Below are positions 1 through 64,000 of a DNA stretch of 64,000 bases, in pieces. The DNA comes from Stylophora pistillata (lineage: Eukaryota): assembly GCF_002571385.2 (NCBI RefSeq), contig NW_019218027.1, forward strand, positions 130,637 to 194,636, in the 5' to 3' direction. The notes below the pieces were generated by a model. The model was not told the origin of the DNA. It worked only from the letters and a program-made list of their open reading frames with translations, and did no database searches. Within the stretch, counting starts at the first letter, position 1, and each line of letters starts with the position of its first letter. The translations under genes were made by a program, and so were the position numbers.

Positions 1-5
1 GATCT

Positions 6-109
6 GGGGTGCATAAGGAAGGCAGAGGGGGGTGCATAAGGAAGGCAGAGGGGGGTGCATAAGGAAGGCAGAGGGGGGTGCATAAGGAAGGCAGAGGGGG
101 GTGCATAAG
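6..109. repeat. 23-bp G-rich minisatellite (GTGCATAAGGAAGGCAGAGGGGG), ~4.5 copies
   Basis: TGCATAAG recurs at 10, 33, 56, 79 and 102 (period 23). Confidence 0.95.
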
Positions 110-493
110 AAAAGGAGACAGAAGGAAGTTTGATAGCAATGGGTTGACACGTGCACCGGACTTTTTCTTCCTCCAAAATATAATTTTCTCCGCCAGCTTC
201 TAATTTTAAGTGTTCTCTTTTTCAAAAGTGCACAATTCTCCCCCCCCCCCCAACCACACCAAATTTTGATTAAATTCGTTCAAAAATCCTTCAAGATTAT
301 CAAATCTTTACTTTTACTTGGTGCTGAAATATAAGTGAAATGAAACACTAACACCGCTGAAATAAACAAAAATTCACGATTTCCCTTAGCTACTAAGCCA
401 ATAAGGACTGGGGAATTACCATTAGCGGTTCCAAACTAACCACAGCCATACCAATGATCTCTTCTCGCTCTTTGGTCTTCTTTTTATCATTAG

Positions 494-834
494 CAACTCG
501 AATGGACGCAGACCTCGATGAAGAAGAAGACGTCGATATTGAGGGGTACGATGACGATGACAGCACTTCACAAAGTTACACAAAAAAGGAGAGCTTTGGA
601 TCGCAACAAATGCTCGGAAGCGAGCAGGATTCGCAAGAAATGTCGCAGTTTGCCAGCATCCTACTTCAAGATCTTCAACACAGTGACAGCGAAAGCGAAG
701 AGGATGATTTCCCGTTTGGCGACGGAGATGACGAGGAGGAGGAAGACATTGAAGAGGAAGAACAGATAAGCTTTTTTCCCGGAGGAGATGAAAGCAATGA
801 GGCAATAAAGGGAGAGTTACCGGAAGAACTTTAA
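494..834 (+). CDS. TAF1: Terminal coding exon of TFIID subunit 1 (TAF1)-like gene, acidic C-terminal tail; the rest lies upstream of the window
   Basis: Polypyrimidine tract plus TAG acceptor at 491-493. The peptide DEEEDVDIEGYDDDD...ASILLQDLQHSDSESEEDD resembles the TAF1 tail as I recall it (DVDIEGYDDEEE...ASVLYEDLLMSEGEDDEED). Stop at 832-834; AATAAA at 1507-1512. Confidence 0.7.
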
Positions 835-1115
835 GGTTCAGCTCAGTTAATTCAAAGAACTGCGTTTGTATTTTCTTTGACCTGTGAAACGGGTTTGTTT
901 TCCTTGCTCCCGACGCTACGACGTCAGCCTGGTGTCAAACATCACGTGCAGTTGCATGGTTACTTAGCCCATAATAAGTAGCGGACTCAATAGGTTTATT
1001 TTTGAAACAAGACTGATTATGCTACCCCCATAGATCTTCACCGTTCTCATTGAAATTTAACTAGAGATCTGTCAATGAAGGAGTCCTATGCTGTTGATAG
1101 ACTGCTTATTGTAAA

Positions 1116-1451
1116 TAATCCTGTTCTGTATTGTTACATTCACACGACGTGTGCTATTCCTTTACAAACTGATTCTCTGAGAAGGGCATCATTTTGATCG
1201 GACACAAAGGGAGGAGTTTAACGACTTCAGTGCACAACTCAGCACTCCTGTTTCTGCACTAAACCAATGTAAGTTTAATTTCTGTCAGTTTGTCAGGACA
1301 CGACAGTAGAATGGAAAGATGCTGATCTTTTATGTATTGTTTTTTTTTTTTTTTTAATCCTGTTCTGTATTGTTACATTCACACGACATGTGCTATTCCT
1401 TTACAAATTGATTCTCTGAGAAGGTCATCATTTTGATCGGACACAAAGGGA
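1116..1451. repeat. ~96-bp direct duplication (1116-1212 / 1355-1451) in the 3' UTR/intergenic region
   Basis: TAATCCTGTTCTGTATTG...GACACAAAGGGA occurs twice with 3 mismatches; the second copy follows a T-run. Confidence 0.9.
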
Positions 1452-1923
1452 AAACGCAAGTCAAAGCACATTGTATGTAAATTTATATTTGACATTTTTC
1501 ATGTAAAATAAAACACTTTCAATTGTGTCGGTACTAATGTCCTCCTGTAGGCCAGATGTATGACGAGTCTGCATACCCGTAGAACGGGGGCCGATAGTGA
1601 GGGCGAGGACAATTCAATACAAGAGGAAACAAAGGGAAAGTCCCCTTATAGGGAGAGTCTCTCCCTTCCCCAAATGCTACCTCTGCATCTCCATGAACGA
1701 CACTTCCATCTTTCTAAATTATTTTTTCTCATTAGTCCCGGCCATTTAATTGTTGAAAGGTGCTGAGGGAACGAGAGAGTCCAGTGGGTATGGGATAAGC
1801 GTCAGAGCTGCGAGAGAAAAAATTCAAACAGAATAGAGCCATTTTTTGCTTATTCGCTTAAATGGTCAATATAATCAAGTTAATCAGTCGCTAAGATTCT
1901 TCCCACGCACTCCTCCACGGGCA

Positions 1924-4900
1924 CTATTTACTTTTCCTGAGCATTACGCACCAGTTCCCTCGGTCGTAATAATGTTCCTCCAGTGTCACGTTACTGAGGC
2001 GGCTACAAAGGTTTCGGAGCTCGCCATCTTGAAACACGTGATAATACCTGTGGTACACGTGACCCTCTGTACCTTCTCCTGACCCTTCAGCGTCTTTTCT
2101 CCGTTTCTCATGTTGTTTTCCTGGGCCGCTGTATTTCCACGGCACAAATAAATCTTGTTGTTCAAACGAATCCCGGCTAGCATTAACCATCAATCTCGAT
2201 GAACAATTATGATCTAAAGTTTCGGATTTATTAGGGGATGGTTCGTTATTTGAGGGAAAGTTTTCGATGGTTTTGCTTTCTTTCAAAAACTCGTTTTTGT
2301 TACTTAGGTTTTCCTGTTCGGTGCGATGATTATTACTTTCGGTGAAATCCACTTCCTTCAGATGTTTCTTTTTAACTTTTTTCACTTCCTGTTCTAAAGC
2401 CCATACGTACACGAGTACCAATCCCCCTGGGCGTGTTATTCGAACCAGTTCCTTTAGACCAACCAGACGTCGCTCGGCCGTAGCAAGGTGATGAAGAACT
2501 GCGATGCAGAGACATACATCAAACACATCAGTCCTGAGGGACGAAAACACGAAAAATAGACAATTCAGTTTCACGACTTTTTAATCCCTTGGCCCGTTCC
2601 TTCGCTAACGACAACTTTAACTCTGTCAACGACAAAAGCAGCGAGAAACGCACACTAAGCGAACACGTTTTCTTCCATTTGAATATTTAATAGTACAAAA
2701 CCATGGTAACAAACTAGCCAATCGAAACAATGGAGAACATCAGGAGTGCTGAGAACTAAAGCGCGGGAAAACACAAGTGACTACGTCACGATCGGTTTTG
2801 GTTTTGCATTTGATCGGTGAGCACAAGTTTTTCGACAGCCAATCACAGGCCGCGGGGAGGCACAACCAATACAATCTCTGGTTACAAGCGGCAATATATT
2901 GAAAATTCCCTTATCCCCTGTCTCTCTGTCTGGCTGTCTCCATTCCACAAAAATCAATAACCATGCATTGGCCGCCCTCCTCACCTGTATGGCAATGACA
3001 AGATATCACACACAATCACAGAATATCCCCGCTCTCGGCAGATAGAAGCCAAGTTAAAACTTCTATCAGAACCTGTTTTGAATAGATTATCATTAATCCC
3101 AAGATATTTGCCGTTTCCACATCCTACATCCGCCACCAGACTCCCGACTGGTTGATTCCGCAGAAAGTCTGCCACTTTTGGCCAAGGGCTGTGCCGTGTT
3201 CCACTGAAATGTGGCGCAATCTTTTCGTACACTTCGTGCACGTGGAGCTTTTCCAGATTTTGCGCTTCTCCAATCGTTGTTGGAACACTGGACGGAGGCG
3301 AGAGTTCGGGAGCAGTCTTGCTTCCAGTTTGCGAATCACACTGAGCTGAGAAGGCGCAGTCACACGGAGTGTGGCGGACTTTGCGAAGTGTTAGCGAAAT
3401 CCTTGTTTGTCTTTCAAACAGAGTAGTTCCTTCTTCGGCTCTTTTATTATGAGTGCCCTCTGCAATGACTGTTTCAGGTTCCTTGGAGATTTTAACGTAA
3501 CCAGTCCCCTCGTTTGATGTACTTTTGGCATCATGTATAATATCGTATTTTCGAGGTGTTATACTGCAATTTGAAGACAAGAACATTTTGTTCCCACAAT
3601 ACGAGCATATAGTAAGAAGTGAAAGATATACGTGTCTGTTGGGATTCAAATTTATTTCTCTTAAATTGAATTGTTAGAATAGGGAAGGCAAAAATATTTA
3701 GGTGTTTTCCAAGTTCAGAAGAAATATATCCACGTTCCACTCTTATTTTCCCCCTTTGAAACAAAATTACGCTACGTCACTACAGTTGAGTCGTGTGCTA
3801 TCACCGCTGTGGCGGGTCAAGTTAGCTTCTTCTTAAAGTAAACCACAAAATATTAGTTTGATAGGACAAAAAAATATCGAAATGGAAAGAAAAAGCCAAA
3901 AAGGATAAAGCATATTTTAAGAATCAAGACGATTGACGCGTGTTGCACAAACCAAAGTGTACAATTTAGGCGAGATGTTTCGAGATACACCAGCCATAGC
4001 AAGCGCCTTTAACACTGAGTTCCTGGAGCCAGTCTAAAACAGTAGCTGTGTTCAACTGGATTTGTATTTCTTCCGGAAATGACTTTATCCTGGTGGAAAG
4101 CGGTCCATCTAAATCTTACCCGTGACTCCAAAGATATCTGCTTTCACCAGTCATGACCAATAAACTTCTCCTTGGTAAAACAACTGGCACGTGTCTACCA
4201 TCCGGATGACGAAACTCCATTGTGACCTGATGCAATCAAAAATACATAACATAAAATACACTGAGTTTTTAACCAAAGCACTTCTATGGGATGGCTCTTG
4301 TTTCAAAGTTGAATTAGGATTTTGAGTACAGAGAATTTTAGAATTTAAAATTTGGAATTAGAAAAAAAAGGATTTAGCCGCAGCACTCTCACAGGGTGGC
4401 TCTATGTCAAGTGACCTGAGGTCAAATAAGCTTGTTGAACATTGATTTTGTGGAGAGAGGGAAATTGGCAGACCCAGAAAAAAATCGTCACAGTGAGCAT
4501 AGGAAAAAAAGATCAACTCTATCCTCATGTGACATCATCATTGCCCAGGAGTTGAACCCAAGTCACAGAGATAGGAAAACGTGTTCTCACCACTGCATTA
4601 CCCTTACTCCACCGACAACCTCATTCTCAAGGGGGGTGGGGAGGGATGGGCTGGGGAGGGACGGGCTGGGGAGGGACAAGAGAGAGCCAGGATATAAGGG
4701 AGGTACCTTCAACTACAAACGTCACTCTTGGTGCTTTGGCAGAGGCGTTTCTTCACCCTCTGCAAGGAGTCTAGCACTGATAGTAGCACTCATTTTTAGT
4801 GCAGGAGCTCCAGCTACTCTCTCCACCAATGTGTATCATATACCTTTGTGATTAGAAGTAATGTGCAACCTGTAGTGCTCATAATGAGGGCCTACTTACA

Positions 4901-7293
4901 GGCTAGAAACTGTGTCATTGAAAACCTACTATAAGGAAAATACCTGAGATCCAAGGCTGAGTGAAACTATTCCATCTTCAAAAGCAGAGTGAGTGTCAAT
5001 GTGAGGTGGAATACCTTCCGCATAAAAATAAAAATAAAAATACATTTCTAAAAAAGTGATTTGAAATATATTTACTAATATATCCAGGGAGATAATGCAA
5101 TTTACTAATATATATTACTATGTTATGGAGAGCGCCCATATTTTTCTAGAGTGCGTTGCGTTACGTAATTATTAAAAATAGAACGAAGAAGTTTCTAGAA
5201 CATTTAGTCATGATGACTAAGCGAGAACTTTAAGGAGAACCTTCTAGAACCGTGACTCAGCATATTTTTGTTATGATGTAATCATAGTGTAATGTTTCTA
5301 AAAATAGCAATATTACAGATCTCTAGAACATTCTAGAACTTTCTGAAAGATATATAAGAAGTCACGCTAGCTTAAAGAGAGAGACCTTTTAGTGAGCTAT
5401 AACTGCTGTTGCGAAGAGCCCAGAGGAGCGAGAGCCGGACAGAGTTGTTTACTGGAATTGAAAGCCGTGTGGAAGGCTACGTGAGAGAAAGAATTACGGA
5501 CGTCGACAATTTGTTAAAGATTTTCAAGAGAACTGTGAGTTGTGCGGTAGTACACTGAGATTTAAGTGATATTATTTGTAAAGGGCTCTAAGTTATAAGG
5601 TTACTGATTGTATTAGTATTTATATCGCTCCGTAGCTAAGTGAAAAAGATAGTTATTGTACTGGTTGTCGATATCGCTTCGTAGTTATTACGTCAGTCAA
5701 TAAAGTAGTTGAGTTGTACGAGTTATATCTTTCTGGCGGTTTGGAAAATACCGTAACAACTAATATATATTACTAATATGTCCAGGGAGATAATGCAAGT
5801 AATATTTGTTTTACTGAAAGACTGAGCAAAGTTGGATGTGTTCAGCCAGTCTATCCTAACCAGAATTGCATCTAGTGTAATATACAAAGACAAGCTTAAA
5901 ATAAAAACTGCCATAGAGGCACATGTTTTTGTTTTGTTTTGCAGAGGCAAAGCCTCCAAGAGAGGTACTATGGCCTTGCCAATTGCAGGTTTCTACTACC
6001 ACCACCTTTTTCACCACATTCATGTTACCACAAAGGCTCTAAAATTCCCTGCTTTTTAAAATTTTTCCTAGGTAACAGGCTTTTTCTAAGGTAACAGTTG
6101 GTATGAATTGCCTGTTTCATTTCAACTTTGATTTTCACATGTTAAAGCTGGAAATTATTGATAACATCTCTACATTTCTACCTTTAGTCTGATTTGTTGA
6201 AGGAAACCTCATGAGCTTTTTATTTTCATCATCTGCTTAAAGGTAGTTTTCCCCTTTAAATAAAATTTAACTCTAAAGATTCAGTTCTACCTTGGCCTGG
6301 CTTGTATTCGTTAACTGTCATTTGATCTGGTTTGAACATGACTTTCTCCTGGACACGATCCAACAGTACGTCACAAACACCAGGAAAACCATCAGGTAAA
6401 GGATTTGATTTGTCTACATTATTTGATCGATACAAAAACTCGTAGCCAAAATGTTTGACTCTCCTATGACGAAGTTCCTGATTTGCTGTGAAAGAAGAAG
6501 AAAGCTTCTTATATGACTATAAAAAGGATATCTAATGAACCATTTTTTGTAGACACTTCTGAAAAAAGTTGTCAAAAGGGTCCACCTCTGAAAAAAGTTG
6601 TCAAAAGGATCTAAATATTGTTGGCTTCCTTGAAGAAAATAATCAACCCTCCCTATACAATTACCTGCCATCCTCGGGGGATGGGGTGGGGGAGAAGGGC
6701 GTGGAGAAATGGAACTTCTTGTTCCTAACGTTAATACTTGATCAAAACATAGTACCTGTGCCTTGAATCTCAACCTCATTCCCTTCACTTCCCCATCCCA
6801 GTACTTGAATTAACTGCTCCTCTTCTGCCTCCGTCACAAAATCATCCACTAACACAAGACCTGATGGTGTGGCCTGTTTTTCAAACGAAACATCATCGGG
6901 TAAATTTGTGAGGAATGAAAGGTAGAATCTGACGTCGGGTCTCGGAAACTCTGAAGGACAGTCTAAAACACGACCGTGCACTTTTTCCATTGCCTTAAGT
7001 GATTCACTGACATGCTCAAAGGTGATAAATGAAAAGGATCTACCAGGGAACATCAGAAGCCGCTCTATGTTTCCAAACTTCTGAAAAAAGTTGAAAATTA
7101 GCTTTCGGTCTATGCCACACATAAACCCTCCATTTCCGACCATCAGATGGCGAGTGGGCGATTCTGAAACTATGGCAAGTTCGGAATTATTCCTGCGAAG
7201 ACTATGAATTAGTCTCGTCTGCTTTCTCAGCGCCTTTTTTTCTGCTTTGGTCAATTTTGTTGCACACGTTTTCATTGCATTCGATGTCGCCAT
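1924..7293 (-). CDS. ALKBH8: Alkylated DNA repair protein alkB homolog 8 / tRNA mcm5U methyltransferase (RRM + AlkB 2OG-Fe(II) + Trm9-like MTase)
   Basis: Exons (minus) 7293-6756, 6485-6291, 5014-4944, 4226-4120, 3563-2985, 2533-1924 join in frame. Motifs: RRM (RSFSFITF), [68 protein letters not shown]...C zinc cluster, [24 protein letters not shown]. Confidence 0.96.
4436..4605 (-). mobile_element. Degenerate tRNA-derived SINE in an ALKBH8 intron
   Basis: The minus strand reads GTAATGCAGTGGTGAGAACACG...GGGTTCAACTCC (A/B-box-like), followed by a body. Confidence 0.5.
5121..5758 (+). mobile_element. Solo LTR (Gypsy-like) in ALKBH8 intron 2
   Basis: TG...CA ends with terminal inverted 8-mers (TGTTATGG / CCGTAACA); 4-bp TSD ACTA at 5117-5120 and 5759-5762; internal TATATAA near 5351 and AATAAA at 5699-5704; 638 bp. 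Confidence 0.88.
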
Positions 7294-7439
7294 CTTGGAT
7301 TTTAAATTTAGCGAAAAAACCTCAGACCTAAGTACTCGCTGGCTCTGTGATCTCAGCTGGCGGGACACATAACCCACTTGGCGATACCCTGGAAAATTAC
7401 TCGGATATTTTGAGGTTCAGTGGAGGACAAGTGACATTT
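7294..7439. promoter_or_regulatory. Compact bidirectional promoter shared by ALKBH8 (-) and URAH (+)
   Basis: The two divergent ATGs (7293 and 7440) are separated by only 146 bp. Confidence 0.7.
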
Positions 7440-10400
7440 ATGCAGTGTAACGCAAGATTATCCAGCATACGGAAACACATAAGCCCAGAAAAGGTTAGTT
7501 GATCTGCGCACTACATAATGTTCCCATATGACTTAGAAAATTGCAACTAACGCTGTATGCTAGAAGTCACTAATGCACTATTGATCAGTTAGAGTAAGTT
7601 TTAGATGAGCAACATAAAACAAAATGCCAGAAGACGCTTCAAAAACCAATACCTAACATGTTGTTTGTGAAAATGAAACAAGAGAAACGATTTTATGGGA
7701 AAAATATCAGCTGTTGGGGGAGATCTTTTGTAACAGCGTATACCGTGCGCCTGTAAGGGAGCCCCCCACTCTCCCCTCCCTCTCTTACATTGATACCTAT
7801 ATACTCAGTGGAAAGTGCAAAGAAGAATTGATCGTGATAATTTATTTAAAGTGTTGAGCTGTTATATCTTTTCATATGTAGCCTTTTGTTTCATCAGTAA
7901 TCTGAAAGGTGACCTACCCCTTCTTTCCCATCTCACAAACTGCCTCTTAAACCATATTCCTATCCTCTGAGGGATCAGAAAAACACTCAAGGTATGTCTA
8001 GGGAAATGTTGGTGTCCTTCCAATCTTCACATTATATGATATTTTCAGTCCTACTGTAGTACCATTATGAAGAGTGAAAAAGTCACCAAAAGTTCTCTGC
8101 ATCTTGCTTCATCTACACAGTATATAATCTTGTCTCCTGTTCAAAGTTAAGGTTGGGAGAGGGAGAGAAAACGTTTTATGGCTGTTAGTTAGAACCCAAC
8201 TGTCTTGAACATAAGCTTCTTTAATGGGAAATTTGCATCATCCTTTCTGGACCTATACATTTCTTTTAGATAGTCCTGCCAATCTCTGTCTTGAACACCA
8301 GCTTACATAACGGAAAATTTTCATTATCCTTTCTGGACACATACAACATCTGTTCTATATTTAGGCAAATCTATTTGTTAACCCTTTACACCAAAACATC
8401 AGTTTCCAAGTTCTCTATTCTTGCTTTCTGAACATTTCCTATGATATAATCGTACTTACAAGGAGAATATGCTTCATGATCAAGAACATCTTGACCTTGC
8501 AAATAAATACATTAACTTAATCAAAACTTAATCCTTTAACTCCCACCAATGACAAGTGTCTAATTTCTCCCAATAGTGTTCCCCCTGAATCTTAAATAAA
8601 CTAAGTTAATCCTATTCCATAACTCAGTGATACAATGCCATTGGTGGTACTTAACTCTGCTGTTACTTTACAAGAGAATAAAGGCTGATAGTTTCGAAAG
8701 AAACTGTTTGGGGCTGCATAGGCGGGAGTAACGAAATAATTTGGATATATCAACAAAGTTGAAATGGTAAATTGGCCACCGTAACGATTACAAAAGCTGA
8801 CGTTTCAAACATTAGCCCTTCGTCGGAGCGAAGGTTGCAAAAGTGTTGACTTGGGAGGGAAGCACTTCCTCTTGGTAGTGGTTTTACTCTTTAATGTTAA
8901 CCCTGACTTAAAATACTGTCTCTGAGTAGGTCTCCCTCTGGAGCCCAATTAATGTTCAGAGACACCAACCTCTGGAGATCTCAAATCTAGAGATTTGTTT
9001 TTATGGACCACCAGCACCCCCCCAACTGAATTTGCCTATGCAACCCCCCCCCCAAAACAAAAGTTCAGACTGTGAACCTTCAAGTGTCAGTGAGCATATC
9101 GAGCAATTTCATGGGAAAAATGTGGATCTATCTGTCAGGGATTTCAATTGGTCAAATACTCATCCAGTCAGACTCTCACTTAGATAGGTGTAACAAAGAA
9201 GAAACTCTCTTTTTTGTTTGCAATTAATGATGTGCATTGCGCAAGAAAATGAAGTCAGAAGCCGTAACACAAGCATAAGAAGCCAAATGATTTTGGAATT
9301 TTGGAACATGTGGAGCTTAAATCATGTTTTTTGTGGGCAACTGATCCAAACTTTCTTTTATCTGGGAGTTTTGGTCAACCATATGGGAGAGCGGGAAATT
9401 AGCTCTGTATCCAGGAGACTCCCAGATAGTCCAGGAGAGTTGGAAGATATGCTATTGTTTTGGCATCAATTGAGGTAACTTAAGGAATCCTTTGTCCATT
9501 TTCCTTAAGCCAGATCTCAAGAATGGTATGCCTTTCTGAGGGGTAACAAACCTAGATATGCTCTTTTCATAACCACAACAAGATCATCATTGAGATGAAT
9601 GTAGAATTTGAATAAGACATCATCCAGTTTCTCTGTTTGCAGTTGCAGAAAAAGGTCAAAGCAGTTCTCTAAAAGACTTGCATCAAAGCAAGAAAAAAGT
9701 TTTTAATCAGTAGAGAAATCTAATTGCCCCGAATGAGTATTTTTTTTATGCAATAGATGGTTTAAGGTCAGAAGTTACAGTTAGTTGTGTAGTCTGATCA
9801 AGGACTGAGAAGGAATTTAATGAGAAGCAGTGACTGATGCTTTGCTGATAACCTGAATGGAGGTTATTATCAGAGTCACGTGATGTCATTTCTGGTGTTA
9901 AGTGCATTTGGTGAAGTTGCTTGACTTAGACAATGTCTTCACCCCAGGTTTTCAAAATGTCAGTCACTGTTACAGACTCTCTTCACCCACACGATCAGAC
10001 TACATGACCAACCATTCAAATTATCTGACCCTGCCGAGGAGGGCCTGGGTTTTAAATTGAATACTCTTCTTGTGAATGAAACCAAAAGGAATCTGAAGCA
10101 TTTTTATTGATCTACTGTTTGGGTTTAAGTATGAAAGTGTTCAGTGCAGTCTTACACCCTTTGCATGTGGAAAAAAAATAAGTTAAATTTTTTATGGCTC
10201 ATTCTTTGCAGAGAAAGTTGAGTATGAGCTGTGTCAAATAAGCTAAACTGACTGTTTAAAGTTTAATAAATCACCACGAAATGAGTTGAGGAAACTTTAG
10301 GCATTTGCAGCTAAAAGAAAGCTGCATAGTTAGTCAATATAAAATTGGGTTGTGTCAAGCAAAACAAGGCGGAGAGAGGTATGCAGGGCTCTGGCACTAG

Positions 10401-13400
10401 TGCTAGACCCCTGCACGCGACTTTGGCAATTCCCTCCCACGCTATTGTGACTTTAACTTCAGCTTTTCCTTTAGCTTACATAAAATGCTGAAGATGCTAT
10501 CGCTTTCTGCTTAAAGTATTGAAGGGGAAAAAAACGGATCTAAAACTTTAAGCCGGCGCAGGAATCTTACAAATGTGGCAAACTTGTAGTTTCCATGCCA
10601 ACACATTATGCCGCAGCAAAAACACGACGGGAATTGACAGCTGAAGGGAGTTATCTTCGTATAGAACCAAATTCCTTTCATAATCTATAAGGAATGAACA
10701 GAAGTTAGAGAGAAGACCTTCTTATCGTCAGATCAGGAGTTGTTCACGACCTGGCACTTAACAAAAGAAATATCTCTCGCAACCATCAAGAATAGTCCAT
10801 TAGAACTGGTGTTATAGAAGCAGATATGAGTAGTGCTTCCGAGTGGAACCTGAAATTCTGATAAATTTAGCCCGTAGAAGCGTGGTTGGAAATTTTTCTG
10901 CGACAGTAGCTTGCAATAGTTTGAATTTCCGAACGGAACGGAATGCTCAACAGTTCGCTTTAAAATGCTCAAAGGCCGAGACGGATCACAGCCGTTTTTT
11001 CTTAAGTATCTATTATTGTATAAATTATTTAAACCGTTAAGGCGCATTTTCCTCTCGCATCACTCGCGCCATTTGTGTCCTTGCATTATAAAAATATGCG
11101 TGAAATTTTCCTGTTTATTGCGAGTAGTGAGGTCACACTGTTAAAAAAAAACTTGCTTTCACACGTCAATCTACGAAATAGGAAAGAACTATATATAGCG
11201 GAACGAAAACTTAAGGCGATTTGGTAAGCATCTGAGTTTTTTCAGCATTTTTCTATATTGCGCTCTGGCTGGTAAAATGCGGCGATTTTATCTTGTTTTA
11301 TGTCGATAGATTCAATTTAGAGGGACGTAACTACTTGCGGTTGGGATAACATAGATTACTGCCAGAATGTCTCTGTTTAAATAAAGCAGACTCGAAGATA
11401 ATTGAGTTAACTCAAGGAATTGCATAACACTGCAGTTGTAGAAAAATGTCATTAGAACATGATATTAGAATTGACACGACAGAAACTTTTTAAGAAGCTC
11501 ACTTTTTTTAGGCTTGTCTTTCAAACTGAAGAGTTGTTCCCAACGTACTGTTGCAGTTCCAGGTAACTATGCGTGAAATGTGGTCAATTCCAAATTAAGT
11601 TTGACCGTGAAGCACACGAAAATGAAATCTGCCACATCAATCTAATTTAATAAAATGTTATTTATAGCATTTGCAAAACACCTAAGACCAAAATAATTGG
11701 TTAGAAAAAAAAAAGAGAAGTAACACACCTACACTTTTTTCACTTTTTCTCCTGTCTGAGCTAAAGAAGAAAAATCTTTTGTGTCCTTTGTAGATAGTCG
11801 TCGTGTACGACTTCAAACAGATGTTAAATCTGGTCAAACTTTAGGATGACGGTATTTCAAAAGGTTTACACGTAATCTTACATGATACCGAAAAAAGTAT
11901 TTTAACAAACTAATACTGATAATTTCCACTCGATTGAGTTCACAATGTCTAGATCTTCAGTCTCTGCGGAAATATTGTCGAACTCTGTTTTTAGCCGGGG
12001 GTAAAAATATATGAGCGATATAGTAAGTGCTTGAAGAATTTACTCTTTGCATTTTGCAATGATATTTGAAAACGTTGTTCCCGTATTGGCTTTTATCGGA
12101 TTTAGTTTGTAATAAGTAGGCGCCTACATTATGGCATCGTTTTAAAACGTTTTTCGAGGGCGTGCACAAACCACTCGGAGCAATCAGTAAATGCTTCGAA
12201 ACAACTGCCCTTACATTAATCTACACTGTTATAGTGCTTTGCAAATTTAAAAAGTGTAGACCTGATTCTACTGGTACGGTTGAATCGAAAGAGGAATCGT
12301 CATTGATGCGGCTACGCTTTAAGCTTTTTTCGCATAGCAGTATTTTTGTTATAAATAGCAGCATTTTTCTAAAGGCAATATCTTGACTCGTGTACTCGGA
12401 AAGTAATATTTCTCTGAAACACATCGTCGCTGTATTAGCCCATGATTGGATTTGGACAATAGCATTATTTGACTTCCCCTTGTCCGAACGTTAAAAAGCC
12501 GTATTTGTCGAATAGTGTCATGTCGTATCAAGCGGAAACTAAACTTGAAACATATTAAGGACTAACAGCTTTCGTGGTTTGACGTGAAATCAACTGTTAC
12601 GTATGCCTGACTTCTATAAGGAGCCTATTGAAAATTACATTTTATTTAATTTTAGTTTTTTGTTCAAGCTTCTCGTTTAATATATTGTCCAAATTGTGAA
12701 AACTGACGTTGATTTTCTTGTAGAGCCAATATCTTTTCTTATGAAAAGTTCAACCATATTGTTAATTGTTATACATGTCAACATAGTGTATTCGTAGTCG
12801 CTTGTCTATTTTTCGATTAATTACAAGAAGATATGATACGACAATTCTCTGTGTGGTAATATAACTTGGAGTCACAATAGATACGACGAAAAGAAATCAA
12901 TATTGACTAAATGTTATCTTTTGGAAAATTACCTCGCAATTGTCTCTGAAAACGTTAGTTATGATGGTCTGGATGTGAGCGAAAGCTGTGAAGATAGCCG
13001 GAAAACGTTTGTTAGATCCGTGTTTTCGTTTAAGCTGACACCGAGTTTTATTCGAGGTTATCTAGTAATGATATCAAAGTCAACCATACTGGAGATATTC
13101 TCCGGAAAGGGACCTAATATCGTTGACTTCCCACTCGACCTTAAAAAAAGAGCAGGTATTTGATGTAAGCTTTTCGGCACCACAGAAATAAGTCTCTTGA
13201 AATGAAGAATGAAGATTAAGTTATATTGGACCAGTTGTTACCAAACCTTTACTGTAAACCACGCCAAAGAATCTGAAAATCCTTTTATCGTTATGAAGGT
13301 GGACAGCCCTTCAGGTTTGTTTAAGTCATCTGCATCTTTTTCTCTGGTGGATAACTATGTTATAGCGGTAAATAGGGGTTTGTGCGATATAAATAATCTT

Positions 13401-16400
13401 CCCAAGGGTCTACGATTGCTGGTGAGTGTGTGACATCACTATATATTGCCCGGCATCAAATCATCTTGAAGTCTTGCTAGCGCGAATACGCGACAACCTC
13501 AATCTCCGCGCGATAATGGACGAAGAAACAAGCTCAGTTGTTCTCCTTCCCGAAGTGAAAGTAGAACCTATGGAAAACCCGGAAAATAATGGTGACAGTG
13601 AAGAAAGTTCGGTTGGAAGTCCAACGGACGAAAATTCGCTCCCCCGTTTTGGTGAAAGTTCAGAAGAAGACATTCAAAGGTTGTTGGAGCATCGCTCTTG
13701 TAGTGAAAATACATGGAGGTCCACAAAAAATGCCGTGAAAATTCTCCGCGACTACATGGAAGAAAAAAGTATGGATGTTAACTTCGAGAACTTGGATAAG
13801 GCAGCGTTGAATGATCTTTTGCGTAAATTTTACGTCGAAGCCCGCAAAAAGAACGGCGACTACTACAAGTCTTCTGCTCTGGGAAGCATACGCTTTGGTA
13901 TCCTGCGGTACTTACAGTCACAACAGAGCAATATAGACATCAAAAATGACCCTGAATTTACCGAATCAAACAAAATTTTTAAAGCTCAGGTGGAGAAGCT
14001 CAAAAAGCAAGGCAAAGGCGAGGTAAATCGTTCCGACATTGGCCCAGATGACCTAAAGAAGCTTTACCTGAGTGATGTCTTGTCGCCATTCAGCGCCGAT
14101 GGCTTGCAACGGAAAGTGTTCTTTGACCTGCTCATGTATTTGCCTGGAAAACGGAATCGTAGTAACGTGAGAGAACAAACCCGGGACACGTTTCTCGTGG
14201 GCTATGATTCATCTACTGGCTTGAAGTATATTTATCCTAACCCAGCACATTGTGAAAATGTTTTTACCGATGGAAAATGTCCTCGAATGAATGAGAAACC
14301 AGGTAACCTTTTATTTTTTTTTTTTTAGAAAACAAGCGAGAGTATTCAAAACCTTATAAATATTTTCGTAAATCGAGGCAAATTTTGTTTTTGGGGCTTG
14401 AAAACGATTTCTTACAAGAACTTTTCGAAAGCAAAGAACGCGTCAACAAATAGTATACAAAGTCGTTAAAAAGCGAAATTTCGCAAGTAAAATCTCTTAT
14501 AATAAGAGTGTTTGGTTGCAGTTGGAACAAGGTCTCTTAAACATATCTATATTGAAATTTTACTTTCACGTTAATTGATGCATGCCTCTCCAATTGAAGT
14601 TTGTGAAAGCTTTCTTATTTTACTGGGTTATGTCCTACAAAGTGGTTCAAAGTTAACCACCAAAATGAAATAACTGGCTTGGCAAAGTTTTATGACTTCA
14701 AACGTTTTTCACTGTTTGGTGGAAGGGAAGGAAGCTATTTATGTCAGTAGCATGAGGAAAGTTTTGTTCTGACAAAAAGATGGTCTAATATTTTGAAAGG
14801 ATTTTGAGTCTAGTTCAAAACACTTCAACCTGAAATTCACTAAACACATAGTAACAATATAAATTACAAAACAAGCTTAAAGAAGGCACATTTGCTTAAG
14901 AGTTTAGGTGAATCAGATGTCTGCTGAGGCCTCACTGAAAAAATCCTTGTTATTTTGAAAAGGGTCAGAGAAGGATCATGGCATTTTTCCTTTCACCCTT
15001 CCCCCCCCCAAAAAAAAAAAATCTCTTAAAACTTGTCCAATAATGGTATGCTGTGATGTGAGAGAGAGCATGATTTGTGCCTGGTAATTGAAACTATTTA
15101 ATTGTAAGCTATTGTCCATAAGGCGAGTTGAGCATTATGAAACATGAGCTTATGAGACCTAAAATATATGTGGTGTCTCTGATATTATGCAATACTTTAA
15201 AGATGCTTGGTTGGAGAATACTACTTGTATGTTGATATATTGGTTTTGAAATAAAGGAAAGGATTGTAAGATGAGAAATATTGCTTTCACCCCACCCTCC
15301 TTCAGGAAACCCAAGATGTCCGGTGGCGTCATTTCTGAAGTACCTGTCGAAGCTGAACCCAATGAACTTGTACCTATGGCAGAGACCAAAGGCATCCTTC
15401 AAACATCACGCTTGTGAAGATGACCCCATTTGGTATGAAAATGCTGCAGTTGGGCACAACTCCTTAGGGGAAATGATGACAAATATGTCCAAGCTTGCAC
15501 GGTTGTCCAGAATTTACACAAACAACTGTATCAGAGGTACTTATGTGGCAATTCTCGACAGCTTGGTCGAAGACTACCCTCTCATCACTACTTTAGTATC
15601 CATACCCAGCTCCCAAAGATTCCAACATATTCTCCCCAGAGATCCTTGTGATGAACGTCCAACCATGGTGCCTGTTACTGGAAAGTATATCTCAAGTTCA
15701 GAAGGGAAAACATCCCCAAGAACCAATGAAGGAGCCCCACCATCTAGTGCAGAGTCCAATAGAGAACAGGCTCAACTCACAAAGATAATGGTTCCAGGGA
15801 ATTTCTCTCATCTCCAACACCACCCTGGCAAGACAAGAAATTCTCCTCCTCAAGAAAGTAATGGAATTGATCATCGTGAGAAGCAAAGGGATGGAGGCCC
15901 AACAAGTCCAACAGAATCTGTTCTTGGCCTTCCATACCATTCCAGTCATAGAAATCTCCACAGTCCCTTTGTTGCGTACAGATTTTCTCAGCTTCATGCA
16001 GCTTCCCAAAATAACCTAGCACGCAATCTGCACCAACCATCACCTAAGACTTCTCTAAGTTTATCTCAGGGGTCAGTAACTCGGGCAGGAAGTAACCATG
16101 CAGGGCTTGCAAATTCAAGAGTTGTTTATTGTCAAACATTGCCAGCAATGGCCTCATCATCAACGTTGTCACTCACTGCGGTAAGTGGCCACAAAAGACA
16201 CATTTCCTCTGTCAGTAATACAAATTATAAACTGTTCTCTTACTCCAGTGTGCAAAAGTTTACCAAATGGGTTATATCCTAAGCCATGACACTACAAAGG
16301 GTGGTCTCTGGGTTGTATTGTGAACTTTAAAACATATCTTTTTATGTTCACAACATTAGTAATTTACAGTAAGTTATGTATGATGCACAATGTTTCCCAA

Positions 16401-17928
16401 AATATGATAATAACAAACATGCAAATGCAATTAAAATCATATTGCAATTTAAAGTAAATATTAACAATCAAAAGGTACTTTTTAAACATGCTGGTAAGAA
16501 CAAATTAGTTAGCTGCCTACAATTGTTTTTTTTTTTTATGTGGCCCTGACTTAGTTACACACACTTTTCACTTGAACTCCTTACTAAGTGACATGTAGAT
16601 GACTGGTTGTTTCTGTGACTGACAGCATCGCTCAAGTGATAATAGTCCAATGACAGGAAGTCCTCTAACCACTCATGTGCTGGACACAGCCAGAGGTTCA
16701 CCAGCTAAGAACTTGCCAATTCAGTTGTACTTTGAAGAAATGCGTCCAGACAGTAGAATGTGGAAACATATTACCTCAGGGTAAGACAGACTTAATTCAG
16801 TTGTTCAATTTTGAAACTAATAGTGGATTGATTTGGATTTGCTTTACCAGTCTTTACTCTTTTACTGGTTAGAAAAGGTGCATTTCCCTCACTGCCATCA
16901 AATGCAAAACTCAAAAGTCCAGTCACAGCTTGGTAACTTCAGTTTTTGCACACTTCAAGCAATTTGCTTGTCTTTACTCTGAGTTTTCAATTGTTCTTTT
17001 TTATATTTTCATTAGCCCTTGTTAGCCATTGTTATCACTGTTAACTTGGTTTTACAACAATCAATAAAAAAGGTAGACTCTGAAACATCAATCAAATATT
17101 CAATACATCGAGATCTAGCAGTACATATACTGATAGTTATTGAAAAAATTTATTCGCATTTGGTGTTTATTTTTGAACTTACATTTTGTGAGTAAACCAA
17201 CTTGGAATGTTTTTGCTTTATTTTGACCTTTTCCTTCAGGGTAACTAATGCTGATGGTAGAGTACCCAACTTACTAACTCAAGAACAGTTTATACCTGGT
17301 AAATACATGATCAGATTTGAGACAGAGGCATACTTCAAGGACATTGGGGTTTCTTCATTTTTCTATCCATATGTAGAGGTAATGAAAGCGTAAAATACTG
17401 TTATTTAAAATATTCACATCAACACTGATTCTAGGCATTGTCCACATTATGCTGCACTTCTTCCCTATATCTAGAGGTACAATAATCACAAATTTGCTGT
17501 GCTGCAAATATATTGGTACTCATTAGTTGTGTCTACATTCTTCCATCAAACATTGCAAATTGCTTCCCCAAGTTCATGCAGAAAAATCCCTGTAGATATC
17601 AAGAATTTCCAGTGTCTTGTAAGTCAACAACTTCCTTCAGCTTCATAATCATTATGGTAGTTGAACTTAGGGGAGTGCAATTCAGTCTGCGATCAAGTGT
17701 ATGTTTTAAACATGAAACAAGCATACAATACTAGGTTGATTTAATATTGCAGGCACAGATGACCTCAGCAAATGAATTATCTGCTCTCTATTGACAGATC
17801 ACAATATTTTGCTCAACTTGTCCATTGTTCTTTTTCAGATCGTGTTTCTCGTCAATGACTCATCTCAGCACTATCATGTTCCTCTTCTTCTCAGTCCGTT
17901 CTCTTACTCAACCTATCGTGGAAGCTGA
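7440..17928 (+). CDS. URAH: 5-hydroxyisourate hydrolase (transthyretin-like), PTS2-bearing isoform, ~145 aa
   Basis: Exons: 7440-7493 ([18 protein letters not shown]; PTS2 RLx5HI; donor GTTAGT, phase 0), 16626-16780 ([13 protein letters not shown]), 17240-17378 (TNADGR...FYPYVE), 17839-17928 ([19 protein letters not shown]). The C-terminal YRGS is the HIUase signature. Catalytic exons are secure; the exon-1 link is inferred. Confidence 0.9.
8677..8832 (-). mobile_element. Penelope-like element pseudo-LTR fragment with a mutated hammerhead (CCGACGA)
   Basis: Reverse complement of the 61037-61192 segment. Confidence 0.8.
9786..10004. mobile_element. Decayed palindromic repeat, related to the copy at ~43524-43690, with degenerate hammerhead-like cores
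   Basis: Ends TGTAGTCTGAT...ATCAGACTACA; internal CAGGTT...GTCAGTCACT segments are shared with 43593-43637. Confidence 0.55.
13516..16282 (+). CDS. Crypton-derived DUF3504 (tyrosine-recombinase-like) protein, KCTD1b/ZMYM/QRICH1-like, nested in URAH intron 1; ~587 aa stand-alone or ~681 aa if spliced to URAH
   Basis: Exons 13516-14302 and 15306-16180 (or to stop 16282) join in phase 1. Motifs: [109 protein letters not shown]. Confidence 0.88.
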
Positions 17929-19526
17929 AACCTCATGTGGGCTACTTCAAAGTGGATACACAGCTGATGATTGTCAGAAAAATGACAAGCTTGTTTACAA
18001 AGGCAATTTCTAATTTTGTTATTGGTGTAGGCTGGTGTAAATTTAGGGACAGGTCTTGTTTGGTTCATTTTAAGATACAGTTGCAGATGTTTTCTTCCAA
18101 ATTTTTCAAGAGCTACAACAGAAAGCTTTTGGCATGTTTGTTAAATAAAGTTATACTTTTATTGTATCTTTTTAATTTTTGTTATTCAGACCCTATTGAT
18201 ACAAGTTCACGGTTTAACTCTAGCTGATATAATGTTGGGGTGTGACTAGAACTTCCATGAATTTTCATATCTTATCACAACTATCTAAAATGGTCTAGAT
18301 TAAGCCTGATAAGTGACATTAGTCCAGCATCCTTTCACTGACCTTTGGCAGCCTCATGCTTGCTTAGATTTGCAGGGTCTCAATAGATAAGGCTTGCGCC
18401 TGTTGCTATTTTCTCTCACCTTAAAGCTTTGTGCCACTGTGTCCTAGTAAGATATCAGACATGCAGAACGAGGTAGATTTAGTGTTTCCAAGCTCTCAAT
18501 CAGGGAGGAGAAAGTGGACCCAATGCTCAGAAAACTGTAATCTCTTATTTTTCACACTAACCATGGCACTAGAACCTTTTAGTTGAGCTGCAAGGTTCTA
18601 GTTCTGGGACCAAACTGGTCTACATGGCTTTAAGTGCCTGACCATGCACTTAGGAATATTCTGATTTGCTTCTAGTTTCTAAGCACAAATTACTCCATTT
18701 AAAAATAAATTCAAGGTGACTGTTGGTATTCTTTGCAGCCATTATAAGACTTGTTCAGACTTTTTTCAGAGGGAGACAGCAACCGAAGAAGGTTAATACT
18801 AATTCTAGTGTGCTTTAATGCTAGTAAATTGACTGTGTGGTCATCATTTTAACCCTACTTGTGCTGACCAAAGAGGTGCCACTGATATCTTAAGAAAAGT
18901 TTACCCTATTTGGAGCAAACATTGGGGAGACAAGAAGATATTTACCAGACACTTGAACACCAAACAAATCAGATGGATAGAGATAACTCTAAACAATTAT
19001 GTCACTTTGTTGTTGGACAAGAAATGAGATTCCATTGAAGTTGGTTGACCTTTATTTAAGTTAGTTGATTGTTACTTAAACTTTCCTTACAATTTGTCAA
19101 CAATAACAGTTTTAAATATGGCTCCAAAAAGATAAAATTATTTTCAGTGAAATAAACATATTCAGATAATTTCTTATGTACAAATGTATAAAATTGGTAT
19201 GTACAACTTTTCAAGGAAACTTAAAATTATAACTTATTGAATGGATTGCTTTGAAACTCGTAAAAATACTTGTGCAACCAAATTTATTTGTTCAAATTAT
19301 AGTAAACTAGTCACTTAAAATTGCACAGTTTCGTCATTCCATCAGTATTCTCTACAATAACTACAAACAATTTTTAACAGCAGAAACTGTAAGAATGAGT
19401 ATTGATTATCCATTATGCAGTTCATATGAAAATTTCAACCACATTTTCCTTAATTCTTATCCCTCTTCTTACTTATTGCTCTTGGAATTAATAATTTAAC
19501 CAGATCATCCAACAATAAATATTGAT

Positions 19527-22390
19527 TTATGAAAGATCATCTTTAGAGAAAAAATTTACTACAGCCTCATAAGTTAAAAACATTAACGCAGTGTTTGGAA
19601 CTTGTCGGAGAAGGTGTGTTCCCAGTCCACCATAAAGTCCTGTTCTTCCTTCCTCAAGCAGAATTTTTCTAAAAGCCTGGAAGAATGAGTGATATCTTCT
19701 TTTTCCATCTACTTCTTTTTGTCGTAGTCGTGTTCTGATTACTTCATGAGGATATGCCATAACAGAGGCAATACACTTTGACGTTGCAGCAGCCATCATA
19801 AATTGCAAAAAGTCCACTACATTTTTCTCATGAGTCCCTCTCAATTTGAAACGATGCCTCTGTACTTCTGCTTTGATATGTTCATAGATCACAAAGTGAA
19901 TAACAGTTTCTGTAACACCAATGTAGGTTGCAGTCAGCCCTCGATAGAAACCCTTTATCCCATCAGTTTTCCATATATTCTGGATAAGTTTCAATACTTG
20001 CCCCTTGGAAGCCCTGAAATGGAAACAAACAAATAAAAATGAAGCCCAGCTCTGTATTTTATTTGTAATGTTTCAAGGAAAGATGTAAATTTTCGAAAAC
20101 ACTGCTTGCAACATAAATGCTCCTTATTCTCCTTTACAATAAGTGGGGCTGTTTAAATATGTAAAGATTCAGTTTTTTACCTATTATCCAATTGCAGTCT
20201 TGTCTTGATGACCCAGAGAGGACTTGTCAATGATGAAGTCACAATCCCTGAATTAAATTAAAAGGATTAATACAGGTACAAACAACTTTGTTTGCAAAAA
20301 AAGTAACTGCAACTGTTGATAGCATCAAGTGCTACACAATGGACAATGCATTTATCCACTATTAAAAGCTAAACATTCCTGTTGATAAAGTTTTTCTATG
20401 CCATTAGAAAAATAAGACTCACACCTCACGAGATGATACTTTATGAAAATTTTAGTTAAAACACACCTGCTGAGCAAGCTGATCCTATATGTACAACTTT
20501 GCTTTCTGGTGACACAAAGCCGCTTCTGTTGAGAACATGTTTAGCTTTAGCATACACTGTGAAGTACAGTGCTCTCGAAGGGGCAACTCCAACTAATGTA
20601 GGCCCGAGGCCCTTGAATAGGGCTGCCACACCTTCCGTCTGGGTGATATGTTTTAAACAGGACAGAACACCAACAGGTCTTGAGTAACTGATCTCCACAG
20701 GAATACTCCACACCCCACCTGGACCAGTAGCTGATGGGTACAGAACATGTCTAAAGGCTGGAACTGAGGACTTAAAGAGTAAGACTAGTTTTAATGGTGA
20801 GACTAATAACAGGAAGGTATTTGTCGCACTGTTTATCATCTAAAATTTCTGTTATGTTTTATGGCTCCTCTTCAGGGCCTCTTTTTAACAGGCCAGCAAT
20901 CAAGACTGCCCACTTGATTTGCATATTTTGTCGGGGAACTCTTCATCTTGGTTAGGAAGCCAACATTAAGGCCAACTACCTTTCACTAACACAAGAAATT
21001 ACAGCTTGGTCACCCCAATGAAAATATACTGGGCTTTGAATTTAAGTTCCAGTAACCAGCCTATGGTGTTCAAACGTACATTTCACGTTTTGGTGCTTGG
21101 TGGCCCACCTATCCCAGTTGCCAAGTGGAAATTCTGATAGGAAAAAAAGGCCGGGTAACAATCTGAAAAACCAAACCAGCCCAGTTGACAAGACTCTTGA
21201 TAAGCTACAACTCAAGTCATTCTTTGGAAGCAGACAACCATTGAACGGACACCTACATAATCCAGATCAGCCCCCACAAAAACGTGACTGCCATCCGAGT
21301 GTACTTTGCAACCATGACACTAACGCAATCCCACAAAGTACACTATCTCGCCAGTAATTTTACTTTGAGAGGGTCTGCATGAAAATAAACTCAGCAACTT
21401 TGATTGCTAAAGAGTTTAAATCACATCCTGACAAATTATTACTCCAAGTGGTACTGTGGGCTTAATTTTGTCCCATCCGCAATCGCGCGCTTTCGCAAAG
21501 ATAACATGGAAAGCAAGTCTTCAAAGTTATACACAAATTGCGACATAAATATTGCAGATAGGAAAGCATGACTCTAAGATGAAAAAAAAAAAAGCTTTAA
21601 AATATATCTAAAGGCTTATATATAGGAGTTCTTGACGATTTTGGATAACCGTACCTGCAATCTCGTCTTTACAACTTCCAGAGGACAAGTCAATGTAGCA
21701 CCAACGGTTCCTCCAATACTGAAGAGTGAAATGCAAAATTTGCTGAGCTTGCTAACTTACTTCTTACACTTTCAACGTTAATTCTTGCACTTTCACATTC
21801 TAGATTACTACTAACATCCACTTTTGAGAACGCACACTTATGCAACGGCGTCGCAAGTTAACAATTGTTTCACACATGATCGATGAAGTGACGAAGGCAT
21901 TTAAAGGAGAAGCTTTACTCTAGGTGAATCTCTGCTAATATCGAAACTAGACCATAAACGGATGCGTTTAGAAAGCGAAAATGTATCAGACGAGCTCCTA
22001 TAAGATTGATTGTGTAATCATAAGCATACGATTGACAATGTCCCATCTTCTCGTTAGGAATCTTGAACCCTTACTTCACAGTACTATATTTCTCAACAGA
22101 ACATAGCTACCTTTCATGGAAAGATAGAAAATAGCACACAAAGTACACCTGGAGAGGCACGATTTTATCCACAGAAAATGGTGGACTCGTTCAAGCAAAA
22201 CAACGGCCGACAGGATGTTATGGCATGTGTATTTGAAACGTTCAAACGAAGGGAAACAGATCTTGTTTCGAACATACCCTCCAGCCACTAAATGGACGTA
22301 CGGGGACCTTCCTTTACTCATGTCTGGATGGATCTCGCAGTGCAAAAGATTTACTTTGGTGTCACCCAGAGTATTTTGGTAACTGGTCAT
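19527..22390 (-). CDS. SLC25A36: Mitochondrial pyrimidine nucleotide carrier SLC25A33/36-like, 5-exon copy
   Basis: Exons (minus) 22390 (or 22321)-22278, 21718-21655, 20770-20467, 20247-20181, 20013-19527 are in frame. Motifs HLVAGG, TCPLEVVKTRLQ, GVAPSRA, PLWVIKTRLQ, YPHEVIRTRLR, RQVPNTA. The SLC25A33 versus 36 assignment is not resolvable. Confidence 0.92.
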
Positions 22391-22479
22391 GGATGGTTTT
22401 TTCTAATGAACCTTGTACTCTGTTTACTACTACAAGAATCACATGGCCATCGCTGCAGAGGGATGGCTGGACTTAATTT

Positions 22480-22696
22480 GATTGGTTACTCAATCACTTT
22501 CACGTGGTCTTCATTCACAAATTTGCATCAAAGGTCACACTTTTCACGTGAACATGGTGACGTTTTTTTCCCTAGGGGGAGGGATTCAAACCCTAACTAC
22601 GTGACCCCGCTGATTCGTGAATTGCCGCACGTGGAAGAGACATGCATACTTTCTTCATTTTTGCATCGAATAATTTTGATTTAGGAAATTACGTAA
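22480..22696. promoter_or_regulatory. Promoter of the spliced SLC25A33/36 gene with clustered E-boxes
   Basis: ATTGG near 22481; CACGTG at 22501, 22545 and 22628; ATTTGCAT at 22521; TTACGTAA at 22689. Confidence 0.5.
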
Positions 22697-23216
22697 CTTT
22701 TACGACATGATGTAGAAGGCTAACGTTCAGTGGTAAAGCCAGATGAGCGGCAGAATCACGAAGTGTGTCTAAAATAAGACGCGCGAAAATATAAAGAGGT
22801 GTGTTGAGAGGTGGGGAGGGGGAGGAGGAAGGGTGCGATTAGCTCAAAACAACATGTCGTCTTTGTTCCGGTTTTCCTGAAGGAGAGTTTAGGGTACTCG
22901 TGTCACGGACAGTATCCAAAGCCTGTGTTCTACTGTGCGAATGACGCATTCGAAATACACTACAGGCAATATCCCATGTTTTGACAACAGCACGTATAAA
23001 CCATGCAAGACATGCAACAAATTTCCTCCGAGTTTTTCCGGGGCTTAAAGCAGCCAAAATATCAAATCCCTTTTGTTTTATGTGGGCACAAGGTAACGAT
23101 CCTAGAGTTGACCTAAAGAGTTACGAGCGTTTACGCAAACAGAAATGGAGCTATGCTATTGATGGGAACATGGTAACGTGAAGAACAATTAGTAAATGAA
23201 AAGCGTTCGTTGATAC

Positions 23217-23310
23217 TGTTCGAATCCCGTACAGGCCTGAAATTTTTTTCAGGTCTGATTTTCACTATTGCTCAAATAGTGCTTTACTGCGAAGGATCGT
23301 GCTCATATAC
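23217..23310 (+). mobile_element. 5'-truncated tRNA-derived SINE (same family as 37333-37672)
   Basis: GTTCGAATCCCGTACAGGCCTGA...CAGGTCTGATTTTC matches the arms of the 37.4-37.7 kb element. Confidence 0.75.
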
Positions 23311-24579
23311 ATTAAAAGAGATTGGTAGATAAATTTTTGTTCCAGAGTTTTGCGGATCTCCGAACTTACCTAGATGTGGGAAAAGGCCACAGACCGACAT
23401 TGTTGTATATTCATTTAGTGAAGATACTCACTCTTCGGATTGCTTTCTATTGTCTCTCTTTATTCATCGATCAAGAATATGATAAGCTGGCACAATCATG
23501 TCACTTGGTTACCGTACTTTCACATCGTTCAGTAGCCCTAAAGTAATATCACTAACACTGGTACAAGTAATTTTAGACTCCTTATACTTTGTTTTCAATA
23601 CATTACAGCCTCAATCTGTTTGGTTCTTAGCACAGTTCGGATTTTCCTATAATTGCTCCGAGGTAAGACGTAGTATTTTTTATGTGACATTAATGTGACA
23701 GTTATGTGACATTACTGCAATACAGATGGTTCACTATACAAGTGTTGGGAAAAATATCCAAGTTAAAAATGATTTCCTCTTTGAGACCGCATGCAGTATG
23801 TGTCGAAGGTGACTGAATTAGCGAGGCGCGATGTGTGTAACAAGTAAGTTTAACGTCGCTGTGAATCTGTCGTCGTGAAATAAAAGCCCTGAACTTGACT
23901 TGAAGAACTCAGTCAAAATGTTCATTACACCTACCCCTCTATATAATGGTGGGGTGTTATGACGAACTACGCTACCCGACCCAGATCCCCTTCCGCAATG
24001 GACTGCGGCGCGGGTTAACTGCGGGTTAACTGTAGCGAAGTGAACTTAAACCTTTTTTGTACAAAAATACCCAAAATACTTGTTCTCTAAGGACGCAAAT
24101 CGAGAAAAAATGACAGACTCTTCTTTATTAAGCTTCGTTTTTGTTTTTATTTACCTTCGTTTTGAGTGAAAAGCCCTGACGAACGCCCCAAAACATGGCA
24201 GCTCTACGAGGGCCCAGCCGAGTTGCTTAAAGTGATCACAGGTTGCTTGAAACCTGTATGAAATCTAACAGGCATACTGTCTAAGGTGAGGCAATTTTTT
24301 ATAAAAAAAAAATATCCAGGATCTATAAAATTCTACACTTCAAAGGCACAACAGATAATTAGTTGAAATAAGATTATTATTGGCTCTGATATGATTATTT
24401 TTTATTTAGAAACAAAATAATGAATATCAGTATATGCCCAACACTTTCCAGAACCTTGAGCAACTCACAACCCATCTTACGGATAGTTATCTGACGATGT
24501 TTTTTTTTTTTTAAGGAAGTCTTAGCTGCCTTGTTTCGGTGTCTTCGTACAGATCATGTGACTGTATCTGAGGGATTAT

Positions 24580-24853
24580 CAACATGATCTCGAGACCGAA
24601 ATAATGATTATCGTTACTTCTTAATTGGCACCAAATTAATGATTATGGTAATTTCATGACATGCGTTCTCGACGCTTTGAAATGAAGAGGAGGCTTCAGT
24701 TTTACACTCGTACAGCATCCAAGATGGCGGAAGAAGGTGCTTTCAGTTATGATGGATTATTTTGTGAGCCTCTTTGTGAAATTACTATAATCATTAATTT
24801 GGTGCCAATTAAGAAGTAACGATAATCATTATTTCGGTCTCGAGATCATGTTG
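24580..24853. mobile_element. MITE with ~77-bp TIRs and 6-bp TSD
   Basis: TIR CAACATGATCTCGAGACCGAAAT... near-perfect (24580-24656 vs 24777-24853); GATTAT flanks both sides (24574-24579, 24854-24859). Confidence 0.9.
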
Positions 24854-25380
24854 GATTATTTGCAAGACGATTTTTATGTTCCAACCTCCTTCCCAGGGTT
24901 CTCAGGAAGGAATAGAGGGGAGCTTGGGAACGAAATTAATAATGCACTCCTGATATCAATAAAGAGAAGTCATTAAGCCTTTTAAGGGTTTTTTGTCCTC
25001 AGTAACATCACGAACAAGTTCTATGAAGAAAAAAATTAGGCGGTGATTTTTCAAAGAGGGAAGGGCAAGGGGTGTGGATTAAACTGTCACAACCTAATCC
25101 CCAGGCCCTTCCCCCCTTCATTTAGAGGCAAAGGAAAAAATGAAACTGAGGACTAGATTGACTGTGTCACACAGGGTACTATCTCAGTAAGTTGCGATGT
25201 AGACATACACTTTGTGATTTACTTTAATTTACTATGTTGGAGTTTTTCAGATGAGAAGTGAGTGTGAGAAAGGAACTAAGCTACCGAAAAAATCATTAAT
25301 AATGGTTCCTGTTTATAATTATTATTCTGTTAACTATCTGAATTTAAAGAACCGTTTACAAAAATTTTTAAGAAAAAAAG

Positions 25381-25793
25381 TGCAGTTGAACCTGTATTAA
25401 GCGGTCACCCATGGAGAATGGTGGGGTGACCACTTAACACAGGTTCCACAAATTAGGGGTATCATAAAATGCCATAGACAATGCCTCTTTATGCCATAAT
25501 TGACCACTAATGTACAGAATCTTGCTCAAAAATACCACTCAATATAGTTTTTGGGGGAGAATCATGTATTAATAATTACTTGAAAGACTTATTCTCAGTG
25601 TTGATTGAGTAGTAGGGCATCAAGTGATCATTCTATACAGGTAGAAGACAATACAAAGAAGCCTTTGGGATTTAATAAAGGGTGACCGTGACTGCTAAAT
25701 ATAGCTCAAACAATTTCAGGACTTTGGTAACCAACTGCTGAACACAGGGTGTCACTGCTTGATATAGCGCCACTTTGTACAAATTCCACTGTA
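25381..25793. mobile_element. Degenerate Tc1/mariner-type MITE (CAGT...ACTG); related fragment at ~47020-47220
   Basis: Starts CAGTTGAACCTGTATTAAGCGGTCACC and ends TTCCACTGTA; repeated GTGACC motifs. Confidence 0.5.
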
Positions 25794-27266
25794 ATCAGGG
25801 TCATGAAAAAAGTGATTGAGAAAAGTCAATAAAACAGGAATTCTTTGCTTGAAAACAAGATTTTTTTAGCCAGGGAATAGACAAATTGTTTGAGGCTCTT
25901 TCATGGCTTGCTGGAGTTGGTAATATAGAATTATAATACAGAAAACACTTTCATGAGGTTTTCAAATATTTTGGTCAGACACCAGTTCATGTATTTGGGA
26001 ACTGTAGAGACCATGTGTAAGAGTAGACATGTTCTATTACTTTCAAGTAGTAAAATTCATATTCTATCTCAACTGGAGCCCTAGGAAATAAATCCCAGCA
26101 ACAAAAGTGGTAGGGCTGTAGCCCTACCCNNNNNNNNNNCATTAACCAAGCAATAGTGTGAAAGGTATTTATCCACTTTAATAACAAAGTTCTCATGAAA
26201 GATAAATGCATAGCTGTAATTAGTGAGCAAAACTCTTTAGAGCACTACTCTCACCCACAATAGTATAAATAGTTTGATAGTTTCTTCTGCCAATAATAGT
26301 TTAAAACTTCTCCACCACCCCCCCCCCCTCTCTTGACAAATATTCAATTTCTCAGACCCACGCTGTCTTCAAAATATTTCTATGTATTATGTATGAGAAA
26401 ATACTTTAATGATATTTATTTGGAAAACATCGAAATGCAACTTCATCCAAAAACCTCATTAACTTGACCTTATGTTTGTGAAAAACATAATTTCATGTGC
26501 ACCAGGACATAAAAAATAAGCAAATATTTACATTAAGGCAATTTGTATGCATCTGAGGTGAGTTAATTGCACTTGGCAAAGGTCAAGTGTAAAATCAGAC
26601 AAATTAGGTTTTCTAAGAAAATGTAAATGATCACGTAGTAATCAAGCGAGAAGCTAATTCATGCAACTTTTGCATTTTCTGAGAAAAAAAAATCATTTCA
26701 CATTCTCTTTCTGACAGAACACTCACACCAATCTTTTTTTTTTTTTAGTGTCTGTTTACAGGAACTAAAATTTAGAATACATCTATTTGATTACTTATAC
26801 TTGGCATTTGTTGAACTTAGCTATGTAATTTTAAAGCAGCAAATGAGTAAATGCTTACTTTTAATGAATATCATTCAAAGACTTCACTTGCAACCCTAAG
26901 CAACTTGTGAACTAGGAGAACAATGCAATTTATTTAAATACTTATTACCTTGCCTGCAAAATCTCTTGCTGGGATATAAGCTCTTCCAGAGAGGATACCC
27001 ACATTAACATTTCCCTTACAAATAGACTCGCCACAATCGTTCAAAACCAAAAAACCGAAAAAAAAAAATGCGCAACTCCTTAAAAAATTTCCTCGAGCTT
27101 GAAATTTAACCTGTGGTGAGACAAATTATTTAAACTACCTACGTGCTACTATCAAAAATACTACATCAGCTTACACAAACTGTAATTGGGTGGATCAATT
27201 TGGTTTAAACTAAGATTATTTTTGACAGAGCTACTAATGAATTTAAAGCGAAGCATTATGCACTTG

Positions 27267-28256
27267 TTACTCCAAAAAGTACACGACTCCTTCGTAAGTG
27301 AAAAACATTATCGCTGTGTTCGGAACTTGACGAATTAAGTGGGTTCCCAAACCTCCATAGAGACCTCTCCATCCTTCCTCTCTTATAACTGTTTTCAGCG
27401 TTTGAAGGAATGAATTGTATTTGTGTTTTCCGAGGAAATCACTTTCCTGTTGACGTAGCCGAGTTCGTGCAACTTCATGTGGATAGCAAAGACTTGCAGC
27501 AATGGATTTGGAAACGCCGGCTGATAGCATGCACTCGATCACATTTAGGTCTCTTTGTGTCTTATGTTGAAACTTGAGCAATCTCCCTTTCACTTTCTCG
27601 TAGATCGTAAAATGCACTACCGTCTCTGAGATTCCTACGTAGGAAGCTGAAAGTCCTCGGTAAAAAGCTCTAATTCCTTCGCTCTTGTAAGCATCTCTTA
27701 CTATTTGGAAAGTACTAACTCTCTGTGCGTCCCTGTTGTCCAACTGTAGTCGCGTTTTGACGAACCACAAAGGATTTGTGACCGTGTGATTTACAAACGA
27801 AGCCATGGCCGCGGATGCCATATACACAAGCGAAGAATCGGCAGCTAGTGTACCAGATTTGTTTAGGATGTCCTTCGTTGTGGAATAGAGGGCAAAGTAA
27901 ATCGCTCTTGATGGGGTGACACCGAGTAATGTGGGCCCTAATCCTTTGTACAAGGAAAAGAACCCTTCGTGTTGAACCATGTACCTTCCATAAGAAAATA
28001 CTCCCTTGAAACGATTCGCCGCAACGTTGAGCTTCGAGTTAGCCACACTAGCTGTACTTAAATTTGCGGCTGGGCCACTGGACGAAATGTTGCGATTAAC
28101 ATGTAGGTTTGCTGTTCGTTGAAGACGAAACGCAGAAGACTGAAGTCTTGTCTGAATCACCTCGAGAGGACATGTTACGAAGGCACCGAACGAACCGCCT
28201 AAACCACCAGCGACGAAATGTACCATGGCAGAGTGCTGTTTCTTTGGTTGACTCAT
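27267..28256 (-). CDS. SLC25A36: Intronless SLC25A33/36-like pyrimidine nucleotide carrier, 329 aa
   Basis: Single ORF with all three carrier repeats: HFVAGG, TCPLEVIQTRLQ, GVTPSRAIYF, NPLWFVKTRLQ, YPHEVARTRLR, RQVPNTA. Confidence 0.93.
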   Translation of the reverse strand: MSQPKKQHSAMVHFVAGGLGGSFGAFVTCPLEVIQTRLQSSAFRLQRTANLHVNRNISSSGPAANLSTASVANSKLNVAANRFKGVFSYGRYMVQHEGFFSLYKGLGPTLLGVTPSRAIYFALYSTTKDILNKSGTLAADSSLVYMASAAMASFVNHTVTNPLWFVKTRLQLDNRDAQRVSTFQIVRDAYKSEGIRAFYRGLSASYVGISETVVHFTIYEKVKGRLLKFQHKTQRDLNVIECMLSAGVSKSIAASLCYPHEVARTRLRQQESDFLGKHKYNSFLQTLKTVIREEGWRGLYGGLGTHLIRQVPNTAIMFFTYEGVVYFLE

Positions 28257-29314
28257 GATCGTGACCGAAATAAAATAACAAAAGAACAGAGCTGGAAGAT
28301 AACGGCCGCGAGTGAACTGTCGAACTTACCGGCATAGCCGGCTGATAAAGAGCTATTAGAACATAAATATCGATGCCCAGTTCAGTGATTTAGCCCAATG
28401 ACGTCAGGACAACACCCCCAACCACACCAAATAAGGGTTGCTTATGTAATCCTCTTCTTTGCAACTTCTGGGCTCATTCAAAAGCAGGAGGTTGAATTAA
28501 TTCTTTAGCAATCAAAATAAACAAAAACAACTCACATTCCATCCAATTTTAGGTAAAATAATATTCAATGCACCGCAGAATCTTAGATAAGCTTTTACGT
28601 TTCTTAATTCTGACAATATTTGTTTTTCAGTACGATGTTGTCCCATTGAATTGTTATTGATCCAAGTTAAAAAAACCTTTTCGTTATGTAATACACGTAT
28701 TGCCGACACTTGATCTCCAGTCACATGCTTTTATGTTATTATTTTATCATACGATCATCTGTTCGTGATACCACACAATTTTTGTTAAACTAAAATTTAA
28801 CACAGATCTGTCGTGAGTTTTCAGTCGCAATCGACCACGCATGAGTTTTCATCACCAACTTTATTTCGTGATCTTTTCTTTTGAAAGGAAGGAAAACAAA
28901 AAACATTGCCTGAGGGTCAGTTATTCATAGAACTGTTTTCCTAGTAAAACCCTGTTTACGGCTTGTGACATACACGTGCACAACATGTGATGTTTGCAAC
29001 AAACCAAAATAAAACATACTTGTTTTAAACTTGCTGTGGCCGATTGTGCTGAAAATCTGGGGGAAGTCAAATTACAATGTTTCCTCATCGACCGTAACTA
29101 ACGAATGAAAAGATTTAAAAACGTAAAGCAAGGTTAAACTATTGGACTAGAATCATTCAAATAGATGTAAATTTTGCGCCTTAGTAAATTCAAAAGACGA
29201 ATTCTTGCCGCAATGAACTAGAGATGACAGATTTACTGAAGAAACCGCGCAGTTTTAAACGGTTTCAGATTCTTTTTGGCCCTTGTAATAACTCCCTATG
29301 GACACATAGCTACC

Positions 29315-29400
29315 CGGTCCCTTCGCCGATACCTTTGGTCAACTCGCCGACACACTGGTCGCTTCGCCGACACTCTCGGTCACTTCACCGAAACACACTG
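29315..29400. repeat. ~21-bp degenerate tandem repeat (GGTCnnTTCGCCGACAC) x4
   Basis: Four TCGCCGA/TCACCGA-centred units; probably a DNA transposon subterminal array. Confidence 0.7.
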
Positions 29401-29978
29401 AAAACATAAAAAAAAAAAACCCGCAAGATGGATTCGTTCATCTAGGAAAGTCTCTTGAAGAGGATCTGGGCTAGTCATTAGCCTGTAGATTTTGGATGTT
29501 TCTTTTTTTTTTTACTAGCTGTTGTTGTTTAAGCCGTTTTTAAAATCTTACCAAGAAACTTCTTGCACTCAAGTCAAATATTCCTGATTGTATCCATTTT
29601 ATGACTAGATTTCCACATAAGAAGAGAAACATATAAGTCAGTGAAGGTATGGAATGAAATGATAAAGGATATCATTCTTGTTCCCTGAGCAAGTCAATTT
29701 CCAAAAGATAACTTCTCCACAGACTTCTAAGATTTACTTTTACGAAATTGTTTAGTCACTGTCCACAATCATTCGGATAAATCGGGGGCCCAGTTTATTT
29801 GGTTTGCCCCATCTTCCAATTTATTTTGGTCATTCAGTCACTGAAAACAAAGTTTTTCTAGATTGGTTTTCTAGAGAACTTCCATTTTGAAAACGTCAGC
29901 TCAGGTCACGTCGATAGCTATGCCACGTGGCCCCATTTATGTCGATGTCTCTTTTAGCCTTTGCCAAAACATAAACTT

Positions 29979-32900
29979 TCATTCATCTGCCAAAGGTTCC
30001 TGCTGTTCAGAAGGAGTTGCTCCAGTTCCAGTTCCATTTCCCTCTTCCACTGATTGGCTGTCCAAACCATCCCCACTGTCTCCACCCTCAGCTTGCTCAT
30101 ATACAGCTCTCCCCTCTCCACTGCTTGTGCTATCATCGTTCTGCTGATCTCCCAAGTCTGTTTGTGCGGCGTTATGATTTGGATCCTGCAAAAAGTCGTC
30201 CAATATAATATCTTCTGGGTTAGGAACAGGCTGCAGGAATTCTTCATCCGGGCAGATCTTTTCGAACACTTCCTTAGCCTGTGAAAAGAGAAAAGCGTTA
30301 TAAATTTTTAAACGTCCTCAATAAAGTTTCAGTAACCTCTGCCTAAAAATTTTCATCTCTAAGTTCTCTCCCACACTTTTTTTTTTTTTCAAGTCAAAGT
30401 TTCTCTGTAGATTGTTCTCTGTACCTTTTTTCACCTGCCTCTTTGACAAAGCAGTAACAAGGTAGAAAGATATCTAATTAAAAGCAAATATTATCATAAC
30501 TATCTGCTAGTTTATGATCAAAATTACTGTACCTGCTGCAATGCCTCTCCAAATCCTAAGCTCATTCCAGGCAGCAAGAGAACATGTACATTTCCTGGCA
30601 AGTCGCCCACACATGAGGAATCAGAAATCAACTGGTTGAAATACAAAGACCACAGAACAGTTGGCTTGTCACTGTCAACATTTCCTGCTTTGAGACAAAT
30701 GGCAAAGAACAATAATTCAATAAAGTATGAGTTTCATCTGGTGTATCTTAAAGTATCACAAGTAATTGCCTTTGAATAAAAAGGAATCTTTCAATGGTTT
30801 TCAGGGGTTTCATTAAGGGCTGGGCACTGGGCAAATTGATCAGTTGTGAGGACAGTTTTGCCTACTTGGTTTGACAATCTGGAGGAAAGTTTTTCTTGTG
30901 GAGAAGTTCAGTTCAAAAAGTTTTGCCCGCCTGTGAAAACCAATTGTCCTCCTGCTGAAAACATTAATGAAACCCCTGGGTTTTGTATTGTAACCCAACA
31001 AGGAAAAGGATAGATTTAGCCATGAATCCTTTCACCCCACATCAGTTTGCATATTCTCTATACTGTTTCCTGTACATTTCCTAAGGTGTTCACTAGGAGA
31101 ATTCGTCTAACAATCAAGAGCTTTTTTTGTTGGTGACTGTTTCCTTCACTCAAAGAATTAAGGATAGTTGAGGAAGGAAAATATTAATACCAATTGCAAA
31201 TGAGAGAAAGATTGAGGCTAATTTTCATTTTTGGTCTGAATTTATGTCCCTGCTGAACAGAAATGATACAACTTGTTTCCTCTGACCTTCAGAAGGAAAA
31301 TGAAACAGCTTGTTTGCTGTTGCTTCCAAATCGTCCTTAGCTGATGTCACACCTTTACTGACTAAATGGACCACATAAAGGCCATTAGGGCAGGCCATAG
31401 AAGCTGACCCTAACTGAATGACTCTCACTGGTTCTTCGCCTTCTGATGATGGTGGAACAGACAGAACTGATACGCACTCCTCCTCTGAAATCTTCAAGGA
31501 ACTACATGTTATGAAAACTCCTCTGGAAACCAACTGGTGGCACTCTTTCTTGTAACTATCTGGGACATACGAATGCTCCATTATCAGCCATTTACACTTC
31601 AGCAGCTGATTGTCAGAAATTACTCCTGTACACTTGCCATTTTCCTTGTTGATTGTTATTTCTGATGCACTTCTTCTAAGGCAATATAAACCACCAAACA
31701 CTGCACACATTCTGCAAAATGCCTGAGGCAACTCACCAGCACCATAGAGTGGCCAAATAAAAGGGGTATTTCCATAGCGCCCAAGTGATTGTAAAAAGTT
31801 TTGTGTAGCCTTAAGTCCAATGACTGTTGCAGTTTCAGGCTTGACCATGGCTATGGCATGAATTATGAAATGCTGCAAATTGGGTGTCAGTCTGCGCGAC
31901 TGGAGAAATTCACCGAAAGGTTTGTTTTCATATGCTTCATACTGCTCCTGCTGCTGTTTAAAATCAAGGCAGAAAGTCAGAAATTTCATTAGCATTCGTT
32001 TCTCTACAACAGATATTGCACTGCTGCTGAATACATCAGCTCTTGAACATGGCACCTCTTCTACTTGTCCATTCATGTAAGTCAATATTCTGGTGACAGT
32101 TTTGAACTCTGCATAATGACTGATATTTGCAGAAATTAGTGCCTCCACTAGGGGTCCTCGGGAAAATAGAAGTTTAGGAGATACATCAATGTTGAATCTT
32201 CTCCAGTATGGCTTCAGATCATCATATGTCATGTCAGGACATATGGCAGGCTTCTTTTCCCTTCCTTGCCTAAGTGGTGACACAAATGAAACATCTTGGC
32301 CATCTCTGGAATCTGTAACTGCTGGTAGCTCCTCATCATGATTCTCATCCTTCAAGTCTTTATCAGAACTTTCTTCTTCACTGTGTGGAGTTCCATTACT
32401 CTCTCCTAACTGAGAAGAACAGGTAGTACTGTTTATGTCAGATGTATCCAGCCTTTCATTACTATCATTTGCTGGCCTGTCTCTGAAATCTTCAGCTTCA
32501 TTGCTTGATTCTTCTACACCAGTAGTTACTTTTGAGGAGTTATTTTCACCAGATGGATCTGGTTTGACTTCTTTGGTCTCATCAGATTTCTGAGCTTCAG
32601 TGCTGCTTGCAGCTATTTCAAGTGTAGTATCCTCTTTTGATCCAGAGAGAACAAAATCTTGCTCTGTCTTTTTCTCACTGAAGAAATGAAACACAAAATT
32701 AATAGAGAGTCACAGTTAATATTCTAAAAAAAAGACTGTTTAAAGCCTCTGATTACCTGAATCTGATTAATTAAGTAATTCTTCCTTCTGGGTACCATTA
32801 GTTTTAAAAATGTATGATAAAGCAAAATAACACCTACTAGATAATAAGTTTGTCTCCTTCAGACTCAATACATGTTAGCTAAGTAATGTATCAAAAAAGC

Positions 32901-34431
32901 GAGAAGTTTAATTTTGATCAGTTTTAACCTCTAAAGGGTTAGGTATAAACAAGGCAATGAGAAAACATCATTATCAAATGTCGTAACCAATATGGTATTT
33001 GAGCTAAACTTGAACTGAATATTTTATTAAGGGAACAAGGAATGAAACAGCTATTAGATAAGTGATGTCCTTCTTTTTAAGTGATCCTTCCTCACATTCA
33101 TGTGATTAAGATTAAGCTAAATACTGGCACTACGTTAAACCGTTATATTTTCTCCTTACTTCAAATTAATAAATTAATGAAATATCTCAATAAAGAGCAA
33201 ACATGTTCCTCACACACCTAAAATAAGATCTAACCATTACATTGCTTATTGTGTCAGAATGGCTGGGAACTGGGACTGAGAAGGTACCAGACTCTAAGCT
33301 TGGTGGTTCATTGTCGTGGGTACCAGATTTATCTGATCCACTTCCATGGTTTTCACCCTACAATCAGACACATTCTTTTGCAAATTAATTTACATGCATC
33401 ATCACTGTCATATCAAACACATTTCAAATCAATAGGGCATCCTGCATAAAGGAATATAAATTTAGAATATAGTTAATTACCTGGTTGAGTTCGATCCACT
33501 TTAACAAGTTGTCAAATGTGAATGTGGCCCACTGACCAGAATAATAATCATTTCTAAAAAAAAAAATAATTTTTTAGATCAATCAATATGCAAATACTAC
33601 AATTTCTATTGTATGCAACCTCTATCCATGCCATCAGTATCATGGAAGATGTTATGGCACAATTCCTTGTTGGGTACACATGGGTGCCCCCCTCCCCCAC
33701 AGATAAGACTGAGTATGAAGCGAAGTTGGTGGGGAACTTGGGGAAAACCCCGAGAGGAGGTTAATTAACCAATGAAAACATCGTATCTACAAGAAAAACA
33801 GTGGCTTCTTTTGGTTTATGCTAACGAAACCCAAAAAAGCTTTGATTCGAGTTAGTAGTAATGGACCTCCAGGCTACGCTTCAGGATCTAGCTCTAAACA
33901 ATTTCTTGATCTATAATTATATATTATATATTAACTAACCAAATGCATGAATTCTTTCGCTAGTACTTCAAGTTGTTCTTCAGCTTAACCGTAGAAACCA
34001 AAACTACGTTTAACTAAATTATGGCTGCAGAACATCAACTGCGCACTTGTTTTGCTAGATCGAGAAAACATGTTTCTGTATCACTCACTGACCTGTCTAA
34101 ATGAAGAACCTTAAGACCCACCCTTGACAGAGAAGCTGCTACCACAGACTCCGGGAAACCTTGTAAACGAGAATAAGAATGGTTACGAATTACACTTTCT
34201 TCTACACTATCAATACAATGTTAAACTCGAGGTCAAAGTTGATCAGCACACCCTTTCCCCGTCTCTATGAAAATTAATCGAAAATTCGGCACAGTGGTTT
34301 CATAACTGCAATGACACACAACAAAAACATTTCCAGACTTTTTTTCGCCACACCATGATTTAACAACTACAGAACCTACCCGTTCCAAGTACAATCACAT
34401 CGAACTCCTCAGGGAGCTTATCCTCCGCCAT
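29979..34431 (-). CDS. CHM: Rab escort protein 1 / Rab geranylgeranyltransferase component A (choroideremia protein)
   Basis: Exons (minus) 34431-34380, 34159-34093, 33553-33481, 33357-33218, 32677-31287, 30684-30533, 30278-29979 are in frame. Motifs FDVIVLGTG, VLHLDRNDYYSGQWA, RRFNIDVSPKL, VPCSRADVF, LGRYGNTPF, YGAGELPQAFCRMCAVFGG, ICPDEEFL..PNPEDII. Confidence 0.96.
30802..30978. mobile_element. 177-bp MITE with 15-bp perfect TIRs and 6-bp TSD in a CHM intron
   Basis: CAGGGGTTTCATTAA ... TTAATGAAACCCCTG; GGTTTT on both flanks (30796-30801, 30979-30984). Confidence 0.85.
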
Positions 34432-34634
34432 TTTGAGTATTTTCAGTGACTCTCGTCAAAGGGTAGCTGATTGGCTACCTTTATTTTATCCAATCAAATT
34501 GAGGTTTAGATTTAGGATCCCGGGAAGGCCTGATTCCGTACCAGCTGATGAAAAGTGTATTCTTCATCTCTTCATGTAAGCTTTCAGCTGAGATGAATAG
34601 TTAGGAAGACTGCAAAGATCCTCTCAGCTGAAAA
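34432..34634. promoter_or_regulatory. Bidirectional promoter CHM (-) / EPHX2 (+)
   Basis: 203 bp between divergent ATGs; opposed CCAAT boxes (ATTGG ~34470, CCAAT ~34490). Confidence 0.7.
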
Positions 34635-37600
34635 ATGGTCAAGCTTGTTATATTTGATCTCGGGGGTGTTATAGTTACTAGTCCTATCTTTACATTTCAG
34701 AAATATGCGTGGGAAAAAGGGATTTCAAGGTAGCAATGAGGAATTTTGTTTACATTTTAGATTTCAAAATTGCATCTCTTGACAAACATTTTGAAGAAAA
34801 GAGACAATCTGGAGGATTAAACATTTAAGACTAAGATACAGTAGTGCAGTTTCGTAAATATGTCGATGCATACATCTTTGCAGCTTGGGGTTTTTCGGAG
34901 AACTAACTCGCAATTATAGTTAATAATAAGTTAAGGTATTATTAATCAAAGTTAAGGTTATATCCCAAATTTATCACTTTGTAGGTTATTTAAGAGGACA
35001 ATGTCTCTTATTTCTTGATAGAACTGGGATGTCTTGCATTGCCTTGAAATTCCTGGGTTTCTTGAAGTTTATGTAATGTTCTTTGATGACCTTATCAATT
35101 TCAGTGAAGTGATCACTAAAAGCTTTAGTAACAATTCAAAAAGACTGGATACAGGTCAAGTTTCTCTTTCTCAGGTACTTGGAGTGGTCATTTCTATCTG
35201 TAGAACTCAGTGTCTAGACAATTTTTCTCAAAATTGTTTTTCCTAGTTTTTTATTCTAGTTACATGAGATTGAGTCGTCTTTTAATTACCTAAAGTAAGT
35301 ATGTAAAACAAAATTTTGAAAGTTGATAAACTTTCCTTATAGTTTACGACATGGCCTGTTAAAGGTCCAGAGTCAGCATCTTCCAGTAAGAATAGATTGA
35401 TGGCAAGCAAGTGCTCAGAATTTCTTCACGAAAAGTTTTGCAGCCATCTTGGATTTTTGACTAAGCAGAGGAGGGCCAGTGGGATAGAAACAAGAGTCTT
35501 CCAAAGGATGAATGATAGACAAGAAGAAATGAGGGGGATGGGGAAAGAAAAATACTTTTTGTCCTTGCACCTTCCCCTCTGTCTCTCCTTTTACACCTAC
35601 AATAGTTTTTCTTTTTCAGATGTAAGATAAAGCATTTGCTGTTTTAAAATTTTTTTGATTTGCTTAAATTTGTTTTGATCTTTTTTTTTTTTTACAAAGT
35701 TCTGCTCTGAAATGGATGTAATCTATGCAGAGTATGCTTCAAAACAGGAAAATGATCCCTGCAAGACTATAAGGTTTCAAGACATCATGGATGATTACTT
35801 CTCATCAGCCAAAGTAATTCCAGAAATGCTTAATGCTGCAACAGCTCTGAGGAGGCATGGTTAGTAAAAATGATTTGTGGTGAGGTGGCAAGGGCCTACT
35901 TGATGAGGGGGGCATTAGGCCCTCTGGGAAACTGCAAAACCGGAGAAAAAAACCACCAAAACTGAAAAACCGACCAAGAAAGGTAGCAAAACCAAACACC
36001 GCATGCAAACCTGACAAAACCGCTACATTTTCACCTTTAAAGGGGTCAAAAAGGAAAAACCGAAAACTGCATCAGAGTTTTCATGAAAACCGAAAACCGA
36101 ATGCAACAACACGCAAAATCCACAAACCGCTCTGAACATCAAAACCGAAAAACCGAACCTTTTTGGCCCAAAAACCAAAAAACTGATCCAAAAAACAATC
36201 AAAACCGCAAAACGAAAAATCCCAAAGCCCCCCTACTTGACATATTGGGAGAATTTTTCTTTGGATCTGGATAGTTATACCTGCATGCCACCTTTGACTC
36301 CTCAGAGGACAGTGATTTGTTACTTTACAAGTTCTTCTTTCAATTTAAACTGACACATCACTCTCAATTAGAAACTGACAGAGGTAATCAGGATTCATAA
36401 AATTATTAGCCAATGGATATCTTGACATGATGACTGTCCAAAAAAGAAATCTGTTGTCATTCATTGGGAGAATTTGGGTTTGAGGATCTCGGGAGAGATT
36501 ATGGAATCCGATCTGTTCCCACACCCCAACAACATGGTGTCTGAATTCAATTAATATAGGAATTCATATTTTGATTGTATTCACTTTAACCTGAATTTAT
36601 GATAATCATATTTTCAGGTATCAAGACCTGTATCCTGACAAATAACTGGACCAATGACATAGTGAAGAATTACAAATTATCGCCTTTTCCACACTTGCTC
36701 CATTACTTTGATGAGGTGTTTGAATCATGTAAGATTGGTTTCAGCAAACCTGACCCAGAAATTTACAGCCATGTCTGCTCAAAGATGGCGGTGCAGCCCT
36801 CAGAGGTTAATATATTCTTTTACTCATTTACTGTTAGAAATTTAAGGACTCTTTAAAAGAATAAGTTCTTTTTATAGTTGAAGATACCTATGGAATAGAT
36901 CACTGTAGCAGACTTTCACACATACATGGGATTCCATCTCCGTCATACCATGCAGTCCAAAGTTGTTCACAGACAACTTAAAGCTGAACAATATGTTGCC
37001 TTGCTGCATAGCAGGATATAACTCATACTCAAACAAGTTTTGAGCCTTTTACTGGACTATTTTGATGATGGATGTAGAAAATTACCTTGTCCTGACTTCT
37101 TGCAAAGTGTTGATAATATAACCATAAACTGCTGACGGTTAAACTTTTAACCATAAAGAGTGACAGTCAAGCATCTAATTTCTCCTTACAATATCACCCC
37201 TGAAATCAAACAATAAGGTCAGGAGAATAAAGGAAATGATCACCAGCTAAAGAAGCTCTTGACTGTTAACTTAATTCTCCTGGTTAGCAAATTAGGAAAT
37301 GAATAGAAAATGGTGTGAAGAATATGCATATTAGATACAATGTATATATGAAGTTCATATATTTTGAACTGCGGTATTAGAAACATATGATGCACAATCC
37401 TCCCAGTAGAGAGTGCTATTTATGCAAGAGCGAAAATCAGACCTGAAAAAAATCAGGCCTGTATGGGATTCGAACCACTGACCTCTGCAATGCTAGTGCA
37501 GCGCTCTACCAATTGAGCTAAAGTAGTTCATATAAAATAGCTCAATTGGTAGAGCGCTGCACTAGCATCGCAGAGGTCAGTGGTTCGAATGGTACAGGCC

Positions 37601-40600
37601 TGATTTTTTTCAGGTCTGATTTTCGCTATTGCATAAATAGCGCTCTCTACTGCGAGGATTGTGCATCATATGAATATGCATATTGATGTTTAAGAAGTGA
37701 AGAGGGTTAGATCATTTAAATTTGCTATTTCTGTCCTAGGTGATATTTCTGGATGATTCCCCTCAAAATCTCAAAACTGCAAAAGGAATGGGAATGTTAA
37801 CTATTCTTGTTAAAAATCCTATCACAGCTCTCAGGGATCTTAAAAAGATAACAGGAATTGATGTAAGTTTGATATGTCTAGGAAGTCCAGATTTAGGTAG
37901 CTGAAAAAGCACAAGAACTGATATAGTCAATCTACCATGACTGCAGTCGGTACAGTTGGTGGACAGACTTATCAGTGATTTTGAGCTACTTTTTCCCAAT
38001 GTTTTTTCAGTCAAGATGAATATACTGACCTTTAAATATTGTTGTCTCTATTCCCTGTAGGTTTTTCAGCAGCATGCGGTGGAACCCTGTGCTCCTCGTG
38101 ATGCCATTCACTGCTACATCAATCTTAAGGTTGCACTACTCTTAACAATTACCCTCTAAATCAAAGAGTAAAACTTGATTTATTCAGAACCCAGATTACT
38201 AAATCACTGATTGGCCATGCAGCAATATTCTCAGTTAAATGATTTTGTTCTGATGCATAGGGTATCTTTTATGCAGATGTGTTATAAAACCTTTAGACAA
38301 CTATAGGAAACCAGAAAATAAACAGTGTAATTATAAGCTAGCTTTAGAAAATCAAGTGACACTTCCTGAAAAACTTGGGCTACCTGAGCTAGACAAATGT
38401 GCTGATAGTTTATAGTAAGCTGGGGTACTTGTTTGGTAACTTTCTTTTTTATCTGTTTTAAAACCTGTATGATGTGATCCTCCAAGTATACCTTTGAATT
38501 CATATAGTTTGATGTTGGCATTTATCAATAGCCTAATTTCTAAGAGGATGAATTTTATATTAACGATCTGTCACTGTTTATAGTCCTTATCCGGACTACT
38601 CTGAACCAACTCTGGACAAGCATGATAGCCATAATCAGAGAGCCACTAACAAAGATTTTGTTATTTGTAGACAGGCATCAGGATGCACTATGTGGAAATG
38701 GGGCATGGACCTGTTGTAATTTTACTTCATGGTTTCCCTGAATTATGGTACATTTGGAAATACCAGGTATGCTTTAACAGAAATTGCAAAAGTGGCTTGT
38801 ATTTATGTAACATTTATTAATTATTTTAATCTTTAATTAATTATTTGTTTTTGAAATCTAGCCTGTGTACAGCCACCCCATCCCCTCGAAAAAATCAGGA
38901 AGAGGTTAGGGTTAATGGGGCAGCTGTACACAGGCTATTGATATCTGTACAGTCCAATACTTTGATGATCATACTATTAATCAGAGCTAGAATATTCAAT
39001 TTTCAATTCTTGTTGTGATTGTTTAGAAATGTTTTGCCCCTCCCCCTTGTCTATCTTGTCAACAGAAGAATCAGACCACCTAAAAAAGACTAAACCATGA
39101 GAGGGAAGTATGGTGTTTCAACAAGAACTTGACCAGAGTTGTGGCCTGTTCTAAGATGTTATTTTGTGTTATGTTAGATCACAGCTCTGGCACTTGCTGG
39201 ATACAGAGTCATTGCACCAGATCTGCGAGGGATGGGACAAACATCAAGTCCTTATGGTAATTGATTGTTAACTATTAAATATTAATTGAATCACTATAAT
39301 AATACAGTCATTTTAATGATATCAATCTTTGTAGATCTCATATTTAACTTATGCTAATTGTTGTAACTGAAGGCTAATTAGTTCTAATAATATTAGTTCC
39401 AGTTGAAGGCTTTTAATGATAAAGGCAGCAAATATTTTGAAATATTTTCGGGGCCTATTTTTCATTTTTTGGGAGGGTTGACTGAGGTTATACTTGAGAT
39501 TACTACTTATTATTTCTTAAACATGCAAACATTGTCCACATTTTTTATTTGCATTTTTTTTTCCAGAGCTAGAGGCATATGGAAGGGAAAATGTGTGTGC
39601 TGTAAGTTAATGTGATCATTTTTTCTGTGTTATAAGTCATAGGACAAGTGAAAGCCTGAGACTGCCATAATTTGATTAATAAAACCCAACTGTGTACTTG
39701 CAAACCTTAGGATGAATTGTAACATATGTTATATGGTTGTTATTTTTCTACAGGATGTTGTTGCTCTGATGAATTCATTGGCAAGTATCACCATGTTTAC
39801 AGCATACTCACTCTTAGACTGATAGTTTTTGAGCAGTTGATGTTTGTTCAGAATTTCCAAATTTAAAAAGCCTATGTTCAGTTTGAATGCACTGCAAAAT
39901 GCTTAAAGTATTGCGCACAAGACTAACCTTTAATTGTAAACTTGACAACAGAGAAAAAAAGTGAACTGGCCCTAATAATGACAACAACAAAAAAAGGAAA
40001 TAACCAAAGGAGAGGCACATGCATATACAACTTACGTAAATATCATGCTTTTGTGCCTCTCCATATTCACATGCATGTTGATGTCGTATCTCTATCCATT
40101 TTCATAAGTCCTTTTAAAATTTTACTGTTTTCTTCATGCCTTGTGACAAATGTCTAGTAAATATATTTTTCTGAAAATATTTTCTGAATTTAATTTAGTA
40201 CATTCAACAAGCCACAGTCGTGGGTCGTGATCTTGGAGGTTTTATTGCCTGGGACCTTAGCCTTCATTATCCTGAAAGAATTCTGTAAGTGATGTTCCTG
40301 CAGATTTATCTGATTGTTTTTGTTTACAGACCAATCTAAACCACTATCAATTGGTTAAATTCTTGGTTTTTTCTTTCAGGGCTGTGATAAACATGACACC
40401 CTTCATTCCCTCTTTTCCAACCATTAACCCACTGGAGAGATTGCGAGCCAACCCAGGAATATATCAGTATCAACTTTATTTTCAAAAGGAGGTTAGTGCT
40501 ACTTATTACAAGCTGAGTAATGTAACTCACTCCCAAGTTTTACTTTAGAAAAACTTCCATACATCATACCAAGGAAATTTGCTTTAATTTGAAAAATACT

Positions 40601-43600
40601 AACATGAGTTGCTCACTAAATACTTAATATTAGGGTGTTCCAGAGAAAGAACTTGAGAGTGACCTCGAAAAAACATTTGTTATGCTAATGAGAAGTGCTA
40701 GTGATCGTAAGGTGAGGAAGCACTCCCAATCTTTTAATGATACCAGCAGAAACTTAGCTGGGCTGGGATAGTGTGGTTCACTTGAATTGTCGGAGACAGT
40801 TTTCTAAAATGTCCAAATGGCCAAATAAAAACAGACTGAAGTAAGCCAGATACAGGGCGACTAAATTTCTTAATGATACTAATAGAGACTTAGCTGTGTC
40901 GGGATGGTGTGGCCGCCCTTGGGGCCGCTTGGATTGTCAGGGGGCTGTTTTCTAAAATGTCTAAATGGCCAAATAAAAAGAGAATGAAGCAAGCCAATAC
41001 AGGGCGGCTTAATTTTTTTAATATGCTATGGTAGTCGTTATTTTCTCTGTTATTTACTGAGCTGGGTAGCTTAACTAGTATCATTAGCTGCTATTAGTGC
41101 ACAACTTTTCTACATTATTTTTTTAGAAACTGAAATGGAGCACCTTTGATGTGCTTGAAAGAGGTATGTTTATTTACTGTGCTAATCTGTAGATAACACT
41201 AATTTACAACTTCCTGGCAAAAGGTCTGTTCTAAGCCAAGAGCATGATATTATCTCCTCAATTTTTTTAGGTGGACTTTTTTCTGGGTTGCCAGGAAAAG
41301 TGGAGAAAAGCTGGATTCTTACCAATGATGTCTTGAAGTATTTGGTGGAAATGTACAGCAAGACAGGATTTAGGTTAGAAACAACCAAGATGTGATTGCC
41401 ATAAATATTCATCATTTGACAATAATATTATTAGTAGTCTAAGAGTATTATTTTCAGAAGTGCCATTCCTCCCATGCCTAATATATCCTTTGTGAAGTTG
41501 GTAGCTACATTCAGTGTTTGAGAATCAAACCAAAATGGCCACACTCAGACTTATTGCTGTAACATGTAATGCCTATAGGGGGCCACTGAATTGGTACAGA
41601 ACAATGGAAAAAGACTGGAAATGGAATTGTAAGGTTTCTGGTCGTAAGGTAAATCTGAAATTTCCTTTTTACTTTGAATTCCTGTTGTGGCTCCTACTGA
41701 TTTCAAGATCTTTTTTTTTACACATCTCAGTACTCCTCTTAGCTAGCATCTCGTATCTCTTTCTGTAACAAGTAATCATTCCATTTATTACACGACTCGG
41801 GCAGTCAGAGGGCCAATAACTAAAATTAACCGATCAAAATGCTCTTTTGCCGGTCAATATTCTCTCAGTATTGGACCGGGCACTGGCCCAAATGGTCCCG
41901 AATGATACCACACTAGTGACCCTTTGAACTTCAGTCGTATAATAAATCTCTTATTAACCAAGCTTGCTCGGGACCGTACTGGAAGAATATCGGCCCTCGG
42001 TCTTTTACTGTCAAGACCTCGGGCAGATATTCTCCCAGTATGGCCCTCGCGCTTGGTTAATAAGATATATGTACTTCCTCTCCTTTCTCATTAAAATGTA
42101 ACATGACTTTTTTTGGGTGAGTCAGCACCGTTATTGGGAGAAGGTGACGTGGCCCTTTTCTTTTTAAAGGTTTCACTTCTATCTGTTTATAGGTACAGCA
42201 ACCAAGTTTTTACTAGTGTNNNNNNNNNNNNNNNNNNNNNNNNNNNNNNNNNNNNNNNNNNNNNNNNNNNNNNNNNNNNNNNNNNNNNNNNNNNNNNNNN
42301 NNNNNNNNNNNNNNNNNNNNNNNNNNNNNNNNNNNNNNNNNNNNNNNNNNNNNNNNNNNNNNNNNNNNNNNNNNNNNNNNNNNNNNNNNNNNNNNNNNNN
42401 NNNNNNNNNNNNNNNNNNNNNNNNNNNNNNNNNNNNNNNNNNNNNNNNNNNNNNNNNNNNNNNNNNNNNNNNNNNNNNNNNNNNNNNNNNNNNNNNNNNN
42501 NNNNNNNNNNNNNNNNNNNNNNNNNNNNNNNNNNNNNNNNNNNNNNNNNNNNNNNNNNNNNNNNNNNNNNNNNNNNNNNNNNNNNNNNNNNNNNNNNNNN
42601 NNNNNNNNNNNNNNNNNNNNNNNNNNNNNNNNNNNNNNNNNNNNNNNNNNNNNNNNNNNNNNNNNNNNNNNNNNNNNNNNNNNNNNNGGTCTTAAAATAA
42701 TTGAGAAGAATTTGCTACCTTTCTATAACATCAAGAAATGGTTAGATATTCTAGTCTTCTCGGATAGGGACGAATAAATGGAGGTCCCGTCTCCTGCAGG
42801 GTTGGGGTAGGAGACGTTAATTTCCCACACATGAGATTACTGTGTGATGGATGTCCTCCCCTGGGGTGGGATGGGTGGGATATAGGGCGCACTTAATTTG
42901 GAGCCTCGCTCTGTTGTGCGACCCTCACCACACTCTGGTGAAAGTGATTAAATAAAGCTTAAATAAATAAATAAAGAAAAAAGTCTCATCAGTTATTATA
43001 TTTTTGTTATGATTCATTTCGATTGGTAATTTAAAACAGAAAGTAGTAGTGACAGTGACATTACTTGGAGTGAATACATAACATTGTCCTTTGCTGCCTT
43101 TAAACTTCTTTCACCACAAAATGTTTTAAGCTATGCTTCACTTTCAGATACAAATTATAATTTGCTGAGAATTTTGGGTTGTAATTAAGAAAGTCACATG
43201 TCTTTGTGAAATTTTTTCGTGGTTACTGATTCTCTTTTAATGTAACTGCAAAACAGTCTGTGACTGGTTTAAGGAATGAGTAGAGCAATAGTGTAGAGCA
43301 AATGTAAAATACATTTAAAATTACATAATTATATATGGAGTATCTTTGTCCTTTAAGACTGTTTATCACCTTCTGAGTAACTGAGGATTCTGTGAGAGCA
43401 GGAAAGTACTTCAGCTGGCTTTTAGTATTAATAAGTCTCAAGGGCCCAAATAATTTTTTTTTTTTGTGGGAAATATACTGTACTATCAAGGTGCTGAGGA
43501 TAATGACATTCTTAACATTGTACTGTAGTCTGATTTTCTGGGCGAGTGTAGTCCTTAGAAGGACTGTTGTGACTGATAATAATTATTCACTTGACTCTGA

Positions 43601-44243
43601 TGATGACTTATGCTCAGGTTGTCAAATCGTCAGTCACTGATATTGACAACAGTCTTTGTCAGGACTACACTGCCCTAGACAATCAGACTAAACTTTCACA
43701 TGTTACCCTCAGGTTCAAATCATTTACTGTATTCCTGAAATTGTAATCATGTTCCTTAAGGTTCCTAGACTAGACACAGCACACATAGAGGAGGCATCGC
43801 ACTGGGTAACACTGGAGTGGTATGTAAAATGCCAGTCAAAATAGATATTTCTACAATCATATTGTAATAATTTTATATGTATTAATGAGCACATTTTCTG
43901 AAACACACAGGTTAACCCCGACTGTCACCTCTAAAATCTCAATATAAATTCTCCCCCCACATGCAAGACCATTTCTTCTAACTTAAGTCAAGAGAATTTG
44001 GTGCTAAATCTGACAGTTTGCATAAGACGGTGTCTTGCTTTTACCCATCACCTTTCTGCTGGACAAGATGTTGATATTAGCTCAAAGTTATCAAAATTTA
44101 ATTTTTTATTAGTAAACATTCATGTCACGATCCTTCTCACTGTTAATCTTTTTATTCTTTTCAGTCCTTTAGAGTTGAACAGAATCATGGTGGATTGGTT
44201 GAACAAAATTCATGCAATGCAACCTGATTCATCCAAGTTGTAA
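34635..44243 (+). CDS. EPHX2: Bifunctional (soluble) epoxide hydrolase 2: HAD-like N-domain + alpha/beta hydrolase; C-terminal PTS1 SKL
   Basis: Exons 34635-34729, 35105-35174, 35700-35859, 36618-36805, 37740-37862, 38061-38129, 38671-38766 (HGFP), 39178-39256, 39567-39601, 39754-39780, 40199-40284 (GRDLGG), 40380-40491 (YQLYFQ), 40634-40711, 41127-41163, 41271-41373, 41579-41648 (LNWYR), 42193-gap, 43761-43819 (ASHW), 44165-44243 (...SSKL*). One exon is mostly lost in the N gap. Confidence 0.94.
35905..36234. mobile_element. MITE with AGGGGGGC/GCCCCCCT ends and many AAACCG subterminal repeats
   Basis: Short TIR, dense AAAACCG motifs, and (CT)ACTTGA repeated on both flanks. Confidence 0.7.
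37148..37710. mobile_element. Abundant ~220-bp interspersed repeat (other copies ~8378-8600, ~31030-31145, ~58936-59166), here interrupted by a SINE palindrome
   Basis: Shared AATTTCTCCTTACAATATCACCCCTGAATCAAAC...GAGAATAAAGGAAATGATCA...GAATATGCATA segments. Confidence 0.75.
37333..37672. mobile_element. Head-to-head inverted pair of tRNA-derived SINE heads with a 12-13-bp TSD
   Basis: Arms 37384-37520 / 37538-37672; A box TAGCTCAATTGG, B box GGTTCGAAT; AATATGCATATT at 37321-37332 and 37673-37684. Confidence 0.88.
40799..41017. repeat. ~70-bp direct duplication (period ~148) in an EPHX2 intron
   Basis: GTTTTCTAAAATGTCYAAATGGCCAAATAAAAA...ATACAGGGCG occurs twice. Confidence 0.8.
41788..42065. 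mobile_element. Non-autonomous repeat with a terminal CTTATTAACCAAG...CTTGGTTAATAAG palindrome; second copy begins at ~63904 and runs off the window
   Basis: 41788-41905 matches 63904-64000; hairpin at 41950-42064. Confidence 0.75.
42688..42975 (+). mobile_element. SINE (5' end in gap) with Nin/Deu-like central domain and (AAAT)n tail
   Basis: 42688-42879 is nearly identical to 54380-54571; the 3' tail differs. Confidence 0.85.
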
Positions 44244-45969
44244 CACAAATATGATATGAGAATATTTGTTGATCTGTGACAAAGAAAATTGACAGCACAT
44301 CTGTTGGTGGAAGAAACTTTCATTGTTATTTCCTTGTAGCACAACCTGATTCATGCAAGTTAAAGTTTGTTGCATATTGTGGAAATGGCCAGGTGGTTGG
44401 TTGCAAAGAAATAGGATCACTTCTTAAGGCAAAAACCATAGGTTCTTCTTCGACACTCTTGATCAAGTAGTTCAAATATTTGAAATAAAAAAGAAAAGTT
44501 GAAGGGACATTGTATATTTTTGTAACCTGAGCAAGAGCAAAAAATTAAAAAAAAAAACATACTTGGAATTGCAAGTTGGACACAAGGCTAAGTGATATTG
44601 TTTTGCTTCTCTTGTTTCACACTCACGATAACAACAAACAATATTATTGCTACATTTTCTTTTTTTCTTATTTTTATTCAATTATGTGATTCAAGGAAAA
44701 TCCATGACATGACACATCAAAAAATTGCACTCGAAAACCCACATTGTACTCATGGGTTTTTGCATGCAATTTAATGCATAATGAATTTTCCTATAAAATA
44801 CTGTAGAGCTAAAAAGTACCATATATGTGGACAATAACAACCTCTGTCAGTTCCTGTGAGATTTAGTGATTGCCTTCGAACAGAAAAACATTACCACTCC
44901 TGCACTAAAATTAATCTAGATACCTTTATACACTTCCCATTGTTATTTACAGTCTCTTCCAATGGAACACTGTGTCAAGCACAGTTACTTATCACAGTGA
45001 CTATGTTTCTTAGCCTAGTTGAATTAAGACCTTAAATCTGAGGGCTTGATCACAATTTTATTCATTTTTTAAAACTTACCAAAAAAGACAAGTTAAGAGA
45101 TGATCTCTTTTTGTTTTAACAAAGTTCATCCATCTTACTATTAATCATCTACATCATAAATCTCAGCTATCGCTAAGATATTGCAATGAGATTTTGAGGT
45201 AATTATTTCAGTTAATAATTCATCTGTAATGATAAGTTGAAACAGGTGATAAAATCCCTCTCGAAGTTTAAATTCCTAATAACTTTAAAGTCACAAAGTT
45301 TACATTTCTTAATTCATAATGTTACTTTGCATCCTTAAAACTGCATTCATTTACTTAATACTGATTTCCAGTCAGGCTTAAGCTTAAATACAGCACTTGA
45401 CCTTGATTAATTATAGACACATTCTACCAAACTGAAAAGAAAGCTCCCTCAATCATTATTCATGTTCTCTCATTTATAATAAATATAGATATTTACTCAG
45501 AGTCTGAGACTTTTGGGAAAAGATTGGAATTTGTGAGCTAGCTAGCCTACACAGCAGGCAAATCATTTGTTTATGAAATAAGGGGAACTTTTGAATAGAC
45601 CTTACTGCCCACAATTTCACATTAATTACAACATGTGTGCCCTTTCTACCAGATCCTATTTTGTAAATATTAAAACCTAAATCTAGAGGTGTCTTTTTTT
45701 TTCCAAAATAAAATTTCTCATAATTATTTGTCATTGCCACCCTTTGAGATAACAATACAATAACTTCCTTAAAATGCCATCAGGCTCTAAACAGTCTCTT
45801 TCACTAACCCCAACTTGAATTGAAACTTCATTTCTACAGATCATTTGGAACAGTCATGGATCCCAACTTCTCGATTGTTCATGAATTTTCCTGTGTTGTT
45901 TCAGTTTCACTTGCAGTAAAGTTCAATTAAATTATTCATAAAAGTCTGAGTTTTCAAATTTCTTGAGTA

Positions 45970-48900
45970 TCATGAATGAGCTGGGAAAGTACTTGACGTA
46001 TGAACTAAATTGATCAATTTCTTCACAGCAACCATCCACTGGTTTACCTGTTGAAAAGATAAAAACCATTTTAAATTAAATATTTGCTTACTCAGCACAT
46101 GCAACTAGTCTACAAAGTCATACACCAAAAAAAGTAATTGGATTAATGCATATAAACTGGATATTTTGTCTTGCATCTACATGTGTAAATAACTTAACAA
46201 GGAAAAATGCAAAGTAAACTGAAAGTCATCAAGAGACAATTATAAGATTTTGACCTTCAAACTCAACCCTAAAAACAGCAGTTTTAAGATGCAGTGGAAA
46301 GAGAGCTTACCTCGCTAACAAAATCAACCATCAATGAAATATGAATCTGATGTGCTTCCTCAACATTCCCAGCATCTAGAGCTAAACAAGAAGATCAACA
46401 CAGTTTGTAGTCAATAATTTTTAGTTTGTTTACATTTAGTTTTTTTTTTCAGTAACCTAATAAAAGAATGTAGTTGAATTATTAAGTATGCAAATGACAT
46501 TTAAAGGTAGAGTTATTTGAGAAGTCGACACCAGCTTACATCTGACTTAAAGCATATTTGAGAAAGTCATGCAGGATCACATTTACTTTGTATTATTTTG
46601 CCAAAAATAATTAAAAGCTAACTTTTAATTCCTCTTAAAAGCAAAAATCAATATCAATCAATTTTTCATTACCTTGTGCAAGCTTTATCATTCTGCTCTT
46701 GACACCCAGGCTAAGTTTCCCATTTTTCCAATTCTGACTCATCACTTGAAGTCTTCGTGCAATATCATCAGCTACTCTTTTCTGTGAGATAAAAATAATG
46801 TTCAGCTGAATAATGCATGAACAAATGACTTCTCAAGCTGGTTTTGTGACTGAGATAAGTCATGCAAGATATTTCACTGTCTCAGCTGCAACAAAATTCT
46901 TGTGACGTGAAAGAATTGAAGTCACAATCAGAGTGACAAGATTCTTACTTTTGTGCACCACTTTGAATAATCAGGGAAAAAATTTACACAAGATTCTTAG
47001 TTTTGTTGGAGTGGATACCCTTTAAGTGACTGTCCAATGCAGGTGAAGCTGATACAAACAGCACAGTTGGGACTCAGTCACAGGTGACAACCACCAGTTA
47101 ATTAAATAGAGGAGCAAATCGAAGCTACCAGTACGTAATTAAGAGGAAAAATTTTTAGGACTCTGACAACTGACCACTTAACACAGGGTGACCACCAAAA
47201 AAAAAAGGCTCGACGGTACATTTGTCCAGAACACCAACCTCTAAATTGTCCTGAAGCTTGTTGATAACATCCTGTAGGGCATCCATGGTGATCTTCAGCC
47301 CTTCTTGGTCATCCACTGAACTAGATGTAACAACATTTTTCTCTTCCCCAGAGGGGGACGTGCTGCGAGGAGTACTCCCTGCACTTAAAGAAGCTGAAGG
47401 TGAGATGTGATTTCCTGGGAGTGGTGGTGGAGTCCTACTATGTCCCATATGAGAATGCATGGCCACTCCATTCCCCTGTGGAAGTTTTGTTCGTGGAACA
47501 GGGCTTTGCCTGTGATACAAGGGAGGTGTTGTGTGACCAACTGGAGGTTGGCTTGGTAATGATGGTGGTGGTGTTACATGGCCTAAGGGAGGGATGGATG
47601 GCTGTGTCAGGAGCGGGTTATCTTGATAACTTGGCATAGCAGTAGCTTTTGTTACTGGAGGAGTTGCAGGGTGGAATATCTGTGGGGAGCTATGGTGATC
47701 ATCAAAATGATCACTGATTTCTGCTGTTGAGCGGATACTATGTAGAGGTGCAGTTCTTATCGGTTCAAAACTATGATCTTTTAGAGCAAATAATGGTTGT
47801 CCAAGATTCCCTGAGAGATTTTCTGTTGATTTGGCAGAAGCATGTGCACCTGGAGGGTTGATACTTTGTGTTAAGTTAACAGATGCCTCACTTGAACTTG
47901 CTGTCCCTGCATCAGTGAAAGAAGGTGTGGATACACTCCTTGTAAACATAGTTGGTATGGAGGGAGCCATAAGATTACAGTTTACAAGAGGTGAAGTTGT
48001 TGTCACTGGTGCTGGAGTGAAAAGTGGCTGGGTGACACCATTCAGATTATTGCTGCCAAGAGGTGGATTTGTTGTCACTGGTGGAGTGAATAGTGGCTGG
48101 GCAATGCCATCCAAATTATTGCCTCTAAGAGATGCATTTGTTGTCACTGGAGGTTCTGTATAAAGTGGTTGGGAGACGCCATTGAGTTTAAGAGCACCAA
48201 CCCCTGTGAAATAGTGAATTAGATTTGAGAAAACCAGTAATTAAACTACGACTAATCAAATCATATTTCTGCATTTTCTAGCAAAGTATAGCCCAGTGAA
48301 AATAAAAAATATCAAGTTTAAGGATACATGTGTGTTACCATAATCTTCCTGAAACAATAATTACTCAAAGTACTTTCAAGTATTGTGATTAGTGATTAAT
48401 GTTGTCTGTTTTGTTTCTTTCCAGTCTGTTGTTTCTGCTGAAATTATAACTGTCAATGTTCTAAAACTCACTTTCTGGGTTCTGAACTTCTATGAGTATT
48501 GGTGTCAGTGGTATCTGTATAGATTTATTTAAATATATGCTGAAAGCTTGAAAGGCTTTATTACCCGTATCAAATTTGCTGATTCTGATCTCCAGAATCA
48601 CTATTACTCGATTTAGATCTAATAAACAGCGATTAAAGAGATATACTTCGTTTTTCCATTGAACAGTACTACAGTATTCACGATGACACAAAATTTTGCG
48701 AACCAAAAATATTACAGACGTGTACCAACACGGCAGGGAGCGAAGTTTATAAACAATTTTCGGGGTTTTCGTCATCATGACATTGCTGAATTGTGCAATC
48801 CTTAATTTTCGAACATCTCGACAAGATTCGACTCGGGAAAACTTAAAATTTCGACTCACCGTTTGTAATTTCATCGTTGTTAACAACAGCTGGTTGTAAA

Positions 48901-49748
48901 TTTGACGACGGTGTTTGTACTCCATGTAAAGCTTGTTGATGTGATACTCTCTTCCTTAAATCTAACTTCGGTCTGTTGCCCGTCATGTTATTAGAGAACG
49001 CAAAAGTTGGAGGGTCATTCCAACCTCGAGCAGAATCGCCATTGTAAGCTATAATACCACCAGAAGCTAAATTGGAACACAAAACCATGTTTGTTACTGT
49101 ACGTACGAGAAAGTTCTTAGTTGTAGCGAAGGCTAGGATTAACTTCTAATGTTATGACGTTATGAATATTCAGATCAGGGCATAAATATTTTCGAGGTTG
49201 CCCTAGAGTTTTCTATGAGTGCTTCTGCGGGGGCACGCTAGTAATGAATGAGTAGCTTTACGGGAAAATGGGATTCTGTCCCATCTTTGATACGCTAAAA
49301 TGAAGGAGTTTACGCGACTAAAATTAAAGTGAACGGTCGCTCGATAAGAGAACACATCCATTTTGTTAGCGTGTTGTTGTTCTATTGAAATAAAGTCACA
49401 CCAGAAAAAAAACCATGTGAATCAAATGAATCTAGAAAATAACTTATCTTTCACTTCACTTCACACGCTAGTTACTCTATGGGTAAAGTATATCTACACG
49501 ATCGTAAAATTCGACAATGACCAAGATAGATCTTGAAAGAAATCAAAAATCCTCTGACGGAAGGCGCCATATTGAATGCATTTGAAGTCACTGGTACGAA
49601 AACTTGTCTCAAACTCGGAACTTTTACGTCTCTAGACCATCATTTTCGACTGTCGTATTCAATGATTAACTATCACTATCATATAAACACTTTTATGGGT
49701 CTTAGAGAGGACATAAAGCTTACCTCTAGGGCTCGGATCGCCCGGCAT
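45970..49748 (-). CDS. SRA1: Steroid receptor RNA activator 1 protein (SRAP), ~478 aa
   Basis: Exons (minus) 49748-49724, 49048-48860 (RGWNDPP), 48203-47239, 46781-46673 (DDIARRL..W..GKLS), 46381-46311 (IHISLMVDFVSE), 46047-45970 (VNQWMVAVKKLI) are in frame. Confidence 0.9.
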
Positions 49749-50182
49749 TTTGAGGGAAACGAACAACTTCTGTAATCGATTGTAAACTCGTGACGTGTCC
49801 CTACCCTATGACGTCCGAAGACCGGAAGTTTATGAACCGGAAACAGTTAAACAAAACGCGTAACGAGGAACACACGTACAAAAATATCACTTTGAACCAG
49901 GAAGTGAGTCAATCACTTGCACTTCGTTATTGGTCACTCAGAAGTCACTTACCGTAATGTTTCTAGTAAAGGAAATCTTAAGTTTATGAAAAATATCCCT
50001 CCTCTTGACACAGACCGAAAAAATAGTTTTCTCCGAACTCTCCCGATTATGTACGAAGATTTTCGTATCCGAATGTCACCAAATCGAGTCAGTAGCATCA
50101 ATATGGTGGAAACAAGTGGATTTGCCGGTGGTTTTTCCCTTCAAAATATTTATCAGCTGGTTTGATATCCACCTAGAAAAAA
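49749..50182. promoter_or_regulatory. Bidirectional promoter SRA1 (-) / STIM (+)
   Basis: 434 bp between ATGs; ETS-like CCGGAAGT at 49822, CCGGAAA at 49837, CAGGAAGTG at 49898; TGACGT half-sites. Confidence 0.65.
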
Positions 50183-53100
50183 ATGGCAATATCATGTTTC
50201 GTCAAATTTATATTGTTTTCGTTGACGACGATAGGATATTTTCAGAAAGGTTGCGGTCAATGGAGCTCTGGTAAGCCGCTGATCTGTTTCTTACACAGCC
50301 GACTGTTTTAACGTTAAAGTTGTTCCGCTCGGAACAAAATTTGTAAATTTTTGGTAATTGCCAAATGTACACCGTGTATTAACTGTGGACAAAGTTCTTT
50401 TTTTAATCATTTTAAAGACCTAATTCCTTTCATAAATGTAACGGTTATTTGTGTTTGTCGGCGACTTAATATTATATTTTGCTGCATTTCTGAACGCTGT
50501 CCTCGAGATCTAGCAACGCATCCTCAAACGCTGTTACCGATTATGTTTGATATCTATGCCTTAAATAAAATATTTAGGAGAACAGAGGACGAGTTTAAGG
50601 AGAATTTTTGGGATCAGCCTATGTTTACTTATATTTGTGAGTAGGATGTGAGTTGGAGAATTTTAATTGGACAGTTAAACATATATACTAACTAATTTGG
50701 CTACAAAACTAGCTAAGCTTCTTCCTTTAAATTTGTCGAGAACTTTAGGTTGAATGCGTCGGAAATCCAAATTGTGACACAGCATGAAAAAAGAAATATT
50801 AACTGCTTTATACCGCGAAACCGATTTACCGTGAAATCTTTCGATTGTTTCCAAAGTCAACAGAACACGAATTTGCACGAAATGCGACAAAGGGAACAAC
50901 TGGGAAAGATGACAATATTTGGTGCTCTTCAGAGCAATTTTAGTTCAATTTTCCTCTGATGGTATTTCCTAAGTAACTTGGTGAATTTTCACAATGTATT
51001 TGGCACGTAAGAATTAACGCGAGGGCATCAGTAACATTGGTGACCACAGAATTATGTATTTCAAGCATGGTTTGTTTTGTTTGTCAGCTTGGTTTTTCTG
51101 ATGTTCTTGAATAATTAAAGATGATAGGTCCAGAGAGATTTTCAGAATGGACTCTGTTGTATATTACACAAACATTAAACTTTTCAGAAGATGTTACCAG
51201 ACTGATTCCACCAATAGCCATTAATTTTTTTCCTGATTTAAGGCAATTCCCTGTTTAAGCTTAAGGCTAGCAGAATATTTTTAACAAGTAATTTTATTGC
51301 AGTATGCTTAATTAATTATTTAGAACCTCAATGAAATGTTTCTGAACGTCATTAGGTGACAAGTAAAAACTTTTGTAGTATTCTGGAGCTAAAACACATT
51401 AAATCCGATAATAATAAATTCCTCCTCTAAATTCATTAGTATTCTCAATATTGATGTGACATCCAGACTGGGTTTTCTTGGGTAGGACATACCGAAGCTA
51501 AGTTTGTCAAACAAGAATGCATACATCTTCATCGCTAACATTTTTTTTACCTGTACAGAAAACTCTGGAAGTCCAGAGTATAAAAAGCATTGAGTATATA
51601 TAATTCATTTAATAAAACAGTTTGCAAAGATGCATATGACTTTACCAAGCCAACACATTATTATGGTAGTAAAGTTTACTCCAGGGAACTTTAAAGATCC
51701 AATAAATAGTTAAAATTTCATACTAGGTACCCATGACAACATCAGTATTTAAGCCAAGTATTCATGCTTTTTTATCTTATTGCTTTTTTTAGCAAAGGAA
51801 CACCAGTTTAAAGAACTAAGTCAAAGAAAATATCTTTTAATAAAATCTTTTTTTATGAAAGAAGCTAATGAAGCTCAATCGTGAAAACCAGAACATGATA
51901 CAGTGGAATGTTTGCTTTAATTAGCTAGGTAGTGTGTCTAGGGTGGTTTCATTTAAACAAGTCTTGTCAAAAGTCAATGTCTGCCTCTTCAATGTTAGCC
52001 TCTAATTATCATCTCAGCCCTCTTGAAAGTTGTGCAGCTTGTATGATACAACTGATTGAGCAAGCATGTTTATTTAACAATAACAATAAATCCTTATTCC
52101 CCTGGCTCTGCAGATAGCAGTGCTAATCGAGTGCGAATTGAGTTATTCTTTTTGTATTTATTACATCATACCATGCAACTGATCAAGTTATGTATACTTT
52201 GTAGTACTTAAACCAAATCTTAAACGTACAAACAATCTAAGTACAAGTGCATGCTTGCATATTGGGTAGTAGCAATACATGTGATTGTACATGTACAAAT
52301 TATTACATTTGCAACATGTTTGTATAGCATTGTAATGTGTGAAGCCATTTCTGGATGATTTCTGGACCAAGTTATCAGTAGCATCTATCATATTAAGAAT
52401 TAAAGTGCCCATAATGTCAAAAAACTTTTTTCGCTCCTCTAATTCTACATCTCACCAAATTAACTTTGGTGAAACATTTTTTCGATTTGGATAAAACGCG
52501 ATTTTTTTACAAATTTTTACAAAGTTCAAAATTGTATTTTCTTGCGGTCGACCCTTGCCGCTGATCACAAGAATAACATGCTCAAAATGACCATGTGACT
52601 GATGTCTGTGACATAGGTTTAGGAACCTCACTTGACCTTAAAGTGCATATAAATACACTGGTCGAGTGCGGGTCGTTTACGATTTTGTGAGCTTACGATA
52701 TTGTGACCACTCTGAAGCAAATTCCCACTTGTTTTCAAGTCAGATAAGTCACAACCTAAAATCACATGTTCCTGAACCTACGTCACGACTCACTTTAAAC
52801 CGAGGAACACTGGTATGAATGGTGGACCAAAATGGCGGCAAATTTGAATTTCTTTAAAAACTTATAAAAAAATTGGGTTTTATCCAAATCAAAAATTTTT
52901 TTCACAGAAGTTCATTTGGTGAAATGCAGAATTAGATGAGCAAAAAACATTTTTTGACGTTATGGACACTTTAACTACATGTATTGCCACACATTCATTA
53001 GCTGAATACAAAAACTTACATTAGGCTTATATTTAAAGATTCTCATTCGTGTAAAAATGATTTTGGATACTAATAACACAATTGAATCCTAAGTGAGCAT

Positions 53101-56100
53101 TTTGCTGATGATATTCCCCAAATTTAATAGTACATTTATTGGGGATTACTAATGGACATTTCCTTCTAAATTTATTTATTAACTTTTCCACTCCCTTAGA
53201 GATCAGTAAGTAATTAATTATTTAAATGAAAATAGTGAATTTTAAGTGTGGTGATTTAGGTGAAAGGTGATGTTAATCAATGAATGATACAGGGTACACT
53301 TCAATTTGCAATAAAAATTGAATAATGGTGAGGGGGTCTTTCTTTGTGTAGAAGACACAGGACACGTCACAATAGAAATCCATCTCATAAACCTATCTTT
53401 TTCATTGTTTTCCTCATTCTTTGGTCTTTTTTTCTCTAATCATTTTACTTCAACAGGGTCTTCTACTTCAAGTAAGAGCCTAGTGTGGCTGAATTGTAAT
53501 GTCTTATCTATTTTAGGATTACAACATCTGACAGAAAATGAAAAGTTGAATCTTGAAGCAATTACAAAAATACATGTCCACCTTGATGATGATAGGAATG
53601 GGAAAGTTGACTTGAGTGAATCAAATGAGGTTAGTGTTGTGATTTACAGAAAAAAAAAAAGGTTACATCTATTCTTCCAGTCCTACTGGCCCCTTCTCTT
53701 GGACTAGATCCCAAGATCATGAGCTTTGAGTGACTTATAATTTGTAGCTTGAGAGAAAATTACATTTATTTACAGCTCTACATCTGAAAAAGCAATTGCT
53801 TGTGCCATCAAAAAATTTAGGGGAAGAATTCTGTTCTGTCTTGAGTAGTCCTCTCGTAGATGACCGCCCATTGACCCTAAGTACCATTGTACCTCTTCCT
53901 CTTCCTCCAAAGATTCATGAAGTTTCTGTAAAGTTTTTTCCTTAGTTCTTATTTACCAAGCAGGAGGTCTGTATGGGAGAATCTTGACTGAGGTCACCAG
54001 TACACACCGAATACAGTGAGGTCTGTACCAGCGACCGAGGTCAAGATTCTCCCATACAGACCGACCTAGCTCGGTTAATAAGATGTTTATTATATGGCTG
54101 TGTCTTATGTAACAATTTTTTATATTCTTTGTACCTTCTTTCCAGACCGATCTAGATGCCAGTCTAGATGGGAAAATCTAGACTGCTTTCAATATTGATT
54201 TCAGCCAATCAAATCCGTGAATTTGGTAGTTCCCAGTCCTTGTGAGACACAGCCATATAATGATACCCAATAATATTCTACAGAAAGTCAATGTGAGAGG
54301 TTAGTTAGCCCAATGGATAGTGCGCTGGACTGTTGTGCGGGAGGTCAAGGGTTCAAGCCCCGGCCGGACCAACACTCAAGGTCTCAAAATAATTGAGAAG
54401 AATTTGCTACCTTTCTATAACATCAAGAAATGGTTAGATATTCTAGTATTCTCAGATAGGGATGAATAAATGGAAGTCCTGTCTCCTGCAGGGTTGGGGT
54501 AGGAGACGTTAATTTCTCACACATGAGATTACTGTGTGGTGGATGTCCTCCCCTGGGGTGGGATGGGTGGGTTTATACATTGAGTGTAAAGCGCTGTTGA
54601 TCTGTCATTGTAAATAGCGCTCTATAAGAAATAAATTATTATTATTATTATTATTTAGTTTTTTTCCAAGAACCAAAAATATTGAGTACCCAGCCACTTC
54701 TCAAACCCTGTCCTTTTGATCTACAGTCCATTATACTGAACAACTGTAAGTTAGGGCTTTGTCTCCTTCTTGTGTAAAGCATGGGTCAAACACTTACTTT
54801 TGTGAGCTGAACTTCTGTGTGTTGTGAGTACAATACATGTTATGATGTACTAATCTTGTATATCTTAAATTGAATTCTTTAGTTTATGCGTGATGAACTT
54901 CAAGTGACTGATGAGGAACGACACTCTCACTTCCATGGAAATGATGATCTCATCTCTGTGGATGAATTCTGGCAGAGTTGGGTGCAAAGTGCAGGTCAGA
55001 ATCTATAGAAATTGAAAGTCTGTCTTTTAAACAGTAAAAGATTTGATCTTAGTAACAAGTGACTTTTAATAGTTTAATCTGATCATGTGGTTGAGGGTAA
55101 TCTAAAAAAAATGCATGGTAAAAACATGAGCATAAGTTGTGATCAGAATTATGATTCTGATGATCACATCCACACTGATTATTCATTGCCACAAATGACA
55201 GACCTTCCTTGAACAATTGAGGCACTGTTATGTTGCTAACATATTAGATTTCTGCAATATAAGTGACATTAATTTGAACCTTTTTTTGTCCCTTTCATCG
55301 TGAAACTAGCTAATAGTTGTTGTGCTTTGTAGTTCACAACTGGACTAATGAAGAAGTCACTGAATGGCTCAAGAACTCTGTCCATCTACCACAATACGCT
55401 GATGTTTTTGTGAGTGCAGCTATCAATGGATCAGATGTACCTCGGTGAGCAAGGCTACCTTGGTCCACATTAAAACTTTTTTATCACTGAAAAAAAACTA
55501 ATCTTGTTCCTTATGCAGCTCACTGCACTGGCATGGTTTCCTTGCTACAAAATTAAGTGTACAGCATGTCAACAAGAAAGTACAAGAAATCATTGAATAT
55601 TTCTGCAATGTTCAGTCCTATTCTGAACCTGCATGGAGCTTTGTAAGGTGCAAGTTATTTTCTCAGAAGATGCCCACTGCCCCTGTCCATTACTTTCTAA
55701 TCTAAAATCTGATTAATTCCTCTCCTGTACTGCTGTACTGCTGCTTCCTCTCTGTCACCCAAGATTATAAATGACGACCAGCAAACTGTAAGGGTAGTGG
55801 GATGAGTTGTTGAGGAAGGGGAGTGGTGTAATATAACCTTGTGAGTAGCATAATGATATTATACTGCTTCAGGCTGGGATTCCAAATTCCCTTTGTTTAA
55901 AATTTTTCAAAGCAGTTCGCTTTTTGCTTTGAATTTCTTCCTCTTGTTTTAATCATTGTAATCTGAAACAAAGAAAAGTAGAGAGAAAGTGGTTTGAAAA
56001 ATTTTAAAACAGTAGAGTTTGGCAATCAAATAAGTGTGGAAAAAATAGTACTTTGAATTTACCTTTCATTAAGCTGCCTCTCTATGGTCCCTCAGTCTTA

Positions 56101-58408
56101 ACAATTTTTTTTTTAATTCTTAGTTTTTGAAATGAAATTAATTATTTCTCTCCAATGTAAAAGTCTAAAGTCTTTCATGGTTTGTAGTTTGGCATTTTTC
56201 ATGAAACAATGTTTTGGTTGATTTTTCATTATGATTATAACAAGTTTTCCACATTTGATACACTGTTACTTGCCTTTCTTCTGCACATGTCAATGTACAC
56301 CCAACAGTTACATGACTTTTTCATAAATAAGCAAAGGTTGTATGTGGATTTCTGTATTTGAGGCCAATTAATTATGAATGTTGTTTGCATTTGGATTTGG
56401 ACAGCTGGCTAATGTATAAAAATTTGACAAATTGTAGCCACAGAGAAACAAGATTTTAAAACTTCCCAGAAGGTACATTTTGATAAATTGATAATTCAAT
56501 ATTTCCTTTGGACTTTATCTCCATACTCTATCAGATTATGTATAGATTCCCTCGTAGTTATATCACTCAGGTTTTCGCTGTCTTGTAGAATCCTCTATAA
56601 GTTATCGAGGAGATGAGATAGTACCATCTTTACTAACATGGAAAACTTATTCCTTGATTGTGCAAGTCTTCCAGCTTGCTCAAGCATTTTAGATATCATA
56701 AAACTAAAGGGCAAGATTGTCTTTCTCTAATTTTAGTATCGTATTAGAGAGAGTACGGTTGAGGTGCTGAGGACAGGGTGATTTTTTAAATTGGAGTTTG
56801 CATTTTGATTAGCATTTGTTTTCAAAGATATGGTGATCATAATTTGAAACAAAAAGTAATAAATTGAAATAAGTTTTCTAAATTAAACTGTAACTTACAG
56901 TAACAGGGACTTAAATTATGAAATTTTCTCAGATTATATAGAAGAAATAATCAACTTCCTCACTTATTTTTCACAAAAATTTACAGCAAAAAATTGACCC
57001 AAAAAGTTGGTAATATATAAAATACATTTTTGTCATTTTGTGTGTAAGAATTTCGAGAGAAATTGTTCAAGGGTTTTATCAAGTAGCTTTCTCAGTTTGG
57101 ATGAAATTTTAAATTGGTGTGTGAGTTTCGTTTAAAATGTGCACAATATTTTTGTCAAAAAGGAATTAGCTGGGTATGAGGAGTGTTTAAAGATTGCAAG
57201 ACTAATGCTAAAAGCAGCTGGCAACAGGTGGTTGAATGGACCTTTGGCAATTATTAATTCTCAATACTGTCACTGCTTTTGGAATGCTGAGACTAAAATC
57301 TGGACTCCTCTGCTAAATTTTCCAACCTTTTATTAATTTTCTTTCACTGGCAATGCCTATAAATTTTTTTTGAAACAGTATAAAATGAAGTATCAAATTT
57401 TCTATCTAGAGAATACTCTTTTGACTAAGCTTTGTGATGAATAATTCTTTTCACTTTGTATTGGTATGCATTTATTGCATGATAAAGTTACACAAGGTGT
57501 AGCTATGTTCCATATTTGGGGTAAGTTTGGCTTGGGTTTTATTATAAATTACCTGAAGCTATCTCACATGCATTTATGATGTACAGGCTGGCTATAGAGG
57601 AGAATGGTCTGCTTCAGAACGAACTGGGAATAAAAGATCCAAAACATCGCAAGAAAATTGGCCTACGTGCCATGGATGTTGTTCTATTTGGACCTCCATT
57701 TGGTAAGAGTGCTCAGATATGAACTGACAGTGAAATTATTCTCTTAGTTCTGTGTAACATACTTTCTGGAAATCAGTCTAACTAGTTAATGTTAGTAATA
57801 ACTTTATTACATTCAGGTCTTTTGGGTTCACAAAATGTTCTCACTGTTAATGGATGTGTATCCTTGAGAAAATTGTTTTCAATTCTGTTGTTAAAGGCAG
57901 TGTCAGGGTGGGGCTGTGTTAAAATTTTCCTTGAATAAGATTGATTGTACCTGATTCAGTGCTGTTAATTTTTTTTTTTACCTTTATACTCAAGAGTTTT
58001 AATATTCTGAGGCAGAAAATCAGCTTTCATTTTTATTTATGGATAAAGTGGTCTAATTTGACCTCAGCTTGTGAAATTTTCAATTTTTTGTGAGTTAGAG
58101 GATAATAAAGATTTGGAATACTGTTCATTTTTTTTTTGTGGAATCAAGCCAATATTAGGTCCTAGAGTGTTATCAATCTCTTCAATCCTAGTGGTGGTTC
58201 TTTCAAAGGACTGCAGTCATGATCTGCAACTAAGTTTTAGAGATATGATCATGCAGAAAATTGTTCAAAACAGATAAAAAGATAAAGAACCGTTTTTGGT
58301 AGACAATTGGTTGTATCAACTAAGTTGAAATTGTAAATTGCCCACTGTAACGAATAAAAAAACTGACGTTTCGAGCATTAGCCCTTCGTCAGAGTGAAGG
58401 AAACACTC

Positions 58409-58441
<33 letters not shown>

Positions 58442-58506
58442 TTTATTCGTTACGGTGGTCAATTTACAATTTCAACTTAGTTGATACAACCAATTATCTT
58501 GTTACC

Positions 58507-58541
<35 letters not shown>

Positions 58542-61500
58542 TTCAGCCTTTATTCATTTGTCTTTTTTGGTAGAGTTAGTAACCCTTACCCAGTCCAAAA
58601 CAAAGTCACTATTACCTAAAACATCTATTTTGAAATCATAATTGTAATGGCTTGATAATAAATTAAATACCTAACATAGATATGTGTGAAATATTTCAGT
58701 CTTAGGACATAACCTACTGAAGGATGTTGTTGTAGCATTCTCTGTGCTGGTTGCAACTGTTGGTTGCTGGATAGCTGTTTCACAGAAACGCAAAGCAAAA
58801 GAACAAATGGAACGAATGATCAAAGACATGAAAATACTCCAGCAAGCCGAGGATGGTCTCCAGGAACTGCAAACTAGGTGATATGTTGTTGTTGTTTTTT
58901 TTTTTTCTCATCAATCATTCAAACACAGTGTCTGTTTAACACTTTACACTCTAGCATCAGTATGCATATTCTCTGAGTGTTCTGTATGTGTTTTATACAC
59001 TTTCGAAGGTGCTGACAAGGAGAATTTGTTTAACAATCAAAAGCAATCAGTCTAAAGTTAACTAAATTTAATGATCATTTTCTTTATTCTCATGACCTTA
59101 ATGTTTGATTCAGGGATACTATTGTAAGAAGAAATTAGATGCCAGTCACTCTTACAGATTAAGGGTTGCAATGAATGATGTGTTTGGTATATCAACACAG
59201 CATTATTTGATGTACGAGGAAGGTGTACTTGTTGACAAGCTAACAATGCTGTTGCTATCATTAGTTATTAGTTAGTATTTTAATTTGTATCAAATCATGC
59301 TAAGTTGTTTGTCATTTCAAAGATTGGCCAAAGCAGAGGAAGATCATCATTTAGCCATTGCAGAAAAACTTGATTTAGAGGCAAGACTAAATGAAGAGCT
59401 GGAAATGTCAAAGGTGTGTATTTAATAGTGAGCTGGAGAATATATAAGATAAGCACTGTATGTCTGAAGAACTAAGTGCTTATGCCATCAGAATTAAAGC
59501 ACAGAATTCTGCTTGGTAGCAAGAAGCCCCTATGATGATCTTCAGTGTCAATTGTTGTTTAATATTGTAATGAAGTTTGGCTGACATGTGAGACCTAAGA
59601 TGTATTTATGTTGTCTAATTACTAGTATTACATTTCTTAAAGTTTGTTTCTAAACTTAGGATGGCTTGTTTGTCGACAATTACAGAACTGTTGGAACAGT
59701 TTAAAGTTTTGTCGTAACAGATGAATCATGATTTGAATCAGTCATATGAGTTCAACTAGTTTATGTCACCTTGATTGTTTTTCTGATTAATTTCAAAATT
59801 GATGTCAGTGGTTTTTTATTGCACAGAATGAAGCTCAACTTATGGCTGAAACTCGCACAGGGACAGAGGAACAAATGCAGAAACTGAAGCTTGCAGAAGA
59901 AGAGCTGGCGCAGGTAAAATTGTCGTTATAGTCAGAATTGGAAGGAGCCTTGTCATATTACAAACAAAACTGTTACTAAAATTACCCAGTAGAGGTTCAG
60001 TATTGGTGTTATATGTTGATCTGCTATAAAATTTTTTATTTTCATAGTGTTAGGAAACTATAAATTATTTGTAAGGCTGTATAGAATGGTGAGAAGGAAT
60101 GATTTGTTTAAATTCGACAAGTGGGGTTTATTTGGGCAACGTACAATACAAAAATGCGACTAGGAGCAATTAATGGGCTCTTTTAGTTACTGTCAGTAGT
60201 ACATTGCCAGTAGGTAAAGTTCACACTTTTGATGATATGTTGAACACTATACAGCGAATGCAAATATGGCGTCCAATTTGAGTTTCCATTGTTCTGGACT
60301 GGCTAGCCTCTCACACATGTAATAATCCTTTTGTATTTCCTTGTGAAGACGAGGCTAGTCAGTCCAGAACAATGGCAATTCAAATTGGACGCCGTATTTG
60401 CATTCGTTGTATATATCTATTTTTCTTTTGATTATGTTAATTAAGGTTCGCCGCGCTTTGAGGAAAGCTGAGAAAGAACTAGAATATCAGTCATGGAAGG
60501 CACCAGCTGTTCTGAAACAATGGCTACAGATGACATTCGATAAGGAAACGAAACATTTCCAGCAGAAAAGAACTGTTGCTTTGAAACAAATGAAGGAAGC
60601 AAAAGAGGCGGTAAGAATTAAACTCTTTGGAATATTCTTTTGTGTTCACAATTAGCTAATGTATAGCTAAATAAACTGACACGTAATAAATAAATAAAGT
60701 TCATCCACATTTGAAGTTATTTTAATACTAAAATCTGATTTTTTAATGAAGATCTATTTTTTGTATTAAGTGTAACAACTCAATTGATTCTGTTCCAAGA
60801 GCATCTGGGTTGTCGACTGTCGTGAGACCATCTTTCTTTGCACTTAGGTAGCACGGAAAGCCGTAAAAATCTTGAACAAAAGCTCATCTTTCAAACTGGC
60901 AGTCTAAATCCCACAGGGATCAACGAACGCTTTTCATTCCACTAATTTATTCATGTTTTTCTTGTTACCATGTTCCCACCAATAACGTAGCGCCATTTTC
61001 TGCCTTTAAAAACACACACAACCCACAATTCCTCTATTCGCTCTGACGAAGGGCTAACGCTCGAAACGTCAGCTTTTGTAATCGTTACGGTGGCCAATTT
61101 ACCATTTCAACTTTGTTGATAATTATATTCAAATTATTTCGTTACTCCCACCAATGCGGCCCCAAACAGTTTCTTTCTAAACTATCAGCCTTTTGTCATC
61201 AGACCTGTTCAATAGTAATAATCATCAACAATAAATTATGAAGACTGCAGTTTATTATTTTATCAATTTAGCTGTCTTTGTTTTGTGTAACTTAGTGTGA
61301 GAGAATAAAGAAGAAACGCAATAGCTTGATGGGATCCCTTCGTCTGGCCCATGATTTATCTATTGATGAAGTTGATCAGAAAATTCTTGGTGCCAGGTAA
61401 GTTTTGTTTCCCACCATTCTCTGGGGGATGTGTAATTTGCAGTTTCAGAAATTATACACACCCACACACCCCAAAACACTTGTCATTTTAAGGGAAAGGG

Positions 61501-63003
61501 GAGGTGGGTGCAAAATACAGGGGGAAGTTTGAAGCAAAGCTGAAATTTAATGAAGGGTGGTAGATTAATTAAAGCAAAACAGAAGCTTCTACAGGGTTTT
61601 CCTGCTAGGCTGCAAATTGAATTAAACTGTACTTAGTTCTTATTATCCAAGTGGGAGATCTGTACGGGAGAATCTTGACCGAGGTTGCCAGTACAGACCG
61701 AATGCAGTGAGGTCTGTATAACAACCGAGGTCAAGATTCTCCCATACAGACTGACCTAGCTCAGTTAATAAGATGTTTATTATATGGCTGTCTTATGTGC
61801 CAATTTTTTATATTCTTTGTACCTTTTTTTTCTAGAGCGGTCTAGATGCCGGTCTAGATGGGAAAATCTAGACTGCTTTCCATATTGATTTCAGCCAATC
61901 AAATTCGTGAATTCGGTTAAGTTCCCAGTCCTTGTGAGACACAGCCATATAATAATAAGTAACAGTGACGATATACCTGCTACTGTTTGTGTGGTCCAAG
62001 ACTATTTTGTCTGTCTGCCTGAAAATTTTCAGTCCTCATCAACACCTTCAATGAGTTGTGTTTAATTGTTTTTTTCTCATCCCTCACTTATTTGATTTAT
62101 TAATATTTATCTATTTGATTATATATTATTTATGAATTTTTAATTGGTGTCATTTATTTATTAAATATTAGATCAGCACTTGCTGAAGTCACAAATGAGC
62201 TTGAGGAGAGGCAGCACAGATGGTCACAGATAGAATCACTTTGTGGATTCCAGATCATGTCACAGACATCCTTTGGTATAGGGAAAGGAAGTGGCAGTCA
62301 AACCAACTCAGGTTCAGCCATAGCAGAAGCTCTTGTCAATGTGGCTAATGTGGCAGGGGTCAGTTCTGGAAGAAAGATCTCCTCTAGTGCTAGTCCTTGG
62401 AAATCACCATCTGTTCCTGAAACAGCAGATAGCAAAGAAGACCTTCCTCCAACATACTCTGCTGCTACTGCTTATGGCAGTGTGCATGATGTGCAGAAAG
62501 AGCCCTGTAATGATATAGCAAACTTAACTGGCCAAGAAAATGATTCTGGAGGAAGTACTAAAGGTGTGACAAGGCATGCTGAAAAGGATGTTGTGCAAAT
62601 GAGAGAGAAAACATCTTCTGATATAAGTAAAAGGCATCCAAGTCTTCATCTGGGAGCACAAGCCATGACAATTGGTGTAACAAAATCAGAAGTTTCAGCC
62701 AAATCTTTAGAGCAGTTGTCAGCATCTTGTGGGAAATTAGAGCAAGATGAACAAATTTCAAATGGCTTGCCTGACTCACCAACTGGAAAATCCAAAAAGA
62801 GACTGAGCTGGTTTGGAAAGAGGCAAGACTCCACTACTGAAAGTGAATCATCAGCAGCTGAAAATGACGACGAAAAAAGGAGAAAAGTAAGGTGGCTGTG
62901 GAGGTCAGCAGTTCGTAAGTCAAAATCACAGAGAAACCCAACAATCAAATCAAATAATAGTGCAACTATGGCTACATCACTGGAAAAGTTAAAATCAGGG
63001 TGA
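50183..63003 (+). CDS. STIM1: Stromal interaction molecule (ER Ca2+ sensor): signal peptide, EF-hand, SAM, TM, CC1, CAD/SOAR
   Basis: Exons 50183-50270, (53457-53471 possible), 53517-53629 (DDDRNGKVDLSE EF-hand), 54883-54994, 55333-55444 (VHNWT), 57587-57702 (AMDVVLFGPP), 58700-58877 (TM), 59323-59413, 59827-59913, 60446-60610, 61296-61396 (IKKKRNS..G..AH), 62172-63003 (RW.QIE.LCGF.I). Probably the single pre-duplication STIM. Confidence 0.95.
52404..52970. mobile_element. Kolobok-type non-autonomous DNA transposon in STIM intron 1
   Basis: ~115-bp imperfect TIRs beginning AGTGCCCATAA; TTAA TSD at 52400-52403 and 52971-52974; purine-purine (AG) termini. Confidence 0.8.
53941..54261. mobile_element. 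~320-bp double-hairpin interspersed repeat, copy 1
   Basis: Highly similar to 61632-61952; palindromic modules CTTATT..CCAAG...GGTTAATAAG and TTATATGGCTGTGTC...GACACAGCCATATAA. Confidence 0.85.
54295..54656 (+). mobile_element. Full-length tRNA-derived SINE with Nin/Deu-like core and L2/CR1-like 3' tail ending (ATT)n
   Basis: A box TAGCCCAATGG at 54306, B box GGTTCAAGCCC at 54350; tail TGTAAAGCGCT...AGCGCTCTATAAG + (ATT)n. Confidence 0.85.
58362..58395 (-). ncRNA. Minimal type I hammerhead ribozyme
   Basis: ACT-CTGACGA-A-GGGC-TAAT-GCTC-GAAA-CG-TC-AGT: intact core, stem II, palindromic ACGU stem III, 3-bp stem I. Confidence 0.7.
58405..58438 (+). ncRNA. Minimal type I hammerhead ribozyme
   Basis: ACT-CTGACGA-A-GGGC-TAAC-GCTT-GAAA-CG-TC-AGC; predicted cleavage after C58435. 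Confidence 0.65.
60252..60409. mobile_element. 158-bp MITE with ~60-bp TIRs and TA TSD (Tc1/mariner-type)
   Basis: CAGCGAATGCAAATATGGCGTCCAATTTGA... versus ...TCAAATTGGACGCCGTATTTGCATTCGTTG; TA on both flanks. Confidence 0.85.
60832..61192 (+). mobile_element. 5'-truncated Penelope-like retroelement: GIY-YIG endonuclease C-terminus + pseudo-LTR
   Basis: 60832-60945 translates LSLHLGSTESRKNLEQKLIFQTGSLNPTGINERFSFH* (R...E...I.....P.G.N pattern typical of PLE GIY-YIG tails), followed by the hammerhead-bearing segment also seen at 8677-8832 and 58304-58563. Confidence 0.82.
61040..61073 (+). ncRNA. Minimal type I hammerhead ribozyme (Penelope-associated)
   Basis: GCT-CTGACGA-A-GGGC-TAAC-GCTC-GAAA-CG-TC-AGC; predicted cleavage after C61070. 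Confidence 0.75.
61632..61952. mobile_element. ~320-bp double-hairpin interspersed repeat, copy 2
   Basis: Highly similar to 53941-54261. Confidence 0.85.
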
Positions 63004-64000
63004 AACCTAACAAGTTTCACTCATCTGGTCAGCTACCCGGTTTGTTCTGGCAAGCTCTAGTTTGGCAGTGATCAGTTCCAAACACAGTTTAGTTTATTCA
63101 AAACAACTGTAGATTGTCTGCCATCCATGAGTGAACAGGACTGTTACTGTTCTTTTTTTTTTTTTTTTGCTTGGTTGTGGGCTATTAACCTTGATGCTGT
63201 GGTAATGTGAGGAACATGTAATATGTTCAATGTAGTACTCAGGAAAAAAAAAGTGTTGAGAGGAAAGATAACTTTCTCAAGTTCAGTGCTGTTGCTGTTT
63301 TTTCCTTTTTAGGGAAGAGGATAATTTCATATGTAAAGGTTAAGAAATGAAAATGTTTAGAGTCCTGTTTGGTGTTTATCAATTTTATTATTAACATTTG
63401 TATTATTAAATAATGGTGTTATGATGAGGCATCACATTTACTAGAAAGAACAATTATAGTGGCTGCTGCTTTTAAAGGTGGCTTATTTGATTTTTATGGT
63501 GTACAGATGTATACTGGAACAAAAGGTGTTTATTAGTTTAACAGAAAAAGTAATCTATTGTATAGTTTGGGTGCACATTATTTTCTTTGATCAAAAAACT
63601 TTTAGGATTATTCTGACTTATTGGGACATGGTTAAAATATTTTCTCAATTCACAAGCTTGAACAGGTTACATATGAATATGTTTGATATTGTTGTATTTT
63701 TTGGTAATTTTTTCAAACTGATTCCATCATGTCTGGATCTCAGGTTCAGAATCCTATCATAAACAAATCAAATTTTAACTTCAGTAGATGAAGGAAAAAG
63801 TCAATTGGTTTCTTCTCTTCCCTCTTTTTACCTTGTTAGACAGAAATCCTCACTGGACATTGAGCAGTGAAAAAAATATCAGCAATGATCAGTAATAGAA
63901 CTTGTTACACAACTTGGGCAGAGGGCCAATAACTAAAATCAACCAATCAAAATGCTCTATTGCCGGTCCAATATTCTCTCAGTATTGAACCGGGCACTGT

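Follow-up and report, generated by a model that had tools for sequence, protein, structure and literature searches.

The coral gene for 5-hydroxyisourate hydrolase (URAH) is, with a probability that we put at about 0.8, a single-copy locus in which two alternative 5' modules are spliced to one common phase-0 acceptor, at position 16626 of the stretch of DNA analyzed here. This stretch, hereinafter the window, comprises 64,000 nt of the Stylophora pistillata genome (GCF_002571385.2, NW_019218027.1:130,637-194,636, forward strand), and a search of the complete genome of this species detected a single copy of URAH. The first module is a 54-nt exon that is joined, across 9,132 nt, to three catalytic exons, with a predicted enzyme of 145 aa as the result. 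The second is a putative Crypton-derived unit of two exons that lies inside intron 1 and also uses the acceptor at 16626, to which it is joined in frame from 16180; the predicted product is a fusion of about 680 aa with a complete HIUase domain and without the N-terminal PTS2. Both junctions, their comparable abundance and the retention of the arrangement in corals and sea anemones are directly supported by the data; the two-module arrangement is common to these groups and represents one ancient locus. We infer distinct promoters, the places of the two proteins and any role of the fusion: each 5' module would use its own promoter, PEX7 would carry the short, PTS2-bearing URAH into peroxisomes, which would also be the destination of the next enzyme of the pathway, ending in SKL, and the fusion would remain outside peroxisomes. 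The exons were compared singly, and full-length comparisons were made with database proteins rather than with the joined model from the window. The features of the locus are given in Table 1.

Table 1. The URAH locus and its ALKBH8-like neighbor, in window positions
Feature	Position	Strand	Evidence and remarks
ALKBH8-like first coding exon	6742..7293	-	start codon 7293-7291; Pfam RRM_1 on ORF 6742-7377
Spacer between the divergent URAH and ALKBH8-like starts, presumed to hold the 5' UTRs and a bidirectional promoter	7294..7439	.	146 nt; sequence
URAH exon 1, 18 codons, PTS2-like RLSSIRKHI	7440..7493	+	ATG at 7440; GT donor (GTTAGT) at 7494; RNA splice to 16626
URAH intron 1 as spliced in the PTS2 isoform, 9,132 nt, holds the entire DUF3504 module	7494..16625	+	junction reads; orthologous spliced transcripts
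Module exon A, starts MDEETSS, QRICH1-like domain	13516..14299	+	Pfam QRICH1, 28.7 bits; joint 14299>15303
Intron between exons A and B, GT..AG	14300..15302	+	1003-nt skip in X4 and X5 contigs
Module exon B, end of DUF3504 and low-complexity tail ...SSSTLSLTA	15303..16180	+	phase-0 donor GTAAGT at 16181
Intron of the fusion isoform, 445 nt	16181..16625	+	joint 16179/80>16625/26; retention leads to stop at 16280-16282
URAH exon 2, linker HRSSDNSP, then HIUase domain	16626..16780	+	Pfam Transthyretin/HIUase; both junctions
URAH exon 3	17240..17378	+	read overhangs; own-genome Pfam match; transcripts L004, L005
URAH exon 4, ...YSTYRGS, stop TGA 17926-17928	17839..17928	+	own-genome Pfam match; L004, L005

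The first exon and its PTS2-like peptide

An earlier note on this DNA proposed that URAH begins with a hidden 54-nt exon that is in phase 0 with 16626, and both the sequence and the RNA junctions bear this out. The acceptor AG of intron 1 occupies 16624-16625, and an in-frame TGA (16620-16622) precedes URAH exon 2. The combination of an ATG, a PTS2-like motif and a phase-0 GT occurs once in 7295-16625, compared to a mean of 0.095 in shuffles of the same region. S. pistillata RNA reads were aligned to positions 11000-16999 of the window, with approximately 2% of each raw run sampled and, accordingly, small counts; reads spanning 7493^16626, proposed as a check, were found in two raw runs (5 in X22 and 7 in X23), along with poly-A contigs in X4 and X5. 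The 30-letter overhang in front of 16624 is identical to 7462-7491, a sequence that occurs only once within the window. Downstream, in 13 and 21 reads, the letters that overhang after 16781 are those with which exon 3 begins at 17240. Transcripts of other corals (L004 and L005) map onto all four exons, and 5' UTRs of about 50 nt and about 32 nt were seen in orthologous transcripts. The claim that the resulting 9,132-nt intron holds the whole DUF3504 coding unit on the same strand is upheld by the coordinates and by the junction reads. The bounds of the catalytic exons were slightly corrected, to those in Table 1.

The head-to-head placement of exon 1 and ALKBH8, with 146 bp in between, that had been noticed previously agrees with the start codons and with the Pfam matches: the 146 nt separate the ATG at 7440 on the plus strand from the ALKBH8-like start on the minus strand, and the product of the latter gene matches, in addition to RRM_1, Methyltransf_11 on a downstream exon (1924-2574). 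For the ALKBH8 neighbors of Nematostella and Actinia, the annotation gives RRM_1, 2OG-FeII_Oxy_2 and Methyltransf_11. On the catalytic side, the traits of the HIUase family, namely, the N-terminal ...H-x-L-D motif and the C-terminal Y-R-G-S, are present in the URAH of the window. The Transthyretin/HIUase profile (PF00576) matches exon 2 with 26.9 bits, at a cut-off of 25.3, and exons 3 and 4 are covered by matches in the search of the S. pistillata genome, with exon 4 ending in YSTYRGS*; a full-length URAH orthologue reaches 130 bits against the HIUase profile. The acceptor of exon 2 and the histidine with which this exon begins are conserved. A profile-free search with exon 2 produced 11 matches only, mostly unspliced gene calls. 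The S. pistillata genome further encodes uricase and two OHCU decarboxylases with an SKL end.

Conservation of the exon-1 peptide in orthologous loci was confirmed in five other coral sources (spliced transcripts P0013, P0012 and L010, and genomic loci L002 and L006) and in two sea anemones. The conserved core in corals is R-L-x-x-I-x-x-H-I; dN for the peptide is about 0.12 versus dS of at least 0.5, and the most distant transcript differs from exon 1 by 9 synonymous and 3 nonsynonymous codon differences. In Actinia and in Nematostella, a homologous mini-exon lies head-to-head with ALKBH8, beside the start of that gene. In Actinia, it reads MQSGISGSGKRLAKISSHLEKK, followed directly by GT, and contains the canonical nonapeptide RLAKISSHL; in Nematostella, it reads MIRRTEKFSQHLASK, likewise followed by GT, with threonine in position 2 of the nonapeptide. 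A scan of Nematostella with the strict PTS2 motif gave no match, and a relaxed scan then revealed this homologous mini-exon.

The earlier note had called the peptide a PTS2 of the form RLx5H[LI]; of this claim, the conserved PTS2-like nonapeptide stands, but its final isoleucine falls outside the strict consensus. The strict motif is [RK]-[LVI]-x5-[HQ]-[LAF], located within approximately the first 40 residues (PMC7710942), and RLSSIRKHI (residues 6-14) matches it in positions 1, 2 and 8, with isoleucine rather than L, A or F in position 9. Isoleucine occupies this position in 6 of the 6 coral sequences and also in a fish HIUase (P0015, RLQQLKNHI), which likewise ends in HI, and the ending in Actinia is HL. 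Position 5 is hydrophobic throughout, being isoleucine in Actinia and every coral sequence, and phenylalanine in Nematostella. That the peptide is conserved for some other reason, and the short isoform is cytosolic or sent elsewhere, seems rather unlikely to us, although this explanation draws on the isoleucine shared by the six coral sequences, on the threonine in Nematostella and on the finding that EGFP equipped with the PTS2 of zebrafish Uraha was not imported into the peroxisomes of COS-7 cells (PMC8919083). Arguing for a working PTS2, R1, L2, I5 and H8 are invariant in corals despite saturated synonymous change, the homologous place in Actinia harbors a fully canonical RLx5HL, the downstream enzyme of the pathway carries the SKL end, and non-canonical HV and HM endings have been proposed to be functional in the HIUases of other lineages. 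A search of the literature for PEX7 in cnidarians yielded nothing usable.

PTS2 is found in plant HIUases and in most metazoan ones (PMC4324301, PMC8919083). The coral protein resembles the peroxisomal HIUases of other metazoa in the HIUase/transthyretin domain, the ...YRGS end and the short extension with R-L-x5-H-[L/I] within the first 15 residues; it differs in that 9.1 kb separate the 54-nt exon with the signal from the remaining exons, that the acceptor of this exon is also used by a second 5' module, and that position 9 is isoleucine, the zebrafish signal, for its part, having failed in import. Taken by itself, the PTS2 exon is an ordinary matter of annotation, the cnidarian HIUase having a short signal-bearing first exon like that of other animals, even if gene callers overlook it and several database entries begin at the internal methionine.

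Splicing of the DUF3504 module to URAH

The DUF3504 unit within intron 1 had been taken for a self-contained nested gene. This view does not hold because most of the transcripts of this unit are spliced from 16180 to URAH exon 2 and the tail of the unspliced form is not conserved; the locus is better described as one gene with two alternative 5' modules than as a host gene with a nested one. The junction 16180^16626 is represented by 13 and 9 raw reads and by contig depths of 83 and 87, so that the depth of the fusion in the poly-A contigs (about 83-87) is similar to that of the PTS2 form (about 90-105). The fusion is in frame, the open reading frame that starts at 15281 comprising exactly 300 codons up to 16180. 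An unspliced form does exist (contig 16151-16653, depth about 20), amounting to approximately one fifth of the DUF3504-unit transcripts in the poly-A contigs, and it would terminate at 16280-16282. This form is what could be cited in favor of an independent nested gene, with the joints to URAH exon 2 being read-through or splicing noise; we consider such an explanation extremely improbable, given that the fusion junction has about fourfold the depth of the unspliced form. Moreover, the phase-0 GTAAG donor of exon B is kept in every species examined (5 loci and about 18 protein clusters), whereas the read-through tails 3' of this donor are unrelated, not being conserved in any species.

Furthermore, fusion proteins with the same junction are present in the NCBI database for five anthozoan genera, from corals to anemones, namely, Acropora (683 aa), Montipora (685), Actinia (586), Nematostella (591) and Actinostola (619), all of them under entries that are unnamed ('uncharacterized') or misnamed. 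These proteins were found with a longer query (P0078); the search with exon B alone, in which the length window excluded proteins of about 680 aa, gave read-through calls only. The annotated protein of the S. pistillata window itself was absent from the matches of all searches. The synteny of ALKBH8, URAH and DUF3504 across cnidarians, proposed as a further check, is kept in the coral loci, Nematostella and Actinia: the module is flanked by ALKBH8 and the HIUase exons in the window, in L002, L001 and L006, and in both anemones, and in L007, it lies beside the HIUase exons, with the ALKBH8 side beyond the start of the locus.

In the two raw runs, the fusion and PTS2 junctions occur in statistically indistinguishable proportions (Fisher p = 0.48), which gives no indication of a regulated isoform switch. 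Of the three N-termini that had been envisaged for the catalytic exons, two, the PTS2 exon and the DUF3504 module, are seen at the RNA level, but no reads were found that would represent the third, at Met 16650. A promoter of its own for the DUF3504 module is likely. Within 11000-16999, the exon-1 overhang is found at 16624 only and at none of the sites in 11000-16180, raw-read depth climbs near 12-13 kb, a stretch of approximately 1.1 kb in front of the exon-A ATG is also conserved in Desmophyllum, as expected of a 5' UTR or promoter, and the NCBI models of the fusion begin at the exon-A methionine. All this argues against a single promoter beside ALKBH8 that would drive all transcripts, with the head chosen by alternative splicing. 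We give that scenario a low probability, although the poly-A contig that includes exon A, 4,202 letters long in each of two runs, begins as far upstream as about 10.1 kb and its end there resembles a graph branch more than a transcript end. The region at this contig end is unique in the genome and showed no clear acceptor.

More doubtful still than a single promoter is a third product, a cytosolic enzyme translated from Met 16650 of a transcript that starts within 16283-16625. This methionine opens the conserved catalytic core, gene callers often begin there, and 16200-16599 is covered by reads, at low depth; however, this coverage is explained by retention of the 445-nt intron, no cluster of molecule starts appears near 16283-16650, and in every intact locus the phase-0 frame of the linker in front of the methionine is free of stops. 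The sole odd overhang, 30 letters at 16563 in one X5 contig, was considered as a third 5' exon and rejected; it occurs neither in the window nor anywhere else in the S. pistillata genome, and the contig is taken to be foreign or chimeric.

Probable Crypton origin of the module and comparison with known systems

Judging from its sequence, the second module (about 554 aa, QRICH1-like and DUF3504 parts) appears to be a catalytically dead derivative of a Crypton tyrosine recombinase. In the window, the Pfam scores of its exons are below the cut-offs (QRICH1, 28.7 versus 30.8; DUF3504, 21.5-23 versus 29.7), the Nematostella orthologue scores above the cut-off for DUF3504 (35.8 bits), and relatives at 35-42% identity carry PF12012 together with PF00589. 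The H-x-x-R box, which reads YTNHCIR in the PF00589 relatives, is replaced by YTNNCIR in corals, and anemones have lysine in place of the arginine; the GH[RK]...Y block is unaligned in the single automatic alignment on which this comparison is based, and the position of the tyrosine is uncertain. Unlike a mobile element, the module is present as a single orthologous, syntenic and intact copy across distant species, and its nearest paralogue in the S. pistillata genome, among at least 130 distant matches, is 42% identical. The amino acid identity of exon A is 99.6% to L002 and 70% to L001. The latter locus, from Desmophyllum pertusum, has five frame-breaking indels in URAH exons 1-3 and, ahead of the exon-B donor, stops in the phase-0 frame. 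These changes may reflect pseudogenization, but since they occur in both genes, an error of the assembly is no less likely, and the locus was not counted as evidence against exon 1.

Addition of a Crypton-derived domain to a host gene is not without precedent. In vertebrates, a Crypton-derived DUF3504 was placed in front of a BTB gene, KCTD1, which has isoforms a and b (Kojima and Jurka 2011, PMC3212892). In both genes, the DUF3504 module is located upstream of the host exons, with a long isoform that has DUF3504 at the N-terminus and a short one without it; in both, the host part is oligomerizing and the catalytic residues of the recombinase are partly lost. A medaka BTB-domain protein is 40% identical to the coral module over 66% of its length. 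By contrast with KCTD1, the coral host is an enzyme, the HIUase tetramer, rather than a BTB domain, and the long isoform also loses the targeting signal because the module sits inside intron 1. Known domestications have been reported from Bilateria, and Hexacorallia, in which the coral module occurs, lie outside that range. The coral gene would provide, next to KCTD1, a second and independent instance in which a Crypton-derived domain has been attached to a host domain that oligomerizes.

The targeting exon and the transposon-derived module share one acceptor; therefore, the choice of the 5' module swaps a domain and, presumably, the cellular address of the protein. Tentatively, and at somewhat less than even odds, we suggest that the catalytically dead Hexacorallia module borrows the HIUase tetramer as a C-terminal oligomerizing domain and has been retained for, by estimate, probably several hundred million years, as a domestication outside Bilateria and additional to the four of Kojima and Jurka. 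It would have a parallel in isoform b of KCTD1, where a related module is combined with a BTB domain. If so, one set of catalytic exons would be used both in a peroxisomal enzyme and in a protein outside peroxisomes that possibly binds DNA, and mixed tetramers could link the two. The arrangement is stable from sea anemones, including Nematostella, a species with genetic tools, to reef corals. In a literature search, we found no paper that links DUF3504 or Crypton with HIUase.

A different use of alternative transcripts is known in plants, where the splice variants of allantoin synthase/TTL with and without PTS2 go to different compartments (PMC4324301, PMC13691922). The coral locus is similar in that a HIUase gene produces alternative transcripts with and without PTS2, but the plant protein is a fusion of HIUase and OHCU decarboxylase with an internal PTS2 and contains no transposon-derived module; given these differences, the name under which the Actinia fusion appears at NCBI, 'uric acid degradation bifunctional protein TTL-like', is misleading.

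Two alternative heads on one set of URAH exons

In this coral, two 5' modules compete for one URAH acceptor, yielding either a 145-aa enzyme with a PTS2-like head or a fusion protein of about 680 aa that lacks it. Reads of two raw RNA runs (X22 and X23) and two sets of poly-A RNA contigs (X4 and X5) from the same organism were mapped over the span 11000-16999. Reads beginning their alignment at 16624 carry a 30-letter overhang whose consensus is identical, with full agreement, to positions 7462-7491, a string that occurs only once within the window; it was found in 5 reads of X22, 7 reads of X23 and one contig each of X4 and X5. The alignment begins at 16624 rather than 16626 because the final AG of exon 1 is the same as the acceptor AG. 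Thus, the use of the 54-nt first exon, for which the earlier note proposed 7493^16626 reads as the check, is borne out in all four data sets. The junction of URAH exons 2 and 3 is covered by 13 and 21 reads in the raw runs, and the first mate maps to the minus strand in nearly all reads, which, assuming the usual stranded library, indicates plus-strand RNA.

The same note described a nested DUF3504 gene. Its two exons, A and B, which jointly give one QRICH1-like and one DUF3504 match and are separated by an intron confirmed by RNA contigs, do lie within the URAH intron but are joined in frame to URAH exon 2 by splicing, through the joint 16179/80 to 16625/26 (GT..AG, 445 skipped) present in 13 reads of X22, 9 reads of X23 and contigs whose depths are 83 and 87. 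By contig depth, the PTS2 form stands at about 90-105, the fusion at about 83-87 and unspliced RNA at about 20; the raw-read junction counts of PTS2 form to fusion are 5:13 (X22) and 7:9 (X23), with no difference in ratio between these two runs.

Features of the URAH locus and its counterparts (window positions unless a locus is named)
Feature	Positions	Strand	Remarks
ALKBH8-like gene	ORF start 7293	-	RRM in ORF; methyltransferase domain on later exon
URAH exon 1	7440-7493	+	ATG at 7440, 18 codons; GTTAGT at 7494
Module exon A	13516-14299	+	inside URAH intron 1
Module exon B	15303-16180	+	inside URAH intron 1; ends ...SLTA, frame complete at 16180; perfect GTAAGT donor
URAH acceptor AG	16624-16625	+	preceded by pyrimidine-rich run; in-frame TGA just upstream
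URAH exon 2	from 16626	+	frame matches Pfam HIUase/Transthyretin
URAH exon 3	17240-17378	+	catalytic exon
URAH exon 4	17839-17928	+	ends ...YSTYRGS, then stop
Mitochondrial-carrier gene	19527-20839	-	3' of URAH
Desmophyllum pertusum URAH exons 1-3	L001 (GCA_029204205.1) 2970-3022, 9976-10131, 11432-11570
Actinia tenebrosa mini-exon	L013 6788-6853		RLAKISSHL, canonical PTS2; unannotated
Nematostella vectensis mini-exon	L012 3555-3599		RTEKFSQHL, T at position 2; unannotated

Separate promoters for the two heads are likely, given that no exon-1 overhang was found at acceptors in 11000-16180 among the mapped reads and contigs, that RNA depth climbs at 12-13 kb and that the 1.1 kb preceding the exon-A ATG is conserved. 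The third N-terminus suggested earlier, an internal-Met isoform, found no support in the RNA mapped over 11000-16999 or in a genome search with an odd overhang. The latter comes from one X5 contig in which 16563 is followed by 42 letters of foreign sequence. Neither the window nor the whole genome contains the 30-letter consensus of this overhang; the contig is probably chimeric or foreign, in a metatranscriptome, and is not taken as a third 5' exon. In X23 only, a plus-strand RNA island of depth 5-12, with sharp piles of beginnings and ends, covers 12145-12800, and 12800-13400 is empty; the island could be either a 5' exon of the DUF3504 module specific to this run or repeated copies of a few molecules.

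The minus-strand neighbor is ALKBH8-like: for its syntenic counterparts in Actinia and Nematostella, the annotation lists RRM, AlkB-type oxygenase and methyltransferase domains, the make-up of ALKBH8. The previously reported gap of 146 nt between the divergent ATGs is confirmed in the sequence. Between 7295 and 16625, there is one candidate combining an ATG, a PTS2-like motif and a phase-0 GT, compared to a mean of 0.095 in shuffles. The synteny of the mitochondrial-carrier gene with URAH extends to loci L001, L002, L003, L006 and L007 and is absent in both sea anemones.

Conservation of the two heads

Spliced transcripts of other corals, reached via relatives' proteins from database searches, open with a homologous exon 1 joined to a homologous exon 2: 18-residue peptides continue into HRTAD... 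(P0013/L004) and HCSAE... (P0012/L005), and L010 reads MSNARLSTIHNHITTRK followed by RSSSD... across the junction. The gene call for L010 begins at an internal Met, and an in-frame ATG is present 75 nt upstream. In two coral genomic loci (L002 and L006), exon 1 and the GT donor after it occupy the syntenic position. Within the coral PTS2-like peptide, the residues R, L and H, the I at position 5 and the final I do not vary, and exon 1 differs from the most distant transcript by 9 synonymous and 3 non-synonymous codons (dN ~0.12; dS from 0.5 to saturated). Lack of conservation of the peptide in orthologous loci, an outcome named in the earlier note as refuting the proposal, is not what these loci and transcripts show.

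In the sea anemones, putative mini-exons lie 87 nt (Actinia, MQSGISGSGKRLAKISSHLEKK followed by GT, canonical RLx5HL) and ~105 nt (Nematostella, MIRRTEKFSQHLASK followed by GT) from the ALKBH8 start; both end with K before a phase-0 GT and, judging from sequence, are homologous to coral exon 1.

Similarity between the window and the Desmophyllum locus ends at the exon 1 donor. Compared to all other corals, Desmophyllum URAH exons 1-3 contain five frame-breaking indels, among them a 1-nt gap in exon 1, the reading frame of the annotated protein P0003 is lost, and the phase-0 frame upstream of the exon-B donor (about 8900-9256) contains stops; these may be local indel errors of the assembly or signs of decay of the locus in this deep-sea coral.

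In five genomic loci and some 18 clusters of proteins, exon B ends ...VVYCQTxPxMASSS..., followed by a phase-0 GTAAG, and the read-through tails past this donor are unrelated. Fusions with the same junction are present at NCBI for Acropora muricata (683 aa), Montipora foliosa (685 aa), Actinia tenebrosa (586 aa), Nematostella vectensis (591 aa) and Actinostola (619 aa); the Nematostella genome has the identical exon layout, and both isoforms occur among Montipora-type sequences (L010 and P0082). The public names of P0003, a Desmophyllum HIUase fragment ('BTB/POZ domain-containing protein kctd1'), and P0088, the Actinia fusion ('uric acid degradation bifunctional protein TTL-like'), appear to be misleading transfers from partial similarity.

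Origin of the module and possible roles of the two products

In a search of the whole 397.6-Mb assembly of this stony coral, the QRICH1-like part of the module had no fewer than 130 matches (23-46% identity, many broken or with stops). These form a large Crypton-like family in which the nearest paralogue is only 42% identical. Relatives of the module at 35-42% identity contain a phage-integrase domain. In an automatic alignment, the H of the H-x-x-R box of these relatives is replaced by N in the coral modules and its R by K in those of anemones, and the block with the catalytic Tyr did not align. The module is probably not an active recombinase. A medaka BTB-domain protein, which shares 40% identity with the query across two thirds of the query's length, is consistent with the case of KCTD1 isoform b, where a Crypton copy inserted upstream gave rise to a long isoform with DUF3504 before the host domain (Kojima and Jurka, PMC3212892). 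The coral locus appears to represent a further variant of this type of Crypton domestication, in non-bilaterians and with an enzyme as host. The HIUase PTS2 on a short first exon is already known, the coral gene adding a member, and the pairing with a Crypton-derived module is already annotated, without comment, in other species; a literature search found no paper on this pairing.

The short form would be imported into peroxisomes, given the PTS2 reported on metazoan HIUases (PMC4324301, PMC8919083), the uricase gene present in this genome and two OHCU decarboxylase copies that terminate in SKL. Position 9 of the coral nonapeptide is I, where the consensus has L, A or F (PMC7710942), and EGFP fused to the PTS2 of zebrafish Uraha failed to enter peroxisomes in COS-7 cells (PMC8919083). 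A nuclear location of the fusion and mixed tetramers are speculation. The genome has at least four OHCU decarboxylase copies (contig C12, 766996-767454 and 1411669-1437155), with three or four grouped in a stretch of 26 kb; two intronless copies were read, and both carry the SKL end (PTS1).

Follow-up and report, generated by a model that had tools for sequence, protein, structure and literature searches.

A Crypton recombinase-derived gene nested in intron 1 of a coral HIUase gene is spliced in frame onto the HIUase exons

In the coral Stylophora pistillata, a gene derived from a Crypton recombinase lies within intron 1 of the gene for 5-hydroxyisourate hydrolase (HIUase) and is spliced in frame onto the HIUase exons. 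The window, that is, the whole stretch of DNA analysed, comprises 64,000 nucleotides (assembly GCF_002571385.2, contig NW_019218027.1, positions 130,637 to 194,636 of the forward strand), and the coordinates below count from its first letter. The fusion mRNA is almost certainly real and conserved, and the nested gene seems to yield mainly this fusion; it is probable that this single locus gives rise to two proteins from two start regions, with HIUase exons 2 to 4 common to both. The exons and introns concerned are the following.

7440..7493, plus strand: HIUase exon 1, 18 codons, donor AAG|GTTAGT in phase 0; first exon of the canonical short isoform
13516..14302, plus strand: exon 1 of the recombinase-derived gene, with the ATG at 13516; ends in phase 1
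14303..15305, plus strand: intron of the recombinase-derived gene, GT..AG, 1003 nt; partly retained in RNA
15306..16180, plus strand: exon 2 of the recombinase-derived gene; ends in phase 0 with the donor GCG|GTAAGT at 16180/16181
16181..16625, plus strand: facultative intron between the nested gene and HIUase exon 2, GT..AG, 445 nt
16626..16780, plus strand: HIUase exon 2, acceptor CAG|CAT in phase 0, used by both first-exon choices; carries SPLTTHVLD with the first catalytic His
17240..17378, plus strand: HIUase exon 3, carrying TNADGR with the catalytic Arg; 36.4 bits for PF00576
17839..17928, plus strand: HIUase exon 4, with the C-terminal YRGS and the stop codon at 17926-17928; 45.5 bits for PF00576, HYHVP being among the HIUase motifs read

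Exon 1 of the nested gene encodes an N-terminus that is acidic and bears VKVE, a motif of the SUMO type, together with a SAM-like/QRICH1 domain and the initial half of the recombinase-like catalytic domain, and exon 2 encodes the end of the DUF3504 domain (NPRCPV...YTNNCIRGT), followed by a linker of about 200 residues that is rich in Ser, Pro and Thr and predicted to be disordered. The two exons supply 262 residues, one split codon and 291 residues, in total 554 aa, to which the HIUase exons add 127 aa, giving a protein of 681 aa. Retention of the 445-nt intron adds 33 codons up to a stop at 16280-16282 and yields a 587-aa product, with an ATTAAA at 16430-16435. The initial annotation, which had proposed this chimera from the letters of the window, was correct in its coordinates, in the donor and the acceptor and their common phase 0, in the count of 554 plus 127 residues, in the presence of VKVE and in the read-through caveat (587 aa, stop at 16282, ATTAAA at 16430). 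In the comparisons described below, the exons of the window were searched singly, and P0170, the annotated orthologue from Acropora, was used in place of the joined 681-aa protein in structure prediction and comparison with the PDB.

The joint 16180^16626, with 445 nt skipped between GT and AG, is present in the RNA contigs of all four runs, which derive from four studies and include one polyA RNA-seq. The k-mer contigs are short, their smaller flank at the joint being 29 letters, and cannot show one molecule running from the nested start to the HIUase polyA site; three of the four runs were labelled RNA by guess. In runs X10, X1, X2 and X3, the k-mer depth of the joint is 69.7, 75, 23.5 and 102.7, versus 14, 19, 10.1 and 33.8 for the contig 16151-16653 that retains the intron; on these rough contig depths, the spliced joint exceeds the retained form about 3-5 times, and the retained form amounts to 17-30%. 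The in-frame chimera is a real spliced RNA, as had been proposed. The joint 14302^15306 is also found in all four runs, together with contigs of lower depth that retain the 1003-nt intron, and the joints 16780^17240 and 17378^17839 are each present in four of four. HIUase introns 2 and 3 show a depth of about zero, which indicates that the signal comes from RNA and not from DNA carry-over. The canonical joint 7493^16626, against which the initial annotation had suggested counting the fusion joint, is seen in two runs (X1 and X2), where the tail of HIUase exon 1 is a loose end joined at 16624/16626. In the contigs of the four runs, HIUase exon 1 is connected to the first exon of the nested gene by neither a joint nor a loose end.

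The order of two recombinase-derived exons followed by HIUase exons 2 to 4 is kept in six other anthozoan loci (L001-L006) and in Nematostella, and all seven of these relatives keep the phase-0 GTAAG donor, placed exactly where protein conservation stops, as well as the phase-0 acceptor. The joint is found in RNA, transcripts do not always end before the HIUase exons, and donor and phase are conserved; hence, each of the three observations by which the chimera of the initial annotation could have failed turned out in its favor. Beyond the donor, the read-through tails measure 2-34 codons across species without shared sequence, and no conserved stop or polyA signal is found at the end of the nested gene in the compared species. 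In L001-L006 the flanking genes are the same, one being RRM/ALKBH8-like and the other encoding a mitochondrial carrier; the Nematostella orthologue LOC5504541 has an intron at the same codon as the 14303..15305 intron, and other corals show 78-92% identity in nested exon 1. The stony corals and sea anemones, whose split is several hundred million years old, have this arrangement in common, which makes it older than that split. NCBI gene models of the fusion, unnamed or misnamed, exist in five hexacorals (Acropora, Montipora, Nematostella, Actinia and Actinostola), and among long HIUase-domain proteins the pairing of a DUF3504-type domain with HIUase was found only in these five. The annotated fusions were recovered with a 439-aa transcript-derived query (P0018), whereas exon 2 alone, under the length limit of the search, recovered only read-through ORFs; with nested exon 1 as query, the cluster representatives of the representative library contained no orthologue of fusion length. 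The statement of the initial annotation that it knew of no described fusion of this kind stands for the literature, where our search found no paper joining DUF3504 with hydroxyisourate hydrolase, but not for the databases, in which the five models already connect both parts. The fusion is then an old two-part protein, already present in databases but without a describing paper found.

The recombinase-derived part is recognized by Pfam in both exons, exon 1 matching the QRICH1 domain family PF25561 (E 1.4e-6) and exon 2 matching DUF3504, PF12012 (E 3.4e-4), although neither the exons taken singly nor the full Acropora orthologue quite reach the curated cut-offs (28.7-30.4 vs 30.8, and 21.1-23.9 vs 29.7, respectively); PF12012 is assigned to the anemone orthologues in precomputed domain lists. 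With phmmer, the better matches include a KCTD1b-like protein of medaka (E 9e-47, 40% identity) and vertebrate proteins with both PF12012 and PF00589 (E 1e-35), and exon 1 of the nested gene has 3067 relatives in the representative library. In its own genome this exon is single-copy, with one 100% match and the next paralogue at 42% identity. The estimates of dN/dS are 0.02-0.07 for nested exon 1 (with dS saturated), 0.04-0.09 for HIUase and 0.25-0.43 for the linker, which points to strong purifying selection on the recombinase-derived part; together with the single copy and the syntenic orthologues, this identifies a host gene and not a mobile element. The SUMO-type motif VK[VI]E is kept from corals to anemones. 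In the alignment with PF00589-bearing relatives, there is no catalytic-Tyr block GH[KR]S...Y, and in place of HxxR the corals have NxxR and the anemones [YNH]xxK, so that, judging from the loss of the R-H-R-Y tetrad and above all of its Tyr, the module is presumably catalytically dead as a recombinase. The AlphaFold model of P0170 has pLDDT values of 75-94 over residues ~50-350 and of ~30 over residues 350-566, and in VIA-align, residues 59-372 match QRICH1 (9hjt; Bianchi et al. 2025, Science 389:eadv2861) with Z 13.4 over 244 residues, Cre (1kbu) with Z 11.4 and XerA/XerD/XerH with Z 9-10; a two-domain tyrosine-recombinase fold, similar to those of QRICH1 and Cre, is accordingly the predicted structure of the module. 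Both QRICH1 and Cre surfaced by the fold search only, since the PDB sequence search with exon 1 of the nested gene returned no match.

Regarding the enzymatic part, the three HIUase exons score 26.7, 36.4 and 45.5 bits for PF00576 (cut-off 25.3) and the whole orthologue scores 130 bits, and the HIUase part of the orthologue can be aligned over its whole length with solved HIUases, among them zebrafish 2h1x (E 9.5e-34); it also aligns to the HIUase-TTR ancestor 7kcn. The catalytic His/Arg/His and the C-terminal Tyr-Arg-Gly-Ser set HIUase apart from transthyretin, and the corresponding motifs (THVLD, DGR, HYHVP and the terminal YRGS) are intact. HIUase is a single locus in the genome, and the presence of uricase and OHCU decarboxylase (PF09349) genes indicates that the uricolysis pathway is in use. 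HIUase exon 1 of the window contains RLSSIRKHI, a PTS2-type peroxisomal signal (nonapeptide R-[LVI]-x5-[HQ]-[LAI]), and the equivalent exon of six other loci was counted as carrying an R-L-x5-H-[LI] motif, with the readings RLSTIHNHL, RLSTIFNHI, RLSSIRNHI, RLSSIAGHL and RLSAVLNHL in L001 and L003-L006; in Nematostella, a candidate PTS2 motif lies at L013:5994, without a usable in-frame donor downstream. The long isoform does not contain the PTS2 exon, in place of which it has 554 residues of recombinase-derived and disordered sequence.

Among known systems, the comparison with isoform b of KCTD1, drawn in the initial annotation, proved apt. In jawed vertebrates, this isoform is formed by splicing of Crypton-derived DUF3504 upstream exon(s) onto a host protein that is older and self-oligomerises (Kojima and Jurka 2011, PMC3212892). 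Both proteins are alternatives to a short canonical isoform and both have a highly conserved domain that has lost the catalytic Tyr; however, the partner is a BTB domain in KCTD1b and a tetrameric metabolic enzyme, HIUase, in the coral, the coral lineage is Hexacorallia, and the coral recombinase part is split over two exons and nested in intron 1. No BTB domain was found by Pfam in the exons of the window or in P0170. In the tree, the HIUase-linked clade comprises 11 rows with a support of 99, and the KCTD1b-like P0193 falls outside it; orthology with KCTD1b was rejected on this placement and, given the weakness of the deep nodes, chiefly because partner and lineage differ. To judge from these comparisons, the coral domestication would be independent of that of KCTD1b, and the architecture analogous. 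The best structural match of the coral module, which also has a Pfam match to the QRICH1 domain, is QRICH1 in Zincore (QRICH1:SEPHS1 on ZFP91-DNA, PDB 9hjt), a nuclear regulator in which a Crypton-derived module reportedly works with an enzyme-family protein; SEPHS1 is a separate chain, whereas the coral enzyme is covalently fused, and the coral protein has neither the CARD nor the Gln-rich region of QRICH1 and shares 17% sequence identity with it. In plant TTL/allantoin synthase (OHCU decarboxylase plus HIUase, PDB 5z5m), HIUase is likewise C-terminal in a longer protein with YRGS free, which indicates that N-terminal additions are tolerated. A TTL-type bifunctional uricolysis protein was nevertheless rejected, as the N-terminal part is not an OHCU decarboxylase: neither the N-terminal 554 residues nor P0170 have a Pfam match to PF09349, and separate PF09349 genes are located elsewhere in the genome, so the NCBI name of the Actinia orthologue, 'uric acid degradation bifunctional protein TTL-like', is a misnomer. 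The canonical peroxisomal HIUase (Urah, zebrafish 2h1x) has His/Arg/His and YRGS in common with the coral protein, but the coral long isoform replaces the PTS2 exon.

In the explanation that we propose, a start at exon 1 (7440-7493) would give an HIUase of about 145 aa with PTS2, the ordinary peroxisomal enzyme of urate breakdown, and a start inside intron 1 would give the 681-aa protein, with its acidic SUMO-motif N-terminus, dead recombinase module, disordered linker of about 200 aa and complete HIUase domain with a free YRGS, but without PTS2. Homotetramerisation of the HIUase domain, as in the rest of the family, would place four recombinase-derived modules outside the peroxisome, where they may act like the DUF3504 domains of QRICH1, KCTD1b and the ZMYM proteins, as a nuclear coregulator binding DNA or DNA-bound factors; retention of the 445-nt intron would produce a form without the oligomerising domain. 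By analogy with these proteins, the fusion protein is tentatively suggested to function in the nucleus, as an oligomer that binds DNA or factors. A putative role as a tetrameric DNA or chromatin regulator responding to urate or HIU had been put forward in the initial annotation. The DUF3504 domain is without one established biochemical role, and in ZMYM3 it mediates binding of RAP80 and not of chromatin.

The fusion might instead serve mainly to bring active HIUase to places other than the peroxisome (cytosol, nucleus or a scaffold), with the recombinase part as a targeting, stabilising or regulatory extension and no gene-regulatory role. The intact catalytic motifs and free C-terminal YRGS, a PTS2 that is swapped out and not merely added to, the sole HIUase locus of the genome, a pathway in use and the joining of HIUase to other enzymes in other lineages all fit this alternative, which we nonetheless consider unlikely, because the HIUase exons are already constrained by the canonical isoform, and their intactness is then no proof that the fusion needs catalysis; moreover, the recombinase-derived module is conserved more strongly than the enzyme and, among solved structures, is closest to a transcriptional coregulator on DNA. 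In addition, HIU arises in the peroxisome through uricase, which leaves no obvious source of substrate elsewhere.

The retained form could still give a functional stand-alone protein; that this protein of ~587 aa, from unspliced or internally polyadenylated RNA, is the functional product, and splicing into HIUase exon 2 a tolerated read-through of nested gene and host, would agree with the retained-intron contig in four of four runs, the stop 2-34 codons past the donor in every species and the ATTAAA at 16430. It is, however, very improbable in view of the greater depth of the spliced joint in each run, of a strong phase-0 donor and matching acceptor phase in the window and seven other loci of Scleractinia and Actiniaria, and of the unrelated tails and missing conserved end signals already mentioned. 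As for an artefact, with a joint arising from contig assembly or from DNA with the 445 nt deleted, the shortness of the contigs and the guessed RNA labels could speak for it, but its probability is negligible, since the same GT..AG joint recurs in four independent studies, where the HIUase introns next to it are removed and show almost no depth, the NCBI models of five species independently connect the same exons, and the DNA runs contain the whole stretch.

In summary, the fusion described here represents a second independent case, after KCTD1b, of a Crypton recombinase used as the alternative N-terminus of an oligomeric host protein, here a working enzyme, and suggests that dead tyrosine recombinases are re-used where something else supplies multimerisation. 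It also provides a clean example of alternative start regions exchanging a peroxisomal signal for a large regulatory module, and corrects the misleading database name 'TTL-like'. Little is understood of what DUF3504 does in QRICH1 and ZMYM2/3, which are human disease genes, and as Nematostella carries the orthologue and is genetically tractable, the function of the domain is directly testable. A more specific reading, in which the long isoform would be a metabolite-gated chromatin factor, the HIUase tetramer holding four modules while urate, HIU or a related purine is bound in its active-site channel, is regarded as improbable; if true, the retained-intron form would be a non-oligomerising antagonist, and gene regulation of the cnidarian host would read purine and nitrogen status directly, which would be relevant to the symbiosis with dinoflagellates, where uric acid is a nitrogen store.

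The locus carries two alternative first exons and encodes two proteins. The short protein is a PTS2-HIUase (5-hydroxyisourate hydrolase); in the long one, of 681 aa (262 + 1 + 291 + 127), the PTS2 is exchanged for a Crypton recombinase-derived module and a linker. Given the position of the HIUase exon at 7440-7493, the recombinase-derived gene lies within HIUase intron 1 and is read from the same strand. Re-reading of the sequence upheld the coordinates, donor, acceptor, phases and length that the initial annotation gave for the chimera, as well as its 587-aa read-through product, with a stop at 16280-16282 and ATTAAA at 16430.

Gene model in the window and its neighbours
6742-7377, minus strand: ALKBH8-like gene, divergent from HIUase (RRM_1, E 2e-6)
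7440-7493, plus strand: HIUase exon 1, 18 codons, phase-0 donor, PTS2-type signal RLSSIRKHI
13516-14302, plus strand: nested gene exon 1, ATG at 13516, ending in phase 1
15306-16180, plus strand: nested gene exon 2, ending in phase 0 at donor GCG/GTAAGT
Joining intron, plus strand: 445 nt, then acceptor CAG/CAT at 16626, frame [20 protein letters not shown]
16626-16780, 17240-17378, 17839-17928, plus strand: HIUase exons 2-4, in frame to YRGS and stop
19527-20839, minus strand: mitochondrial-carrier gene, convergent (PF00153, E 3e-33)

When the window exons were searched one by one, nested exon 1 matched the Pfam QRICH1 domain (E 1.4e-6) and nested exon 2 matched DUF3504 (E 3.4e-4), both with scores below the curated cut-offs, and the three downstream exons all matched HIUase/Transthyretin above the cut-off; an annotated orthologue was used wherever a whole protein was required.

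Window positions 13000-18400 were compared with contigs from four runs, each belonging to a separate study: X10, a polyA RNA-seq run, and X1-X3, whose RNA label is a guess and which are taken as RNA because they contain spliced joints and hardly cover HIUase introns 2 and 3. The predicted splice 16180^16626, which skips 445 nt between GT and AG, is present in the RNA contigs of all four.

Contig k-mer depth by run
Joint 16180^16626: X10 69.7; X1 75; X2 23.5; X3 102.7
Retained contig 16151-16653: X10 14; X1 19; X2 10.1; X3 33.8
Nested gene exon 2: X10 77.9; X1 78.1; X2 25.1; X3 91.2
HIUase exons 2-4: X10 111; X1 144.1; X2 69.3; X3 119.5

Joint and retained depths put the share of nested-gene transcripts that splice into HIUase exon 2 at roughly 70-83%, and the joint accounts for about one third up to most of the HIUase-exon depth; contig depths are rough, and contigs cannot prove a whole model on one molecule. 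The canonical splice from 7493 shows up in X1 and X2, as a loose end at 16624 that carries the final letters of HIUase exon 1; these are the two runs in which the balance of depths gives it the most space.

RNA contigs also extend continuously far 5′ of the nested ATG (8970-13515): a 5337-nt contig of X1 reaches back to about 8970, and one of 2922 nt in X10 ends at 13129. Their depth resembles that of retained introns, with HIUase introns 2 and 3 near zero, and this coverage could represent an extended 5′ UTR or a start further upstream, or else transcripts begun at exon 1 that retain everything to HIUase exon 2. The depth of nested exon 2 exceeds that of the exon-1 joint and the retained intron combined. 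X10 differs from the compared interval at 36 positions; most of the changes are A>G or T>C, and each is carried by one contig at its full depth. This looks like a different genotype of the species and not like RNA editing. At the 3′ end of HIUase, contigs continue into the mitochondrial-carrier gene, which does not establish a single transcript.

The arrangement is shared by other anthozoans. In six loci (L001-L006), the order is the same (PTS2 exon, then the two nested exons, then HIUase exons 2-4), the short first exon carries an R-L-x5-H-[LI] PTS2 motif, and both the G/GTAAG donor that closes exon 2 and the HIUase acceptor are in phase 0; the Nematostella locus (L013) shares the plan of two nested exons followed by HIUase exons 2-4, with its first intron at the same codon and a joining intron of 446 nt with a GTAAG donor, so that the anticipated conservation of donor and phase holds in all seven. 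Across many samples, the exon-2 read-through ORFs of orthologues are alike as far as a Ser-rich stretch and part ways directly after the Val codon formed by the GT of the donor, leaving tails of 2-34 codons unrelated among loci. That the joint is a by-product, or an artefact, is unlikely, since it is abundant and its donor and phase are conserved. The minus-strand RRM/ALKBH8-like gene beside the PTS2 exon is kept at every locus examined (in Nematostella with RRM, 2OG-Fe(II) oxygenase and methyltransferase domains), and only some 150 bp separate its coding start from the ATG of HIUase exon 1, which makes a shared bidirectional promoter likely; the minus-strand mitochondrial-carrier gene keeps its syntenic place at four of these six loci (L001, L003, L004 and L005).

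The recombinase-derived part is under strong constraint, with dN/dS between coral species pairs, for which dS is saturated, of 0.02-0.07 in exon 1 and 0.02-0.05 in exon 2 codons 1-100; the linker has 0.25-0.43. Alignment with PF00589-bearing relatives indicates that the fusion proteins lack the catalytic-tyrosine block and have a changed HxxR, the pattern reported for DUF3504 genes (Kojima and Jurka 2011, PMC3212892), and the module is a conserved recombinase that is catalytically dead. In the AlphaFold model of the Acropora orthologue, residues from about 50 to 350 form a two-domain module modelled with confidence, 350-566 are disordered and 567-675 make up a HIUase sandwich; by fold the module matches QRICH1 as solved in the Zincore-ZFP91-DNA structure (Z 13.4), Cre bound to a Holliday junction (Z 11.4) and Xer recombinases. 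In a quick maximum-likelihood tree, every HIUase-linked gene falls in one clade (support 99) with branching compatible with vertical descent, whereas a KCTD1b-like protein lies outside it. Nested exon 1 is single-copy in the genome, the next relative, out of at least 100 distant Crypton-like matches, having 42% identity. These matches to the recombinase-derived exon (23-46% identity, over many contigs) include many with open frames of 300-480 aa, which are probably Crypton elements or additional domesticated copies.

A search with a transcript-derived orthologue revealed that both parts are already fused in NCBI models.

Fusion models at NCBI
Acropora muricata: 683 aa
Montipora foliosa: 685 aa
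Actinia tenebrosa (P0176): 586 aa, named 'uric acid degradation bifunctional protein TTL-like'
Nematostella LOC5504541: 591 aa
Actinostola: 619 aa

The name of P0176 is misleading because its N-terminal part is the Crypton-derived DUF3504 module, not OHCU decarboxylase. In a search of HIUase-domain proteins of 325-1034 aa, these five alone paired DUF3504/QRICH1 with HIUase, the remaining fusions being with OHCU decarboxylase, or cadherin or ant-specific models. Coelacanth and axolotl models (P0203-P0205) join cadherin-1 domains to a HIUase domain and could be read-through models or a second case of HIUase exon sharing; ant models of about 500-550 aa have long N-terminal extensions. No paper treating DUF3504 together with hydroxyisourate hydrolase was found in the literature searched, and Kojima and Jurka (2011) are silent on a HIUase fusion.

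HIUase is found only at this locus in the genome, and its dN/dS is 0.04-0.09 (coral species pairs, dS saturated). This part can be aligned over its full length with HIUases of known structure (among them zebrafish 2h1x, E 9.5e-34) and retains THVLD, DGR, HYHVP and the terminal YRGS. The genome also has uricase and OHCU-decarboxylase genes at other loci, so the uricolysis pathway is in use. OHCU decarboxylase has five matches on one contig (C12:766996-1437155), four of them inside about 26 kb (1411669-1437155), which suggests that this uricolysis gene has expanded in tandem.

The main alternative for the function of the long form is that it is mostly a relocated enzyme. With its PTS2 lost, the long form would reside outside the peroxisome, and the HIUase domain would, as in its family, make it a tetramer; the urate sensing proposed for it in the initial annotation is hypothetical. 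By analogy with QRICH1, KCTD1b and ZMYM proteins, and with additional support from a conserved SUMO-type VK[VI]E motif, the long form may play a coregulator-like role.
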